Assembly: GCA_963797095.1 (NCBI GenBank)
Contig: CAWCNY010000008.1
Span: 96,001-160,000, forward strand
Source of the DNA: an uncultured Chloroflexia bacterium
GTDB taxonomy: Bacteria > Chloroflexota > Chloroflexia > QHBQ01 > JADMIH01
Length of the DNA: 64,000 nt
Reading direction: 5' to 3'
In this document: positions 1 to 64,000 of the stretch, one piece after another
Layout of the letters: every line of letters begins with the position of its first letter
How positions within the stretch are numbered: the first letter of the stretch is position 1
The notes under the pieces: model-generated
What the model saw: only the letters and a program-made list of their open reading frames with translations
What the model was told of the DNA's origin: nothing
The model's database searches: none
Program-made: the position numbers and the translations under genes

Positions 1-600
1 TAGGCCATACGCATTGGCTGTCTCAATGTATGGATAGAGTGCAGAGTCGACGCCCACATCGGTAAAGGTCGGTATCTCAGGCTTGACAAGCTCCCACCCC
101 GCTGCCTGCACGACCACTTTCACGATAGAGCCGCGTGTGATCCCTTGCTCCGGCTTGAAGGTGCCGTCCTTGTATCCTATCACCAGGCCCTTCTGGTAGG
201 CGGCTTCGACGTAGGGGCAGTACGGTGAGCCGGGCGGTACGTCGCTGAAGTGCGACACTTTGCCAGCTTCGAGTGATATGTTGAAGGCTTGTACGAGCAT
301 TTTCAAAGCCGACCCACGGGCCATGCTCGCGTCGGGCTTGAAGAGCGTACCCGGAGCGGAGTGAAGGCAAGCATCTTCGTACCCGGAAACTATCCCAAGT
401 GCCTCGAGAGACATGACCTCGTTATAGAACTTATTATCGGGCTGCATGTCTGGAAAGGAGGCGGGGCAGGCAGGCGTCACCGGGCATCGAGCCATCGAAG
501 GTGAGACGGCGCCATCAAGGCAGGAGTTAGTCAGCATGGCGAAGTAAGCCTGCAAGCTCTGCGTTGCTAGCGTGAACTGGTAGCAGAAGTCGCCCTGCAT
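1..600 (-). CDS. S-layer homology (SLH) domain protein, partial (runs off left edge; 5' end possibly cut by the IS)
   Basis: Not in the ORF track. Manual translation of the minus frame (open from 726 to the edge) gives three SLH-like repeats: FPDMQPDNKFYNEVMSLEALGIVSGY..FKPDASMARG, FSDVPPGSPYCPYVEAAYQKGLVIGYKDGTFKPEQGITRG, FTDVGVDSALYPYIETANAYGL. Start uncertain (ATG at 600). Confidence 0.8.
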   Translation of the reverse strand, partial: MQGDFCYQFTLATQSLQAYFAMLTNSCLDGAVSPSMARCPVTPACPASFPDMQPDNKFYNEVMSLEALGIVSGYEDACLHSAPGTLFKPDASMARGSALKMLVQAFNISLEAGKVSHFSDVPPGSPYCPYVEAAYQKGLVIGYKDGTFKPEQGITRGSIVKVVVQAAGWELVKPEIPTFTDVGVDSALYPYIETANAYGL

Positions 601-726
601 CAGGTTCCCGGTTGGAATGTCATTGTGCTTGCCAGGCAGGAATGCGCTCTCGTCCAATTCCGCGCCCAAGTAGCGCGCGTGAGGATCGCTGATCACTTGA
701 TGTGGGTCCAATTTACTATTAGGCCA

Positions 727-1741
727 TTATGCTAGATGAGGGAAGGCAAGCTCCTTGATATTGAGGAACTCGGCCTTACCCAACAAACGATTGATATAGA
801 TGCACAAGGTATGAGCAGCCAATTTGGAGTACAAACGGGTACACAAACCCCAGAATGTGTGAGCATGGTTTTGCTGCACCGAGAATTGCTCGGCCAATTG
901 GCCGTTCACTGTCTCGATTATCTGTCTCGTCCGACAGATGCACTCGGACACTGCTTCAGGGAGTTGCCTTTTCTGGTTGGCTCTAGGCACGGTCATCAAG
1001 CAGATACGGTTGCCCTCCAAAAGAGCATCGGCAACAGGCTCAGACAACAGGCTCAGACAACAGCCTCAGACAACAGGCTCAGACAACAGGCTCAGACAAC
1101 AGGCTCAGACAACAGCCTCAGACAACAGGCTCAGACAACAGCCTCAGATATGCACCCTTTGTCAGCCACAGCATGAAGGTCTGTGTGCTCCTCAAGCAAT
1201 TCATAGCCGCCTTGCAGGTCGCCTATGTTGGCAGGCATAAGGGCAGATCACTCCTCCCAACGTGACGAGCAGTTGCATCTTGTAGCCGAAGAAGGTCTGC
1301 TTCTTGGAAGCGACCCTGCCAAAGGTAGCTCCGTTAGCAGTCCAATCTCTAGAGGCCCCAGGAGCCAGGTGAAACTGCACCACCGGCACCGGCAACGAGT
1401 TTACGAGTTTATGCAGCATTGCCTATCCTCAGCAATATCAAGTGCTCGCAGGACCACCTGCCTGACCAGGTTGAAAGCATGCCAAAGCCCTCTTCTGCGC
1501 CTGTTGAAGCGGCTTTGCGAAGGGATGTGAGGGAACAAGTCACGATGTCGGTGCCACTCCGAAACGAGGGTCAACTCCGTATCCCATCCTTTGCACTCTC
1601 CAACCAGGCACATCGTCATCAACTCCTGGTCGGAGCGTTGGAGGATGGCCCTGGTCGAGGGAACAGATGGCTAACTTGTCTGTAAGTATCTTCCACGATG
1701 CAATACATCCACAAGCTAAAATCGTCGAAGTTGGTTATCAC
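727..1741 (-). pseudogene. IS982-family DDE transposase, frameshifted
   Basis: GTG start at 1741 (ITNFDDFSLWMYCIVED). Fragments in several frames: PSQSRFNRRRR, SLPVPVV..FFGYKMQLLV, DKG, RQIIETVNGQL..HAHTFWGLCTRLYSKLAAHT. Confidence 0.85.
1032..1148. repeat. 13-bp tandem repeat CAACAG(G/C)CTCAGA x9 inside the transposase
   Basis: Nine consecutive units counted, three with the C variant. It is an expansion of native codons following DKG. Confidence 0.95.
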
Positions 1742-1810
1742 CGGGTATCCTCCGTGTTTGGGCAGGGTTGGTCTTGTAGCCGCTTCCTTACCAAACCGGA
1801 GGTTTCATTG

Positions 1811-2116
1811 TCAACCGTTTCTATCTAGCATAATGGCCTTTTTGACTTCTGGCCCATCTGCATGGCCAGTTTGAACGCGAATGACTGAGAGCAACGGCAT
1901 TCCTAAGTCACGCACTTGTCTTAGCAATCCATGCAACGCTGCCTGATCGACCACCGGGCCAACTAAAAGCGTATCGCCGTTGTCTTCCTGCGTGATGGAC
2001 AGACCCCCAAACCAGTCTGTCCACTCACGACCGAGATGACCTTTGACCCTGATTTCATAGACCACTGGTTGGCCTACCTCACCTGGGTCCGGTGTTGGGT
2101 TGAGTTTGTTTAGCAT
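1811..2116 (-). CDS. small conserved hypothetical protein (YEIRVKGHL...DQAALHGLL family)
   Basis: Clear paralog of 5370..5627. Its last codons are supplied by the IS end. Confidence 0.75.
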   Translation of the reverse strand: MLNKLNPTPDPGEVGQPVVYEIRVKGHLGREWTDWFGGLSITQEDNGDTLLVGPVVDQAALHGLLRQVRDLGMPLLSVIRVQTGHADGPEVKKAIMLDRNG

Positions 2117-2189
2117 GATCTTGTACCTGTCTCTACCGGCGGTGGCCGAACCTGATGCGGTGCACCGGTGCACCGCATCTCTCCTTCAT

Positions 2190-3041
2190 CTACCGCGCAG
2201 TCAGCACTTGGCGAACGGTTGGAGCCGGCGCTGTCTGTACCGGTACATCTACCGCCTCGCCGGCGATCGATGTACCGGTGCCGTAAGCTTCGGGCTGGAA
2301 ACCTTTAATGATTAGCCAGACGGGTAGCACGAGTTCAAAGAACATACCGGGGATCGTGAGCTGCGTGCCGATGTGGACCCCAAAGATTTCAGCTATGCAC
2401 CCCACCATCAGAATTGGGTAGCCGATCAAGCCTGAAACCGCCAGCCATCGGGGGATCAGTCGGGTCCGGAACAGCAACATACAAAGGAATACGCACCCGA
2501 CTGCGAGCGTAATCTGGCCGATGTTGTAGGCCATGGCATTCGACTGGACCGCCAGTGATCCGAGGGTGTCGGCCAGACCCGCCGAACTCGCGCTCGCCTG
2601 CCCTGCGTCAACTGCCTGTTGAGCCAGGGGAACGATCATCAGAAGAGCGAGCACCCCGACGGTCAGCATGACCACCTCAACAATCATGGCGGCCAGGTAG
2701 GCCAGCGCGATTCTCTTGCCGTGCCTCTCCAGGATTGGGAAGAACAAAACCCCCTTCGCCACGTCTACCAGGGTGTTCAATAACATCAGAAAGGCTCCGA
2801 TGATGAAGACGGTCTGGTTTGCGGCAATCGCTGAAAGAAAGTCGGGGGCGCCTGTAAAGGAAGCCACCAGAGCGAAGCCCCCTCCGTAAGAGAGAAACCC
2901 CAGGAGAAATAGCGCTCCTATCACCCGCGAATACGTCATGCGAGAACCCACCAACGCTTTCCTCTTCTGTGTAGCTTTGGCTACCTCCTGGATCTGAAGA
3001 ACACCAGGTGATCCGTATTGTGTACCTGCAATCGCTTTCAT
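2190..3041 (-). CDS. DUF4386-like membrane protein with a short dehydrogenase-like N-terminal stub
   Basis: AAGGAG RBS then ATG at 3041. Multiple TM helices and LIPRWLAVSGLIGY..PGMFFELVLPVWLIIKGF, typical of DUF4386. Confidence 0.75.
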   Translation of the reverse strand: MKAIAGTQYGSPGVLQIQEVAKATQKRKALVGSRMTYSRVIGALFLLGFLSYGGGFALVASFTGAPDFLSAIAANQTVFIIGAFLMLLNTLVDVAKGVLFFPILERHGKRIALAYLAAMIVEVVMLTVGVLALLMIVPLAQQAVDAGQASASSAGLADTLGSLAVQSNAMAYNIGQITLAVGCVFLCMLLFRTRLIPRWLAVSGLIGYPILMVGCIAEIFGVHIGTQLTIPGMFFELVLPVWLIIKGFQPEAYGTGTSIAGEAVDVPVQTAPAPTVRQVLTAR

Positions 3042-3153
3042 GATTATGCTCCTTGAGCTAAGTTCAACTGTTCGACGCCCCGGAGGGGACCCCGTATGTC
3101 GAGGTTGGCGAGATCGATGCCACTTGATCGATGTACAAGGAGCATAGCTGTAT

Positions 3154-3197
3154 GGAGGTATTGTCGTATAGCTACTAAAGTATTGTCGGAGGTATTG
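3154..3197. promoter_or_regulatory. three direct repeats GTATTG(TCG), candidate operator
   Basis: GGAGGTATTGTCG (3154), AGTATTGTCG (3179) and GGAGGTATTG (3188) lie upstream of the 3041 start. Confidence 0.4.
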
Positions 3198-3281
3198 CTC
3201 TGGGAATTGCTGTGCGGGTAGGTGCGTTGTTATCGTTGTGTACGACACAAAATCGAAAGTGAGCGGAGTGGGGACGGTTTT

Positions 3282-3304
3282 AGGGAGGGCTGAAGGCCCT
3301 CCCT
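3282..3304 (-). terminator. hairpin after DUF4386 gene
   Basis: AGGGAGGGC-TGAAG-GCCCTCCCT, a 9-bp stem 20 nt downstream of the 3324 stop. No clear U-tract. Confidence 0.45.
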
Positions 3305-3323
3305 TACCGCCCATATTACATTT

Positions 3324-4130
3324 CTATGCCCGCTGTGCCGCGCTCAGCAGCTCGTTCGATTGCGTTCTTGCAGACTCGGGAGCGATTGCAGATGAATTGA
3401 ACCCCTTGACGATGAGCCAGAGGGCAAGGCTGACCTCCCAGGCGAACACTGGGAGACCAGCGATCACCCCCAATGTAGAGACCTGCGTGTAGAACCCGAA
3501 CATCACGGCGGTCCCCGAGACGAAGATCAGCGACCCTCCGGTGAGTCCCAACACCGCAATGAACCGTGGAACCAGTCTGGAGCTGTACATCAGGTACGCC
3601 AGCATCAGCGTGTTCAATCCCAAGATGAGGTTCGGCCCGAACAGGAACGTCCAGTTATGTATCCCGACCAAAGCCGTGCCGACAGTGCTAAGGGCGGCTG
3701 CGTTTGCGCTCGATGCCAATCCTCCCGCAAGATCCTGCCGTAGCGTCACTACTGCAAGCAGGCTGATAATGCCGACGACGATGACGAGGCCTTCAGCAAG
3801 ACGACCGCACACATAGCCAAGAGCTATGCCCTCGTTCTGTCTCTTTACGACTCGAAACAGCGTGACCGCTGTGCCGACGTTTGCGATTGCGAGGAGCAAC
3901 TCAGAGAGCGCCCCCAAGAACACGCCGTTGTCACCGCTGACGGAGCCCGTGAGGATATAGTTGGGGTCGCTCACAACTGCGCCATAGAGAAAGATTGCGC
4001 CGATCGCGGTGATCTCGGTGAGCAGGAAGAATATGCCCGCAACTACTGCTGTCTTTCGATATGAACCCGCCTTGAAATCCTTCATGTCATTTCTCGAATT
4101 CGTTCTTTCGTTGGTAGTCATGGTTGCCAT
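3324..4130 (-). CDS. DUF4386 domain membrane protein
   Basis: Hydrophobic helices. Motifs ELLLAIANVGTAVTLF, SRLVPRFIAVLG, PVFAWEVSLALWLIVKGF. AAGGAG RBS. Confidence 0.85.
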   Translation of the reverse strand: MATMTTNERTNSRNDMKDFKAGSYRKTAVVAGIFFLLTEITAIGAIFLYGAVVSDPNYILTGSVSGDNGVFLGALSELLLAIANVGTAVTLFRVVKRQNEGIALGYVCGRLAEGLVIVVGIISLLAVVTLRQDLAGGLASSANAAALSTVGTALVGIHNWTFLFGPNLILGLNTLMLAYLMYSSRLVPRFIAVLGLTGGSLIFVSGTAVMFGFYTQVSTLGVIAGLPVFAWEVSLALWLIVKGFNSSAIAPESARTQSNELLSAAQRA

Positions 4131-4163
4131 CGTTTTTCTCCTTTTTGACTATTTCCGGTGCTG

Positions 4164-4250
4164 TTCCATCGCTTGCGTGGCTGAAGCTCAGGCCTTCGAA
4201 CTGGCCGGCCCAACAATGATTGAGGTGTCCTCTTATGCGAAGCTCACGTC
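4164..4250 (-). pseudogene. truncated third copy of the small YEIRIKGHL protein
   Basis: ELRIRGHLNHCWAGQFEGLSFSHASDGT matches 5370..5627 and is cut at the edge of the 69-bp repeat. Confidence 0.6.
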
Positions 4251-4352
4251 GCCGGGCCTTGACGTGCTGGGTTGCCGTTACGCTGTTACCTGTGCTTCGC
4301 TGTGACAAACGGCCGCTTGGCCGCTTGTCACTACAATAGCTTTCCAGCGAGC

Positions 4353-5180
4353 TCACTCGGCTGCGGTTTGGAGGAGTTGGGGACTTACCGTGCCGGGCAC
4401 GGGTTCCGTGGTGGGCACGGAACCCGTGGCGGGAGCACGCCGTTCCGACCAGAGAGAATAGCCAAGCCAGGCCACAGCTAGTCCCACCGGCACCGCCACG
4501 AGTGCCTTGTGCTCCTCCGGAAGCAGCGAAGCCAGGGGGGACAACACGACCCCGACGGCAAGCAGCCCTGCCGCCCAGCGCGACAGGATGCCGGCGCGGA
4601 TCGTCGCGATGCCGAACAGCCCGCCGCCAAGGATATACACGACCCCTGACAGCGAATAAAGCGTTGCGAGGATGTCGAGGTTCATCTCGCCGGCGTGCCC
4701 ATTGAACATCCCTAAGAAGCTCTCCACAAACGTCGGAGCCTTGATTGCCAACGGCTGCAAGATCAGAGCTTCAGTGAAGGTAAAGGGCGCTGTGAGCGCA
4801 TAGAAGAGGCTGAACAGGAGAAAGCCTGCCAGACCAAGCCACCCGGCCGCTTTCACTTGCCTGGCGTAGAGCCCAGCCATGCCGAGCACGCCGAAGAAGC
4901 ACATGGCGGTGGCCAGGACGTGGACGATTATCCACTGGGTGGTTGTGACTGTCGAAAGAGTTTCGACTGGATGGAACAGCCCGACGGCTACATAAAAGAT
5001 CCCTGCCACCATAGCCGATAGCCCTGCCCAACGGATCAGCTTTGAGGTTGTTATCTTCATTTTGCTCTCCTTATTGACTGCGATCTGGCGATTGGTATGG
5101 GTATTCACCTGTTTGTCTCCTTCAATTGTTGCGGTCTTCGCGACCGAATTTATTCTTTCATTGGTAGTCATGGTAGCCAT
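4353..5180 (-). CDS. multi-pass membrane protein (DUF4386-like neighbourhood)
   Basis: About 7 hydrophobic segments. Alternative start at 5060 (MKITTSKLIRWAG) with its own AAGGAG. Confidence 0.8.
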   Translation of the reverse strand: MATMTTNERINSVAKTATIEGDKQVNTHTNRQIAVNKESKMKITTSKLIRWAGLSAMVAGIFYVAVGLFHPVETLSTVTTTQWIIVHVLATAMCFFGVLGMAGLYARQVKAAGWLGLAGFLLFSLFYALTAPFTFTEALILQPLAIKAPTFVESFLGMFNGHAGEMNLDILATLYSLSGVVYILGGGLFGIATIRAGILSRWAAGLLAVGVVLSPLASLLPEEHKALVAVPVGLAVAWLGYSLWSERRAPATGSVPTTEPVPGTVSPQLLQTAAE

Positions 5181-5369
5181 TGTTTTTCTCCTCTTTGACT
5201 ATTTCCGGTGCTGACAAGCCCTATGCAATTGAGCTTGGATAGAGCTGTGGCCACCTGGCCACCGATCCCGTTCCTGTTCCGGGTTTGAGATGGCTAGAAG
5301 TTCGTCAAAGGCAATTCTCCTTTCTGAGCAACTTGCATAGCACTCTATCTAGACTCGGTGATTGGCATC

Positions 5370-5627
5370 TTACGCATCTGCCTTGTCGGGTCTGATGGTG
5401 GTTACCGAGATTAGTGGCATTCCCAAATCGCGCACTTTTCTCAATAAGCCGTGCAACGCCGCCTGATCGACCACCATGCCGGCTAGAAGCGTATCGCCGT
5501 TGCCCTCCAGCGTAAGGGTCATGCCCTCGAACCTAGCAGCCCATCTAGCATCAAGGTGTCCCTTGATGCGAATCTCATAAAGTCCGGGCTCGTCATAGTC
5601 CTCAGGTGCCGTGTATGTTTCACTCAT
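5370..5627 (-). CDS. small conserved hypothetical protein
   Basis: YEIRIKGHLDARWAARFEGMTL..DQAALHGLLRKVRDLGMPLISV with a GGAGG RBS. Confidence 0.8.
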   Translation of the reverse strand: MSETYTAPEDYDEPGLYEIRIKGHLDARWAARFEGMTLTLEGNGDTLLAGMVVDQAALHGLLRKVRDLGMPLISVTTIRPDKADA

Positions 5628-5729
5628 TCTGCGCCTCCCGCATTTGCCTCATGTAAGGGTTCCCTCCAGGACAGCTGAAGCTCCTCGTGGTTGGATTGCT
5701 TCTTGCCTTCCACCAGAGCATACAAACCA

Positions 5730-5801
5730 ATGTGATGAGATCGCGTCGTCACATGTGATGATTGATGTGATGATCTATTTAGTGGCATACCGGTATGCCA
5801 C
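5730..5801. promoter_or_regulatory. ATGTGATGA x3 plus a perfect 20-bp palindrome, candidate operator
   Basis: ATGTGATGA at 5730, 5753 and 5765. GTGGCATACCGGTATGCCAC at 5782-5801. Confidence 0.5.
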
Positions 5802-5808
5802 GGGGAAT

Positions 5809-5848
5809 CAAAAGCCCCGGCAGGTGGCTTAGCAGACCTGCCGGGGTT
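5809..5848 (-). terminator. intrinsic terminator of the MalT-like gene
   Basis: CCCCGGCAGGT/ACCTGCCGGGG 11-bp stem followed on the minus strand by CTTTT. Confidence 0.6.
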
Positions 5849-5885
5849 GGGGTGCCTTTTTGTTCGGATATACGTTATGCCAACG

Positions 5886-8639
5886 TTACAACAAATGGAG
5901 TTCTTCAGCCCGGCGGACGGCTGCCCGGCGGTTGTCGACCCCAAGCTTGTTGTAGATGTTGCTGGTGTGAGTGCGCATGGTGCTCAGGGACACCATCAAT
6001 TCGCTGGCAACTTCAGGGCCGCTCAATTCGGTTCCGAGCAGTCTGAGTACTTCAAGTTCACGTTCACTCAGAGGCTCGATCAAAGGGTGTGTGACGGGCA
6101 TGACGAGCGTTCTGCCTTCAGCCTCCCCGGCCTCTCCAGGTGCTGACAGTAATCGATGAGGATAGTTGGGGGTGATACCCCGTTTGGAGGCCTCTGTCAG
6201 CAGTGCTATCATAGGTGAGCCTTCGTCCACAAACATTCGGACGTAGCCCTCCGGCTCAGCCAGCGTCAGGGCCCGCTGTAGTGGCGTGAGAGCAGCAGGA
6301 ATGTTGCCTTGCGCCTGGTAAACAAGTGCCTGCAGCACCAGGATTTCGATCACGCTTCCCACCCTCCCGCCTTCTTCCGCCGCTTGCAAGAGGCGCTTGA
6401 GGAGTCCCAGTGCCTCAGAAATGAAGCGCCCAGTACGCTCGCTCCTATATCGGGCCAGGAGCAGTCTGGCCAGGGTGATGTGCTCGAACTCACGCAGGTA
6501 GCTGAGGTCGTCCTCAGGCGACAGAGCTCGCGCGCGCACCCAGCCGAGGGCGTCCTCAAACCTGCCCTGCACAACCCATACCCTTGTCATCCATGCCGCT
6601 ACAGGACGCACATTTGGGGAGAAGTCGCCTACGTACGCGCGCTCTGCTTCGTGGAGCAGGTCCAGAGCGCCGTCCAGGTCTCCCCCGACCTCCCGTATTC
6701 GTGACATGGCAACGCACCAGCGATACCGGTTCTGCGGTAACCCATTGTGCTCGCCCAGTTCCTTGCTTCTCAGTAGGTGCTGCGTAGCGGCATTCAGATC
6801 GTCGCGCTCGCGGTAGAGCGCGCTCATTCCGACATACATGTCTGCGGTCCCGCGCATTACAGGCTCGCCTTGCTTCGTTTGCTCGGTCGCCAGCTGCAAT
6901 CCCCGTTCATAGATCCGCATCGCCTCGTGGAGACGACCTTGCGCAATGCGGATATCAGCCAGGGCGATGGAGCAACCGAGAATGTCCGAGATGTTCCCGG
7001 CCCTCTGCAAACTCGCCATGCCTTCGGCATACGACCGGTGCGCTGCCTCGAGGTCCCCGCTCGTCCAGGATGCGAGCCCCAACAGCACCGCTGCCGATCC
7101 GCGCCTGAGATGGTCGTCCTCAGGTACGAGGTCGAGCGCTAACCTGGCGTATTTCAGGGTGGCTGCCACATCGCCCAGATATAGGGCCAGTCCCGCGCGC
7201 GCAACCGCGATCGCACCTGAGAGATGGCGAAATGCCTCTTCGTCCACAACAAGCATCTCACTCCTGCCTGCTGTCGTGTCAATGGTATTCGGCGGGTCCA
7301 GCCACCGTTCGGCGGCCCGTAACCGGTCCTCAACCTTATCGAGTTCGCCGCTGGCTAGTAACACATGGGCATACCAGACGCAGAGCACGGGCCTGCATTG
7401 GATCAGCTCGTCGGGTAGTGCCTTCATCCAGCCAAGCAACGCAGCCTCCTGTCTACTCCTGAGCATGGCCGGCACTGCCCGCTCGACCAGATTGGCCGCT
7501 CGCTCGAAATCCTCGACCGCCAACGCATGGCGAATAGCATCGGCTGCAGACCCATGGTGCTCGTACCACACGCTTGCACGCCGGTGCAGAGTAGCTATCA
7601 GATCTGGTTGACCCGCGGTCTCCGCGACCAAATGCGCATGGAGAACTTCAGCAAAGAGGTGGTGATAGCGGTACCAGTGGCGTTTGTCATCCAGCGGAGT
7701 TACAAAGAAGTTGCCCCTCTCCAGAGCTGCCAGGCGTGCATGCCCTTCCTGCTGGCCGGTGACGGCATCACAAAGCGGGCCATTCAACCGGTCGAGAATG
7801 GAGGTCTGGAGTAAAAAGCTGCGGACGCTTTCGGGCTGGCGCTGCAATACCTCTTCTACGAGATAGTCCACGATGTACCGGTTGTCTCCGGCGAATACCC
7901 GGACAAAGGCGGGAATATCCTCTCGCCCGCGCATCGAGAGTGCTGCCAGTTGGAGTCCCGCAATCCAGCCTTCAGTACGCGTCTCCAGCGCGGTAACGTC
8001 CACGGCTGCGAGACCCGGGCCAATTACCCGGTTGAGGAAAGTCGCCGCTTCATCCGGAGTAAAGCGAAGGTTGGTGGCACGCAGTTCGGTCAACTGGTCT
8101 CGGGCGCGGAAGCGTGCAAGAGGCAGCTGGGGGTCCTCACGCGTGGTAATGACCAGGTGCCCCTGTGGCGGCAGGTGCTCAAGCAGAAAGGTGAGGGCAT
8201 CGTCAACCGCCCTGGCATCAATAACGTGATAGTCGTCGAGGATTAGCACGAAATTGTCCGGGATGGTGGCGATTTCATTAAGCAGAGCGGTCAGGACTGC
8301 TTCGGCTGGGGGTGGTTGCGGAGACTGAAGCGCAACCACGACCCCTTCGCTGATATTCGGGGCAATCGTTCGTAAAGCAGCGACCAGATAGCTTATAAAG
8401 CGTGTAGGGTCGCTATCCCCCTCGTCCAGCGACAGCCATGCCACCTGCCGGTCGCTGGCCTGCAAACCGGCCACCCATTCACTGATCAGAGTGGTCTTGC
8501 CAAAACCTGCAGGGGCAGAGACGAGAGTCAGCTTACGGTGCAGACCTTCGTTCAGCCGCTCGACGAGGCGTGGACGGAGCACCACTTTCGGCGGAGGTGG
8601 GGGGATATAGAGTTTAGTGGCTAAAACCGGCACAACCAT
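5886..8639 (-). CDS. MalT-like STAND ATPase / TPR / LuxR-HTH transcriptional regulator
   Basis: LATKLYIP..RPRL, Walker A APAGFGKTT, LILDDYH, TEGWIAGLQL, WYRYHHLF and a C-terminal LSERELEVL HTH. Confidence 0.95.
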   Translation of the reverse strand: MVVPVLATKLYIPPPPPKVVLRPRLVERLNEGLHRKLTLVSAPAGFGKTTLISEWVAGLQASDRQVAWLSLDEGDSDPTRFISYLVAALRTIAPNISEGVVVALQSPQPPPAEAVLTALLNEIATIPDNFVLILDDYHVIDARAVDDALTFLLEHLPPQGHLVITTREDPQLPLARFRARDQLTELRATNLRFTPDEAATFLNRVIGPGLAAVDVTALETRTEGWIAGLQLAALSMRGREDIPAFVRVFAGDNRYIVDYLVEEVLQRQPESVRSFLLQTSILDRLNGPLCDAVTGQQEGHARLAALERGNFFVTPLDDKRHWYRYHHLFAEVLHAHLVAETAGQPDLIATLHRRASVWYEHHGSAADAIRHALAVEDFERAANLVERAVPAMLRSRQEAALLGWMKALPDELIQCRPVLCVWYAHVLLASGELDKVEDRLRAAERWLDPPNTIDTTAGRSEMLVVDEEAFRHLSGAIAVARAGLALYLGDVAATLKYARLALDLVPEDDHLRRGSAAVLLGLASWTSGDLEAAHRSYAEGMASLQRAGNISDILGCSIALADIRIAQGRLHEAMRIYERGLQLATEQTKQGEPVMRGTADMYVGMSALYRERDDLNAATQHLLRSKELGEHNGLPQNRYRWCVAMSRIREVGGDLDGALDLLHEAERAYVGDFSPNVRPVAAWMTRVWVVQGRFEDALGWVRARALSPEDDLSYLREFEHITLARLLLARYRSERTGRFISEALGLLKRLLQAAEEGGRVGSVIEILVLQALVYQAQGNIPAALTPLQRALTLAEPEGYVRMFVDEGSPMIALLTEASKRGITPNYPHRLLSAPGEAGEAEGRTLVMPVTHPLIEPLSERELEVLRLLGTELSGPEVASELMVSLSTMRTHTSNIYNKLGVDNRRAAVRRAEELHLL

Positions 8640-8730
8640 AGGTCAATTATAGAAGATGTCGCCTACCTCAAGCAGCGTCGCCACGTGCGCAAATCGCCGA
8701 AGCGGGTCGCGTTCCCGCGCATGAGGAGAA

Positions 8731-10164
8731 TTAATGAACCGCGGCGAGCGCCGCGTCAATCTCCTGGCAGGCCTGGTCGAGCGCCTGCTGACCGGTCTGC
8801 GTTCCAGCAAGCGCGCGCTCGGTGGCATCATTTAGAGCCTGCTGGATCTCAGGGTTGGCCTCCCCACCCCAAACGCCCGGAACGCTGTAACTCGCGCCGT
8901 CGTAGAGCACCTTGGAGATGTTGTTCAGTGTGCCGGAACCCTGGAAGAAGGGGTCGTTCTCCATACCCTTGAGCGACGGTAGAGCGAAGCCGGTCTGCAG
9001 GATCGCGTCTTCGTTCTCGCGGCTGGTGAGGAAGAGCACGAGCGCAGCAGCGGCTTTGGGGAACTTGCTCCTCGCCGAGGCTCCCCACCCGGCGAAGCCC
9101 ACCATAGTGGCCCTGGCCCCAGTCTTTCCCAGCGGCAGTGGTACCGCATCGTAGTGCATGTCGAAGGCGGTATTGGGGTCATTCAGGAGAGGATTGACCC
9201 AACCCCCCACCACGATGCTGGCTACTTGCTTCCTGGCGAAGGCTTCACCCTCCCAGGTGGCGCCGACTTCCGAAGAGAGCGTGAGGAACTTATTCTTGTA
9301 CAGGCTGGACAGCCAGTCAAGGGTAGAGACTCCCTCCGGGCTGTTGATAGCGCACTTGCCATTGTCGTCGATGACAGTGGCGCCGTTCGCGAGGGCGAAG
9401 TTGCCCCAGTAGGGAAAGAACACGGGATCGGTCGCGAAGCCGAAGACCCGCCTCCGGCCATCTCCATGACTGTTCTCCTCGATCCAAGCCGTGAAGTCGT
9501 CCTGGTTCCAGCCGACCTTGGGCGGGGCCTTGACCAGGTCGGTGTTGTAGAAGACGGCAAGACTGGTGAAGTCCTTGGGCAGGCCGTAGACCTTACCATC
9601 ATTGCCGAGGAAGGCGCTGGTGAGACTGGAGAAATAGTCGTCCTTGCCGCGCCCGACCTCCGTCAGGGCCGGAGTGAGGTTCAGCAGATCGTTACCGCGA
9701 ATGAGCCTGTAGGGCAGATCCACATCCAGGTAGAAGACGTCCGGCTCCGAGTTACTCAGGAGCTGAGCCAACAACTTAGGCCCATAGGATGCCGGCTGTG
9801 GTTCATAGGTGATCGTGACGTCGGGGTAGACCTGGTTGAACCGCGCGAGTGCATCTCTGACAACATTTTGCTCGGACGAATCGCCCCAACTGGAGACGCG
9901 CAACTCGGCACCGGGCTCGACCACATTCTTCTTATAGGCTGCCGGATCAAACTTAAATGTGCCAGAGCTCCCGCTGCCACTACCACCGCCGCTGGTGTCG
10001 CCGGGCGCGGACATGGCTGCAGTCGTGTTGGTAGGCGCGACTCCGGTGCCCGTCGCTGGTGTCTCATTTTCACTGCCGCAGGCGCTCAATAAGAGCGAGC
10101 CAATAAGCAGAAGCGCTGCCGGCAATCGCCATCGAAGTATCACAGACATTTCATGTGCTTTCAC
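8731..10164 (-). CDS. sugar ABC transporter substrate-binding lipoprotein (CUT1 type), orphan
   Basis: Lipobox LSAC, Thr/Gly linker, PDVFY and YGLPKDFTSLAVFYNTDL. GTG start overlaps the upstream TGA. Confidence 0.9.
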   Translation of the reverse strand: MKAHEMSVILRWRLPAALLLIGSLLLSACGSENETPATGTGVAPTNTTAAMSAPGDTSGGGSGSGSSGTFKFDPAAYKKNVVEPGAELRVSSWGDSSEQNVVRDALARFNQVYPDVTITYEPQPASYGPKLLAQLLSNSEPDVFYLDVDLPYRLIRGNDLLNLTPALTEVGRGKDDYFSSLTSAFLGNDGKVYGLPKDFTSLAVFYNTDLVKAPPKVGWNQDDFTAWIEENSHGDGRRRVFGFATDPVFFPYWGNFALANGATVIDDNGKCAINSPEGVSTLDWLSSLYKNKFLTLSSEVGATWEGEAFARKQVASIVVGGWVNPLLNDPNTAFDMHYDAVPLPLGKTGARATMVGFAGWGASARSKFPKAAAALVLFLTSRENEDAILQTGFALPSLKGMENDPFFQGSGTLNNISKVLYDGASYSVPGVWGGEANPEIQQALNDATERALAGTQTGQQALDQACQEIDAALAAVH

Positions 10165-13100
10165 CCCCGACCCAGTAGATCCAACTCGCGCGCACGTGCC
10201 ACTGCTTCGGTGCGCCTTTGGACCTGTAGTTTGCTGAAGATAATCCGATTGTGCCCTTTAACGGTGCTCAAGGCGAGGAAAAGCCGCTGGCTGATCTCAT
10301 GATTCGAGAGTCCCTGGGTAATGAGTTGCAGGATTTCTAACTCGCGTTGGCTCAATGGCTCAATGAGGAGCTGGGCAGATGTGGCAGGGGCGACCGGAGC
10401 GGCCGGAGCGGCAGGGGACAGATACGACTTTTCCTCAATCTTCCGCTTCTCAGTTCTAAATGCAGCCGACAACTTCCCGATATAGTCCGGCATCATCCCG
10501 CGAGTGACTGCTTCGGCCAACAATTGAGACATCGGAGTACCTTCGTCGACGAAGATACGGATGAAGCCGTCCGGCTCGGCCAGCGCCAGCGCCTCGCCCA
10601 GCACTTGTGCTGCCCCGTCCTTGTCGCCTTGCGCCTGGAGAGCGACCGCCTGTAGAACCATCACCTTGAGCCGTTCGTCCGCCCAATCCTTTACCTCCAC
10701 ATGCTGGCGCCATGGTTCCAGCACCGACATGGCTGTAGTCGGGTGCTCCTGGGCAAGCTCTACACGAGCCTGGCTTATCGGGAGATCGTGGGTATGGGCG
10801 AGATGAGCAGCCTGGGGCAGCTTGCCCTGGCGAAGCAGAGCAAGCACCTGTGCGGCCACAACATCGGGCATCAAATGCACAAAGTTATGCTGGCGCACGA
10901 AGTGCTCGGCCTCATCCAGAAGAGCGACCGCGCCGGTCAAGTCTCCTCGGGCAAGCCTCAGGCGGGCGAGAAGCACCCCGCAGACGGCGAAGGTATCGAC
11001 GCTGTCCATCTGCTGTGTCAGTTGGATGCATCGTTGCGCATGCTCCTGGGCGGCATCCAGGTCGTTCCATTGGTAGTAAATACGGGCCAGACCAAGGTGC
11101 GCTTCGCAGGCAATGGGCCGCGGTGGATCACCTGCCAGGAGGATGACATGCCGGTAGGTATCGGCCGCCAGATGGAGTTGGTTGTCTGTTTCCTGTACCT
11201 GCCCGAGACAGAGTGTAGCCGCTGTCGTGTAGATTGAAGGCCCAAACGACTTGCCGATAGATATGACTTCGGCATAGGCTCTTCGGGCCGCAGCACGGTT
11301 TCCCTGCAGCTGGTAGGCATGCCCCAGCGTAAAGTTAGCGGCGGTGCGCAGAGGAAGGTTGCCGGGGTCCAGGTACTCCAGGGCGAGAAGCGACTGGGCA
11401 AGCAGGGTTTCCGTATCGTGCTGAGTGACAGCTACAGTGGCGCGCATGGAGGCAATACGTCCCACGAGGTCTCGGGTCTCCTCGTCAGGCTCGACCCTTT
11501 GTAGAATGCTTTGCTGATGGTGCAAGGCGGCTTCAGCAGCTTTCAGCTTCTCTTCAACGGCGGTATGTTGACCGGTCATCATTAGTGCCGAGGCATATGT
11601 CAGCCACAACGAGGGCCTCGCATTCAGCACCGCAGACGGCAGCGACCCAAGCCAGTTTCTTACCGGGGCACCCGCGCCACGGAAATGCAGGGGCACACCT
11701 TTCGCTTCAATAATGCGCTCCGCCCGTTCGACATCATTGGCAGCAACTGCATGGTGAAACGCTTCAAGCTCAAGACCATGATCCTCATACCACTGGCTGG
11801 CACATTTGTGTAATTCGGCTATGCCACCCTCTGCAGAGGAGGCGATTCTCTGCTGGAGTCGCTGCTGTAGCCGCTGCCGCAGCAAATCGGCGAAGAGATG
11901 GTGATAACGGTACCAGCGCCGCTCGTTGTCCAGGGGGACGATGAACAGGTTCGACCTTTCGAGGTGCTCTAGTATTGCTTGCGAAGTTGCCTGCGACGTT
12001 ACGGGGTGAAGTACTTGCGGTAGTCGCGGTGAGCCAGACACAGGCAAGGACGCAGGTTCGCTGTTCAGGTTCAGGTTGGCGTTGAGCACCTCGTCGCATA
12101 ACGGTGCGCACATTCGGTCGAGAATAGAGGTCTGCAACAGGAATGCGAGAACCTCTTCAGGCTGGCGCTCAAGCACTTCTTCGGCAAGGTAATCTATTAT
12201 GAAGCGGCTGCTGCCCGTAAATGTCCGGATGAAGCCGATGCGTTCGTCGGCGCCGTTGCGATCGCGAAGAGCCATGGCAGCCAGATGCAGTCCAGCAATC
12301 CAGCCTTCGGTGCGCGTTTCCAGGGCGTCGACATCTTCCGCTGAGAGGTCCAGCCCCATTACCTGGTTGAGAAATCGGGCGGCTTCAGAGGGGGTAAAAC
12401 GCAAGTCTTGGGCGCGCAGCTCGGCCAACTGGTCTCGGGCGCGCAACCGTGCAAGTGGCAGTTGTGGGTCCTCACGGGTGGTGATGACCAGGTGCATCTG
12501 TGATGGTAGGTGCTCTACGAGGAAGGCGAGGGCCTGGCTAACGACCGGTGCATCAATAACGTGGTAGTCGTCTAGAACGAGGACGAAACTATCCGGGATA
12601 ATCGGGTTAGTGGCGATTTCATTGAGCAGAGCAGTGAGAATCATTTCGATTGGCGGCGGCTGTGGGGACTGGAGCAAGTTCAGGGCAGACGTGGCGGCTC
12701 CCGGCGCTACGGCATCAATGGCGGCCAGGACATATCTCCAGAATAAGGGCGGATCATTATCTCCAGGATCAAGCGATATCCAGGCGACCGGAATCTTGCT
12801 GCCGGCCTCTGTCGTGCGCCATGCATTAAGCAGAGTTGTCTTACCAAAACCAGCAGGGGCAGCAATCAAAATCAGTTTGCCATGCAGGCCACCTGTTAGC
12901 CGTTCGAACAGACGTGGCCTGGAAACCAGTTGGGCGCGCGCGGTAGGCAAATTGAGTTTGGTGGCGAGCAGGTTGGGTGGGGCGACCGATATGGCCGTCG
13001 CGGTTGAGCGAGTTGCGGGTGTAGGTATGGGTTTGGCTGGGCTTGTGGGAGCAGATGCAGTGCTAGCAGCGCTGAGTGTTGCCGCCGTACTGATCAGACG

Positions 13101-13382
13101 GTCAAGAGTCAGCTCAGACGCCTTGCCGAGATAAGCTCTATGCAGAGTGCCGTGGGCTGTGTGATAGGCTTTCCAGTACATCCCACCGCGGGTGCGTGCC
13201 TCCTTACGGGCGGTGAACTTTCCGGAAGAGCAGGTAAATGCGAAGGTCGTAGCACTCTCCAGCCAGGCAAACCAGCCGGGCGTGCCCACCATGATTGAGT
13301 TCTCGACATTAGAGGCGAGGACCAATCTGTCTCCGTCCACTCGGGAGCTCGTGTGCGCGATGCCTGTGCCTTTACCTTTCAC
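10161..13382 (-). CDS. MalT-like LuxR regulator with extra N-terminal domain
   Basis: N-terminal VGTPGWFAWL..FTARKE..YWKAY..YLG extension, then APAGFGKTT, WYRYHHLF and a LuxR HTH. Confidence 0.95.
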   Translation of the reverse strand: MKGKGTGIAHTSSRVDGDRLVLASNVENSIMVGTPGWFAWLESATTFAFTCSSGKFTARKEARTRGGMYWKAYHTAHGTLHRAYLGKASELTLDRLISTAATLSAASTASAPTSPAKPIPTPATRSTATAISVAPPNLLATKLNLPTARAQLVSRPRLFERLTGGLHGKLILIAAPAGFGKTTLLNAWRTTEAGSKIPVAWISLDPGDNDPPLFWRYVLAAIDAVAPGAATSALNLLQSPQPPPIEMILTALLNEIATNPIIPDSFVLVLDDYHVIDAPVVSQALAFLVEHLPSQMHLVITTREDPQLPLARLRARDQLAELRAQDLRFTPSEAARFLNQVMGLDLSAEDVDALETRTEGWIAGLHLAAMALRDRNGADERIGFIRTFTGSSRFIIDYLAEEVLERQPEEVLAFLLQTSILDRMCAPLCDEVLNANLNLNSEPASLPVSGSPRLPQVLHPVTSQATSQAILEHLERSNLFIVPLDNERRWYRYHHLFADLLRQRLQQRLQQRIASSAEGGIAELHKCASQWYEDHGLELEAFHHAVAANDVERAERIIEAKGVPLHFRGAGAPVRNWLGSLPSAVLNARPSLWLTYASALMMTGQHTAVEEKLKAAEAALHHQQSILQRVEPDEETRDLVGRIASMRATVAVTQHDTETLLAQSLLALEYLDPGNLPLRTAANFTLGHAYQLQGNRAAARRAYAEVISIGKSFGPSIYTTAATLCLGQVQETDNQLHLAADTYRHVILLAGDPPRPIACEAHLGLARIYYQWNDLDAAQEHAQRCIQLTQQMDSVDTFAVCGVLLARLRLARGDLTGAVALLDEAEHFVRQHNFVHLMPDVVAAQVLALLRQGKLPQAAHLAHTHDLPISQARVELAQEHPTTAMSVLEPWRQHVEVKDWADERLKVMVLQAVALQAQGDKDGAAQVLGEALALAEPDGFIRIFVDEGTPMSQLLAEAVTRGMMPDYIGKLSAAFRTEKRKIEEKSYLSPAAPAAPVAPATSAQLLIEPLSQRELEILQLITQGLSNHEISQRLFLALSTVKGHNRIIFSKLQVQRRTEAVARARELDLLGRG

Positions 13383-14131
13383 GTTCCGATGTGTTGGTGA
13401 TTGTTGGGGATGTTTTCGTAGGAGTTGATACCACTATACGTGACTTGGGATCCCTATACAAGCCTCAAGATTGTGATGCATGGGCCGTTGAGTTCGGATT
13501 GCAGCCGGCAATACAGCACTTGCTGGACCCTACAGGATTCTTAGAGGGTAGATATTGCATTTCGATACATCCTTTGATTAGGTACTGCTTTGACCTGGCC
13601 TTCACAAGTATGAGCCAAAGTAGCAGAAAGAGGATGTATCGCATGGTGGATTCAGCCCTGGCCCCAGGTTGGAACGAGCCTGTGGATTCCAACGCGCATT
13701 AATGTCTCGGAAACTTCACACTTTTGACACGGTTCCGCCGGGAGAACGCGACATACGGCGGGTAGACCCAGATATCTAGCCCGTAACCAAGAACAATCAC
13801 GCTGTTGCCAATGTAGATGAACATGAAACAGGTTGGGTGTTAGGAGCGTGGCGCGCCCGCCACACTCCTCCGATTCTCGCGCTGAGTGAGGTGGTGCCAA
13901 AAACCCTCCATCCCGCAATTCTATTTGGCTGACCCCATCTGTAGGACCTACCTTGCGCTCAGGAGCTAACCTGTGCCAATCCCAAAAGCCCATGCCAAAA
14001 TCAACGTCTCATTTGTTTAGTGCTGTACAGAGTTATGGCACTTTGCCGGGCAGACACTTTGTGGATGGCTATCTGTCTCCCAACTCCCGAATTTCTGCCA
14101 TTGGCATGAATAGTCGCACCTACGGGGTCTG

Positions 14132-14347
14132 GTGGATGCAGCCTCTGAGAAAGCGCTGCGAAATGCGATGCGGCGCGGGAAGGTTGTGCCTTTCAGCACG
14201 AGCCTGCTGCTTGAGGCTCTGCAAAAGACGCGGCCAGGCACGCTTGAGTGGCTGAACACTGCCCGAAACTATGCCGTCTACAACAACGAAGGTGGGCTGT
14301 ATGACGAGGTTGCTGATTATCTAAAGATGCGCAAGCTGATGCGGTGA
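14132..14347 (+). CDS. hypothetical protein or 3' remnant of a decayed gene
   Basis: 71-aa ORF with protein-like composition. No family recognised. Confidence 0.25.
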   Translation: MDAASEKALRNAMRRGKVVPFSTSLLLEALQKTRPGTLEWLNTARNYAVYNNEGGLYDEVADYLKMRKLMR

Positions 14348-14482
14348 AATCTCCTGCTAAAGGCAACAAAGTTTCGAACCTAAAACGAAAGAGTTCGCTA
14401 GCAGTTGCAGTCGATCTGGTGCCAACCAGCTACCACTGGTGTCATCCATAATCAGGGTTCCCGCAGAACCAGATCATTGTGC

Positions 14483-16324
14483 TCAAGTGGCTTCTGGACT
14501 TGGACTTTGGCCCTCCCCCGCCCACAGGCGACGCATCTCATCGCTGGTCGCAAGCAGTTGATCAAGCTTACCGGTCGCAACTATTGAGCCGTCTTTGAGC
14601 ACGATGATCTGATCGGCACGCCGCAACGCGGCGCGACGATGCGACACAACCAGCACCGTTGGCCGGTCGCCCGAAGCGTCATTGGGCTGGCCCAGCACGC
14701 GCTCCCACAGCGCCTTCTCGGTCTCGACATCAAGCGCGCTCGAAAGGTCGTCGCAAACCAGCAGCGCCGGTCGCCGCACTAGCATACGCGCCGCCGCTGC
14801 GCGCTGCACCTGGCCCCCAGACAGCCTCACACCGCGCGGGCCAACGATTGTATCGAGCTTCTTCTCCAGCACGGCCACATCAGGTTCGAGCACGGCGCGG
14901 TGAATAGCGTCCTCCAGCGCGGCGCCATCGGCAGTCACGCCGAGTAGAATGTTCTCGCGCAACGTCTCGCTGAAGAGGCGCGGCACCTGAGGCGTGTAGG
15001 CGCAACGCGGCGCGATGAGCAAGCCGGAGCTACCGACAATCGGCTGGCCGTTCCAGAGAATTTCGCCGCCGTCGCGAGGTAGCAAACCAAGCATGGCGCG
15101 CAACAGCGTCGTCTTGCCGGAACCTATGCGCCCGGTGATCACGGTGAACGAGCCGCCGTGCACATTCAGGTCGGCGGCGCGGATGCCGTTGGTTGTGCCA
15201 GGATAGTGGTAGGTCAGCCCGCGCACCTTGAGTGTATCGAGGTGGTCGCCGGGTGTGGCGACCGGGACCGCGACGGGCGGTTCGCCACCCTTCTCGTACA
15301 CTTGGTGGGGTTCGAGCAGGACCTGCGGCGGCTCGTCGGGCATCAACGCCACCATGCGGTCGATCGACACCTCCTGCGCCTTATAGTCGCCGATGAAGTT
15401 GCCGAGGAGCGACGGCACGTCGGCGGCAAAGGCCAGGTAATAAGTGAAGAGCGCGAAGTCGCCTACGGTGAAACTGCCGGAGGCCATCGCCTGCCCGGCC
15501 AGCAGTAGCATGACGCCCAGGCCGAAATCGATCGAGCCGCCCTCGAGGGCGCTGATCACCGCATTGATCAAGCTCACACGCACTTTCGCTTTGCGCCGTG
15601 TGTCGTTCAGTGCGTCAAAGTGGCCGATCACTTTGCTCTCGGCATTGGCAACCTTGACCGCCTGGACTGCCCCGAAAAGCTCGCCCAGGAAGCCTGTCAC
15701 CGCGTCGGTGGTTTGACCGACCGCGGCCCAGGCGAGGCGGATGCGCGCCCAGGCGAAGTAGCCCGTCAAGATCGAGACGACTAACGGCAGGAAGATGATC
15801 AGCGTGATCGGCAGGTTGATGCTTGCCATAATAACGACGGCGACGATGAACGCGGCGAGATGGCCGGCCATATAGGGCAACCAGGTAGGGAAGTCGCCGG
15901 TCTCGTCCACGTCGTCGCGGTAGCGGTTGACAGCTTCGCCCGACGATGTCGGTGGCGTAAGGGCACCAGGGCGGCGTAGCGCGGAGGCAAGCAGGTTGCG
16001 CCTCATCAAGGCACCCACCACGCCGCGGAAGGTCCAGGAGCACCAGTTGTCCCCGACGTTGACAACCGCTCGGCCAAGCTCCACCGAGATGTAGAGGGCG
16101 ATCAAGGCCCAGATGTCGAGCTGCACGGGCGCTGCCCCCGTGAGCTTATCGAAGGCGACCTTCTCGATCAGGCCCGGCACGACGCGCGAGCCGAAGTAGA
16201 GCGAGTTACTGATGAGCAGCAGCAGAAACGGCACAGGAGCATACCGGATCAGCAACCAGTTGAAGAATGCCGTGCTGATTTTGCGGCTTTTAGGGACTGA
16301 ATTGGCGTTCGTGTTGGTGCTCAT
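14483..16324 (-). CDS. ABC exporter subunit (TMD+NBD)
   Basis: TM region, [23 protein letters not shown]. Confidence 0.95.
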
Positions 16325-18126
16325 GCCAGCGCCTCCTCAAGCCCGGTTTGCAGCAGGCTGTAGAAACGAGACCCGGCGTCGGCGCTCAGCTTTTCGCGTG
16401 GTCCATATTCAACTATGCGTCCGCCCTCAAGTATCAGGATATCGTCGGCCTGCTGTACTGTGTGCAAGCGGTGGGCGATAATGATTGCGCTGCGACTACC
16501 GCCCCCAGCCGGGTGTAGCAGAAGGTTGATGGCCCGCTCCAGCCGCTGTTCGGTGATCGGGTCGAGCCGCGAGGCGGCCTCGTCCAGAATGATCAACCCT
16601 GGGTCCCTAAGCAGCAGGCGTGTAAAAGCGAGCATTTGCGCTTCGCCCGCCGACATACCGCCGCCGCCGACCGTCAGGCGCGTATCGAGGCCCTGCGGCA
16701 TCGCGCCGATCCAGTCGCTCAGGCCCAGTGCGTCGAGCGCTGCAGCGATGCGCTCCTCGCTCACCGTGCGGTCGAAGAAAGCGATGTTGTCGCGCAGGGT
16801 GGCGCTGAAAAGCTGCACATCCTGCGTGACCATGCCGACGCTGGCGCGTAGATCATCGAGCGCGACATCGCGTATATCGACATCGCCTAACCGGACCGCG
16901 CCGCGCGAGGGGTCGTAGAGGCGAAACAGGAGGCGCGTGAGCGTCGTCTTGCCTGAGCCGGTGCGCCCCAGCACGCCAAGCACGCGCCCGGCAGGCAGGT
17001 TGAATGTTACATCGCGCAACACCAGCCCGGCCTCCTTGTCCTCCTCTGTTTCGGCTGAAACCGGCTCATTGTCAGCATAGGCGAATGAGACGCCATCGAA
17101 CCCGACCGCCAGCGCGCCCTGCGGCAGCGTCGCCGTTCCCCGGAAGTGCACGACCGGCTGTTTGCGTAACAACTCGCTGATGCGGTTTATGCCGGCGGTA
17201 GAGCGTTGCAGATTGGCGCTCTGGATGCGCAGGTTGTCGAGCGGTCCGGCCAGCATGCTGATATAGGCGACAATCAGAAAGACCGCGCCGATGGTGATCT
17301 GCCCCTGCGTGTAGAGGTAAGCCCCGATGCCAAGCCCCAGCGCCCAACCGATTGCAAAGAGGAGGCTTGTGATGCTCCAGGAGATGTATTCAACCATCTC
17401 GACCGAGCGGCGGGTGTTGAGCGCACGCCGCGTGAAGCCAAATAGCTTCGCGAGCACATAAGGAGTAGCGCCTATTCCTTGAATATCTTCGACACCGGAT
17501 ATGCGTTCCTCGATATAGCCGAACTGCTCAGCCGACGCCTGGCGCGCGAGGGTCCAGCGCCGCACGCCCAACCCTTGAACGGCGACTGAGGCAGCGATAG
17601 CGACGGCAGTATAGAGGGTGAGCGCCAGGCCGGCCAGCCAATCCTCGAAGAAGAGGAGGGCCAGCACCCCGATGATAAGAAGGCAATTGGTAACCACTCG
17701 GATGAGAAGTTGCGAGAAGAAGTCGGCCAGGCCGGTAACGTCGCCGTCGACGCGTTCGATCAACTCGCCTGGGGTGTGCGTCTTATGAAAAGGCATATCG
17801 AGCCGCAGGAGATGCTCGGTCAACGCCGAGCGGAGGGCGTTGGTGGCGCTCCAGCCGACGTTAGTGCTGATGTAGGCGGTGGTGACCGCGAGCAGCCGTT
17901 GGGCCAGGCTGATGGCGATAAAGGCGATGCCTGAGTAGATCAGCGGCGCAATATCGCTTTGGCGCTGCGTCGCGTCGATGAAATAGCGGATGATCTGCGG
18001 ATTGATGAGCTGCAAAGCTACGCTGCCGAACAGGAGGGCAGCCATGGCTATTACGCGCCCATGCTGGGGCCTTAGATAGGTACCAAGCAACCGGCGATAA
18101 TCGGCCAGTGGGAGGGTCAAATGCAT
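16321..18126 (-). CDS. ABC exporter subunit (TMD+NBD), heterodimer partner
   Basis: GRTGSGKTT, degenerate signature MSAGEAQ, ILDEA, IAHRL. ATGA overlap with its partner. Confidence 0.95.
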
Positions 18127-18663
18127 TTGTGCTCCTTAAGAAAGATAGACCACGGATCGATCCGTGGCCCTACTCACCTTCTGATATGGTGCGGCCACGA
18201 ACAGGAGCGCGCCCATGGCCGTTCTTTACTCTACGGCATATCTTCCGCCAATAACCGGCGTTGCAGCGATGCAGGCCACGCGAACAACGCAAACCGATCT
18301 TCCAAATAAGGTATGGAAGGGCGCTATCGCGAATCGCCGGATCGCTGGCCGTAATCTTTAGCTTTTTACTGCCAGGCGCTCTCCTAGAGATGCTCTCCTG
18401 TAACAGGGATAGAGCATCGTATAGTTTGCAGCATGGTCTTTGACATGTTGAGGCCTCCTTGGCAGAGGTTATAGCGTCGCAATAGGCGCTATAGCCTGAC
18501 TTGTATGCTTGCAAGTATAGCCGCCTTCGCCTGATGCCGTATCGGTCGTTGGTCGTAAATCGCGGCGCAAATGAGGGCGCAGAATCTTGTAGGGGTGCTA
18601 CCAGGCGCAAACGCCAGATAGAAGGAGAAGGGTTCACGGTTGATTTCAAGGTACAAGTTCTTG

Positions 18664-18788
18664 GCTGCTTGCGCAGGGAGCGCTACGCGCTGCTTGCGCA
18701 GGGAGCGCTACGCGCTGCTTGCGCAGGGAGCGCTACGCGCTGCTTGCGCAGGGAGCGCTACGCGCTGCTTGCGCAGGGAGCGCTACGC
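18664..18788. repeat. 25-bp tandem repeat GCTGCTTGCGCAGGGAGCGCTACGC x5
   Basis: Five identical units with no spacers, probably intergenic. Confidence 0.95.
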
Positions 18789-18877
18789 CCTGCTGTGATA
18801 GTGCGACTGCCCGGCCTATGGCATCCTTCGATGCATCGCACATCGAACAAGAAATGGAGATAAGCTATACTTAAAGC

Positions 18878-19564
18878 ATGGATCTTGAGCTGAATAAGCA
18901 CCATCAACATGTGTTAGGGTTGGAACAACTGAGACGCAAACGCGGTTACAAAGAAGGCTGGCTGTACCATCTCTGCCTGGAAAAAGGTTTACTGAGAGAG
19001 CTTCAGGAATTGCAACTGGCCGGGCTGGTAGGTGACCGGGCGGACACTATCGGGGGCCATGCACTCAGGAGCGCGACCTCAATGGAGGTTGGTGGCGAAG
19101 GTGAGATCCTTTCGCCCCGCACGTTGCTCACCGTTGAGCTTGTGCCCAGCACCTGCTGGTTCTCCAACCTGCGCTCCGAACTAAGCAAAGATCAATGGGA
19201 CCAGCTAAGACGCCCCATCTTCAAGAGAGCAGGCAACCGGTGCGAAGTGTGCGGAGGAAAAGGCACCCACCACCCGGTGGAATGCCATGAAGTATGGCAG
19301 TATAACGATGAGCAGCATATACAGCGCCTGGTCGGGTTGGTGGCTCTATGTCCAGCGTGTCACGAAGCCAAACATATGGGCTTCGCCTCAAGCACGGGTA
19401 GAGGAGGGCAAGCACGCGCCCACCTGGCGCGTATGAACGGCTGGAGCATGGACGACGTGGAGCTTTACCTGGAGGCGCAGTTCGAGCAATGGTCGCGCCG
19501 TTCGCAGCATGAATGGTCGCTCGATCTTTCCTGGCTGCACCAGTTCGGCATAAACACCGAGTGA
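18878..19564 (+). CDS. HNH endonuclease-family protein
   Basis: ELVPSTCWFSNLRS, CEVCG, ECHEVW, LCPACHEAKH. Short N-terminal RGYKEGWLY module. Confidence 0.8.
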   Translation: MDLELNKHHQHVLGLEQLRRKRGYKEGWLYHLCLEKGLLRELQELQLAGLVGDRADTIGGHALRSATSMEVGGEGEILSPRTLLTVELVPSTCWFSNLRSELSKDQWDQLRRPIFKRAGNRCEVCGGKGTHHPVECHEVWQYNDEQHIQRLVGLVALCPACHEAKHMGFASSTGRGGQARAHLARMNGWSMDDVELYLEAQFEQWSRRSQHEWSLDLSWLHQFGINTE

Positions 19565-19596
19565 CGAGTAACGAGTAACGAGTGACGAGTAACGAG
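19558..19596. repeat. heptamer repeat CGAGT(G/A)A x5
   Basis: Direct reading. Overlaps the HNH stop codon. Confidence 0.9.
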
Positions 19597-19615
19597 ACGC
19601 TACGATCTTATGTAT

Positions 19616-21115
19616 CTATGTAAGCGGTCGCGGGTGGGCGGTCCCTATCTCGGCAGCGAGCCTGTATTGTGCGGCTGCCTTCTGATACTCGCCCCTGGCC
19701 CTCAGTATATTCCCGTATGCAAAGGCCACTATGTGCGCTAGCTCCACCAGCCCTCTTCCTTGCACAAGTTGATGTGCCTTTTCGAACAGCGCATCGGCCT
19801 CACCCCTATGCCCGCGCTCCTCCTCGATCAGGCCACCTATATGCAATGCTTCCACCTATGCTGTTGTGATATCTATCGGTGGATGGCCTGCGGCAAGCTC
19901 CCAGTTCCGAGTCCCGATTTTGCTCCCCCTCTCCCTCCCTCATCACACATAGACCCAGCGTCGCGTGCTCGGCAGCCTTATCCAGTTCCCCCTTCTGCGG
20001 TACAGATCCGCGTAATCGTACTGCAAATTACTCAGCAACACCCGATCGTCCGTCGCTTCCAGCATACCGGCGGCCTTTGCCAGCAACTCCTCCGCCTCAT
20101 CATATCCGGTATGGCGCACAAGAAGTTCCGCCAGGTGCATACACACAGCAACTGCTCCCACTATATCATCGAGCGCCTCATAAATATGCAGCGCCCGAGC
20201 GGCATATACTTTCGCCTGGGGCCAGTCGTTGTCAGCCTTGTATGCCACAGCCAGCGCCCACAAGAGGCTGGCCTCCCTTTCCACTCCGTTCAGGTCCGCT
20301 ATCAGCGCTAGGGCTTCTTTATAAGTGGCTATGGCCTGGGGCACATCGCGCAGCGCCCAATTGTCGTTTGCCAGATTGTGCAGGATACTGAGGCGCGGGC
20401 TGCGGTCTTTCACCACGCCCTTTTCAATGGAATAGAGGCATTGCGGGTGGTGATGGAGCGCCGCAACCGGCTGTTCCATGAGATAGTATGCCACTCCAAG
20501 CATATTACGCACGATCGTGAGCGAGTCCTCGTCACCGCCAGCCGCCCCCTGGGCTTCCTCCAGGTGAACCTGAGCCAAGTGTGGTTGTGAACGTTGGAGA
20601 TATGCCAGCCCTCGCAAGAAGTGGGGCCTGTAGAGTAGGCGTGGGGGCAGTTTCTTGCTGAAGATAGCGGCGCTTTGCTCCGCACACTCAACAAGAGCCA
20701 GCGCCATAGATTTCGCCTACCCCACCACCCGTATTTGATACGCAGCATTGGCTTCGTCGCCACTGCGTATCAACATTCGAGCGTAGTTGTACTGGTAATT
20801 GAGGCCCTCCTGTAATGTCTCCAACTCCGGCTCTCGAAACGCACCACCTATCCCACTACCCTGATCCTGGTAGCAGCTACCTGTGCCTACCGCTATCCCT
20901 ACCAGGAAGTGCGATAGCGGTAATGCGAGGCGAGAGGAGATCTACTCCAGCACCTTCAGAGAAGGGCGCACAGCGCCGCGCTCGATCGCGCTCACATACC
21001 CCTCGGTGAAACGGGGGCCTGCCAATTGCTCTTGTGTCAGCCCTTGCTCCTTTCTCGCTTTGCGGATACGAGCGCCGACAACAGACCCAATATTGTGTCG
21101 AAACCCTGTGCGCAT
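19616..21115 (-). pseudogene. XRE-HTH + TPR regulator (RRNPP-like architecture), fragmented
   Basis: GARIRKARKEQGLTQEQLAG..YVSAIERGAVRPS ends in a premature stop at 20942. TPR-like helical fragments at 19943..20707 and 19616..19855. Confidence 0.75.
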
Positions 21116-21282
21116 GGTTTGCCTTCGCTTATCTCTTTCGATCTTGATGCCCCGCCAACCGTGCACATCCACCCGCTAAAGAGCAATTCACCCCTGTCAT
21201 ATCTAGCCAATGCACGTAAAATGCTCAACAGCGTACTGATTACATGGTAGCACAGGCATTCAAGGCAACACAAGACACACAG

Positions 21283-21314
21283 CTCGTCACTCGTCACTCG
21301 TCACTCGCTACTCG
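21283..21314. repeat. heptamer repeat CTCGTCA x4
   Basis: CTCGTCA x3 then CTCGCTA and CTCG. Confidence 0.9.
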
Positions 21315-21397
21315 GTGGTTATGCCGGCTTTTGCTGCTTGAGCGTTATGTGATACAATTCATAGGAAGAGTCAAGATTACGCTAATGGGGTATCAGG

Positions 21398-22966
21398 ATG
21401 GAGCCAATCCTCCGATGTATCACCGTTTCTAAGAGATTCGGCTCATTGTCCGTTCTCAGGCAACTTAGTTTTGAAGTTGCGCCAGGCGAGATCGTAGGGC
21501 TGGCGGCAGGGCATGGCGACGGTAAGTCGGTGCTGGCAGCGATCCTGGCGGGTACCGAGGCTCCCAGCGAAGGTGAAGTGTTCATAGCAGGTCAGCGTAT
21601 GCGCTGGCCCTTCAGAGCGCGCTCGGTGGGCGTTGAAGTGATCCACCAGGAGCCGGAGTTTGTCGAGCACCTGGACATTACCGCCAACATCTTTCTCGGC
21701 CACGAATTGGGCTGGCTAAAAGGATCGCTTTTGCGACGGCCTGACGAAGCCCGAATGAACCAACTGGCAACCGATGCCCTCGCCCAACTTGACGCTCATG
21801 TAGCACCGCTACATGAACCTGTGGTCAACCTATCGAGCGAGCAACGCCAGCTTATCGAGATCGCTCGCGCGCTGGTGCACCCGGCACGGCTGGTGATCGT
21901 AGACGACCCCGCGCTCCCCCTGAGCTATACCTACCAGCAAAAACTGCTGTCGGTGGTGCGCTCGTGGCAACAGCAGGGCACAGCGGTGCTCTTTATCAGC
22001 AACAATCTCGATCACCTGTTCGCCCTGGCCGACCGCATTATCGTGTTGCGGCAGGGCACCTGTGTGGCGAACCTGCGCACCGAGGCCACCGACCGCGAGG
22101 ACGTGGTAGCAGCCCTGGTCGGCACGACAGATCGACAGCAGCTTACGCCTATCATCTGGGCTTTGAGCAGCTACTATCGCGCCCGCGAAGAGGCCGAGAA
22201 GCTGGGCAACCGCCAGACCCTGCTGAAGCAAAATCTCGCCGAGCAGATCGCGGCTCTCGACAGCGCCAACCTGGCACTCCAGGATGCCCACCGCCGCTTG
22301 CTTACCGAGCGCGAGCAGGAACGAAAGGCTCTCGCCCGCGAATTGCACGACCAGGTCATCCAGGACCTGTTGAGTATGAACTACCAGCTAGAAGAGGTCG
22401 AAGCGGAGAGCCTTCCTGGGCGCGCCGACCATTTCGCCGATGGACTGTCAGAGGTACGCGCCGGAATCAGGGGTCTGGTGGACGATTTGCGCCGCATTTG
22501 CGGCAATCTGCGCCCGCCCACCATAGACAGCCTGGGGGTTGGCGCGGCTCTACAATCGTATACTCGCGACTGGTCCGTGCGCACTGGAATCCCCTTGCGC
22601 TTTGAACTGGACGAGCGGCTTGGACGCCTTCCGGAAGCTCTTGAGCTATCGATCTTCCGGATAGTGCAGGAGGGCTTGAACAACATTCGGAACCATGCAG
22701 GGGCTACCGCAGTGCAGGTAGCGCTACGCCGTACTTCGCCCACCGCCGTGACAATCATCGTGTCGGACAACGGTCGTGGGCTTCCCGAGGATTTCGACCT
22801 GGCTATGCTGGCCGAGGGGGGTCATTATGGCGTGCTGGGGATCAGCGAGCGGGTGGCGCTGGTGGATGGGCGGTGGCAGTTCCAGAACCAGCTTGGGGGT
22901 GGCACCCTGCTTCAGGTGGAGATACCCCTCAAGCGAACAAGGGTGAAAGCTGCGAAAGAAAGATAA
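21398..22966 (+). CDS. fusion of a degenerate sugar-ABC ATPase domain and a HisKA_3/HATPase histidine kinase
   Basis: aa 1-245 are NBD-like (AGHGDGKS, IHQE, LSSEQRQ, VIVDDP, ISNN), then a coiled coil, ARELHDQVIQ H-box, QEGLNNIRNHA, DNGRG and YGVLGISER. No TM segment. Confidence 0.9.
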   Translation: MEPILRCITVSKRFGSLSVLRQLSFEVAPGEIVGLAAGHGDGKSVLAAILAGTEAPSEGEVFIAGQRMRWPFRARSVGVEVIHQEPEFVEHLDITANIFLGHELGWLKGSLLRRPDEARMNQLATDALAQLDAHVAPLHEPVVNLSSEQRQLIEIARALVHPARLVIVDDPALPLSYTYQQKLLSVVRSWQQQGTAVLFISNNLDHLFALADRIIVLRQGTCVANLRTEATDREDVVAALVGTTDRQQLTPIIWALSSYYRAREEAEKLGNRQTLLKQNLAEQIAALDSANLALQDAHRRLLTEREQERKALARELHDQVIQDLLSMNYQLEEVEAESLPGRADHFADGLSEVRAGIRGLVDDLRRICGNLRPPTIDSLGVGAALQSYTRDWSVRTGIPLRFELDERLGRLPEALELSIFRIVQEGLNNIRNHAGATAVQVALRRTSPTAVTIIVSDNGRGLPEDFDLAMLAEGGHYGVLGISERVALVDGRWQFQNQLGGGTLLQVEIPLKRTRVKAAKER

Positions 22967-23003
22967 AGCATAATAGAGATAAAGCATAATAAGGAAGTCA
23001 AAT

Positions 23004-24074
23004 ATGGTTGTTAGGAGTTCAACGATGAACACGGCGCGAATAGTGGTTGCCGACGACCACGCGGTAGTGCGGGCGGGGATCGCTAATGCTCTACGGGGTC
23101 TATCCAATATTAAGATCGTGGGAGATGCAAGCGATGGTGAAACGCTGTTGTCCATCCTGGACAAGACACAGCCTGACTTGCTCGTAACCGACATCACTAT
23201 GCCCAACTTCGAGCCGATTGAGGGTATCGGTAGCATCCGTGCGAGGTTCCCGAACCTCAAGATCCTCATTGTAAGCGCCTATGACGACGATATGTACATA
23301 CAGGGACTGCTGAGGGCAGGCGTGAACGGCTATCATCTAAAAGACCAACCTCTCAGCGACCTGCGATTGGCCGTGCAGCAGGTGTTGGAAGGCAAGATGT
23401 GGGTAACAAGTCGCCTCGTTGAGAAACTGGTGCAAGAGCATAGTACGCCAACACCGGCCCGGGCCCTGACCGCCCGGCAGCGTGATATGCTACAACTGCT
23501 CAAACAGGGCCTGGACAATTATGCTATCGCACGCCGCACGGGCTTGAGCGTCAAGACCGTAGAAAACCATCTGACGCGCCTCTACCGGCATTTAGATGTC
23601 CAGAGTCGCCTTGAAGCTGTCAATTACTGTATGCAGCACCCGGAGGTGCTGGGCGATGCGAAGTTGGCTGCCAACCACTTCCAGGCTCTCACTGTGCAAG
23701 CTTCCCTCCAGCCGACCATCCTGATCGTAGACGATAATACTCGCTATCGCACCCAGATGCGCCGAATGGTGGGCAAGAACTACCCCGAAGCAATGGTGTA
23801 TGAGGCGGAGAACACCGCCCTCGCGCTGCGCTTCGTGGGCGAAGTCAAGCCTCGTCTGGTATTCGCCGACGTGGTGCTTGGCGACGAGAATGGCATTGAG
23901 TGTGCATCGCAAATTAAGGCCCTTTCGCCTGCCACCAGGGTCGTCTTGATCAGCGCGTACCCCGACCGTGAATTTCACCGCGCAGGACTCGAAGCAGGGG
24001 CGGTGGCCTTCCTGGACAAGAAGGACCTCAACAACGCCACACTACGCGAGGTAATAGCTGATCTAGCAGGTTGA
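23004..24074 (+). CDS. response regulator REC-LuxR HTH-REC
   Basis: VVADDH..VTDITMP..YHLK, HTH LTARQRDML..SVKTVENHL, second receiver LIVDDN..FADVVL..FLDK. Confidence 0.92.
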   Translation: MVVRSSTMNTARIVVADDHAVVRAGIANALRGLSNIKIVGDASDGETLLSILDKTQPDLLVTDITMPNFEPIEGIGSIRARFPNLKILIVSAYDDDMYIQGLLRAGVNGYHLKDQPLSDLRLAVQQVLEGKMWVTSRLVEKLVQEHSTPTPARALTARQRDMLQLLKQGLDNYAIARRTGLSVKTVENHLTRLYRHLDVQSRLEAVNYCMQHPEVLGDAKLAANHFQALTVQASLQPTILIVDDNTRYRTQMRRMVGKNYPEAMVYEAENTALALRFVGEVKPRLVFADVVLGDENGIECASQIKALSPATRVVLISAYPDREFHRAGLEAGAVAFLDKKDLNNATLREVIADLAG

Positions 24075-24080
24075 TCTTAT

Positions 24081-24096
24081 TAGGGGATTTCCCCTA
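24081..24096. promoter_or_regulatory. 7-2-7 palindrome TAGGGGA-TT-TCCCCTA, candidate NarL-type operator
   Basis: Perfect inverted heptamers with a further TGGGGGA half-site at 24104, upstream of the importer. Confidence 0.5.
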
Positions 24097-24113
24097 TTCA
24101 TTTTGGGGGAAAC

Positions 24114-24148
24114 AAGGGTAGCCAAGTTACTTCAACTTGGCTACCCTT
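24114..24148 (+). terminator. 15-bp perfect hairpin
   Basis: AAGGGTAGCCAAGTT-ACTTC-AACTTGGCTACCCTT downstream of the response regulator. Confidence 0.6.
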
Positions 24149-24421
24149 TATTCGACGTACAGGAATTTTATCCCGTGCGGTTTGATGACCGTAGCTATCG
24201 CCCTGTTTTCATGCTCCGTTTATCGCGTAGCGAGCAAGGATCCCGCGCCAACGAGCATCGTCGCAACTCGCCGGAACGGTCAAGAAGGAGGTGAGTCGCC
24301 GGAGACACGATGTTTGAAGCCCTATCTATAGCCCTATCTATATAGGTAGGCATGAGCATGGCCTTGTGACGGCCATTTTGGCAAGAACGAATTTCGATGA
24401 AGAAAAACAGGAGGAAAGTTT

Positions 24422-26617
24422 ATGAAACGGACAACATCGTTGTTGGCGCTATTGATAATTGTATCTATGCTCCTATCGGCCTGTGGCGCAAATTCGACCC
24501 CCACCCCGCTCCCTGCTCCCACAAATACGGCCGCGCCGGTGGTAGTGCCAACAGACACCACAGCCCCCGCAGCCACAGCCACTACAGCACCTGTGGCCAC
24601 GGCCACCACCCCGGCGGCGGCAGGAGGCAAGATAGCCATCCTGCTCCCTGAGACCAAGACAGCCAGGTATGAGAGCCAGGACCTCCCCAACTTCAAGGCC
24701 GAGCTCACGGCTCTAGGTTTCGACGTAGACAACAATCTGATCTACAGCAACGCGAACCAGGACGCAGCCGCCCAGCAGCAGCAGGCTGAAGCTGCCCTCA
24801 CTAACGGCGCGAAAGTGCTGGTGCTCGACCCTGTCGACTCCGATGCCGCTGCCGTGATTGCTGATGCAGCCAAAGCTAAGGGTGTGCCGGTCATCTCTTA
24901 TGACCGCCTGATCAAGAACACGGATGCTGTGAATTACTACATCTCCTTCGACAACGAGCAGGTTGGCAAGCTCCAGGGTGAGAGCTTACTGACTGCTCTT
25001 GCCGGGGTTACGAACCCAAGCATCGTGATGATCAACGGCTCGCCTACTGATAACAACGCTACCCTCTTCAAGCAAGGTGCTCACTCGGTGCTCGATGGCA
25101 AAGTAACCATCGCCAAAGAGTACGATACCCCCGACTGGTCCCCTGACAAGGCCCAGGAGGAGATGACCCAGGCTCTCACCGCCCTTGGCAACAAAGTAGA
25201 TGGGGTGTATGCCGCCAATGACGGCACCGGTGGTGGCGCTATCGCTGCCATGAAGGCTGCTGGCATCTCCCCACTTCCTCCAGTCACAGGGCAGGATGCA
25301 GAGTTGGCAGCAATCCAGCGTATCCTGGCAGGTGAGCAGTACATGACCGTCTACAAGGCCATCAAGCCTGAGGCCGAAACTGCTGCCCAACTTGCCTTCA
25401 TCCTGCTGGGTGGCGGCACCCCTAATACATCGAGGATCAACGGCCAGGTCGACAACGGCAAGATCAATGTACCCTCCGTGCTGCTCGTGCCGGTAGCCGT
25501 GACTAAAGACAACGTCGCCAGCACCGTCATAGCTGACGGTTTCTGGACAGCCGACCAGGTCTGCACAGCCGATTACGCCCAGGCGTGCACGGACGCTGGT
25601 ATCGGTGGCGGGGGCTCAACAACAGTGCCATCAGGCAAGATAGCCATCCTGCTCCCTGAGACCAAGACAGCCAGGTATGAGAGCCAGGACCTCCCCAACT
25701 TCAAGGCCAAGCTCACGGCTCTAGGTTTCGACGTAGACAACAATCTGATCTACAGCAACGCGAACCAGGACGCAGCCGCCCAGCAGCAGCAGGCTGAAGC
25801 TGCCCTCACTAACGGCGCGAAAGTGCTGGTGCTCGACCCTGTCGACTCCGATGCCGCTGCCGTGATTGCTGATGCAGCCAAAGCTAAGGGTGTGCCGGTC
25901 ATCTCTTATGACCGCCTGATCAAGAACACGGATGCTGTGAATTACTACATCTCCTTCGACAACGAGCAGGTTGGCAAGCTCCAGGGTGAGAGCTTACTGA
26001 CTGCTCTTGCCGGGGTTACGAACCCAAGCATCGTGATGATCAACGGCTCGCCTACTGATAACAACGCTACCCTCTTCAAGCAAGGTGCTCACTCGGTGCT
26101 CGATGGCAAAGTAACCATCGCCAAAGAGTACGATACCCCCGACTGGTCCCCTGACAAGGCCCAGGAGGAGATGACCCAGGCTCTCACCGCCCTTGGCAAC
26201 AAAGTAGATGGGGTGTATGCCGCCAATGACGGCACCGGTGGTGGCGCTATCGCTGCCATGAAGGCTGCTGGCATCTCCCCACTTCCTCCAGTCACAGGGC
26301 AGGATGCAGAGTTGGCAGCAATCCAGCGTATCCTGGCAGGTGAGCAGTACATGACCGTCTACAAGGCCATCAAGCCTGAGGCCGAAACTGCTGCCCAACT
26401 TGCCTTTACCCTGCTGGGTGGCGGCACTCCCGACGCATCTATGGTCAACGGCCAGGTCGACAACGGCAAGATCAACGTCCCGTCCATTCTGCTCGTGCCG
26501 GTAGCCGTGACTAAAGACAACGTCGCCAGCACCGTCATAGCTGACGGTTTCTGGACAGCCGACCAGGTCTGCACAGCCGATTACGCCCAGGCGTGCACGG
26601 ACGCTGGCATCAAGTAA
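24422..26617 (+). CDS. monosaccharide (XylF/ChvE-like) binding lipoprotein with two tandem binding domains
   Basis: Lipobox LSAC. KIAILLPETKTARYE..ISYDRL..INGSPTDNNA..AAND..TGQDA occurs twice. Confidence 0.93.
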   Translation: MKRTTSLLALLIIVSMLLSACGANSTPTPLPAPTNTAAPVVVPTDTTAPAATATTAPVATATTPAAAGGKIAILLPETKTARYESQDLPNFKAELTALGFDVDNNLIYSNANQDAAAQQQQAEAALTNGAKVLVLDPVDSDAAAVIADAAKAKGVPVISYDRLIKNTDAVNYYISFDNEQVGKLQGESLLTALAGVTNPSIVMINGSPTDNNATLFKQGAHSVLDGKVTIAKEYDTPDWSPDKAQEEMTQALTALGNKVDGVYAANDGTGGGAIAAMKAAGISPLPPVTGQDAELAAIQRILAGEQYMTVYKAIKPEAETAAQLAFILLGGGTPNTSRINGQVDNGKINVPSVLLVPVAVTKDNVASTVIADGFWTADQVCTADYAQACTDAGIGGGGSTTVPSGKIAILLPETKTARYESQDLPNFKAKLTALGFDVDNNLIYSNANQDAAAQQQQAEAALTNGAKVLVLDPVDSDAAAVIADAAKAKGVPVISYDRLIKNTDAVNYYISFDNEQVGKLQGESLLTALAGVTNPSIVMINGSPTDNNATLFKQGAHSVLDGKVTIAKEYDTPDWSPDKAQEEMTQALTALGNKVDGVYAANDGTGGGAIAAMKAAGISPLPPVTGQDAELAAIQRILAGEQYMTVYKAIKPEAETAAQLAFTLLGGGTPDASMVNGQVDNGKINVPSILLVPVAVTKDNVASTVIADGFWTADQVCTADYAQACTDAGIK
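24625..26611. repeat. near-identical intragenic duplication, 1008-bp period (24625-25603 / 25633-26611)
   Basis: Long identical stretches. Differences at AEL/AKL, FILLGGGTPNTSRI/FTLLGGGTPDASMV and PSVL/PSIL. Confidence 0.95.
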
Positions 26618-26631
26618 GTAGATCCTAGTAT

Positions 26632-26675
26632 AATAGGGGACCGGGGCGGGCTAACACCCTCCCTGGTTCCCTATT
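26632..26675 (+). promoter_or_regulatory. intercistronic stem-loop after the binding-protein gene
   Basis: AATAGGGGACCGGGGCGGG..CCCTCCCTGGTTCCCTATT imperfect inverted repeat, a common position for mRNA-stabilising hairpins. Confidence 0.55.
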
Positions 26676-26697
26676 GTTCCCTATAGGAGGAACGTCA

Positions 26698-27528
26698 ATG
26701 GCGACATCGGAACGCACGCCAGTGCTCGAATTACGCGGTATCAGCAAGCGTTTCGGCGCTGTGCAGGCGCTTACCGACGTAAACTTCGACGTATACGCAG
26801 CCGAGGTGGTGGGACTTGTGGGCGACAATGGCGCGGGCAAGTCTACCCTTATTAAATGCATCGCAGGTATTCATCCAATAGATTCGGGCGAGATCTACTT
26901 TGAAGGACGGCGCGTAACGATCTCAGGCCCTAAGGGCGCGCTGCAACTCGGAATATCTACTGTGTACCAGGACCTTGCTCTGTGTGACAACCTGGACGTA
27001 GTCGCCAACCTCTATCTGGGCCGCGAAGAGTCGCGCCCGATCATCCCCGGCATATTCAGCATCGTTAACGAGACAAAGATGGAGCAACGTGCTATCGACG
27101 TGCTCCGGGGTCTCTCCGTGACAATTCCGAGCGTAAGAACACTGATCGCCTCGTTGTCAGGCGGCCAGCGCCAGTCAGTAGCTGTCGCGAGGTCGGTCAT
27201 GTGGAAGCCCAAGCTGGTTATCCTGGACGAGCCGACAGCCGCGCTGGGTGTTGCCCAAACTCGTCAGGTTCTGGACCTGATCCGCCGCCTGCGCGAGCAG
27301 GGGCTGGCTGTGATCGTGATCAGCCACAATCTTGAAGATGTCTTCTCGGTCGTGGACAGGATTAGCGTATTGCGCCTGGGCCGTAACGCCGGCACATTCG
27401 ATGTCAAGGATGTGAGCTATGAGCAGGTGGTAGCCGCTATCACAGGCGCGGAGTTCGGGACTTGGGAGCAAGGCGCTCACGAGGCTGAAGACGAGGTGGT
27501 TGCCCCGGCAGGAGGTGGAGTGTCATGA
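26698..27528 (+). CDS. sugar ABC transporter ATPase (single-domain CUT2 type)
   Basis: GDNGAGKS, YQDLALCDNL, LSGGQRQ, ILDEPT, ISHN. AGGAGG RBS. Confidence 0.95.
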   Translation: MATSERTPVLELRGISKRFGAVQALTDVNFDVYAAEVVGLVGDNGAGKSTLIKCIAGIHPIDSGEIYFEGRRVTISGPKGALQLGISTVYQDLALCDNLDVVANLYLGREESRPIIPGIFSIVNETKMEQRAIDVLRGLSVTIPSVRTLIASLSGGQRQSVAVARSVMWKPKLVILDEPTAALGVAQTRQVLDLIRRLREQGLAVIVISHNLEDVFSVVDRISVLRLGRNAGTFDVKDVSYEQVVAAITGAEFGTWEQGAHEAEDEVVAPAGGGVS

Positions 27529-28739
27529 GCACTATGATCGACGATCCACGCCTGATCAAGCAGGAGGCCGGCGGCAACTTCTTCAGCAACCTGCGCAAGC
27601 GCTTCGCCTATACCGACCTGGGCCAATTGCCCGTTTTGATCGGCCTGGTGCTGATCTGGGTGATCTTCCAGTGGGCCAACGCCAACTTCCTCAGCCCCGT
27701 CAACCTGACCAACCTGCTTTTGCAAAACGTGGCAATAGGGATCACGTCGGTGGGCATCACGTTGGTGCTGCTGCTGGGCGAGATCGACCTGTCGGTAGGT
27801 GCGGTAAGCGGGCTTACGGCCTCCATCATGGCCGTCCAAAATGTTAAGAACGGCATGCCCGGCATAGTGGCTATAGGGTTGGCGCTGCTGGCAGGGGCTG
27901 TAATCGGTCTTATTCATGGCCTCTGGCTCACCAAGTTGCGCGTTCCCGCTTTCGTAGTAACCCTGGCAGGTCTACTTGGCTGGCAGGGAGCGCAATTGCA
28001 GGTGCTGGGCACCACAGGCACGGTCAACTTGCGGGACCCGACCATCACCGGGCTGACGCTCACATTCTTCCCGGCGTTCTGGTCCTGGGTGATTACAATA
28101 GCAGCTGTAGCGCTATACGCAATCGGATCGTTCTGGGAGCGGCAACAACGTGTTTCGGCGGGCCTAGTTTCTATCACCCGCAGCGCCCTTGTAGCGCGAA
28201 TCGCGGCTGTCAGCATTGGCGTGCTGGCGGCCACCGCCATATTCACAGCCGACCGTGGCCTCCCCCTTTCCGTGGTGATCTTCCTTGGGGTCATAGTGGT
28301 CATGAACACGGTGACCAAGCGCACCAAATTCGGGCGGTACATCTATGCCGTGGGCGGTAACGCCGAGGCGTCCAGGCGTGCCAGCATCAACGTGGACAAC
28401 ATCCGCATCGCCGTCTTCACACTCTGTTCGTTACTGGCGGCGTTAGGGGGGGTGATGGCAGGCTCGCGACTCCTTGCGGTGAACCAAAGCTCAGGGGGGA
28501 GCGACTTCCTGCTGAACACTATTGCGGCGGCGGTTATCGGGGGGACGAGCCTGTTCGGTGGGCGGGGCACGGTGTGGGCAGCGCTGCTGGGTGCGCTGGT
28601 GATCGGGTCGATCTCGAATGGTATGGATCTGCTGGCGCTTCCCTCGCCGGTGAAGTTTATGATCACGGGCGGGGTGCTGCTGGCAGCGGTTACTCTGGAC
28701 GCTCTGATCCGCAGGCGCAGAGTGGCCACGGGGCGATAA
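27525..28739 (+). CDS. sugar ABC transporter permease (XylH-like)
   Basis: GEIDLSVG, VPAFVVTLAG, FGRYIYAVGGN, IAAAVIGGTSLFGGRG. Confidence 0.95.
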   Translation: MSTMIDDPRLIKQEAGGNFFSNLRKRFAYTDLGQLPVLIGLVLIWVIFQWANANFLSPVNLTNLLLQNVAIGITSVGITLVLLLGEIDLSVGAVSGLTASIMAVQNVKNGMPGIVAIGLALLAGAVIGLIHGLWLTKLRVPAFVVTLAGLLGWQGAQLQVLGTTGTVNLRDPTITGLTLTFFPAFWSWVITIAAVALYAIGSFWERQQRVSAGLVSITRSALVARIAAVSIGVLAATAIFTADRGLPLSVVIFLGVIVVMNTVTKRTKFGRYIYAVGGNAEASRRASINVDNIRIAVFTLCSLLAALGGVMAGSRLLAVNQSSGGSDFLLNTIAAAVIGGTSLFGGRGTVWAALLGALVIGSISNGMDLLALPSPVKFMITGGVLLAAVTLDALIRRRRVATGR

Positions 28740-28914
28740 ACTAGCCCAGGCTTCGTCTCAGCGATTGCTGAGGCAGATAATCGAGCCGGAAATGCCCTAT
28801 CTAGAGCGCCCGGCTCTTTCTTTGTCTTTGTGACCCATTCCACTCAGCAGAGAGATCAAACCTGACGCTGTTTCCCCTTCACATAGTTATTAAATATCTA
28901 GCAAAATAATATCT

Positions 28915-29523
28915 ATGCCGAGACAATTCAAACGTTCACCCCTCGCCCTGGCCATACTCGCCCTCTTTCACGAAGCGCCGATGCACCCATATCGAATGCA
29001 GCGGCTGATCAAAGATCGCGGCAAGGACCAGGTTATCAATGTCCAACAGCGTGCCAGTCTCTACCAGACCGTCGGCCAGCTCCTTCGCGCCGGGCTGATC
29101 ACCTTCTGGGAGAATGAACGCAATGAAGGATTTCCGGAGCGTACCGTCTACAAGCTCACCGATAAAGGCCACCACACAGCCGTGAATTGGATGCGGGAGA
29201 TGCTCTCAACACCTGCTCAGGAATACCCGCAGTTCCCGGCGGCGATCTCCCTGCTACCACTTCTGACGACGAAGGACGCTATTCACCGGTTAGAGATACG
29301 GGAAGCCACGCTTGCCGGGCAAATAGCCTCCATTGATGCGGAAATACAAACATATGCGGTTAGCTTACCCAGGATCTTCTTGCTTGAATCAGAATACATG
29401 AGGACCATGCTTGACGCCGAACTGAAATGGGTGCGCTCGGTCATCGCAGACTTGGACAGCGGCCAGCTTACCTGGAACCAGGAATGGATGCAGCCATCTG
29501 AGCCGCCGCGGCCACAAGAGTGA
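28915..29523 (+). CDS. PadR-family transcriptional regulator
   Basis: LAILALFHEAPMHPYRM..SLYQTV..PERTVYKLTDKG. Confidence 0.9.
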   Translation: MPRQFKRSPLALAILALFHEAPMHPYRMQRLIKDRGKDQVINVQQRASLYQTVGQLLRAGLITFWENERNEGFPERTVYKLTDKGHHTAVNWMREMLSTPAQEYPQFPAAISLLPLLTTKDAIHRLEIREATLAGQIASIDAEIQTYAVSLPRIFLLESEYMRTMLDAELKWVRSVIADLDSGQLTWNQEWMQPSEPPRPQE

Positions 29524-29565
29524 TCGTCTTCCCACGCGAACATAGTCATTGAAAGGAGAATTCAA

Positions 29566-30255
29566 ATGGCAGTCAATACAGCAAACTCCAAAGCCCCAAA
29601 AGCTCACAAGGGATATAAAGGCATCGCCATGGAAGGGCCTATCGCCACCTGGTACGCTCGGAATACTCGCTCCAGGATCGAGGATCAGCGGCGGTTAGCA
29701 CACCTTTTCGCCGAGAGTGTCCCTGTGGGGGGCCGCGTGCTGGAAGTTGCACCTGGCCCGGGCTATCTATCAATTGAGCTTGCCAGGTTGGGGAAGTTTC
29801 GGGTCACGGGCCTCGATATCAGTCAAACCTTTGTCAAAATCGAGCGGCAGAATGCAGCGGAGGCAGGTGTCAACATTGATTTTAACCACGGAGATGCTAC
29901 CAACATGCCGTTTGAGGATAACAGCTTTGACTTTGCCGGGTGCGTAGCTGCTTTCAAGAATTTCGCACAACCTGTCCAGGCCCTCAACGAGTTCTCCCGG
30001 GTCCTCAAACCCGGCGGAACGGCCATGATCGTAGATCTTCGGCGAGATGCCTCCATCGAAGACCTCAATCAGGAAGTAAAGAGGATGAAGCTCAACCCAC
30101 TAAACGCATTCCTCACCAGGTGGACGTTCAGACATGTGCTGCTCAAGAACGCCTACACCCGAGGCGAGTTCGAAGCGCTTGTGGCCGGGACGAACTTCAA
30201 ACAGTGCGATATTCAGAACGACCTGATCGGCATGGAGATAACGCTCAAAAGATAG
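29566..30255 (+). CDS. class I SAM-dependent methyltransferase
   Basis: VLEVAPGPG, GLDIS, GDATNMPFEDNSFD, RVLKPGG. Confidence 0.92.
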   Translation: MAVNTANSKAPKAHKGYKGIAMEGPIATWYARNTRSRIEDQRRLAHLFAESVPVGGRVLEVAPGPGYLSIELARLGKFRVTGLDISQTFVKIERQNAAEAGVNIDFNHGDATNMPFEDNSFDFAGCVAAFKNFAQPVQALNEFSRVLKPGGTAMIVDLRRDASIEDLNQEVKRMKLNPLNAFLTRWTFRHVLLKNAYTRGEFEALVAGTNFKQCDIQNDLIGMEITLKR

Positions 30256-30286
30256 GCCAACATAAGGCGTAGAATAGAGTCGTTTC

Positions 30287-30325
30287 GGGGCCAGGGATGG
30301 CGATACGGTTGCGATCCCTGGCCCC
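30287..30325 (+). terminator. hairpin after the methyltransferase
   Basis: GGGGCCAGGGAT...ATCCCTGGCCCC 12-bp stem. Confidence 0.55.
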
Positions 30326-30633
30326 TCGCTATGCGGCCTATATAGTACGAAAGTTCCGCCTCACCATTACTTAATGCTCAGTCCTACTTCTTGAGATTAA
30401 TTCGCCGGTCACCCTATACTACCATTGATCGTGCCATGCCAGGTACCGGCAGATGGCATATCAAGTATGGGCATTCAGCACCGGGTAACACCTTACCTGA
30501 CCGGCTTATTACCCGGCTTATTCTTCGTTTGTAAATGTTGACCTGGGGCCGGCCAAAACTCGTCACTCGTCACAAATGATCCTTCATGAGCGATATCGCC
30601 GGGACGCTACACTGAAATGAGGGTGCTGCACAT

Positions 30634-31413
30634 ATGGAAGCCATAAACAGACAACTCGACGCCCAGGAGCTTGGAGAGAAACAGGAGCGATCCCTTGCCC
30701 GCATGGAGGAAGCCACAAGCTACCTCATCGGCATGGTCGAAAACCTTCATATAGGGGATATGGCTATGGTCGAAGATATGAAGTACCACCTCCATATCCT
30801 CCAAACCGAGCAGGAAACCTTCAAATCCACTCTCACCAGGCAGAAAATGCAGTTAGCCTTCTACGGTTCATTCGACAAGCTGATTTACGATACCATCCAG
30901 CAGCCTGTATCCCAGGCAATTGACGTGGTACGCTCCATCGTTGAGCAGGCCGAGCGACAGGCCGCCTCCATGGTAGAAGAAGCCCAGCACGAGCGCGACC
31001 TCATCCTGTCCAAAGCTCGTTTGCAGGCGAAGAAGATAAAGAGCAACGCCAACCAGGCTGCAACCAACGGTCCTGCGCAGGCCATGTCTATGTTTCCCAC
31101 CACGCCCCTGCATCACCAGATGGACAAACAGACCGAACTGGTGGTCTCCGGCTTCAAGACATTCAGCCAGACGGTGGAGTTCCAGAAGGCGCTCATGTCC
31201 ATTCCTGAGATCACACACGCCAAGGTACGACTTATACAAAGGGGCCTGGTGAACCTGGAAGTGCGCCACGAGCCGGGCACCGACCTCGCCGAATGCATCG
31301 CTCAGCTTCCGGGCTTCGTATTCCGTACCGTGGCACAGGAGCAAGGTCTGCTCACCCTTGCCCTCGAGTCGGATTTGCCTTCCCACCAATCCCCGCCGGA
31401 ACCGGCAGAGTAA
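30634..31413 (+). CDS. coiled-coil hypothetical protein (DivIVA-like central segment)
   Basis: IVEQAERQAASMVEEAQHERDLILSKARLQAKKI and a small alpha/beta C-terminal domain. First gene of the operon. Confidence 0.65.
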   Translation: MEAINRQLDAQELGEKQERSLARMEEATSYLIGMVENLHIGDMAMVEDMKYHLHILQTEQETFKSTLTRQKMQLAFYGSFDKLIYDTIQQPVSQAIDVVRSIVEQAERQAASMVEEAQHERDLILSKARLQAKKIKSNANQAATNGPAQAMSMFPTTPLHHQMDKQTELVVSGFKTFSQTVEFQKALMSIPEITHAKVRLIQRGLVNLEVRHEPGTDLAECIAQLPGFVFRTVAQEQGLLTLALESDLPSHQSPPEPAE

Positions 31414-31431
31414 TAAGTCCCAGGACAAAAG

Positions 31432-31641
31432 TTGCAAGAATACTTACTGGCATTACTGGGCAGGATATGGCAGGTAATACACATCTGCGTGATCGTGCTC
31501 GTCTGGTTAGCCGTCTTCCTCGGGGCGTTCCTGGGTTATTTCGGATTGCTCGGAGTGGCGGTGGCTCTGTCGCTCTGTATCACTTACCTTATCGTGGCGC
31601 GCCGCGAGAAACAACGCTCCAAGAGCAACAAGCCCTGGTAA
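31432..31641 (+). CDS. small two-TM membrane protein
   Basis: 69 aa, two hydrophobic helices and a basic tail. Fits the operon spacing. Confidence 0.6.
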   Translation: MQEYLLALLGRIWQVIHICVIVLVWLAVFLGAFLGYFGLLGVAVALSLCITYLIVARREKQRSKSNKPW

Positions 31642-31658
31642 GTCAATAAGATACCGAG

Positions 31659-33419
31659 ATGATCACCGCACCAGTTTCTACCTCAAAACAAATCATATCG
31701 CTTGCAGGGCTCGTCCCGAACCCTGATGCGTTGCTGTTGCTTCAACCCCACGAAGCCTACGCCTGGAAGGTGCTGCCGCTAGGCTGGGAAAAGGAGAAAC
31801 TGGTCGTCGCCACCCCGCAGCCGCTCGAACCCCTCCAACTGAGTATGCTCAGGTTGAGGACCAGGTGGTCGATCATTCAGCGCGTCTGCTCTGAGATAGA
31901 GCTAAAGATAGCGCTGGACAAGTATTACGGCAAGCCAAGCCAGCCCCGGAACACGCTCCGCTCAATCGATCCGCTAGCCTTGTTGCGCGCCCTCGACATA
32001 GTGCCCAATGAGGTTGTGCGCCTCGCGCTCGGCCAGCAAGTCTACAATCGGGACGCCAGCGATAGCTGGCTTGATTGGTTGCAGCACCAGGGAGAGATCA
32101 GTGTTGAGCAGGTTACGCTGCTACGGGCGGCCCAGCACAACCGCCCCTACCTGCGCGTCACCCGGTTCAGCAGCCCACCCGGATTGGCCGTAATCGTCCC
32201 CGCGCTGCTCGCTGCTCGTTGGAATGCTGTGCCGTTCTATGCGGACGCCCATCGAGTATGGGTATATACGCCGGGCGATTCCCCGCTCCTGAATCCTGAC
32301 GAGTTGTCGCGCACAGTTGGCCTTGAGGTGCGCCCTGTCTTCGTTACCAGGACCCAATGGGACATAGCCTTTATCCGCCTCTATAAAGGAGCGCAATCGC
32401 AATCCGGCCCGGCGCACACCGTAGACCACATCCTCACAAATGAAGACTGGCTCAGCGCCTCCCAGAAGGCCCAGGCGCGTGAAGTGACGCGCCGCACCGG
32501 CACCCCCATATCTGCTCTGGCTCGCGGGAAAGGGTGGCTGGCAGAGCAAGATTGGCACAAAGTCGAGGCCCGCCGCTGGGGCCTCATCCCAGGTTACGAG
32601 GCGAAACCAGGTGATACCGCTACCCTGCAAGGGCTATCTTTCACAATCGATCTCTGCAAGCATTGGGGGGTGGTACCTCTCGCGTTGCGCGAAAATGACC
32701 TGCACATCGGCCTCTCTCAGACCGCACAAAGCCAGTTGATCTCGGCTGTATCCGCCATTACAAAGCACCCTGTCCACGCGCACCTGCTTACCAAAGAGCA
32801 ATACAAACGAGCCTGGAGCCTCTATTTCGAGCAAGACCGTAATATAGTCTCGCCGGTGCCTACACTTGACGAGTGGCTCCTGGCCGGGGTGTATACCACC
32901 GCGGACCAGATGGAAAAAGCCCTGGAACACGGCCAGGCCGAGAAGAAGCAGTTGGATGAAAGCCTTCTCGCGCTCGGCCTTGTAAGCACCACCGACCTCG
33001 CCGAGGTATTGAGCCTGCAAAGTGACCTCCCCTGGTTCCCCCTTGAAAACCCACCGCGCCCACTCTCCCTGGAGCAGCGCGTAGCGCTCCCTGCGGAGCA
33101 GCGCGTAGCGCTCCCTGCGGAGCAGCGCGTAGCGCTCCCTGCGGAGCAGCGCGTAGCGCTCCCTGCGGAGCAGCGCGTAGCGCTCCCTGCGGAGCAGCGC
33201 GTAGCGCTCCCTGCGGAGCAGCGCGTAGCGCTCCCTGCGGAGCAGCGCGCCAGGCTTGGTATGGCTCGCACAGTGGTGCCGTTGGTCGACCTCGGACGCT
33301 CACCTGATGGGGTAAAATCGGTGCTTGTGGCCGTGTCCGACCCATATGAATTGAGTGGGCAGAACAAAGGAGACCCGGAGGACGAAGGACAAAGGCCGGA
33401 AGGCGAAGGAGAGTTCTGA
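31659..33419 (+). CDS. T2SSE_N/MshEN-like repeat protein, probably the 5' part of a frameshifted synthase gene
   Basis: About four GspE-N-like units (A..WKVLPL..LVVATPQP, AARWNAVPF, CKHWGVVPL, RTVVPL..VAVSDP) and an MshEN-like LDEWLLAG..LDESLLALGLVS..L..VLSLQ. Confidence 0.75.
   Translation: MITAPVSTSKQIISLAGLVPNPDALLLLQPHEAYAWKVLPLGWEKEKLVVATPQPLEPLQLSMLRLRTRWSIIQRVCSEIELKIALDKYYGKPSQPRNTLRSIDPLALLRALDIVPNEVVRLALGQQVYNRDASDSWLDWLQHQGEISVEQVTLLRAAQHNRPYLRVTRFSSPPGLAVIVPALLAARWNAVPFYADAHRVWVYTPGDSPLLNPDELSRTVGLEVRPVFVTRTQWDIAFIRLYKGAQSQSGPAHTVDHILTNEDWLSASQKAQAREVTRRTGTPISALARGKGWLAEQDWHKVEARRWGLIPGYEAKPGDTATLQGLSFTIDLCKHWGVVPLALRENDLHIGLSQTAQSQLISAVSAITKHPVHAHLLTKEQYKRAWSLYFEQDRNIVSPVPTLDEWLLAGVYTTADQMEKALEHGQAEKKQLDESLLALGLVSTTDLAEVLSLQSDLPWFPLENPPRPLSLEQRVALPAEQRVALPAEQRVALPAEQRVALPAEQRVALPAEQRVALPAEQRVALPAEQRARLGMARTVVPLVDLGRSPDGVKSVLVAVSDPYELSGQNKGDPEDEGQRPEGEGEF
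33071..33249. repeat. 24-bp in-frame tandem repeat GGAGCAGCGCGTAGCGCTCCCTGC x7 (EQRVALPA)
   Basis: Seven identical units plus an 11-bp partial. Confidence 0.95.
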
Positions 33420-35856
33420 GGGTCTCAGCAAGCCCAACCTTAAGTTGCAGCCCTTGATTGTGCCCCGTGGCGCGCTGAAGTTGGCCGCCGATCTCAGCGA
33501 GGTAGGCTACAGTAGGCTGGAAGATTTCCTGCGCTATCTTGTGCAGAGGCGCTATCTGCGGCCTGAGCGCATGCCTGACATACTACAGGGCGCTCTCTCC
33601 GGCGCGCAGCCCCTCGATATGCTGCTAGTGCACGATCTGCCCGATGCCCTCACCGTCTATAAGGCCCTGGCAGACTTTACCGATCTGTCTCTCGTGCACC
33701 TGGAACCTGAATACAGGCAGGAAATGGTGGTAGACGCCCTGGGCAGGGTGAAGCGGCGTACCGCCATCCACGATCCTGTATCGACCAAGCCCAAACACTT
33801 TGCGCTTTTCGACGTGCAGCGCTGGACAGCTATGCCGGTATGGGAGGCCGATGGCCGCCTCATTGTAGCGATCGCCAACCCCCTGGATGAAGAGGCACGC
33901 AACGCCATCGAAGCAGCGATAGCCCCTGTTGGCGTCACCTGGGTGGTAAGCCCGCGCCATGAAGTGCTGGCGGCTATCTCTCGCAAAACCGGGCGCAAGA
34001 CCATCGGCACCTATCTGCTGGAAGCAGGCATCATCACCGCCGGTGCCCTGGACGAAGCCCTTGCCCTCTCGCAGAGGGTGGGTATTCGGGTGGGCCGTGC
34101 GCTGGTGCTATTGCGGCACACCAGCCAGGAGGAACTGGTATCGTTCCTGGCACGCCAGCAGCGCCTCCCCTTCTTCGACCTCGACCCTTCTATGATCGAA
34201 CAACCTATCGCCCGCCTCCTGCCTGAGCGCGAGGCTCGCCTCTACGGGGCCCTCCCCGTGGCCGTCGACGACCAGAGCATCATGGTGGCAATGGTCGACC
34301 CCCTCGATACAGAGGCCATCAAAAATGTGGCCGCCATTCTTGACCGAGAGGTAGTGGTCGGGATCACCACCGAAGAAGCCTTCGAGCGCACCCTCGAAAT
34401 GCTCTACCAGGAGGACTACACGTATAAAAGCACCCAGGACCTCTTCTTCCGCTACCCCGAAGAGTCGGCGTTCAGGGTCATCACCCCCTCCCAGAAGATC
34501 ACGCTGGCCGTCATCGGGGTAGTCATCTTGCTCGCCCTCTTCTGGAATCCTGTGGTCCTGCTCGTCACAGCCAACGCTATCACAACTGCTTTCTACCTGG
34601 CCTTCTCGTTCCACCGGTTCTATCTCGTCTACCGGGCGCTCTCTCATGACCTGGAGGTTCCCGTCAGCCGGGAGGAGATCGACGCCCTCGAAGATCGCGA
34701 CCTGCCAATCTACACCATCCTTGTGCCCTTATATAAGGAAGCCGCCGTGCTCCCCAAGCTCATGCACTCCATCACCGGGCTGGACTATCCACTCGCCAAG
34801 CTGGACGTAAAGCTGCTCATGGAGTTGAACGATCAGGAGACGATCAGGGCAGCGCAGGCCCTCGACCTACCCCTCAACTTCGAACACCTCATCATCCCCA
34901 ACTCCAAGCCCAAGACCAAGCCCAAGGCGTGCAACTACGGCCTGATCAAAGCAAAAGGTGAGTACGTGGTGATCTACGATGCCGAGGACATCCCCGACCA
35001 CGACCAACTCAAGAAAGCCCTGGTGGCCTTCGAGAAGAGCGGCCCCCTAGTGGCGTGCATTCAGGCCAAGCTCAACTACTTCAACCGCAACCAGAACCTC
35101 CTTACCCGCTGGTTCACCACCGAGTACTCAATGTGGTTCGACCTATTCCTGCCGGGGTTGGACGCCTCCGGCGCGCCCGTGCCCCTGGGCGGCACATCCA
35201 ATCATTTCCGCCGCCGCCTGCTCGAAGAATTGGGCGCGTGGGACCCCTTCAACGTGACCGAGGATGCCGACCTGGGCGTGCGCCTCTACAAGGCGGGCTA
35301 CAAAACGGCCATGATAGACTCCACCACCTTCGAGGAAGCCAACAGCGACCTTGCCAACTGGGTGCGCCAACGATCCCGCTGGGTGAAGGGCTACATTCAG
35401 ACCTGGCTGGTGCACATGCGCCACCCGGTCGCCCTGTGCCGGGAGATAGGGCCTAAAGCATTCCTCGGCTTCAACCTGACCGTGGGCGGCACCTTCATCG
35501 GCTTCCTGCTCAACCCCATTTACTGGCTCCTCACCGCCCTCTGGTTCCTCACCGAGTGGAGCGTGGTCCAACAGATGTTCCCGCCCGCCATCTATTACAT
35601 AGGCGCGGTCAATCTCTTCATCGGCAATTTCGCCTTCACCTACATGAACGTGGCAGGATCTCTACGTCGTGAATTCTACGACATGGTCAAATACGCCCTT
35701 CTCAGCCCCATCTACTGGATTCTGATGAGCATAGGCGCGTGGAAAGGCTTCATCCAGCTTCTCTACAAACCCTTCTACTGGGAAAAGACCATCCACGGCC
35801 TCGACAAAGGTGTGCCCAACATGCAGAAGGCCAACAGCCTGAAGGACCTGGTGTGA
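33355..35856 (+). CDS. processive GT2 polysaccharide synthase with N-terminal MshEN/T2SSE_N domains
   Basis: TIGTYLLEAGIITAGALDEAL..RVGRALV..FLARQ, YTILVPLYKE, TKPKACNYG, IYDAED, VTEDADLG, QRSRW, TM helices and WEKTIHG. Confidence 0.92.
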   Translation: MGRTKETRRTKDKGRKAKESSEGLSKPNLKLQPLIVPRGALKLAADLSEVGYSRLEDFLRYLVQRRYLRPERMPDILQGALSGAQPLDMLLVHDLPDALTVYKALADFTDLSLVHLEPEYRQEMVVDALGRVKRRTAIHDPVSTKPKHFALFDVQRWTAMPVWEADGRLIVAIANPLDEEARNAIEAAIAPVGVTWVVSPRHEVLAAISRKTGRKTIGTYLLEAGIITAGALDEALALSQRVGIRVGRALVLLRHTSQEELVSFLARQQRLPFFDLDPSMIEQPIARLLPEREARLYGALPVAVDDQSIMVAMVDPLDTEAIKNVAAILDREVVVGITTEEAFERTLEMLYQEDYTYKSTQDLFFRYPEESAFRVITPSQKITLAVIGVVILLALFWNPVVLLVTANAITTAFYLAFSFHRFYLVYRALSHDLEVPVSREEIDALEDRDLPIYTILVPLYKEAAVLPKLMHSITGLDYPLAKLDVKLLMELNDQETIRAAQALDLPLNFEHLIIPNSKPKTKPKACNYGLIKAKGEYVVIYDAEDIPDHDQLKKALVAFEKSGPLVACIQAKLNYFNRNQNLLTRWFTTEYSMWFDLFLPGLDASGAPVPLGGTSNHFRRRLLEELGAWDPFNVTEDADLGVRLYKAGYKTAMIDSTTFEEANSDLANWVRQRSRWVKGYIQTWLVHMRHPVALCREIGPKAFLGFNLTVGGTFIGFLLNPIYWLLTALWFLTEWSVVQQMFPPAIYYIGAVNLFIGNFAFTYMNVAGSLRREFYDMVKYALLSPIYWILMSIGAWKGFIQLLYKPFYWEKTIHGLDKGVPNMQKANSLKDLV

Positions 35857-35858
35857 CG

Positions 35859-37559
35859 ATGTCGCTTGTTACGACAAGAGACGAAAGACGCAGGACTGAC
35901 GATGGGCTACGGACCGCAGACGATAGCTCCGCTCCTTCGGTTGCTGCCGTTCGTCCTGCGTCTTTCGCCCTTCGCCTTTCGTCCATCCTGGTGCGCAACC
36001 AGAATCTCCTCCTTTTTGTCGCGACAACAGCGCTCTTCATCGGGCTTGCGGCATGGCTGAGCTTCGGCGTGCAACTCGCCCTCGGTGATGCCCTTAGCCG
36101 CACTCTCAGCGCCGTTCGCATCGAGCACTCCCGCTTCCCCCGTCTGGCAGCCATAGGCTTCGTGTGGCCTCCCCTCCCCACGATGGCGCAACTTCCCCTC
36201 GTCATCAATCCCAACTGGGCCTATTACGGCTTCAGCGGCGGGATAATGACTGCCATCTCGGCGGGCGGCATGCTGGCCGTGCTCAACGGGGCTTTGCGAT
36301 GGGCAGGCATAGGCGGCGGCTGGCGGGCGGGCGCGCTCCTCCTCTTCGCTATAAACCCCATGTGGCTCTTCTACGCTGGCAACGGCATGAGCGAGATGCC
36401 CTTCCTCCTCTTCTTCACCATAGCGAGCGCCGCTTTCATCCGGTGGCAGGCGGGCGGGCAGTGGCGCGACCTGGCCGTGGGCGGCATCGGAACCGCCCTC
36501 ATGTTCGGCTGCCGCTACGATGGCATACCCTACGCTGGCGTCTTCGTGGTAGGTATGTGCCTCGTCTTCATCCTGCGGGGGCGCGCTTTCCACCCACCCC
36601 GCATCGAGGCCAACCTGCTTGCCTACCTCGTGCCCGTGACCTACGCGGTCGGCCTCTGGCTCTACTTCAACTACCTCATCATGGGCGACCCTCTCTTCTT
36701 CGCCCACAACCCCTACTCCAACACCTTCATCGTGCGCAACGTCGCGTCCAACGCCGCCGTTATCGCCCTCGGTAGCTCGTGGGGGGCCACCGCCCAGTTC
36801 ATGTTGATCACCCTCCTGGGCCTGTCGCCCCTCCTGCTTGCTCTGCTCGTGGCCGGCCTCGTCGAGATAGTGAGGCGGCGCGACGTGGGCATGGCGACTG
36901 TCATCCTCGTGCTATTTGCGGTGCCCCTGTTCCAGCTTTACAGCTATCGCACCGGGCAAACCTTCGGATTCTTGCGCTTCTTCATAAGTGTGCAACCCGC
37001 CGGGCTCCTCCTGGCCGCCGCTATCGTGCGCGACTGGAAGGGTTGGGCGCGGCGGGCGCTCCTCATCGGCACCCTGTTACTACTCGCCCTCGGCATGTGG
37101 ACCAGCGCCGAAGCCATGCAGAAGGCGGGGCCGAAGCAGATATTTGCCGATCAGATCGTCTTTGAGGAAACCGGCTTCGTACACGCTCTGCTGAACCCAA
37201 CCGCCCCCATCGACAACTACGCTGTCCAGCGCAACGCCGCCGATGTCCTGCAATCGCGCTTCCTGGATAAGCCTGTGACCATCATGGGCGACATCGATAC
37301 AGACGAGGTTGTGCTCTTTAGCGCCATGCCGCAGAAGTTCATTGTGCCGAGCGACCCCGATTTCAACAGTGCCCTGCGCAGCCCCGCCTCCTATGCCGAT
37401 TACATCCTGGTCTCCCAAACGAGCGCCGATGATCCGCGGTTCAGGGTGATGCACGAAGCCTACCCGAACCTTTACGACAACGGCACGCCGGGCTTTGTGC
37501 TCGACAGCCAGATCGGGCCGTTCCGCCTCTACCGCAGCCTCTCAAGGAGCGCCCCATGA
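35859..37559 (+). CDS. GT-C fold (GT39/ArnT-like) membrane glycosyltransferase
   Basis: GDALSRT, IGFVWPPLP, NPMWLFYAGNGMSE, RYD, GDPLFF, many TM helices and a soluble C-terminal domain. Confidence 0.75.
   Translation: MSLVTTRDERRRTDDGLRTADDSSAPSVAAVRPASFALRLSSILVRNQNLLLFVATTALFIGLAAWLSFGVQLALGDALSRTLSAVRIEHSRFPRLAAIGFVWPPLPTMAQLPLVINPNWAYYGFSGGIMTAISAGGMLAVLNGALRWAGIGGGWRAGALLLFAINPMWLFYAGNGMSEMPFLLFFTIASAAFIRWQAGGQWRDLAVGGIGTALMFGCRYDGIPYAGVFVVGMCLVFILRGRAFHPPRIEANLLAYLVPVTYAVGLWLYFNYLIMGDPLFFAHNPYSNTFIVRNVASNAAVIALGSSWGATAQFMLITLLGLSPLLLALLVAGLVEIVRRRDVGMATVILVLFAVPLFQLYSYRTGQTFGFLRFFISVQPAGLLLAAAIVRDWKGWARRALLIGTLLLLALGMWTSAEAMQKAGPKQIFADQIVFEETGFVHALLNPTAPIDNYAVQRNAADVLQSRFLDKPVTIMGDIDTDEVVLFSAMPQKFIVPSDPDFNSALRSPASYADYILVSQTSADDPRFRVMHEAYPNLYDNGTPGFVLDSQIGPFRLYRSLSRSAP
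35882..35967. repeat. 15-bp perfect inverted repeat within degenerate heptamer tracts
   Basis: CGAAAGACGCAGGAC (35882-35896) / GTCCTGCGTCTTTCG (35953-35967). Confidence 0.85.
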
Positions 37560-38965
37560 TCCGGCAGCCTGCCAAATATCAGGTATCGCGTGGTCGCTAC
37601 CGGGCGGAAAGCAAGGCGCACATATCCACGCCCGGCATCTGGTTGGCTGCGCTCGCCATCTTTCTGGCCTGTATAGCCCTGGCAACTTGGGCCACTACCG
37701 CCTTTGACCTGATAGCGCCCGATGTTCCTGCCCGCACAGGCACCGCAGCCGCCATGCTCTGGAGCCGCAACCCGCACTACGGAGCGCTCCTCACCGCCTG
37801 GCCTCCCCTCGCTACCGCTCTGCAATTGCCCCTGGTTTGGCTTATGGGCGCGGTCTTTAGCGCGCCCCAATTTGCGGCCAATCTCCTTTCCGCGCTTGCG
37901 ACCGCCTTCTCTGTGCCGGTCCTGTACAAGATGTTCGAGGCCCTTGACTTAAGGGGCGGCTGGCGCATGGCGCTCATGCTTCTTTATTTCGCCAACCCTC
38001 TGGTTCTCCTCTATACCGTGAGCGGCTCAAGCAACGCGCTTCTCCTTAGCTGCCTCATCTTCGCGACATACGGTTTCGTGCGCTGGTGGCGGCTCGACCA
38101 GGCAGGTTACATCGGCCTGAGCGGGCTGGGCGTGACCGCCGCCTTCCTGGTCAGCTACTGGGCGCTGCTCTTCGCCCCTCTATTGGCTGCCGCCTTCATC
38201 TACGGATCCCACAGGCGCGGCGCACCCCACCCCTGGGTACGCCTCACCCTTTTCGCGATGACGCCCTTCTACACCCTCCTCTTCTGGCTCGCCTTCAACT
38301 TCATCTCAATGCGAGACCCCTTAGCCTTCCTGCACTCCAACACACTTGCTTCTTTGCCGGGCAACCCGCTCAACGACCCGGCAAGTGTATCGGTTTACGC
38401 TTTACCGGTCGCCTTCATTCTGCTTGCTTTGTTGCCCCAGAGCACAGCCAATTCTCCGCGCGCCTACGGAGTATGGATTGCGACGCTCCTCGCGGCCAGC
38501 CTCTTAGCCGCAGGCATCATTGTGTTGCCTGGTCAAGGCATAAATGGCGCATTGAACGATACAACCTCTCTATCCAACCCTACCCTCAACCTAACCGAAG
38601 AGCACGCTGTCGGCGACTACCTGCGCGCCCAGGTCCGCGCGAATGCCCTCATTCTGCTGGACGAGGGCGACAACTATTCGATTATTGAAAGAGCAGGCCA
38701 TCCGCAACGCTTCGTCATACCGAGCGACCTCGACTACGACGACCTCGTAGCGAATGCACCTTCGCAAGTTGATTACATCCTGGTGCAGAAGAGCACAAGC
38801 CTACCGGGAGCGCTCCGGCAAGCCTATCCCATGCTTTACGAGGGCAGATGGCTCTACTCCCAACTTGAACACGATTTCGGCGGAGAAATGGGCTGGCGAC
38901 TCTACCGTGTCAGCCCCCCCAACGCTGGCGGTTGCCGATTGCCGGCCAAAGGAGATATATCATGA
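37556..38965 (+). CDS. second, more degenerate GT-C-like membrane protein
   Basis: Paralog of the preceding gene: PDVPART, AWPPLA..LQLPLV, NPLVLLYTVSGSSN, RDPLAF, FVIPSDLDY..DYILV. Confidence 0.7.
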   Translation: MIRQPAKYQVSRGRYRAESKAHISTPGIWLAALAIFLACIALATWATTAFDLIAPDVPARTGTAAAMLWSRNPHYGALLTAWPPLATALQLPLVWLMGAVFSAPQFAANLLSALATAFSVPVLYKMFEALDLRGGWRMALMLLYFANPLVLLYTVSGSSNALLLSCLIFATYGFVRWWRLDQAGYIGLSGLGVTAAFLVSYWALLFAPLLAAAFIYGSHRRGAPHPWVRLTLFAMTPFYTLLFWLAFNFISMRDPLAFLHSNTLASLPGNPLNDPASVSVYALPVAFILLALLPQSTANSPRAYGVWIATLLAASLLAAGIIVLPGQGINGALNDTTSLSNPTLNLTEEHAVGDYLRAQVRANALILLDEGDNYSIIERAGHPQRFVIPSDLDYDDLVANAPSQVDYILVQKSTSLPGALRQAYPMLYEGRWLYSQLEHDFGGEMGWRLYRVSPPNAGGCRLPAKGDIS

Positions 38966-41193
38966 AGCAAATTACAAATCGCAAAGGACGACTTACCAAA
39001 CACTCGCCACTCGCCACTCGCCACTCGCTACTCGCTCTAATCCTCCTAGCCTGCATCGCATGGCCTGCGGGAATAGCAGGCGCGCAGAGCGCTACGCCCG
39101 ATCCCAACTCCTTTACGCTCAAGGACCGGGGTTACGACGTTACAACCGTGCGGGGGCTTGTGGCATCCACCGAGTTTTACCTGCCCGGCCCTGGCGCTGT
39201 GCAGTTGAGCACCGCCACCTCTGTCCGCCTCCACTTCAGCTATTCAGATGCCTTACAGGGCAACAAATCGAGCTTCAGCGTGCGCCTCAACGACCACGAC
39301 ATGATGGGCGCACCCCTCGTAGCTGGCAAAGGCTCCGATCAGTGGCTCGACGTACCCGTGCCTCCTCAGTTCGTCAGCCCCGACTTCAACAGGTTGGAAG
39401 TGGTCTTCTACATGCGCAGGGACACCGATAACCAGACCTGTAGCGACCCCTACGACCCCCTCCTGTGGGCCACCGTCTTCCCCGATACTAAAATCACCTA
39501 TGTCACGAGCGGACCTATGCAGTTCGATACCACGCTGGACCTGGCCGACTATCCGGCCCCCATTTACAGGACCGCTTTCGGCCCCGACCCTGCCGTGCAA
39601 GTTGTACTACCCTCGACCCCCTCGGATACCGTAGTGTCTGCCGCCTCGTCGCTGGTGGCGTGGCTGGGCCAGGCAAGCGTCGGGCGTACCCTCCACCCGG
39701 TTGTGCACAACGTCAGCACGACGCAAGACCTGCCAACAATAGCCTCGGTAGCCATCGGCACGGGCAAGGACTTCGCCTGGGTAAGCGACCAGCCCTTGAC
39801 TCTTCCCTACAGCAATACTATTGGCCTCTACCTGGACACTCAGGGCAAACCTATTCCGGCTGATACAGGCGTGCTGCAACTTTTCATGCGGCAACAGGGC
39901 GGCAAGCCCGTAGCCCCCCTTCTTCTCGTCACAGGCGGCAGCGATGAGGGAGCAAGACGTGCGGCTCTCAGCCTGGCGTCCAGCTCCTACATTAAATTGC
40001 TCCACGGGCAGTATGCCCTCATCTCCCAGCCTCCCGATATTGATAACCTCTCCGTCGGAGATATCATCCCCGGCTCGCGCACCTTTGGCGAGCTTACCGT
40101 CAGCACAAACGACCCCACCGTGCGCGGGAGCGGGCGGCAGTCGGTCAGCGTGTCGTTCTTCGTGCCCCAGAGCTTTACGTTCGACAGCCAGCCGCAGGTC
40201 ACAGTTCATTTCAGCCACGCCGACGGCCTGGATGACAGGTCCCTCCTGATCGTGGAGGTGAACGGTACGGCGGTGGGCAGCACTCGCCTGGACGAAAAAA
40301 ACGCCACCGGCGGCACCCTCACCCTTGCTATCCCACCTTCGGTGATCCGTCCCGGCGGAAACTCCCTCTCGGCCATCTTCGATATGCGTCCACAAGACGA
40401 CAACCCGTGCGACTCGGCTTTCGATGACGTGGCCTGGGGCACCATCCACCACGACAGCGACCTCAACCTCCCCTTCGGCGAATCCACCTCCCAGCCCGAC
40501 CTGGGCACGCTTGGTGCACCTTTCATCCAGGCGGGCGCTATACGCGACACCACGCTGGTCCTCCCTCAGGCCCCCGACACACAGGTAGTATCCCAGACCC
40601 TCACGCTGGCCGCCAGGCTGGGCGAGCAGACGCGCAGCGATATGACCTACCTGCCGGTCGTATTGGCTAACGAGCCCGCATCCCTACCATCCACTCATCT
40701 CATCGCCCTAGGGGTTCCCGGCGCTCAACCCCTTATATCCGCCTTGCAAGCGTCGCTGCCTCTGCAGTTCAACTCGTCGGGACAACTGGAATGGCGCGGC
40801 AAGAAGGTAAGCGAAGCCGCCGACGCCCCTGTCCTCCTGTCCGTGCAGGACCAACAGCCGGTAGGAATCCTGCAAATGGTGTCATCCCCCTGGCAAAATG
40901 GCCGCACCGTGCTGCTGGTGAGCGGCACCAGCAGGACCTCGGTAGGCTGGGCCGTTGATGCCGTCACCGCTGGCTCCCTGACTGGCAACCTGGCGGTTAT
41001 TGCCGAAGATGGGCACGCCTCTACCCTTACCTTGCAAGAGAGCAAGCCAATCACCGTTGTAACCATCCAGCAGGGGTCGCCCGTGTGGGCCGCTATACTT
41101 GCGGGTGTGGTCGCGATAGTTTTATTAGTAGTAACCGTCATCCTGACTGCTGCGAGGATGCGGGCAACAGCTCCGGAGGCCGCCAGTGAATAA
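38962..41193 (+). CDS. BcsB-like polysaccharide co-polymerase subunit
   Basis: Signal peptide, two repeated CBD/flavodoxin-like halves (FSYS..NRLEV..C.DP..LWATV / FSHA..NSL..C...WGTI), GILQMVSSPW..VLLVSG and a C-terminal TM anchor. Confidence 0.8.
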   Translation: MKQITNRKGRLTKHSPLATRHSLLALILLACIAWPAGIAGAQSATPDPNSFTLKDRGYDVTTVRGLVASTEFYLPGPGAVQLSTATSVRLHFSYSDALQGNKSSFSVRLNDHDMMGAPLVAGKGSDQWLDVPVPPQFVSPDFNRLEVVFYMRRDTDNQTCSDPYDPLLWATVFPDTKITYVTSGPMQFDTTLDLADYPAPIYRTAFGPDPAVQVVLPSTPSDTVVSAASSLVAWLGQASVGRTLHPVVHNVSTTQDLPTIASVAIGTGKDFAWVSDQPLTLPYSNTIGLYLDTQGKPIPADTGVLQLFMRQQGGKPVAPLLLVTGGSDEGARRAALSLASSSYIKLLHGQYALISQPPDIDNLSVGDIIPGSRTFGELTVSTNDPTVRGSGRQSVSVSFFVPQSFTFDSQPQVTVHFSHADGLDDRSLLIVEVNGTAVGSTRLDEKNATGGTLTLAIPPSVIRPGGNSLSAIFDMRPQDDNPCDSAFDDVAWGTIHHDSDLNLPFGESTSQPDLGTLGAPFIQAGAIRDTTLVLPQAPDTQVVSQTLTLAARLGEQTRSDMTYLPVVLANEPASLPSTHLIALGVPGAQPLISALQASLPLQFNSSGQLEWRGKKVSEAADAPVLLSVQDQQPVGILQMVSSPWQNGRTVLLVSGTSRTSVGWAVDAVTAGSLTGNLAVIAEDGHASTLTLQESKPITVVTIQQGSPVWAAILAGVVAIVLLVVTVILTAARMRATAPEAASE
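39001..39035. repeat. heptamer repeat CACTCGC x4 + TACTCGC in the signal-peptide region
   Basis: Direct reading, 39 nt after the ATG. Confidence 0.92.
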
Positions 41194-42034
41194 AATATAC
41201 ACCCCTAGGGTCCTTACGAGCCTGGGCGTAACAGGTTTCGCGGCCATTATCGCTGCGGCCATCTGGAACCGCCCCTCAGATATACAGTTCCTAATGCTTG
41301 CCCTGCTGACCATGACCGCACTGGGCGCGGTCACCCACCCCCACTGGCTGGTCAGCGCCTGCGCTGCCGGCTGTGCGATCACCCTGTACGTCACGGTGTG
41401 GGTTGTGAGCGGCGGCGCGACCTTCAGCATGCAAGAGGGCTTACTCGGTATATGCCTCCTGGTGGTCACCGCCCTGGGAGCCTGGAGTTTGTCTCGCGGG
41501 CTGCGTGGCACCGAGCAGAGATTGGTCCATCAAGCTCAATTGATTGAAGACCTCACCATATACGACCAGCAGACCGGCGCTGTGCGAGCCGGGCACACCC
41601 AGCAGATTCTCAACTACGAGATAATGCGTGCTCGCCGGTATAGTGAGCCCCTTACGGTGTCTGTCATACAGATGGTGGACGAGCAGAGTCGCAAGCCGGT
41701 AAGCAACATGGGAGTCGACAAGGAGAGGCGCAAGAAGGTAACCGAGCTATTCCTCAATAAGCTGCGCGCTGTGGACCGTGTCGGCTATGGCCCGTCGCTC
41801 GAATGGGTGCTGATCTTGCCCAACACGCCGCGCACGGGTGCGGAAACCCTGGCCGTCAGACTGATACATATGGTCGCCGAGCAGATCGGGGTAACCATCC
41901 TGGTAGGTTTAGCCAGTTTCCCCGAAGACGGAAGCGATACCGAAAGCCTCATGAATGAGGCACGCGCCGCCCTCGAATTTGGCCGCATGAACGCCGTATC
42001 GATGGTCAGCCAGTCTCTCTTCGACACCCTCTAA
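41186..42034 (+). CDS. membrane-anchored degenerate GGDEF protein (PelD-like c-di-GMP receptor candidate)
   Basis: Four TM helices, DQQTG, I-site RAVD intact, active site PSLEW in place of GGDEF, GLASFPEDG. Confidence 0.8.
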   Translation: MNKIYTPRVLTSLGVTGFAAIIAAAIWNRPSDIQFLMLALLTMTALGAVTHPHWLVSACAAGCAITLYVTVWVVSGGATFSMQEGLLGICLLVVTALGAWSLSRGLRGTEQRLVHQAQLIEDLTIYDQQTGAVRAGHTQQILNYEIMRARRYSEPLTVSVIQMVDEQSRKPVSNMGVDKERRKKVTELFLNKLRAVDRVGYGPSLEWVLILPNTPRTGAETLAVRLIHMVAEQIGVTILVGLASFPEDGSDTESLMNEARAALEFGRMNAVSMVSQSLFDTL

Positions 42035-42130
42035 AAGGCCATCCCGCCCGACAACCTGCAACCTGGCTCTAAACATGAAACATCCCGAATTTTAGCGCCA
42101 GCTTCGCGGGCGCGCAATCTGGTTCTAAAA

Positions 42131-42260
42131 ACTGTACTAAAGTATACCCCAGAACCTGTCCGGTTTTGCCCCACCAATGCCTTTATGTTAACGAGGGCAA
42201 GAATAATCATCTTCCAACCGACCTCCCAAAAAACCGATCACCGACTGTACCAAAGTACAC
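42131..42260. promoter_or_regulatory. two 17-bp direct repeats ACTGTAC(T/C)AAAGTA(T/C)AC
   Basis: Copies at 42131-42147 and 42244-42260 upstream of the sensor kinase. Confidence 0.45.
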
Positions 42261-42411
42261 AAGTACAGTAAGAGCCTGCGACTCCAGCCCTCCCACCAAA
42301 GAAGGTCCGCAAAAGTGCCTCGCTAAAGGTTAGTGTGGTACAATTCCTCAGATCAACTTCAAGGATTGATTATTACTCAAATCACCCAATTACAAAATAG
42401 TAGGCTCAAAG

Positions 42412-43407
42412 GTGATGAATAAACCAAGCGTTCAGGTGCGAAACACGGCAAGCAACAAGCAAACCACAACCAGCTCCGCACACCTGGCATTCACCCGCCA
42501 GCGAATTACCAGGCTGAAATGGATCACCACGCTGGCACCCACCGCAGCCGTGTTCCTCTCCGAAACCATCCGCCACGATCTGTTCGAGCACCTTTTACCG
42601 CTACCTGTCGCCTATGGCAACCTCCTTACAGGCTTGTTGGTCCTGGTACTCGCCTATGGCTTCTCGGAGGTGATCTTTGGCATCGTGTTGCGCCTGCAAG
42701 ACCAGGCACTGGCGCGAAGTCGAGAGGTAGCCGCTCTCGAAGCGGCGGTGCAGGAGCGCGAGCGTCTGAGCCGTGAGCTTCATGATGGCGTGGCCCAACT
42801 CGTCTCCTACCTGATGATACGGCTCGATACGGTCGAATCGCTCGTCGAAAGCGAGCAGCGAGAGCAAGCCCTGGCCGAGTTAGAGCAGTTGCATGGCGTG
42901 GCCGATGATATCTACGTCGACATTCGCGAGTCGATTGCAGGGCTGCGCACCAATCTCAACGGTAAGCTGCTGGTGCCCGCCCTGCGAGATTATCTTGACG
43001 CGTTCGAGGAGCGGCACAATTTGCCCATAAAGCTAGAAACGAAAGGACAGCCTTTTCGCTTGCCAACTCAGGTGGCGGCCCAGATTTTCAGAATAGTGCA
43101 GGGAGCGCTGGCCAACGTGCGTAAGCACTCGGCGGCGCAACATGCCTGGGTCTTACTGAGCTATAGCCCAAGCAAACTGGAAATGACAATTGGTGACGAT
43201 GGCGTTGGCTTCGACGTTGCTAACCTGTCTGGCACAGACACAGTAGGGCTTGACGCCATGCGCGAGCGCGCCGCCACGTTGGGCGGCACCTGCCGGGTGG
43301 AGAGCCTGCCAGGCCGGGGCACTCGCGTAATCGTCAATGTGCCCTTATCAAAGAGAGAGAAGGTAGGCAATGCAACCGCCCCACCCCTTGAAGTTGCTGC
43401 TCGTTGA
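42412..43407 (+). CDS. HisKA_3 sensor histidine kinase, two TM
   Basis: ERERLSRELHDGVAQ, ALANVRKHS, DDGVGFD, GLDAMRERA. Confidence 0.93.
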   Translation: MMNKPSVQVRNTASNKQTTTSSAHLAFTRQRITRLKWITTLAPTAAVFLSETIRHDLFEHLLPLPVAYGNLLTGLLVLVLAYGFSEVIFGIVLRLQDQALARSREVAALEAAVQERERLSRELHDGVAQLVSYLMIRLDTVESLVESEQREQALAELEQLHGVADDIYVDIRESIAGLRTNLNGKLLVPALRDYLDAFEERHNLPIKLETKGQPFRLPTQVAAQIFRIVQGALANVRKHSAAQHAWVLLSYSPSKLEMTIGDDGVGFDVANLSGTDTVGLDAMRERAATLGGTCRVESLPGRGTRVIVNVPLSKREKVGNATAPPLEVAAR

Positions 43408-44056
43408 TGATCACGACCTCTTTAGAGAGGGGCTGGTAGCGCTCTTTTCGTACCAGCACGATTTCGTGGTGGTCGGTGAGGCGGGGGACGCCGAAAGCGC
43501 TATCGCCCAGGCTCGCAAGCTCCGGCCCGACCTCGTGCTGATGGATATCGACCTGTCCGGTGGCGATGGTGTGCTCGCCACCCAGCAAATCAAGAGTGAG
43601 ATGCCTGGTGTTGCCGTCGTGATGCTCACAGTCTACGACGATACCGAGAAACTGCTGGAAGCCATCAAAGCCGGTGCTGAGGGCTATCTGGTCAAGAACA
43701 TTCGCGCCTCTGAGTTAATTGTGCAATTGCGCGGCCTGGCTCATGGCGAGGCTGCCATAACAAGGCGTATGGCGACGCGCGTCCTCAACGAGTTCCGCAA
43801 GCAAGATAATGATGGCGAGTCCGAGCAACCCACCGGAACCGACCCGCAGCTAACGCCCAGGGAGCTTGAGGTGCTCGAACTGGTGGCTGCTCGCAACTCC
43901 AATCGAGAGATCGCCGATACCCTCACGATCAGCGAGTATACGGTCAAGAACCACATCAAGAGTATTCTCACCAAGCTGCAATTGCGTAGCAGACACCAGG
44001 CAGCCATGTATGGAGTAGCTCGCGGCTGGATACACCCTACGGATAGCACTCAGTAG
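43370..44056 (+). CDS. NarL-family response regulator
   Basis: LLVDDH, VLMDI, GYLVK, LTPRELEVL HTH. Confidence 0.95.
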   Translation: MQPPHPLKLLLVDDHDLFREGLVALFSYQHDFVVVGEAGDAESAIAQARKLRPDLVLMDIDLSGGDGVLATQQIKSEMPGVAVVMLTVYDDTEKLLEAIKAGAEGYLVKNIRASELIVQLRGLAHGEAAITRRMATRVLNEFRKQDNDGESEQPTGTDPQLTPRELEVLELVAARNSNREIADTLTISEYTVKNHIKSILTKLQLRSRHQAAMYGVARGWIHPTDSTQ

Positions 44057-44128
44057 CCCTTTCCCAATCCAAGGGCTGGCCCTTTAAGTCCAATGGCGAT
44101 CGCCAGAATAGCCCTTTTATAGCCCTCC
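44054..44128. promoter_or_regulatory. repeated (T)AGCCCT(T) boxes, candidate response-regulator sites
   Basis: Copies at 44054, 44071 (inverted), 44078, 44109 and 44120. Confidence 0.45.
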
Positions 44129-44210
44129 ATTCACGCCGGTAGGCATTGCGGCTCACATGCCCACGCCCTATCCTAAGAACCATGACTATCCGGGCAGGGT
44201 AGAGGAGGTA

Positions 44211-44858
44211 GTGAAAGGTATGTTCACATCACATGGCAGCCTTGCTGCTCACAAGGAGAAAGCTGACGATGCCTCATATGGGGGCCGGACGCGGGCCGCG
44301 CGCACGCTCTGGCCGGTGTTACTGCTACTCATCCTATCGCTGGTACTGTCGGCGTGCGGCGGGACGGGCACAGACAGCGGAAATTCCGGCAATACGAAAA
44401 TAGACCTCACCGTATCGCCCAACCCCCCTGTCGTTGGCCCCGCCCAATTGACCATCACCCTCAAAGACGGTTCCGGCAACGCGATCAACGATGCCACTGT
44501 GACGGTCGAGGGCGACATGACCCACGCGGGCATGGTGCCGGTGCAAGCCGATGCCACCAGCATGGGTAATGGCACCTACATGGTCAACAATTTCAATTTC
44601 AATATGGGCGGCGATTGGGTGCTCACCGTATCGGCTACCTTGCCCGGCGGCGACAAAGCCCAGGGCACTTTCAACTACAATGGGGTTGCCGGTGGGATGG
44701 AGATGACAGGCACGATGACCCCTGGCATGGAGATGACAGGCACGATGACCCCTGGCATGGAGATGACAGGCACGATGACACCAGGCCTGAGTGATAACAT
44801 GGAAATGCAGGGAATGCCAACGCCAACTGACACGCCCTGTCCTTGTAGCAGTCCTTGA
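44211..44858 (+). CDS. YtkA/FixH-like lipoprotein with Met-rich tail (putative copper chaperone)
   Basis: LSAC lipobox, GDMTHAGM, FNMGGDW, (GMEMTGTMTP)x3 and terminal CPC. AGGAGG before GTG at 44211. Confidence 0.75.
   Translation: MKGMFTSHGSLAAHKEKADDASYGGRTRAARTLWPVLLLLILSLVLSACGGTGTDSGNSGNTKIDLTVSPNPPVVGPAQLTITLKDGSGNAINDATVTVEGDMTHAGMVPVQADATSMGNGTYMVNNFNFNMGGDWVLTVSATLPGGDKAQGTFNYNGVAGGMEMTGTMTPGMEMTGTMTPGMEMTGTMTPGLSDNMEMQGMPTPTDTPCPCSSP
44694..44786. repeat. 30-bp in-frame tandem repeat x3
   Basis: GGCATGGAGATGACAGGCACGATGACCCCT units. Confidence 0.9.
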
Positions 44859-44896
44859 GAGCGAAAGCAAGCTGAAAAACGGGTCGAGGTTAGTAA

Positions 44897-46531
44897 ATGG
44901 GTGGAGCAGTAACAACGTCAGTAACACGATCTTCGAAAGCGGCACCCAGAGGTTTCGACTTGCTGCGCGTACCTCTTGTGGGGCGCTTCCTCAAGTGGCG
45001 GTACGCCCGCGCGGCTATGCAAATACCCATGCTGTTGGCCTCGGCGCTGATCCTTTACGATGGCTTCTGGGGACCACAGCTTGCGCCGAAGAACCTGGCA
45101 GGCGTGGCCCCCTGGGTGCACTGGCGCGGCTTCGTGGTGCTGGCGATCCTGGTGGCAGGCAATCTCTTTTGCATGGCCTGTCCTTTCATGCTGCCTCGCA
45201 AGCTCGCCAAGAAACTGCTGCCTGCGAATCGCCCCTGGCCCAGTTGGCTGCGCTCAAAGTGGCTCGCCGCCGGTTTGCTCGTGGCCTTCTTCTGGAGCTA
45301 CGAAGGCTTCAACCTGTGGGCAAGCCCCTGGCTCACCGCCTGGGTAGCGCTGGCCTATTTCGCGGTCGCCTTTGTCGTGGATGGCTTCTTCAAAGGCGCT
45401 GCCTTCTGCAAGTACGTGTGCCCTATCGGTCAATTCCACTTTGTTAACTCCCTTTCCTCGCCCCTGGAAATAAAGGTCCGGCAACCCACCGTATGCGCGT
45501 CGTGTACCACTAAAGACTGCATAAAGGGGCACTACGAGAATGCCGACCTGACCCGTGTAGCAGCGCCGCTGGCGGCCCCTGCTGCGCCCGAGCCCACTCC
45601 TTCCTCGGCGTCCGCACCGCTTACCTTGATGGCGGCCCCAAAGACTCGCCCGGAAGCCTCTGCTGCCCCGGCAACTCGCGCACAGCAGAGAGGACGGCTG
45701 GTCCAGAATGGCTGCGAGCTGTGGCTCTTCCAGGAGCGCAAGGTCGGCAATATGGACTGCACATTCTGCCTCGATTGCGTTCATGCTTGCCCGCACGACA
45801 ACGTGGGCATCCTGGCCCGTGTGCCAACCAGCGAGATATGGGACGATTCGCGCCGTTCAGGCGTTGGGCGCTTCAGCGACCGGCCCGACCTGGCCGCCCT
45901 GGCGCTGGTGCTTGTGTTTGCTTCTTTCTTCAACGCCTTCGGTATGGTCACACCCGTTTATCCCATCGAGCAGTGGCTGGCTACAACACTTGGCACCGAC
46001 TCCAAGGCTGTAGTGCTGTTGGTCATGGTCGCACCAGCACTGATCCTCCTGCCTCTCTTGCTGGTGGGCGTGACCGGGTGGGCCAGTCTCATTCTTACAG
46101 GCGCGCGCGATAGCATTGTCAAGGTAGCTACCCGCTACAGCTTCGCGCTGGTGCCTCTTGGCTTCGGGATGTGGCTGGCGCACTACAGCTTTCACTTTCT
46201 TATCGGGGCGTTGACAATCATACCGGTGATGCAGAACTTCGCGGCCATGCTGGGTATAACTCTGCTCGGCTCGCCCAACTGGAGCCTCGGCCCCCTTGTG
46301 CCGACCAGCATGTTGGTCCCGATAGAGTTGATGTTCCTGGATGCAGGGCTTGCGGCTTCTTTGTATTCAATCTACCGGATATCGCGTCGCGAGCACTCCG
46401 GCTCCGATTCGGGGAATCTGTGGCGAGCGGCCTTCCCCTGGATGGTGCTGGCTGTCGTCCTCTTTGTACTGGGGGCATGGCTTATGCTACAACCTATGGA
46501 GATGCGCGGCACGCTCTTCAGCGGAGCCTGA
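44897..46531 (+). CDS. membrane 4Fe-4S protein (FesM/NosR-RdxA-like polyferredoxin)
   Basis: FCMACP, FCKYVCP, CASCTTKDC, CTFCLDCVHACP and many TM helices. Confidence 0.85.
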   Translation: MGGAVTTSVTRSSKAAPRGFDLLRVPLVGRFLKWRYARAAMQIPMLLASALILYDGFWGPQLAPKNLAGVAPWVHWRGFVVLAILVAGNLFCMACPFMLPRKLAKKLLPANRPWPSWLRSKWLAAGLLVAFFWSYEGFNLWASPWLTAWVALAYFAVAFVVDGFFKGAAFCKYVCPIGQFHFVNSLSSPLEIKVRQPTVCASCTTKDCIKGHYENADLTRVAAPLAAPAAPEPTPSSASAPLTLMAAPKTRPEASAAPATRAQQRGRLVQNGCELWLFQERKVGNMDCTFCLDCVHACPHDNVGILARVPTSEIWDDSRRSGVGRFSDRPDLAALALVLVFASFFNAFGMVTPVYPIEQWLATTLGTDSKAVVLLVMVAPALILLPLLLVGVTGWASLILTGARDSIVKVATRYSFALVPLGFGMWLAHYSFHFLIGALTIIPVMQNFAAMLGITLLGSPNWSLGPLVPTSMLVPIELMFLDAGLAASLYSIYRISRREHSGSDSGNLWRAAFPWMVLAVVLFVLGAWLMLQPMEMRGTLFSGA

Positions 46532-46594
46532 TCCAATCGCGGAAAAATAGTGCCGCTTTCATTGGCGCGACGGTGAAGGTGGTGATAATGTCAA

Positions 46595-47278
46595 ATGATC
46601 GATCAAACACATACCGGCATAGTGGGCAAGCTCATGCCACTGCTGGTTGGCGCAGTCCTCTTGGTACTGGCTACGGTGGCGCTGGCAGTTGGCGGCTTAC
46701 CGTTTCAGAGTAGCTCCCCTCCGCAGTTAGCGGGCACCACCCTCGCTGCTCAGCCCGCACCCGATTTTGAGCTATCAGACCAATCCAACACACAGGTGCG
46801 GCTGTCCGACTTGCGTGGCAAGATAGTTTCGCTGTCGTTCCTCTACACTAGTTGCCCCGATGTTTGTCCTCTGACGGCGTCCAAGTTACTTGCCGCCTAC
46901 GCACGGCTGCCCCAATCCGAGCAAAGCCGCATTGAAATCCTGGCAGTGACGGTCGATCCAGAACACGACAATCAACAGCGGAGGGCGAATTTCGTCCATG
47001 CGCAAGGGTTGGATGGTGTGCTACACTTCCTTGGGGGTGATCAATCTGACGTGAGCAAGGTTTGGGATTCATACCACATCGGCGTGTCGCTGCCTACACC
47101 CGGCACAGAGAGTGCGGGTATCTCAACCATCAACCACAACGCCGTGACTTACCTGGTTGATGCCGACGGTAATGAGCGCGTGCTGATGGACGATCGCGAC
47201 TTTACGCCTGACGAGCTTGCCGGTAATTTCACGGCTTTGTTGCCTCCCCTTGCCTCTGTGAGCATGAGTACACCGTGA
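46595..47278 (+). CDS. SCO1/SenC family copper chaperone
   Basis: FLYTSCPDVCP, TVDPEHD, conserved His in INHN. Confidence 0.92.
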   Translation: MIDQTHTGIVGKLMPLLVGAVLLVLATVALAVGGLPFQSSSPPQLAGTTLAAQPAPDFELSDQSNTQVRLSDLRGKIVSLSFLYTSCPDVCPLTASKLLAAYARLPQSEQSRIEILAVTVDPEHDNQQRRANFVHAQGLDGVLHFLGGDQSDVSKVWDSYHIGVSLPTPGTESAGISTINHNAVTYLVDADGNERVLMDDRDFTPDELAGNFTALLPPLASVSMSTP

Positions 47279-48135
47279 CCATCAACCTGACGTTTGACCC
47301 GATAGTCGCACGAATTGGGCAGGTAGATATAAGCTGGCAAGGTATCTTCACCGCGTTGGCGCTTGCGCTGGGCGTGTGGCTCGCCGTGCGTAACGCCAGT
47401 CGGCTGAGCATAACCATCGCGACGTGCGGGCACCTGATCCTCCTGACCTTATTAGGCGGTGTGATAAGCGGGCGATTAGTACACCTGGCAACTCATTGGC
47501 TCTACTATTCAGCCAATCCGGGCGAGGCGGCCACCCTCTGGGATGGTGGAGCGTCTCTGTACGGGGCGTTGCTGGGAGGTAGCCTCGTACTCTGGTTGGC
47601 GGCACGACGACAAAGGCTAGCCCCCTGGGCCCTGCTCGATGCTGCCGCGCCCGCTGCTCTCGCGGGAGTGGCTTTGGGCAGGATAGGTTGCTTGCTGGTT
47701 GGGGCTGCCTGGGGTGTTCCGACAGATGCTCCCTGGGGCGTCATTTACTGGAATCCCGGCGATGTGCTGCCGCCGAACCTGTTGAGTTTGCCTTTGCACC
47801 CTTACCCGTTGTACGAATTTGCGGCTGTGCTGGCGGTACTGGGGGGCCTGTGGCTCCTGCGACGCAGATTGACGTTCACCGGCAGCACGTTCCTGGTGGC
47901 GGCCACAGGTTACGCGATCATCAGGCTTGGGCTGGCAGGCTTTCGTCCGGAGCCGGAAGCCGTACAGTTGCTGGCACTGACGAGCGGTTTGATCTGCTGC
48001 TGCTTGTTGCTCCTGATAGCGCCTGGCAGGCGGTGGGTACATATTGCACTCAGCGATAGAAAGATTGTATCCATTGACAGCTTACCCTTTGAAAACAACC
48101 ACACCAACACTACGAGAGACAGACATGCGACATAG
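47275..48135 (+). CDS. lgt: prolipoprotein diacylglyceryl transferase-like protein
   Basis: WDGGASLYGALLGG, GRIGC, PWGVIY, HPYPLYE. Confidence 0.75.
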   Translation: MTINLTFDPIVARIGQVDISWQGIFTALALALGVWLAVRNASRLSITIATCGHLILLTLLGGVISGRLVHLATHWLYYSANPGEAATLWDGGASLYGALLGGSLVLWLAARRQRLAPWALLDAAAPAALAGVALGRIGCLLVGAAWGVPTDAPWGVIYWNPGDVLPPNLLSLPLHPYPLYEFAAVLAVLGGLWLLRRRLTFTGSTFLVAATGYAIIRLGLAGFRPEPEAVQLLALTSGLICCCLLLLIAPGRRWVHIALSDRKIVSIDSLPFENNHTNTTRDRHAT

Positions 48136-48790
48136 TACGGAATATGATGGCAAGAGAGGGCAACGGCTCGCGCCCCACAATCCGAGAATACGAAAACCCA
48201 TAACATGTGTGATATCGCAATTGCTGGCGCTTAGCTTCGTGCTTCAACTCCTTGTGCAGGCACAACCCGCTTCGGCGAACGGCGGCACGATTCAGGTGTC
48301 GAGCGAGCCGGTAGGGCCATATGAAGTTACAGTGCTCACAAGTCCCAGCCCTCTGGTAGCAGGCACAGCGGATATAACAGTTGCCGTGATCGACCCGCGT
48401 ATCGTCTCCCCCTCGCAAGATCCGACGGCCCTGGATGCGCAGGTGGAGGTGACTGCCCAACCCGCAGACAATAGCTCCCCCCCGGCCTCATTTCCGGCGA
48501 CACATGATCAGGCGACAAACAAACTGCTGTACCAGGCGAACGTTGCCTTGCCGTCGAGCGGCCAATGGCAGTTTACTGTGCGGGTTAGCGGCCCTGACGG
48601 CGGCGGCAGCGTGCAGTTTGCAGCTGATGTAAGCCCCTCCCTTTTCGCGATGGACCCCACCCAGTTCATCTGCACGGCGATCCCCGTTCTTATTATTGTC
48701 ACTGTCGGGATAGTGGCACTGGTCAGGAGCAGACGCAAGCAATCGACACCGGGTTCAGGCTCTGAACCGCTCCCGGAGCCTGAGTCATGA
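48125..48790 (+). CDS. exported YtkA/FixH-like protein with C-terminal TM
   Basis: Signal ..ASA-NGG, GPYEVTV..PSPL..G, ATHDQATNKLLYQA..GQW. Confidence 0.6.
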   Translation: MRHSTEYDGKRGQRLAPHNPRIRKPITCVISQLLALSFVLQLLVQAQPASANGGTIQVSSEPVGPYEVTVLTSPSPLVAGTADITVAVIDPRIVSPSQDPTALDAQVEVTAQPADNSSPPASFPATHDQATNKLLYQANVALPSSGQWQFTVRVSGPDGGGSVQFAADVSPSLFAMDPTQFICTAIPVLIIVTVGIVALVRSRRKQSTPGSGSEPLPEPES

Positions 48791-49230
48791 TCGGCGTAAG
48801 GGATATCTATTCAAGGTTCACCCACCGTACTATACACTCGCGAACTACATGGTACGCTTTGCTGATAGTGCTGAGCCTGGCGCTCGGATTGGGGTTGAAC
48901 GCGGGTACGATACCCGAAAGCCCGGGTCGCTGGCAACCCGACGGTGCGAAAGCCGCCATATTGGAGAGCAATTGGGCTTACGATTATCTCACGGTGCAAC
49001 CCCGCGATGGAGACCACATCTCCTCGAACCTGTATGTGGCACTGGCCGAAGGGGAGAATGCATGGGCCGCTGCCTATCTTGAGCGGCAAAGAGATGCCCT
49101 GGCTCGTGCATCAGGGCGTGCTACACCCGCAAGTGCCGTACAGGTCCAGAGCGTAGTGCATCTGTTGGAGTGCTATGAGTTGCTGCTGAAGACTGCGCCG
49201 TTGCCGGCTATTCCGAGGTGTGACTTCTAA
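48787..49230 (+). CDS. hypothetical membrane-anchored protein
   Basis: ATGA overlap with the upstream gene and one N-terminal TM helix. Confidence 0.45.
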   Translation: MIGVRDIYSRFTHRTIHSRTTWYALLIVLSLALGLGLNAGTIPESPGRWQPDGAKAAILESNWAYDYLTVQPRDGDHISSNLYVALAEGENAWAAAYLERQRDALARASGRATPASAVQVQSVVHLLECYELLLKTAPLPAIPRCDF

Positions 49231-49341
49231 TTTTTCAGACTTGTCGGGCCCGCCTGGCTCAGATTATAGCTTGACATAAATGTGGCGGAGATATTCTGGG
49301 CCTACTTCAAGGGTAGCTAATGGGGATGCCGGGCTGATCGA

Positions 49342-50130
49342 CTATGTTGTGCTCAGGAACTTCAGCAGACAGGCGTTAAACATCTCCGGTTGCTCGATAT
49401 TCGATAGATGGGCGGTGTTGGGGAAAATGATCAGCTTACTACCGGCGATGGCGTTGTGCAGTTGCTTCGATTGTATTGGGGGTGTGCTCTCGTCCAATTC
49501 ACCGCTAATGATAAGCGACGGCACCCGAATGATAGGTACGATCACGCTCAGATCGGCATCGCGCAAAGCTGCACATGCTGCTATGTAACCCTCCGGATCT
49601 GTGGCTTCAAGCATATCGCCAATCACATCCGTTACAATCGGTTGACGCTCACGAAACTCCCGGCTGAGGAAGCGTTTGATGCCGATTTCTCGCGCAGCGG
49701 CCATCCTACCTTCACGCACCAACTTTATGCGCGTGGCCCAGCTTTCAATAGAGCCGATTCGGGCCGAGGTATTCGCGAATACCGCGCGATGAACACGCTC
49801 ACGGTGCATGGCTGCGACCCAGAGAGCAACCATACCGCCAAGCGAGATGCCACAGATATGAGCGCGCTCGATCTCAAAGTGGTCGAGCACTGCCAGCAGA
49901 TCACGCTCAAGACGTTCAATGGTAGCAGGCTCATCGGGCACGTCAGATTGGCCGTGACCACGCATATCGTAGCGAACGATACGAAAAGCGGACCTCAAGG
50001 CGATGGCCTGGGCATCCCACAAATGCATATTGGTGCCTATGGAGTTGGAGAACACCAGCGCAGGAGCGTCCGAATTCCCCTCGATCTGGCAGGCGATCTG
50101 CACACCATCAACTGGCACATACTCTATCAT
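49342..50130 (-). CDS. pcaD: 3-oxoadipate enol-lactonase
   Basis: FSNSIGT, RYDMRGHG, GISLGG, AHLSNIEQP and pca context. Confidence 0.92.
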   Translation of the reverse strand: MIEYVPVDGVQIACQIEGNSDAPALVFSNSIGTNMHLWDAQAIALRSAFRIVRYDMRGHGQSDVPDEPATIERLERDLLAVLDHFEIERAHICGISLGGMVALWVAAMHRERVHRAVFANTSARIGSIESWATRIKLVREGRMAAAREIGIKRFLSREFRERQPIVTDVIGDMLEATDPEGYIAACAALRDADLSVIVPIIRVPSLIISGELDESTPPIQSKQLHNAIAGSKLIIFPNTAHLSNIEQPEMFNACLLKFLSTT

Positions 50131-51479
50131 GCGTTTTCGGCACTCATCATCGCTTGATAGCCCTCAAGGGCGCGGTCAATGAACGCGTCTGTGCTGCCAA
50201 GGTAGCTGGCAGGATCAAGTGCGGCCTCGATGGCATCGGGGGGCAGAATGGCGCGAATTTGTTCGTCGCTCAAGGAGGCGTCTTGCAAGCTGATCCCTTG
50301 TTCAAGCGCACGCGCGCCCACAGCCTGGACCAGATGTTGGGCTTGCTGCTTCCCTATGTAGGGTGCGAGTGCTACCAGTAGCGCCTCGGACATCAGCAAT
50401 CCGCCGCTCTGCTGGAGGTTGGCGTGCATTCTTTGGGGATCTACCTGCAAGTCCCGTAGGGCGTTGCCCACGCGGGCTACCGCGCTGCTTGTAAAGCAGA
50501 ACAGGTCTGGGATGGCCTGCCATTCGGCCTGCCAGGCTCCTGCTGCGCGTTCGTGCTCCTGGGCCATCGATGCCAGCATGATGGGAACCTGTCCAAGCGC
50601 CAGCCGCGACGCTGCAAGGGCCATAGTAGCATCAACCGGGTTGCGCTTCTGGGGCATGGCCGAGGAGCCGCCTTTGCCTGGGGCTGCCTCTTCTGATACT
50701 TCTCCAACCTCTGTTTGGGCGAGGAGCACCAGGTCGCTTGCGATCTTCGCCATAGAGCCAGCGGTGATGCCAAGTGTGGCGGCGACGGTGGTAAAGCGGT
50801 CGCGCTCGGTGTGCCAGGGGAGATCCGGCAAGGGTAGATTGAGACCCTGGGCGACTATGCGCACAACCTCCAATCCTTTGTCTCCGAGCACGGCAAGGGT
50901 GCCCGCAGCACCGCCCAATTGGAGGGCCAACGATTGGGCGCGGCTGCGGCGTAATGCCTCTATTTGACGGGTCGCGAGGGCGAGCCAGCGGGCGGCCTTC
51001 AGTCCGAAGGTGATCGGCATGGCCTGCTGTAGTAAGGTCCTTCCGGCCATGAGGGTATGGCGGTGCTGCTCGGCGAGGGTGGCTGCAGACTTGCACAGGT
51101 CGCGCAGGCTGTCTACGAGGAGGTTCAGGCCGTCGCGCATTTCTAGCGCAAGGGCTGTGTCTATGGCATCCTGACTGGTAGCGCCCCAATGTATGTAGGA
51201 TTTCGCGGGATCGGCTATGTGCTCGCCTAGCATTCGGACCAGAGGAATGGCCGGTGTGCCCGCGAGGGATACCTCTTCGAATATGCGTGGCACATCAAAT
51301 AGCTCGACCCGGCAACCGGCTTCTATAGCGTCAGCCGCTTCTTGAGGGATCACCCCGGCTTCGGCCTCGGCGCGGGCCAGGGCTGCCTCGAAGGCAAGCA
51401 TCTTCTGTACGTGGGATTCCGCCGAGAAGATGGCGTCCATCTCGGTGGTAGTGAAGAGATTGCCCGTGGGCGTGCCCAT
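50127..51479 (-). CDS. pcaB: 3-carboxy-cis,cis-muconate cycloisomerase
   Basis: HWGATSQD, GRTLLQQA, GGSSAMPQKRNP, EHERAAGAWQAEW. Confidence 0.93.
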   Translation of the reverse strand: MGTPTGNLFTTTEMDAIFSAESHVQKMLAFEAALARAEAEAGVIPQEAADAIEAGCRVELFDVPRIFEEVSLAGTPAIPLVRMLGEHIADPAKSYIHWGATSQDAIDTALALEMRDGLNLLVDSLRDLCKSAATLAEQHRHTLMAGRTLLQQAMPITFGLKAARWLALATRQIEALRRSRAQSLALQLGGAAGTLAVLGDKGLEVVRIVAQGLNLPLPDLPWHTERDRFTTVAATLGITAGSMAKIASDLVLLAQTEVGEVSEEAAPGKGGSSAMPQKRNPVDATMALAASRLALGQVPIMLASMAQEHERAAGAWQAEWQAIPDLFCFTSSAVARVGNALRDLQVDPQRMHANLQQSGGLLMSEALLVALAPYIGKQQAQHLVQAVGARALEQGISLQDASLSDEQIRAILPPDAIEAALDPASYLGSTDAFIDRALEGYQAMMSAENA

Positions 51480-52259
51480 TTAGGTTGCCTCCTGGCTGTG
51501 GGCTTGGGCCGTACGAGCTTGTAAATCTCGGAGGACCGCCAGTTCGGTTTGATCGGGTGGGGGCGTTTGCTCGATCTGTTTCGCGAAACGGATGGGCCAG
51601 CCTGTGTTTACGCTAATTTGCTCACGAGTGACGCCTGCGTGGATGGAGACAACTGTTAGTTCCTTTGTGCTGGGGTCGGGGCGCATGAGGCAAAGGTCGG
51701 TTATTACGAGGGTAGGGCCTTGCGTGCGCAGGCCGAGGCGTTGGCGGTGATCGCCACCTTCGCCATGCCCGAATGAGGTAATGAAGTCAACATGTTGCAC
51801 GAATGAGCGGGCGGTCTGTGCCATGACGACATAGACTTGTTTGCAGTGGCTTGCGATCTGCGGCGCGCCGCCGCCCCCCGGCAGGCGTACTTTGGGTTGG
51901 GTGTAGCTGCCTATCACGCTGGAATTGATGTTGGCGAAGCGGTCGATCTGAGCACCCCCCAGGAAGCCAACGGAGATGCGGCCACCCTGAAGCCAGTAGC
52001 TGAACATTTCAGGCACAGAGACCGTGCAGAGGGCGGTTTCGCATAGCTCAGGATCGCCTATGGAGAGGGGGAGTACATCGGGCTTGGTGCCGATCGTGCC
52101 CGATTCGTAAATGAGGGTGATATCGGGCGCGTGGGTGAGGCGGGCGAGATTACAGGCCAGCGAGGGCGCGCCAATACCGACGAAGCAAATGTCGTCGTTA
52201 GTCAAGGCGCGGGCTGCGGCGACTGCCATCATTTCGGAGGTTGTGTAAGGTGTAGTCAT
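51480..52259 (-). CDS. pcaJ: 3-oxoadipate CoA-transferase beta subunit (GctB/CatJ type)
   Basis: CFVGIGAP, LIYESG, LPLSIGD, GFLGGAQIDRF, RLPGGGGAP. Confidence 0.85.
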   Translation of the reverse strand: MTTPYTTSEMMAVAAARALTNDDICFVGIGAPSLACNLARLTHAPDITLIYESGTIGTKPDVLPLSIGDPELCETALCTVSVPEMFSYWLQGGRISVGFLGGAQIDRFANINSSVIGSYTQPKVRLPGGGGAPQIASHCKQVYVVMAQTARSFVQHVDFITSFGHGEGGDHRQRLGLRTQGPTLVITDLCLMRPDPSTKELTVVSIHAGVTREQISVNTGWPIRFAKQIEQTPPPDQTELAVLRDLQARTAQAHSQEAT

Positions 52260-52311
52260 TCGTTATTAGTTTTTCTTGTCTCTTCAAGAAACGATAAAAG
52301 AGAGAGTAGAG

Positions 52312-52360
52312 TTGGGGATATCCCCCAATGACCCCGGCAGGCAGTTCCGCCTGCATCCCC
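52312..52360. repeat. GC-rich REP-like double hairpin between the CoA-transferase genes
   Basis: TTGGGGATATCCCCCAA and GCAGGCAGTTCCGCCTGC stems. Shares CCCCGGCAGG with 5815-5824. Confidence 0.4.
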
Positions 52361-53166
52361 TACGCAAGCACGTGCTCTTTTATCCAAAGCAGGAAGGTTT
52401 CGCGCTCTTTGGCTATGGCGTCCCAGGCGGTGTAGAAGGCGTTGTCGCGGCCATAGTAGCCGTGGGCGTAGGATGGGCGAGCGCCGCCGGGGGTTTCGGC
52501 TATGGCGGTTACGGTCCAGTTGGGGAGAATGGTGGAGTTGAGGCTGGGGGGACGCAGGTCGTCTACTATCTCTTCTACTGTTACTATGGCTTGCCTGGAT
52601 GCAAGCACTACTTCTTTCTGGACGCCGGTTATGCCTTCGATGAGGACGTTGCCTGTGCGGTCGGCGCGTTGCGCGTGGACGATTGCCAGGTCGGGGCGGA
52701 GGGCGGGTACGGCGGCCAACTGCTCGCCTGTGAAGGGGCAAGTGATAGAGCGGATGTTGGAGTTGACGGTTGCGAGGTCGGTGCCGGTGTAGGCGCGCAG
52801 GACCGCGCAAGGCAGCCCGGCGGCTCCTGCTGCGTAGGCAGAGGCCATGGCGGCGTGGCTATGCTCCTCGATCTCCAGGGGGCGGGGCCAGCCGCGTTCG
52901 ACGGCGTCGCGCAGGCGGTGGAGGGAGCCAACGCCGGGGTTACCTCCCCAGGAGAAGATCACCTTGCGAACGCAGCCCATCCCTATCATCTGGTCGTAGA
53001 TGAGGTCGGGTGTCATGCGCATAAGGACCAGGTCGCGTTTGCCCTGGCGTATGATCTCGTGCCCGGCGGCGAACGGGATCAGGTGTGTGAAGCCCTCCAG
53101 TGCGAGCGTCATGCCATCTTGAACGTAGGTGGCGATCGCTTCACTCAGGGATAGGAAAGATGTCAT
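52360..53166 (-). CDS. pcaI: 3-oxoadipate CoA-transferase alpha subunit (GctA/CatI type)
   Basis: ALEGFTHLIP, RMTPDLIYDQ, SWGGNPGVGSLHR. Confidence 0.85.
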   Translation of the reverse strand: MTSFLSLSEAIATYVQDGMTLALEGFTHLIPFAAGHEIIRQGKRDLVLMRMTPDLIYDQMIGMGCVRKVIFSWGGNPGVGSLHRLRDAVERGWPRPLEIEEHSHAAMASAYAAGAAGLPCAVLRAYTGTDLATVNSNIRSITCPFTGEQLAAVPALRPDLAIVHAQRADRTGNVLIEGITGVQKEVVLASRQAIVTVEEIVDDLRPPSLNSTILPNWTVTAIAETPGGARPSYAHGYYGRDNAFYTAWDAIAKERETFLLWIKEHVLA

Positions 53167-53179
53167 CGGCCCGGCTCCA

Positions 53180-53764
53180 TCACAGGTTGAAGAAGACCGT
53201 TTCACCTGCCCCTTGTAGCACCACGTCGAAGCGGTAGCTGGCAACCCCATCGCGCTCGACGGGCTGCGCGAGCAGGGTTGCCCTGCGCTCGGCAGGCACA
53301 CACATCAGTACGGGGTCGTTTGCGTTGGCTGGGTCGTCGGCGAAGTAGAGGCGGGTGTAGAGGTGATTCAGGAGGCCACGAGCAAAGACGGCCACGCAGA
53401 TGTGGGGGGCTTGCATCTGCTGCGCGTCGTAGGGCACAGCGCCAGGCTTGATCGTCTCGAATAGGTATGCACCTTCGTCGTTCGTGCCGCAACGCCCGAA
53501 GCCTGTGAAGGTCGGATCTAGGGGGAGGTCCCGGTTGTCGGTGGAGTGGTTATAGCGGCCTGACGCATTAGCCTGCCAGATCTCAAGCATGGCATCCGGC
53601 ACGGGTTGGCCGTCGCCATCGTACACGTACCCCTCGATGTTGATGCGAGTGCCTTCGGTGGCGGGCGCGACCAGCACGTTGGCACACTGCCTATCGTCGC
53701 GCAGCAGACAAGGCTCGAAGAAGGGGCCGACGGTTTGGGAGGGGGTGAGTGCGAAAGTGTTCAT
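53180..53764 (-). CDS. pcaG: protocatechuate 3,4-dioxygenase alpha subunit
   Basis: TPSQTVGPFF, EIWQANASG, FARGLLNHLYTRLYF, ETVFF. Confidence 0.95.
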   Translation of the reverse strand: MNTFALTPSQTVGPFFEPCLLRDDRQCANVLVAPATEGTRINIEGYVYDGDGQPVPDAMLEIWQANASGRYNHSTDNRDLPLDPTFTGFGRCGTNDEGAYLFETIKPGAVPYDAQQMQAPHICVAVFARGLLNHLYTRLYFADDPANANDPVLMCVPAERRATLLAQPVERDGVASYRFDVVLQGAGETVFFNL

Positions 53765-53765
53765 A

Positions 53766-54494
53766 TCAGTGGGTATCCCTCGGCGGCTCGAACGGGGTGG
53801 CTTCGGGGCCGCCCAGCACGATGTTCCAACTCCAGCCAAGTGCCCACTCAGGCTCGGTAATATCATGGCGATATTTGGCGATCAGCCTTTGTCTGGCTGC
53901 TTCTGTCGGCACAGAGTTGAAAATGGGGTCGTACGGGAAAAGAGTATCGCCCTCAAAGTACATCTGAGTTATCAGGCGGGATGTCCAGGTTCTGCCGAAG
54001 AATGAGAAGTGGATGTGGGCCGGTCGCCAGGCGTTGGGGTGGTTCTTCCATGGATAAGCGCCGGGCTTGATGGTGAGGAACCGGTAGACTCCTTCCGAGT
54101 CGGTCAGGCAGCGCCCGATGCCGAGGAAGTTGGGATCGAGGGGGCCAGGCCACCGGTCATTGCGGTGGATGTAGCGCCCGCAGGCATTGGCCTGCCATAC
54201 CTCTATGAGAGTGTGAGGCACGGGCGCGCCGTGCTCGTCCAGTACCCGACCCGTGACGATAATGCGCTGGCCGATGGCCTCGCCGCCTGTGCCTGCGTTG
54301 CGTGTTAGGTCGGCATCTTCCGGCGTGGTCGCACCCATTATTGGCCCAGGCCCGGTCAACTCCGAAATCGTGAGGGGCACATCAACTAGCGGCATCGTGG
54401 GGGCGCGCTTGATGGTCGAGCGGTAGGCGTCGTAGAGAAAAGGCGGGAAAATCTCTCGGTCGCCTCGTATGATTTCTCCTATGGTTGTTATCAT
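53766..54494 (-). CDS. pcaH: protocatechuate 3,4-dioxygenase beta subunit
   Basis: EVWQANACGRY, PGAYPWKNHPNAWRPAHIHFS (Tyr/His iron ligands). Confidence 0.95.
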   Translation of the reverse strand: MITTIGEIIRGDREIFPPFLYDAYRSTIKRAPTMPLVDVPLTISELTGPGPIMGATTPEDADLTRNAGTGGEAIGQRIIVTGRVLDEHGAPVPHTLIEVWQANACGRYIHRNDRWPGPLDPNFLGIGRCLTDSEGVYRFLTIKPGAYPWKNHPNAWRPAHIHFSFFGRTWTSRLITQMYFEGDTLFPYDPIFNSVPTEAARQRLIAKYRHDITEPEWALGWSWNIVLGGPEATPFEPPRDTH

Positions 54495-54541
54495 CGGTGT
54501 TCCTCCTGTGACGAGAGCAACTTGTGGTCCGGCGCTTGCCA

Positions 54542-54925
54542 TCACTCATCATCGGTCGCGGACGTTAGCTCCTTTTTGGCGATAGCGAAAGCTGTGTTGG
54601 CGGCGGGGATGCCGGCGTAAACGGCCACGTGGAGCAGCGCCTCAGCTATCTCATCGGGCGTCGCGCCTGTATTGCGGGTGGCGTGCAGGTGCAGCGCCAA
54701 CTCTTCAGTGCGCCCAAGCGCAGCCAGCACAGCGATTGTGATCAGGCTGCGCGTTCGCGGGTCGAGGCCGGGCCGCGCCCACACCGATCCCCAGGCTGTC
54801 TCTGTGATGAAACGCTGGAAATCGGCGTCCAACTCCGTTATGCCCGCCTCCGCCCTGTCTACGTGCGCATCGCCTAACACCGCCCTGCGAACACGCATTC
54901 CTTTGTCGTAGCTCGATTCTTCCAA
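54542..54925 (-). CDS. pcaC: 4-carboxymuconolactone decarboxylase
   Basis: GMRVRRAVLGDAHVDRA..FQRFIT..AWGSVWARPGL..VYAGIPAAN. Confidence 0.93.
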   Translation of the reverse strand: MEESSYDKGMRVRRAVLGDAHVDRAEAGITELDADFQRFITETAWGSVWARPGLDPRTRSLITIAVLAALGRTEELALHLHATRNTGATPDEIAEALLHVAVYAGIPAANTAFAIAKKELTSATDDE

Positions 54926-54939
54926 CTAGATTGCCCTTC

Positions 54940-56115
54940 CTAGACCCGTTCCAGGCCGACGTAGTTCTCGGCGAGGCTTGTGGCGGCTGGCTGCGATGTG
55001 CAGACGTATCTCAGTTGAGACAGTTGTAGTTGCTGCTGGAACCCGCCATCATCGTCGTAAAAGCGGTGCAGCATGGAGGTCATGTACCACGAAAAGTGCT
55101 CGGCCCGCCAGACGCGGCGCAGACAAATCTTCGAGTATGACTCCAGTTTCTGAGTGTGGCCCTGCTCGTACCAATCAACGAGAGCATCGGCAAGCACGCG
55201 CACGTCGGCGACGGCGAGATTCAGCCCTTTGGCCCCGGTGGGTGGCACCAGGTGGGCTGCGTCGCCCGCCAGGTAGAGCCGCCCGTATTGTATCGGGTCG
55301 TACACAAAGCTACGCATAGTGGTGATGCTCTTTTCGAGGACCTCGCCTTCCTGAAAAGTCCAGCCGTTTATCTCCAGGCGCTCGTGTAGCTCGTGCCAGA
55401 TAAGCTCGTCGGGCCATTGCTCAATTTCGTCGTCGGGGGAGCACTGAATATATAGGCGGCTCAACTGGGGTGAGCGCATACTGTAGAGGGCGAAGCCGCG
55501 CTCGTGGTAGGCGTAGATTAGTTCGTGGGTAGCGGGCGGCGCGGCGGCGAGGATGCCTAACCAGGCGAAAGGGTAGACTTTCTGGTAGCACCGCAACGCT
55601 TCTTCGGGCACGCTTGGGCGACATGGGCCGTGGAAGCCATCGCACCCCGCGATGAAATCGGCGTGTAGCTCCTCCTCTTTACCCTGGTACTGGAAGCGGA
55701 CGTAAGGGTGGTCGGTGTCTATATTGTGGAGGCTGACGGCCTCGGCCTCGAACAGGATTTGCCCGCCGGCTGCCAACCGCGCCGCAATCAGGTCTTTTAC
55801 TACTTCTTGCTGCCCGTAGACGGTAATGGCGCGCCCGCCGGTGAGTTCGCTCAAAGGGATGCGGTGGCGCTCACCCCCGAACTGGAGGTTGATCCCGTGG
55901 TGCACTAACCCCTCGCGGGTCATGCGCTCGCCAACCCCTGTTGAATTGAGCAGATCAACCGTGGTCTGCTCCAGCACTCCCGCTCTCAAGCGATGCTCTA
56001 CATATATGCGATCATGCCGCTCCAGCACGACCAACTCGATGCCATGCAGGTGCAGTAAATGGGAGAGCACCAGCCCCGCCGGACCCGCGCCCACGATAGC
56101 TACCTGTGTACGCAT
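54940..56115 (-). CDS. pobA: 4-hydroxybenzoate 3-monooxygenase
   Basis: MRTQVAIVGAGPAG, RAGVLE, VYGQ, GCDGFHG, AGDAAHLVPPTGAKGLNLA, LAENYVG. Confidence 0.95.
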   Translation of the reverse strand: MRTQVAIVGAGPAGLVLSHLLHLHGIELVVLERHDRIYVEHRLRAGVLEQTTVDLLNSTGVGERMTREGLVHHGINLQFGGERHRIPLSELTGGRAITVYGQQEVVKDLIAARLAAGGQILFEAEAVSLHNIDTDHPYVRFQYQGKEEELHADFIAGCDGFHGPCRPSVPEEALRCYQKVYPFAWLGILAAAPPATHELIYAYHERGFALYSMRSPQLSRLYIQCSPDDEIEQWPDELIWHELHERLEINGWTFQEGEVLEKSITTMRSFVYDPIQYGRLYLAGDAAHLVPPTGAKGLNLAVADVRVLADALVDWYEQGHTQKLESYSKICLRRVWRAEHFSWYMTSMLHRFYDDDGGFQQQLQLSQLRYVCTSQPAATSLAENYVGLERV

Positions 56116-56132
56116 CGTACTCACCTCTTTCG

Positions 56133-57233
56133 TTAGTTTTCTCCCCAAACCTCGCGTGCCACATCGGCTACCAGCTTTAGCTTGGCCTCCTCGTCGGAGG
56201 GGGTGAGGAGGTTGCCCGCCTCGGTGGAGGCAAAGCCGCATTGGGGGCTTATGGCTAGCCTCTCCAGCGGTATATATGTGGATGCTTCCTCGATGCGGCG
56301 CTTAAGTTCTTCTTTGTTCTCCAGAGCTGGTTTCTTGGTTGTGACCAGGCCAAGCACTATGGTCCTATCTCCTGGAACGTGGCGTAACGGCTCAAAGCCG
56401 CCGGATCGTTCGTCGTCGTATTCCAGCAGGAAGCGCCCGAACTTTGTACGCTCGAACACCGAGGCGATTGGTTCGTAATCTCCACTCGCGTAGAACTTGC
56501 TCTGGTTGTTGCCCCGGCAGAGGTGCACCCCGAAGGTGATCTCAGGATTGCCCAGGTAGTCACTGATAACGGCATTATCCATCTCGATACAGCGGTCGAG
56601 GAGGCGATCGGGGTCGGTGCCACGCTTGCGGTAGCCCTCGCGGATCGAGGCGTCGAGTAAGCCCGCGTACTGTGGTGCATCCAGTTGGATATAGGTACAA
56701 CCGAGATGGATCAACTCGGCAATTTCGCCACGCAAGATGTCTACAACGTCGGCCAGATAAGCGTCAATTGTAGAGTAAGCCCCCTTTGATTTCTCCGCGT
56801 CGTAGTACGCCGCGGCCTGTTGTGCGTTGATAAGAGTGACCTTTATGGGTTTGTCGGTTCTTGCGCGCACATACGCGAACTCCTCGGTGCTCATGGGCCG
56901 TATTCGCTTGAGCCGAGAAACCACCACAGGCCGCTTGAGCACAAGTTCGTTGCCCTGCTCGTCTCGGAAGGGGATGGCCCAGCCGCCATATTTGTCGAAG
57001 CCCTCAACCGCGTCGATAAAGTGCCCGTAGAAGGCGTAGCGGCGCATCTCGCCATCTGTAATTACGTCCATGCCTGCCTCTAGTTGCAGGTCAACCGCCT
57101 CGTTTACGGCCCGGTCTTCAACGCGTTTGAAGGCGGCGTCGCTGAGCGTGCCCGCCTCATGTTCTTTGCGGGCCTCCTTCAAGTAGTCAGGCCGGAGCAG
57201 GCTCCCGATCACGTCGTTATGATAATTAGGCAT
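56133..57233 (-). CDS. cobalamin-independent methionine synthase II family (MetE C-terminal-like) protein
   Basis: IGSLLRP, ITDGEMRR, HLCRGN, LEYDDERSGGFEPL, SPQCGFAS (Zn ligands). Confidence 0.88.
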   Translation of the reverse strand: MPNYHNDVIGSLLRPDYLKEARKEHEAGTLSDAAFKRVEDRAVNEAVDLQLEAGMDVITDGEMRRYAFYGHFIDAVEGFDKYGGWAIPFRDEQGNELVLKRPVVVSRLKRIRPMSTEEFAYVRARTDKPIKVTLINAQQAAAYYDAEKSKGAYSTIDAYLADVVDILRGEIAELIHLGCTYIQLDAPQYAGLLDASIREGYRKRGTDPDRLLDRCIEMDNAVISDYLGNPEITFGVHLCRGNNQSKFYASGDYEPIASVFERTKFGRFLLEYDDERSGGFEPLRHVPGDRTIVLGLVTTKKPALENKEELKRRIEEASTYIPLERLAISPQCGFASTEAGNLLTPSDEEAKLKLVADVAREVWGEN

Positions 57234-57319
57234 AATTGCACTCCTTTCTTAGTGCTACCACTCTTTGTACAGCTTATATTCATGGATGGAGTCAGGGGAC
57301 ACCCCTGGTACTCACTCCA

Positions 57320-58330
57320 CTATTTGCTTTTGGCCAGGCGTGCGCGCCACCACCGCTGCAATCGCGTCCACGCCTCCACCAACCCGCCAGGGAACACAAG
57401 CACTACTATAATGAACAATATGCCGAAGATGATCTGGTAGCTTTCTTGCAGGCTCAGCGAGAGTTGCTGCTGTACCACGATAAAGAAGATCGCGCCGATT
57501 ATTGGCCCAACAATCGTACCCAAGCCGCCGATGTAGGCGATGAGCAGGGCATCGAAGGTCCATGATGCGCCGAATGGAGCGGCAGGGTAGTAGCTGGCTT
57601 GCTGGTATGCAAAAACGCCACCCGCCAGCCCCGCAAGTAAGCTGGACAGGCCAAGAGCGAGCAGTTTGTGTGCCAGTATACTTACCCCGGTGGCGCGGGC
57701 CGCCTCCTCGTCTTCTCGCACCGCCTCCAGGCCAAGCCCCAGCGCCGAGTAGCGCAAGGCAGCCGCTATTCCGGTGGTTGCCAGGGCCACCCCCAGCGCG
57801 AGGTAGTAGCGCGAGTCAAGGTTGTAGTTGGCGATCTCAGGGCCGGGCAGCGACGTGATCAGGGGAAACTGCCGAGCCACCGTAATGCGCAATACCTCTG
57901 CGACACCCAGCGTTCCGATAGCGAAGTAGGCCCCACGCAGGCGAAAAGTCGGAACGCCGATCACAAGCGCGAAGGCGGCGGAAGCCAAACCACCCAGGAG
58001 CAGGGCAAGGAAGAAGGGCACCCCGCCCAACCAGAGCGGGCGAGTGACAAGCGCTCCAATGCCAAAGAACGCCGCGTGTCCCAGGCTGGTTTGTCCTGCG
58101 AAGCCGGCCAGGATATTCCAACTCTGGGCCAGAGTTATGAACAGGCAAACCTGAAAGAGAAGGTTGAGGATATCATCACGAGTAACGAACCGTGGCACGA
58201 GGGCCGCGACGACCACTAACGCCAGAATTAGCAGACCTAACACCAGGCGACGCATGGCGGAGGGCGCTGGCAGCACTGCTGTCCTTTGCACATCGCTGTT
58301 TGTCGTTTGTCGCTCGGTAGTCTGGCTCAC
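57320..58330 (-). CDS. branched-chain-type ABC permease (LivM-like)
   Basis: SWNILAGFAGQTSLGHAAFFG, LRGAYFAIGT, AVREDEEAA. Confidence 0.92.
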   Translation of the reverse strand: MSQTTERQTTNSDVQRTAVLPAPSAMRRLVLGLLILALVVVAALVPRFVTRDDILNLLFQVCLFITLAQSWNILAGFAGQTSLGHAAFFGIGALVTRPLWLGGVPFFLALLLGGLASAAFALVIGVPTFRLRGAYFAIGTLGVAEVLRITVARQFPLITSLPGPEIANYNLDSRYYLALGVALATTGIAAALRYSALGLGLEAVREDEEAARATGVSILAHKLLALGLSSLLAGLAGGVFAYQQASYYPAAPFGASWTFDALLIAYIGGLGTIVGPIIGAIFFIVVQQQLSLSLQESYQIIFGILFIIVVLVFPGGLVEAWTRLQRWWRARLAKSK

Positions 58331-58337
58331 GATTATC

Positions 58338-59210
58338 CTATTCCCTCCCGAAAAGTCCGCCGGGCCTGAGCACCAGCACCAGCAGGAACATCACCAACCC
58401 CACGATTTCTCGGTAGCTGGAGCCGAGCAGGGTGCCGCTTAGCGCCTCCACAAGTCCAAGCAACAGCCCGGCAGGAAACACCCCGATGATACTTCCTGTG
58501 CCAGCGAGGACGATAACTACGAGGGCCTTGAGGGTCCAGGTCAGGCCGATATCAGGCTCGATCCCGTAGCCGACGACAACCAGGCTGCCAGCCACACCGG
58601 CCAGCGCCGCGCCGATCCCGAGGGTGTACATGTAGGTACGCTGAACATCGACCCCGGCCAGGGCCGCGCTCTCGTTGTTCTCAGAGACGGCCCGGATCGC
58701 TTTGCCGGGGTAGGTGCGGTGAAGGAACTGGTGCAGAGCTACTATCGCGATCAGCGCCACTGCGAAACTGAGTAAGCGTGTGTATGGAAAAGCTATGCCG
58801 AACAGGTTAAGGCCGTTGCCGGAGTAGCTTAGTTGCACCGAACGCTGATCCGCTGTGAAGAAGACCTGCGCCGAGTTCTGAAGGATGAGCGTTAAGCCGA
58901 AGCTGACTAACAGTGAGTTCTTGAGCTTGGCCTCTCCATGAAGATGCACGAGGAACCTGAAGAGAACACGGTCAAGCACAATACCGAACAAGAAAAGAAG
59001 GGGTATGCACACCAGCAGCGAGATGAACGGATCGAGGCCCACCAATACGAACAGCCAGAAAGTAACATAGCCGCCAAGCATCAGTAGCTCGCCGTGTGCG
59101 ACGTTGAGCATCTTCAGCACACCGAACACAAGGGCCAGCCCCGCGGCGGCAACGCCGTAGATGCTGCCGACAAATAATCCGAAGACTAGATTTTGTACGA
59201 GGGTTTGCAA
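58338..59210 (-). CDS. branched-chain-type ABC permease (LivH-like)
   Basis: GLALVFGVLKMLNVAHGE, GKAIRAV, LVLRPGGLFG. Start estimated (TTG). Confidence 0.9.
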   Translation of the reverse strand: MQTLVQNLVFGLFVGSIYGVAAAGLALVFGVLKMLNVAHGELLMLGGYVTFWLFVLVGLDPFISLLVCIPLLFLFGIVLDRVLFRFLVHLHGEAKLKNSLLVSFGLTLILQNSAQVFFTADQRSVQLSYSGNGLNLFGIAFPYTRLLSFAVALIAIVALHQFLHRTYPGKAIRAVSENNESAALAGVDVQRTYMYTLGIGAALAGVAGSLVVVGYGIEPDIGLTWTLKALVVIVLAGTGSIIGVFPAGLLLGLVEALSGTLLGSSYREIVGLVMFLLVLVLRPGGLFGRE

Positions 59211-59215
59211 TGTCC

Positions 59216-59284
59216 GTTCCGAGTTCCGAGTTCCGAGCTTCTGATTGCGTAGAGCAGATAACAACCAGGAACCAGGAGCCAGGA
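59216..59284. repeat. heptamer tracts GTTCCGA x3 and A(A/G)CCAGG x3
   Basis: 59216-59236 and 59263-59283, intergenic. Confidence 0.8.
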
Positions 59285-59289
59285 CACTT

Positions 59290-60003
59290 TTACGGGGTGT
59301 AACCGAGATATGCCTCTTGCACTGTATTGTCGTGTAAAAGGGCTTTGCCTGTGCCGGAGTCTGCGACGTGGCCTTGTTCTATTATGTAGGCGCGGTCGGC
59401 CAACTCTAGAGCGGCGCGGGCGTTCTGCTCTACCAGCAGCACCGTTACGCCCTGCTGGTTGATGGCGCTCACGATCTCAAAGATGTGCTGGACGAGGAGA
59501 GGTGCCAGTCCGAGCGATGGCTCATCGAGCATCAACAGGCGTGGAAGTGCCATCATCGCCCTTCCGATCGCGAGCATTTGCTGTTCGCCACCGCTCATCG
59601 TTTGTGCGCGCTGGGTCCTCCTGTCGGCCAGAACCGGAAAAGTTTCAAAGACTCGACTGAGGGTTTGTGTGCGCTGCTGCCTGGCTCCGGGGGTGAACGC
59701 ACCCATCTCCAGATTCTCTAAGACAGACATTCCACCGAACAGCCTACGACCTTCGGGGACCAGCACGATGCCGCGCTGAACGATTTCGTGAGGCCGCAGG
59801 ATATGAAGCGGTTTACCTTCGAAACTGATGCTGCCCGACAACGGAGATTGCAGTCCTGAGATCGCTCGCATTAGGGTGGTTTTGCCTGCCCCATTTGACC
59901 CGATCAGCACTACGATCTCACCGGTATCAACGGCGAGAGAGATGTCCCAGAGAACCTGGACATCGCCGTACGCGACTGCAAGATTCGTAACCTCAAGCAG
60001 CAT
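59290..60003 (-). CDS. ABC ATPase (LivF-like)
   Basis: GSNGAGKTT, VPEGRRLF, MSGGEQQM, LDEPSLGLAP. Confidence 0.95.
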   Translation of the reverse strand: MLLEVTNLAVAYGDVQVLWDISLAVDTGEIVVLIGSNGAGKTTLMRAISGLQSPLSGSISFEGKPLHILRPHEIVQRGIVLVPEGRRLFGGMSVLENLEMGAFTPGARQQRTQTLSRVFETFPVLADRRTQRAQTMSGGEQQMLAIGRAMMALPRLLMLDEPSLGLAPLLVQHIFEIVSAINQQGVTVLLVEQNARAALELADRAYIIEQGHVADSGTGKALLHDNTVQEAYLGYTP

Positions 60004-60727
60004 GGGCTGTTCCCAGGTATGCATCGATCACTCGCTGGTCGTTGGCAACCCCGGCGGGTGTGCCTTCGGCGATGCGCTCTCCGGCGTTCATCACTGCCAC
60101 GCGATCGGATAGGTCGAAGATCGCTTTGACAACATGCTCCACGATGATCACGGTAATCCCGGAATCACGAAGCTCGCGAATCAGGTCCATTGCCTGGAGC
60201 ACTTCGGTCGGGTTGAGACCCGCCAGTAGCTGATCCAGCAGCAACAGGGTTGGGCGCGTCGCCAGGGCGCGGGCCAATTCAAGGCGTTTGCGATCTACCA
60301 ATGTAAGATGCTTGGCGTATTCATAGGCGCGTCCCGCTAACCCTACGCGCTGAAGTAAATCGAGCGCCTGGACCTCGGCCCGGCGGCGATTCCACACAGC
60401 ATCGCGTCCGTAGACCCTGCCCACGGCCACGTTTGCCAGCACAGTCAGGTCCTGGAACGGTCGCACCAATTGAAAGCTACGTGCGATACCAAGTTTGCAC
60501 CGCCGGTGCGCGCCGAGGCGGGTTACGTCGGTGCCATCAAACAGGATTCGCCCGGACGATGGCCGAATGGAGCCTGCGATCATGTTGAAAAGCGTTGTTT
60601 TGCCGGCTCCATTCGGCCCAATCAGGCCCAGGATTTCGCCTCGCTGAACGCTCAGCGAGACGCCATTTACTGCCATTAGCCCACCAAAGGATTTGTAGAT
60701 GTGATCTAGTTGAAGAAGCTGCGACAT
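59993..60727 (-). CDS. ABC ATPase (LivG-like)
   Basis: GPNGAGKTT, ARSFQ, LELARALA. Walker B reads LLDQ. Confidence 0.92.
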   Translation of the reverse strand: MSQLLQLDHIYKSFGGLMAVNGVSLSVQRGEILGLIGPNGAGKTTLFNMIAGSIRPSSGRILFDGTDVTRLGAHRRCKLGIARSFQLVRPFQDLTVLANVAVGRVYGRDAVWNRRRAEVQALDLLQRVGLAGRAYEYAKHLTLVDRKRLELARALATRPTLLLLDQLLAGLNPTEVLQAMDLIRELRDSGITVIIVEHVVKAIFDLSDRVAVMNAGERIAEGTPAGVANDQRVIDAYLGTAHAA

Positions 60728-60734
60728 GGTTGGA

Positions 60735-60848
60735 TGACGAGTGACGAGTGACGAGTGACGAGTGACGAGTGACGAGTACAGAGTTCCCAACTCCGACTAC
60801 CGACTACCGACTACCGACTACCGACTACCGACTACCGACTACCGACTG
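60735..60848. repeat. adjacent heptamer arrays TGACGAG x6 and CCGACTA x7(+1)
   Basis: 60735-60776 and 60793-60848. Confidence 0.95.
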
Positions 60849-60894
60849 CCCGGTAGTTTAGTATTCACGGCTCGATTACGCAAGCCATACCGGT

Positions 60895-62214
60895 CTAGCG
60901 GTCGCTGAACGCGGGAGCAGGATAGATTACAGGCTTGGCTGCCTGCTCCTTAGGCCAGACCGCCACCTGCTCGCCGTTCTGGTACTGTGTGACAATTGAG
61001 ATCACCTGCCCGGTGCCATCCGGATTGAACTTGACCGGGCCGATAACGGTATCGCTCATGTCAGTCTTGGCGAGGGCGTCACGTATGGCCTGGCGGTCGG
61101 TGCTGCCTGCGCGGCTGATGGCGTCGGCAAGGATCTGTACAACCGCATAGGCGGAACCTACACTCGATTGGGCGGGCGCGTTGTACTTGGCCTGGTAGCG
61201 CGCTGCCATATCTTGCGAGCCGGGGAAGGTAACATTAGCGGCCCACCCCTGGATTAGCATAACATCATCGCCATCTTTGCCCAGGTTAGTTGCCCAGGTT
61301 GTGCTATCGGGAGCGCGGATCAAGAACATGGCTTTGGGTGTATAGGCAAGCTCTTTCAACTGCTTGACCAGGGCTGTGCCGTCGGGAGGACTAGGCAGCG
61401 CGAGAAGCACCTCTGCCCCGCCATCCTTCGCCTTGCCTATAAGCCCCGAGTAGTCGGTTGCCCCAGGGGTGTACTGTTCGTCAGCCACGATGTCATAACC
61501 GCGATTTTGGGCTTCGGTGCGCCAGAGGCCGCCCAACTCGGCTCCCCAGTCGGTAGTCTCAGCGAAGATCGCCACTTTGGTCGGTTTGGGGTCGAGGCTA
61601 TCGAGGAGGTCAAAGGTGGCCTTGGCTACATCAGGCGACTTGGGGAAGGGAGAGAAGAGGTACCGGTAGCCTTGCTCGTGAATCTTCTTGAGCGCGAAGG
61701 CAATGCCCAGGTAAGGTATTTTATTCTTTTCAGCGATTGCTGCCGCAGCGGCATGCAGATCGCTGCCGAAACCACCCAGGTAGGCAGATACGTTATTGCT
61801 GGAGTTGAGGGTTTCCAGTTGCTGGGTGGTCTTGGTCGGGTCGGATGCATCGTCGAGCACAGTCAATTCTAGCTGCATCTTCTGCCCGCCCACATCTACA
61901 CCACCGGCGTTATTGATGTCTTCCACGGCCAACTCGTAGCCATTCTTGACCAGCGCGCCGCCTGCCGCGTACTTGCCCGTGAGCGGGACCACCGCTCCGA
62001 TGGAGATTGTCCCACCGGATGTGGTGCTTGCTGTCGTGGCGGTAGGCGCGACCGGTGCCGGTGTAGCGGTATCGGCTGCCGGTGCCGTTGTGTTGGTGGC
62101 GGCAGGTGGAGGCGAGGTCGGTGTGGCTTCTTCGCCGCATGCCGCCAGCAGCAGGAGTAAGACAATCAAAATACTGAATACGCGGAACTGTTGGGCCTTT
62201 GAAATCATCTGCAT
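60895..62214 (-). CDS. branched-chain-family ABC substrate-binding lipoprotein (probably aromatic acid)
   Basis: LAAC lipobox, IGAVVPLTG, DDASDP. Substrate inferred from context. Confidence 0.9.
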   Translation of the reverse strand: MQMISKAQQFRVFSILIVLLLLLAACGEEATPTSPPPAATNTTAPAADTATPAPVAPTATTASTTSGGTISIGAVVPLTGKYAAGGALVKNGYELAVEDINNAGGVDVGGQKMQLELTVLDDASDPTKTTQQLETLNSSNNVSAYLGGFGSDLHAAAAAIAEKNKIPYLGIAFALKKIHEQGYRYLFSPFPKSPDVAKATFDLLDSLDPKPTKVAIFAETTDWGAELGGLWRTEAQNRGYDIVADEQYTPGATDYSGLIGKAKDGGAEVLLALPSPPDGTALVKQLKELAYTPKAMFLIRAPDSTTWATNLGKDGDDVMLIQGWAANVTFPGSQDMAARYQAKYNAPAQSSVGSAYAVVQILADAISRAGSTDRQAIRDALAKTDMSDTVIGPVKFNPDGTGQVISIVTQYQNGEQVAVWPKEQAAKPVIYPAPAFSDR

Positions 62215-62359
62215 CCTCCTTTGTGGACGCGCTGATCTGCTCCTTGCCAGGCATCAGCGCCCGATCAACTCTGGCCGGTGTTGTGCGCCGTGGGTTATTA
62301 TCGCCTCGGTGGGCTTCTATTCAAGGCTCCACCTCCCGGAAAATCGGTAGCGGAGCGAA

Positions 62360-63163
62360 TCAAGCAACTGAGTTCGAAAGGATACCCATATCCACGACTT
62401 TGTCAAGCAGAGCGGCATTGTGCGCAACTGCTCGCACAGTCCTTATGGCAAGACGCGCGTGCTCCCGCGCCAGGGCTTCGGCGCGAGCGCCTTCGCGGTG
62501 CTCGATCGCTTCCACGATCCCTTTATGGTGTTCTTGTGCTGTGAAGAACACTTTCCACTCTTGCCCGAATTCCCACTCAGCAAGCACGAAAGCATTGGGA
62601 GAAGCAAAAGGTAAGGTGAGAATATGCTCGATCGTGCGCATGACGATGAAGCTTTCGGGGAGCGCAAGCAACTGCTGGTGGAAGTTCTGGTTGTATTCCA
62701 GATAGCGGTCAATAGTATCGCCGGTTATTTCGTGCTTCTCGGTCAGCTCATCGATCTGGGCAACGCATGCTTTGAGCTTGACAAGGGCAAGCCCGCTAAC
62801 ACCTCGTTCGGCGGCGAGGCGGGCCGCCAGGCCCTCGATGGTGCCGCGTATTTCGACGGCATCGAGGATATCGCGCTGAGTAAAGGTGCGTACCCTGTAG
62901 CCCGTTCCGGGCATCTTCTCCAGCAAGCCTTCCTGGGCCAGTTGCGCGAGGGCAGCGCGAACCGGCGTGCGCGATACTCTGAGACGCTCAACCAGCGCGG
63001 TTTCGATCAGGTGCTGGCCCGATGATAGCTCGCCCTGAAGTATAAGCTCTCTCAGGCTGACCAAAGCTTTGGTTGTTTGCGACATTGCCATGGCACGCAA
63101 CTCCTCCAACTTTGAGGGGGTTCGGGGTTTCATGAGTATACGCCATGTATACATAAAAGGCAA
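62360..63163 (-). CDS. GntR/FCD-family regulator (VanR-like)
   Basis: LRELILQGEL..VSRTPVRAAL..EGLL, RGTIEGLAARLAAERG, LPFASPNAF, REGARAEALAREHA. Start uncertain. Confidence 0.9.
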   Translation of the reverse strand: MPFMYTWRILMKPRTPSKLEELRAMAMSQTTKALVSLRELILQGELSSGQHLIETALVERLRVSRTPVRAALAQLAQEGLLEKMPGTGYRVRTFTQRDILDAVEIRGTIEGLAARLAAERGVSGLALVKLKACVAQIDELTEKHEITGDTIDRYLEYNQNFHQQLLALPESFIVMRTIEHILTLPFASPNAFVLAEWEFGQEWKVFFTAQEHHKGIVEAIEHREGARAEALAREHARLAIRTVRAVAHNAALLDKVVDMGILSNSVA

Positions 63164-63370
63164 GATGGACTTTCGACAATTTTGCGATCAAAATAGTCAA
63201 AAGTCCATCAATCCCTCAATTTTGTTCGTCTTGCGTGCCCTGCACGAGCTATTTTTGGCTAGCTGGATCAGGAAACCCGCTTTATGCTCTTTCAAGAGAT
63301 GTATACATGATGGCCTCTCCACTGTTATGTGGAGAGGCCAAACGAGTGGTTGCTAATGCTGTTGGGCTGT

Positions 63371-63805
63371 CTAGCCTGGCAAACCTAGCTGGCGAAGCAT
63401 AGAGGCAGTGTCCTGGTAGTTGTGGAGAGTTGCGATCTTGCCGTCGCGAACCGTGCATACCTCGACCACGGGCCACTCGGCGGTCTTGCCTGTGGCGGGG
63501 ATGGGGCCGGCAGGGCCGAGCAAGGGGCCTGTGTGCGTGCCGCGTGCGATAAATTCGGTGACGACAGCGCCAGGGGTTACAACCTGGTTGGTGACAATGA
63601 GATCGACATCGGGCATGGCGGTCTTGAAGGTCATGAAGAACTGCTCGAATTCCTCCTTGCCCCGGAACACCTGTCCCGTCGGCTCAAAGATAGCCTCGAT
63701 GTCGTCGGTGACCAGCGACAGCACCTTGCCGTAATCGCATGCGCTGAAAGCCGCATATACTTCTCTTGCCAGTGTGCCGTTGTCTTGCGAGGTTATGGTT
63801 GCCAT
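63371..63805 (-). CDS. SnoaL-like/ester cyclase (NTF2-fold) protein
   Basis: FKTAMPD..GTHTGPL..IPATGK..DGKI..YQD. Confidence 0.88.
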   Translation of the reverse strand: MATITSQDNGTLAREVYAAFSACDYGKVLSLVTDDIEAIFEPTGQVFRGKEEFEQFFMTFKTAMPDVDLIVTNQVVTPGAVVTEFIARGTHTGPLLGPAGPIPATGKTAEWPVVEVCTVRDGKIATLHNYQDTASMLRQLGLPG

Positions 63806-63965
63806 TTTCGTTTCTCCTTCTGTTTATCTATTTTGATTGGTTGGTTTCTTGTAGTCCTGCGCGCCGCGCTCTTGTTTGCGCATCGACTGACACAAGTTTA
63901 CCCGCCAACCTCAGCCGAAACAGTGGGAGAAATACGAAGATTTATCTGAGCAGGTACGTATGTTT

Positions 63966-64000
63966 TATTGCGTATTGCGTATTGCGTATTGCGTATTGCG
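63966..64000. repeat. heptamer repeat TATTGCG x5 running to the window edge
   Basis: Direct reading. Confidence 0.92.

Follow-up and report, generated by a model that had tools for sequence, protein, structure and literature searches.

A predicted soluble histidine kinase with a degenerate ABC nucleotide-binding domain, encoded beside a CUT2 sugar importer in Chloroflexota

The kinase and its neighbouring genes

The window analysed here is a 64,000-nt stretch of DNA from an uncultured Chloroflexia bacterium. Five of its genes, all on the forward strand, encode in order a histidine kinase, a response regulator, a binding protein, an ATPase and a permease, the gene map that an earlier note had drawn from the DNA alone. 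The kinase gene (21398..22966) encodes 522 aa and was studied by ORF mapping, Pfam, BLASTP, AF2 modelling, Foldseek and a motif census. The regulator (23004..24074, 356 aa) has a REC - GerE/LuxR HTH - REC layout in Pfam and is the presumed phosphotransfer partner of the kinase. The importer operon comprises a sugar-binding lipoprotein (24422..26617, 731 aa) with two tandem Peripla_BP_4 domains identified by Pfam, the copies being 96.1% identical over 1008 nt with a repeat spacing of 1008 nt, a canonical single-domain CUT2 ABC ATPase (26674..27528, ABC_tran at 105.9 bits in Pfam, likely start ATG at 26698) in which every catalytic motif is intact, and a CUT2 permease of the long type (27525..28739, 404 aa, BPD_transp_2 in Pfam).

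Two hairpins were found 3' of the regulator stop codon on the forward strand (24081..24149) by a terminator scan and an inverted-repeat search, with a terminator-like site at 24081-24096 and an inverted repeat with 33-nt arms at 24096-24166. They may be terminators that part the kinase-regulator unit from the importer operon; terminator and promoter site counts in 21000-29200 are not above those of shuffled sequences, so operon boundaries are only suggested. A repeat search and reading of the sequence also revealed two tandem copies of a 12-mer overlapping an 18-nt palindrome (24318..24350), approximately 75-100 nt upstream of the binding-protein start codon, which could be an operator for the LuxR-type regulator.

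Pfam places ABC_tran at residues 20-172 of the kinase (69.7 bits, cut-off 25), HisKA_3 at 308-374 (48.7 bits) and HATPase_c at 416-512 (36.5 bits). In the AF2 model (mean pLDDT 83.8), the ABC nucleotide-binding domain (NBD)-like input (aa 1-245, nt 21398-22132, forward strand; hereafter pseudo-NBD) is joined to the DHp by a single helix. This element, previously described as a coiled coil, is one continuous helix of 92 residues (aa 246-337) that runs into and carries the phospho-acceptor His317; it is followed by DHp helix 2 (aa 344-371) and by the HATPase_c domain (aa 376-512 in the domain map). No PAS domain was found by Pfam, no extracytoplasmic or periplasmic domain by Pfam and a Kyte-Doolittle scan, and no transmembrane (TM) segment, the maximum hydropathy over 19 residues being 1.21 versus 2.4 for the permease. 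The sequence hallmarks of HisKA_3 kinases are all present (the H-box His, the N and G boxes of HATPase_c and an adjoining GerE-domain regulator). His317, N429, D457, G459 and G461 are invariant across 45 sequences, and the protein in the window retains every family-invariant residue.

The pseudo-NBD shares 33% identity over 243 aa with the neighbouring single-domain ATPase (BLASTP, E 2e-43), and Foldseek matches it best to ABC NBDs, FbpC and MalK among them (E about 1e-17). The structure search returned ABC NBDs only and no fusion, and the 60 best PDB sequence matches listed include ABC proteins (transporters, NBDs) and no NBD-kinase fusion. Compared with the neighbouring ATPase, Walker A reads AGHGDGKS instead of GDNGAGKS, the signature LSSEQ instead of LSGGQ, the catalytic-Glu motif VDDP instead of LDEP (Asp for Glu) and the H-loop motif ISNN instead of ISHN (Asn for His). 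AGHGDGKS still matches the P-loop consensus [AG]x4GK[ST], and the Walker B Asp (VIVD) and the Q-loop Gln are retained, which confines the alterations to the signature, the catalytic Glu and the H-loop His. The earlier note had called the domain catalytically dead, a description that holds for hydrolysis but not for ATP binding, given the consensus Walker A. Its other observations on this protein were borne out: the resemblance of the first ~245 aa to the ATPase at 26698, the four motif changes, the HisKA_3 H-box and HATPase after the NBD, and the lack of a TM segment or other sensor domain. The protein is thus probably a soluble HisKA_3 histidine kinase whose sole input module would be a non-hydrolysing CUT2-type ABC NBD.

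A large family of fusions in Chloroflexota

The ABC_tran-HisKA_3-HATPase_c fusion is a large Chloroflexota family and is not rare. The combination of PF00005, PF07730 and PF02518 is common to all of the best 120 of 2623 database matches; relatives are encoded by 478 stretches in species genomes, the best 80 of which are all from Chloroflexota by record title. The architecture search proposed in the earlier note therefore shows that the fusion is not unique to this assembly. Beyond the family, the next-best matches are two-NBD sugar ATPases of roughly 500 aa; with the tree of NBDs at kinase loci described below, this assigns the pseudo-NBD to the lineage of CUT2 importer NBDs. Its members are annotated under generic names only, and a full-text literature search, with most subscription journals outside its scope, returned no paper on an ABC-NBD-histidine-kinase fusion or on the concept, in agreement with the earlier statement that no characterised example was known.

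Read support for the window is thin, as might be expected if the fusion were an assembly artefact or a decaying, functionless protein: it comes from six short contigs of one low-coverage soil DNA run, possibly the source sample, in which about a quarter of the sampled words are present and large parts of the stretch are uncovered; no RNA data set is listed as containing the sequence. However, the same single ORF occurs in hundreds of independent assemblies, and a 151-nt contig spans the NBD-helix junction (22054-22204) with zero differences. Amino-acid identity is 0.73-0.74 for the pseudo-NBD, 0.68-0.73 for the kinase core and 0.85-0.87 for the linker helix; these values were used instead of dN/dS, which is only rough here, with dS saturated at values above 1 and two values left undefined. 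The pseudo-NBD is thus as well conserved as the kinase core, consistent with purifying selection and not with decay. An artefact or decay is effectively refuted already by the independent assemblies and the retained invariant residues, and we give it almost no weight.

A motif census over 81 family members separates what is kept from what is lost. The kinase His is present in 81/81 members and the H-loop His in 0/81, the second signature Gly is replaced by Glu in 76/81, and the catalytic position varies (E 34, D 31, N 10, G 4, V 1, S 1). Walker A matches the P-loop consensus in 70/81 members, an aromatic residue occupies the A-loop position in 65/81 and the Q-loop Gln is retained in 72/81. The conserved motif loss that the earlier note proposed to test for is therefore family-wide for the H-loop and nearly so for the signature, but reaches Walker A in 11 members only. 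ATP binding is probably retained in most members, including the kinase in the window, as Walker A is intact in 70 of them; ATP would then be a ligand and not a fuel. The most conserved NBD segment is a post-Q-loop motif, NxFLGxE, fixed in 80-81 of the 81 members. In MalK-type importers the post-Q-loop segment faces the permease. The pattern suggests that the hydrolysis residues have been free to drift across the family while a segment that would face the permease, as in ABC importers, has been held fixed.

The retained nucleotide-binding residues, together with the lack of a TM segment, could also indicate a soluble nucleotide or energy sensor, in which the cytoplasmic NBD-like domain binds ATP, ADP, another cytoplasmic ligand or a protein and tunes importer expression without contacting a permease. 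The same type of pseudo-NBD is fused to GAF-HisKA, PAS-HisKA_3 and MalT-TPR-LuxR outputs, which often have cytoplasmic inputs. However, the 11 members that have lost Walker A keep the rest of the domain and the kinase, and the top-conserved segment is the post-Q-loop motif and not the nucleotide pocket. Along with the arrangement of permease genes described below, this makes sensing without permease contact distinctly improbable.

Permeases at the kinase loci

Gene neighbourhoods were compared across 81 loci, 44 of which have at least 5 kb on both flanks, with ABC parts sought within 8 kb; gene calls in these loci are rough ORF and HMM calls and not curated annotation. Among the 44 well-flanked loci, a CUT2 permease is present in 43, a binding protein in 43 and a separate NBD in 39, confirming the synteny with CUT2 importers that the earlier note had asked for, although such synteny would also be expected of a system that merely regulates importers. 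Among the well-flanked loci, L063 lacks ABC parts altogether within 8 kb of the kinase. At four more (L007, L027, L038 and L047) a permease and a binding protein are encoded in that interval, and the kinase itself supplies the only CUT2-type NBD. A regulator orthologue lies at most 4.5 kb from the kinase in 68/81 loci, and both receivers retain the DD/D/S/K residues in 66/66 regulators.

Directly upstream of the kinase and on the same strand, 35/81 loci encode ABC parts (a permease in 19, a permease and a binding protein in 14, and a binding protein in two, where the contig is cut), and in 21/81 loci the regulator, not a permease, occupies this position. Pfam confirmed the kinase-adjacent neighbours as BPD_transp_2 and Peripla_BP_4. 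In a phylogenetic tree, 25 of 30 kinase-adjacent permeases, all short and encoded directly upstream of the kinase, form one clade (support 0.976) apart from a clade of 43 transporter permeases. Four others (L068, L069, L070 and L073) are of the importer's own long type, and the last (L015), excluded from the clade, lies on a very long branch outside all clades, probably owing to a frameshift in the ORF call. Many relatives thus own a sensor permease, and often a binding protein too, beside the kinase. The dedicated permease clade is, judging from gene spacing, translationally coupled to the kinase gene, for example in L032, where the permease, binding-protein and kinase genes overlap or sit 4 nt apart. 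This coupling, and the loci that have a full set of permease, binding protein and kinase with no other NBD, are difficult to reconcile with a sensor that never contacts a permease.

The window differs from these relatives. Only three CUT2 permease genes, 27525-28739 among them, were detected in the 6.0-Mb assembly, and tblastn with queries from L001, L008 and L032 detected no sensor-type permease or binding protein in the assembly, which is 93% complete; the search found only the importer in the window and one tandem-ATPase system on another contig (C3). A congener whose kinase is 73% identical has these genes in the same order (kinase, regulator, binding protein, ATPase, permease), and a sensor permease is likewise absent there. 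The kinase in the window would therefore have to share the permease of the importer, the only plausible docking partner in the locus, and docking here requires a permease that is already served by its own ATPase.

This situation would suit a heterodimer, in which one pseudo-NBD and one active ATPase sit together on the importer permease dimer and the kinase follows the ATPase cycle, sensing flux. Eight loci of the L032 type encode a single-domain ATPase directly after the kinase. In a tree of the NBDs at kinase loci only, the fused NBDs are sister to a clade of single-domain CUT2 ATPases that includes the one in the window (joint support 1.0), and natural CUT2 tandem ATPases already join a consensus half with a degenerate half. 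That the fused NBD arose from one half (N or C) of such a tandem ATPase was also considered and rejected, as the tree groups it with the single-domain ATPases. Several features conflict with a mixed pair: the pseudo-NBD is degenerate in both the H-loop and the signature, so both composite sites would be impaired; a kinase dimer supplies two pseudo-NBDs; the four loci noted above have no other CUT2-type NBD within 8 kb; and at tandem-ATPase loci both transporter NBD sites are already filled. In addition, importer orthologues of the window type occur without the kinase (permease orthologue in 11/41 relatives, kinase in 3/41; G026 and G028 encode neither kinase nor regulator next to the importer), so the ATPase works without it; an unpublished genome, G032, tabulated in this comparison, supports none of the conclusions. 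We consider the heterodimer unlikely.

A possible transporter-docked sensor and its known counterparts

The reading that we favour, with some reserve, is that the pseudo-NBD docks on a CUT2 permease and relays the state of the binding protein and its sugar through the 92-residue helix to the kinase. Complex prediction for the permease with residues 1-250 of the pseudo-NBD gave a score of 0.51, in the weak band, and the best of three controls scored 0.00; the runs share at least 58% of contacts, with a partner pLDDT of at least 78. The passing mark is reached by 58/80 solved complexes and 2/110 mismatched pairs, and passes at 0.60 or under comprise seven of those 80 solved complexes plus both mismatched pairs. 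An NBD-permease pair may also score through family likeness alone. For the window, docking is suggested by inference together with this weak prediction; across the family, the genomic association of kinase and permease is strong.

By analogy with histidine kinases in general, the kinase would dimerise through its DHp helices, and each of its two pseudo-NBDs would take one of the two sites at which NBDs dock on a CUT2 permease dimer. When the binding protein, loaded with sugar, docks on the outer face, the permease would change conformation and so alter the separation or rotation of the pseudo-NBDs, a change that would travel down helix 246-337 to His317 and switch the protein between kinase and phosphatase. 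The regulator (23004-24074) would then control the adjacent importer operon. In the window, the kinase would use the importer permease (27525-28739), alternating or competing with the ATPase (26698-27528). Occupation of both sites by the kinase dimer is favoured over one site beside an active ATPase by the four loci without another CUT2-type NBD, the degenerate signature and H-loop, and the importer orthologues that lack the kinase. The proposal of the earlier note, sensing via the importer through a non-catalytic NBD, is thus supported in its core by the synteny, the permease clade and the motif pattern, but not in its placement of the pseudo-NBD at one position beside the active ATPase.

A more speculative extension, which we regard as possible but doubtful, is that an ABC importer has been turned into a transmembrane sugar receptor made of a binding protein, a permease dimer and a kinase dimer with pseudo-NBDs in both motor sites. 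ATP would be an allosteric ligand, possibly opposing closure via the signature Glu. The lineage of the window would have lost its own permease and would time-share that of the importer, such that kinase output reports how the permease pool is split between transporting and signalling complexes, a read-out of flux or occupancy. Given its occurrence on GAF-kinase, PAS-kinase and MalT-TPR-LuxR outputs, the pseudo-NBD may even be an input domain of general use, so far unrecognised, through which signalling proteins are plugged into ABC permeases.

Transporter-coupled sensing is already known from Bce modules, Pst-PhoU-PhoR and SLC5-kinase fusions, in which the step from transporter conformation to kinase is difficult to examine, the partners being either separate or both embedded in the membrane. 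Here the coupling element would be a single chain, with an NBD on the permease, one rigid helix and a phospho-acceptor His. If docking is correct, these kinases offer a natural minimal system for following how NBD motion on an ABC permease becomes a biochemical signal; they would also represent a new class of two-component input domain and exemplify an ATPase domain that has been retained for its conformational coupling although catalysis has gone. They would likewise account for how sugar uptake is regulated in many members of the Chloroflexota, among them the filamentous Anaerolineae that abound in soils and activated sludge.

In the Bce modules of Firmicutes (BceAB-BceS), a kinase without its own ligand-binding domain senses through physical association with an ABC transporter, and transporter and kinase control each other (PMC10314905). 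BceS, however, is a membrane kinase on a polypeptide of its own whose TM helices make the contact with the BceB permease, and BceA is the active ATPase of the transporter (PMC10314905). The kinase described here is soluble and lacks two TM helices, its would-be link is a covalently fused non-hydrolysing NBD, and the importer is a binding-protein-dependent CUT2 system with a BPD_transp_2 permease, not a BceB-type permease with a large extracellular domain. In PstSCAB-PhoU-PhoR, a kinase without a periplasmic sensor domain likewise reads the conformational state of an importer and not the solute, but there the coupling depends on PhoU, an adaptor protein of its own, together with the active ATPase PstB, and no NBD is fused to the kinase (PMC5775613). 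The SLC5-STAC-kinase fusions CbrA and CrbS also have a transporter module covalently fused as the input of a histidine kinase; that module is the membrane transporter domain of a secondary carrier (PMC7096432, PMC5715377). The kinase in the window carries instead the soluble motor domain of a primary (ABC) transporter, and this domain would require a permease on another polypeptide.

In XylFII-LytS, LuxP-LuxQ, TorT-TorS and HptA-HptS, a Peripla_BP-type protein signals the presence of a sugar to a two-component system, which in turn switches on the corresponding ABC importer, as XylFII-LytS does for xylFGH, and the binding protein touches the periplasmic domain of a membrane kinase (PMC8050422). 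The kinase in the window lacks both TM and periplasmic parts; an ABC permease would instead be the route by which the signal crosses the membrane. Finally, the loss of the H-loop His and catalytic Glu and the acidic residue at the second signature Gly recall the degenerate sites of asymmetric ABC proteins and the CFTR G551D and G551E variants, which are altered at the same signature position and block ATP-driven NBD closure via gamma-phosphate repulsion (PMC4178940). Those changes affect one degenerate site of a working transporter or channel (PMC4178940), whereas in the kinase family the changes are found in all copies of the domain, and its output is a kinase.

A histidine kinase fused to an ABC nucleotide-binding domain

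Five genes lie on the + strand at 21398-28739. The first (21398-22966) encodes the pseudo-NBD kinase, a 522-aa protein with the Pfam domains ABC_tran (residues 20-172), HisKA_3 (308-374) and HATPase_c (416-512). It is followed by a 356-aa REC-GerE-REC response regulator (23004-24074) and the three genes of a CUT2 sugar importer: a 731-aa lipoprotein binding protein with two Peripla_BP_4 domains (24422-26617), a single-domain ABC ATPase of 284 aa (26674-27528, likely start ATG 26698) and a 404-aa BPD_transp_2 permease (27525-28739). The resemblance of the kinase N-terminus to the neighbouring ATPase, pointed out in the earlier note, is borne out by 33% identity over residues 1-243 (E 2e-43), and every motif change described there is present in the protein: the signature is LSSEQ, the catalytic Glu is Asp and the H-loop His is Asn. 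The description "catalytically dead" holds for these three positions but not for Walker A, where AGHGDGKS remains compatible with the P-loop pattern [AG]x4GK[ST]; Walker B still has its Asp and the Q-loop its Gln. The pseudo-NBD does not pass tests for a catalytic ABC ATPase. The reported lack of a transmembrane segment also stands, with a top 19-residue Kyte-Doolittle value of 1.21 in the kinase versus 2.4 in the permease.

An AlphaFold2 model of the kinase (mean pLDDT 83.8, alignment of 45 family sequences) places a compact NBD (1-241) ahead of one unbroken helix (246-337) that carries His317, followed by DHp helix 2 and the catalytic domain. The Foldseek neighbours of this model are ABC NBDs only, for example FbpC and MalK, and no solved NBD-kinase fusion was found among the 60 best matches of a PDB sequence search with the kinase. 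The protein can be assigned to both the ABC NBD fold and the HisKA_3 kinases.

Elsewhere in the window, three consecutive minus-strand ORFs at 19616-21172 resemble, by eye in translation, pieces of one HTH-TPR regulator gene (XRE-like HTH at 20942-21172, TPR-like pieces at 19943-20707 and 19616-19855), which may be frameshifted. A second pair of HisKA_3 kinase and NarL-type regulator is located at ~42751-44038 (genome C8 138751-140038; tblastn).

Distribution and motif conservation of the family

A search for the architecture, suggested in the earlier note, found that the fusion is not unique to this assembly: 478 stretches in one-genome-per-species contigs encode a relative. By record title, the best 80 of the 478 loci are all from Chloroflexota (Anaerolineae, Chloroflexia, Caldilineae, Thermoflexia and Ardenticatenaceae). 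In a collection of 5.8 billion proteins, the best 120 of 2623 matches all combine PF00005, PF07730 and PF02518 at 59-88% identity, with sources that include Kouleothrix, Roseiflexaceae and Anaerolineae. Clustering at 50% reduces the full-length family to ~5 representatives, and the next matches are two-NBD CUT2 sugar ATPases of the ordinary kind. In a soil run, possibly the source sample, one short contig covers the NBD-helix junction with zero differences from the window. The NBD-kinase fusion is real and conserved and its family is uncharacterised; that it is an artefact or a relic is hardly credible.

The motif loss on which the earlier note built its proposal of a transporter-docked sensor is conserved among 81 members (80 loci and the window). 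The H-loop His is found in 0/81, replaced by N (42), D (17), Q (7), K (6) or others (9), and the second signature Gly is Glu in 76/81 (otherwise D in 2, Q in 2 and V in 1), while the kinase His is present in 81/81. The catalytic position is E in 34, D in 31, N in 10, G in 4, V in 1 and S in 1. A separate census of 121 database proteins (K 121/121, Glu 121/121, His 0) agrees with this picture. Walker A fits the consensus in 70/81 and the Q-loop Gln is kept in 72/81; the Walker A pattern is gone in several separate lineages, including those of loci L022/L076, L025, L040, L033, L065/L066 and L074/L077/L078. Hydrolysis is therefore not selected, and in some lineages neither is ATP binding. A purely cytoplasmic nucleotide sensor, for which the many intact P-loops and the lineages without one both have to be considered, seems quite improbable.

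The helical-subdomain segment of the pseudo-NBD, in which the post-Q-loop NxFLGxE lies, is essentially invariant (N 80, F 80, G 81 and E 81 of 81). In ABC importers of the MalK type, the permease's coupling helix is received by a groove that this segment lines. When the window is compared with its two nearest relatives by genome, the NBD matches the kinase core in conservation (amino-acid identity 0.73-0.74 and 0.68-0.73), and the highest identity is in the linker helix (0.85-0.87); dS is saturated in these comparisons. In CFTR, the counterpart of an acidic residue in place of the second signature Gly is G551D/E, and repulsion of the gamma-phosphate by these substitutions blocks ATP-driven NBD closure (PMC4178940).

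Genomic context and a private permease lineage

Domains at all loci were called with HMMs built from those loci, and representative neighbours were confirmed with Pfam. The REC-GerE-REC regulator is encoded within 4.5 kb of the kinase at 68/81 loci, a CUT2 permease within 8 kb at 69/81, a binding protein within 8 kb at 71/81 and at least some ABC part at 75/81. The anticipated synteny with CUT2 importers is clearest at the 44 loci flanked on each side by 5 kb or more, where permease and binding protein each occur in 43 and a separate NBD in 39. L007, L027, L038 and L047 have permease and binding protein without another CUT2-type NBD within 8 kb, and one locus (L063) has none of the three in that range. 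From these neighbour counts, binding protein and permease are present at some loci where the set is completed by the kinase's NBD alone.

Directly upstream of the kinase (same strand, <200 nt, 81 loci), we found the permease at 19 loci, permease plus binding protein at 14, a binding protein at the contig end at 2, the regulator at 21 and none of these at 25. L032-type loci have their permease, binding-protein and kinase genes packed together, with overlaps or gaps of 4 nt. A tree of 80 permeases contains 30 kinase-adjacent ones, of which 25, all short, group in one clade (support 0.976) separate from a clade of 43 transporter permeases (support 1.0); four are of the importer's own long type and L015 is an outlier on a long branch. 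Thus many members have a permease lineage to themselves, the sensor permease. At seven loci, all with a window-type importer (L022, L025, L035, L046, L049, L051 and L076), a ~590-aa FG-GAP/ASPIC-UnbV repeat protein is encoded between importer and kinase or beside them; it is absent from the window.

The window shows a derived form without its own permease. Its kinase groups with L001 and L002 inside a large clade of permease-adjacent kinases, and at both of these loci permease, binding protein and kinase are consecutive. The window's assembly (6.0 Mb, 93% complete) has only three CUT2 permease genes, the window's own and two on another contig that belong to a tandem-ATPase system, and no sensor-type permease or binding protein was found in it. 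The arrangement is stable, since a congener with 73% kinase identity repeats the order kinase, regulator, binding protein, single ATPase, long permease. The kinase is patchy in the genus (2/25 genomes searched) and detected in 3/41 relatives overall (E ≤ 1e-50), many of these genomes being incomplete. The importer type is commoner among relatives' genomes G001-G040, with permease orthologues in 11/41 relatives, and the window's kinase clade and importer type are paired differently in other lineages. This patchiness and the differing pairings suggest cassette shuffling or transfer.

Genomes G026 and G028 have the importer alone, with no such kinase or regulator nearby (a ROK gene adjoins it in G028), so the pseudo-NBD is dispensable for the importer. 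A tree restricted to NBDs from kinase loci recovers the fused NBDs as a monophyletic group (0.775), sister to a single-domain ATPase clade that includes the window's ATPase (joint support 1.0); no grouping with either tandem-ATPase half was seen. A heterodimer, in which the pseudo-NBD pairs with the active ATPase, has this kinship in its favour and the importers that stand alone against it, and we consider it unlikely.

Proposed docking to a CUT2 permease

The best-supported reading, which we regard as probable, is a transporter-like receptor in which the kinase docks to a permease. A CUT2 permease dimer would carry the two pseudo-NBDs of a kinase dimer; when the loaded binding protein docks, the permease would alter the geometry of the NBDs, and this change would travel along the continuous helix to the DHp. 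From the AlphaFold2 kinase model and MalK architecture, we infer that the geometry is suitable: the C-terminus of an importer NBD is directed off the membrane close to the dimer axis, a place from which a coiled-coil stalk could start. In the window, the kinase has no candidate partner other than the permease of the importer. When this permease was paired with pseudo-NBD residues 1-250 in a two-chain prediction from custom alignments, the score was 0.51 (weak support; best of three controls 0.00), with contact agreement between runs of at least 58% and partner pLDDT of at least 78. The mark used is reached by 58/80 solved complexes and 2/110 mismatched pairs, and passing scores ≤0.60 comprise just seven of those solved complexes and both passing mismatches; the pass may reflect family likeness only.

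As proposed, the system resembles in its way of working the transporter-coupled sensing of Bce modules (PMC10314905) and Pst-PhoU-PhoR (PMC5775613), the binding-protein-dependent kinases XylFII-LytS and LuxPQ (PMC8050422) and the transporter-kinase fusions CbrA and CrbS. It belongs to none of these systems: the kinase has no transmembrane or periplasmic part, the fused module is a soluble motor domain and the permease is BPD_transp_2. No published description of an ABC-NBD-histidine-kinase fusion was found in a literature search, and the system would represent a new form of transporter-coupled two-component sensing.

Proteins P0215, P0144, P0266 and P0163 join the same CUT2-type NBD to other signalling modules (NBD-GAF-HisKA-HATPase_c, NBD-PAS-PAS-HisKA_3-HATPase_c and NBD-MalT TPR-LuxR HTH); P0266 has the signature Glu of the kinase family and lacks the H-loop His, and P0163 retains both catalytic Glu and His. 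The regulator has a receiver on either side of its LuxR-type HTH, and both receivers retain the acidic pocket, phospho-acceptor Asp, Ser and Lys in 66/66 orthologues, so both may be phosphorylated. An exact tandem 12-mer (two copies, 24318-24350) overlapping an 18-nt palindrome lies ~75-100 nt ahead of the start codon of the binding-protein gene and may, judging from its sequence, be the regulator's operator. Within this gene, the entire Peripla_BP_4 domain is duplicated in tandem and in frame (24625-26640), with copies 1008 nt apart and 96.1% identical, the first ~775 nt having one mismatch. Binding proteins with two or three domains are also encoded at related loci, for example with three in L046 and L086.
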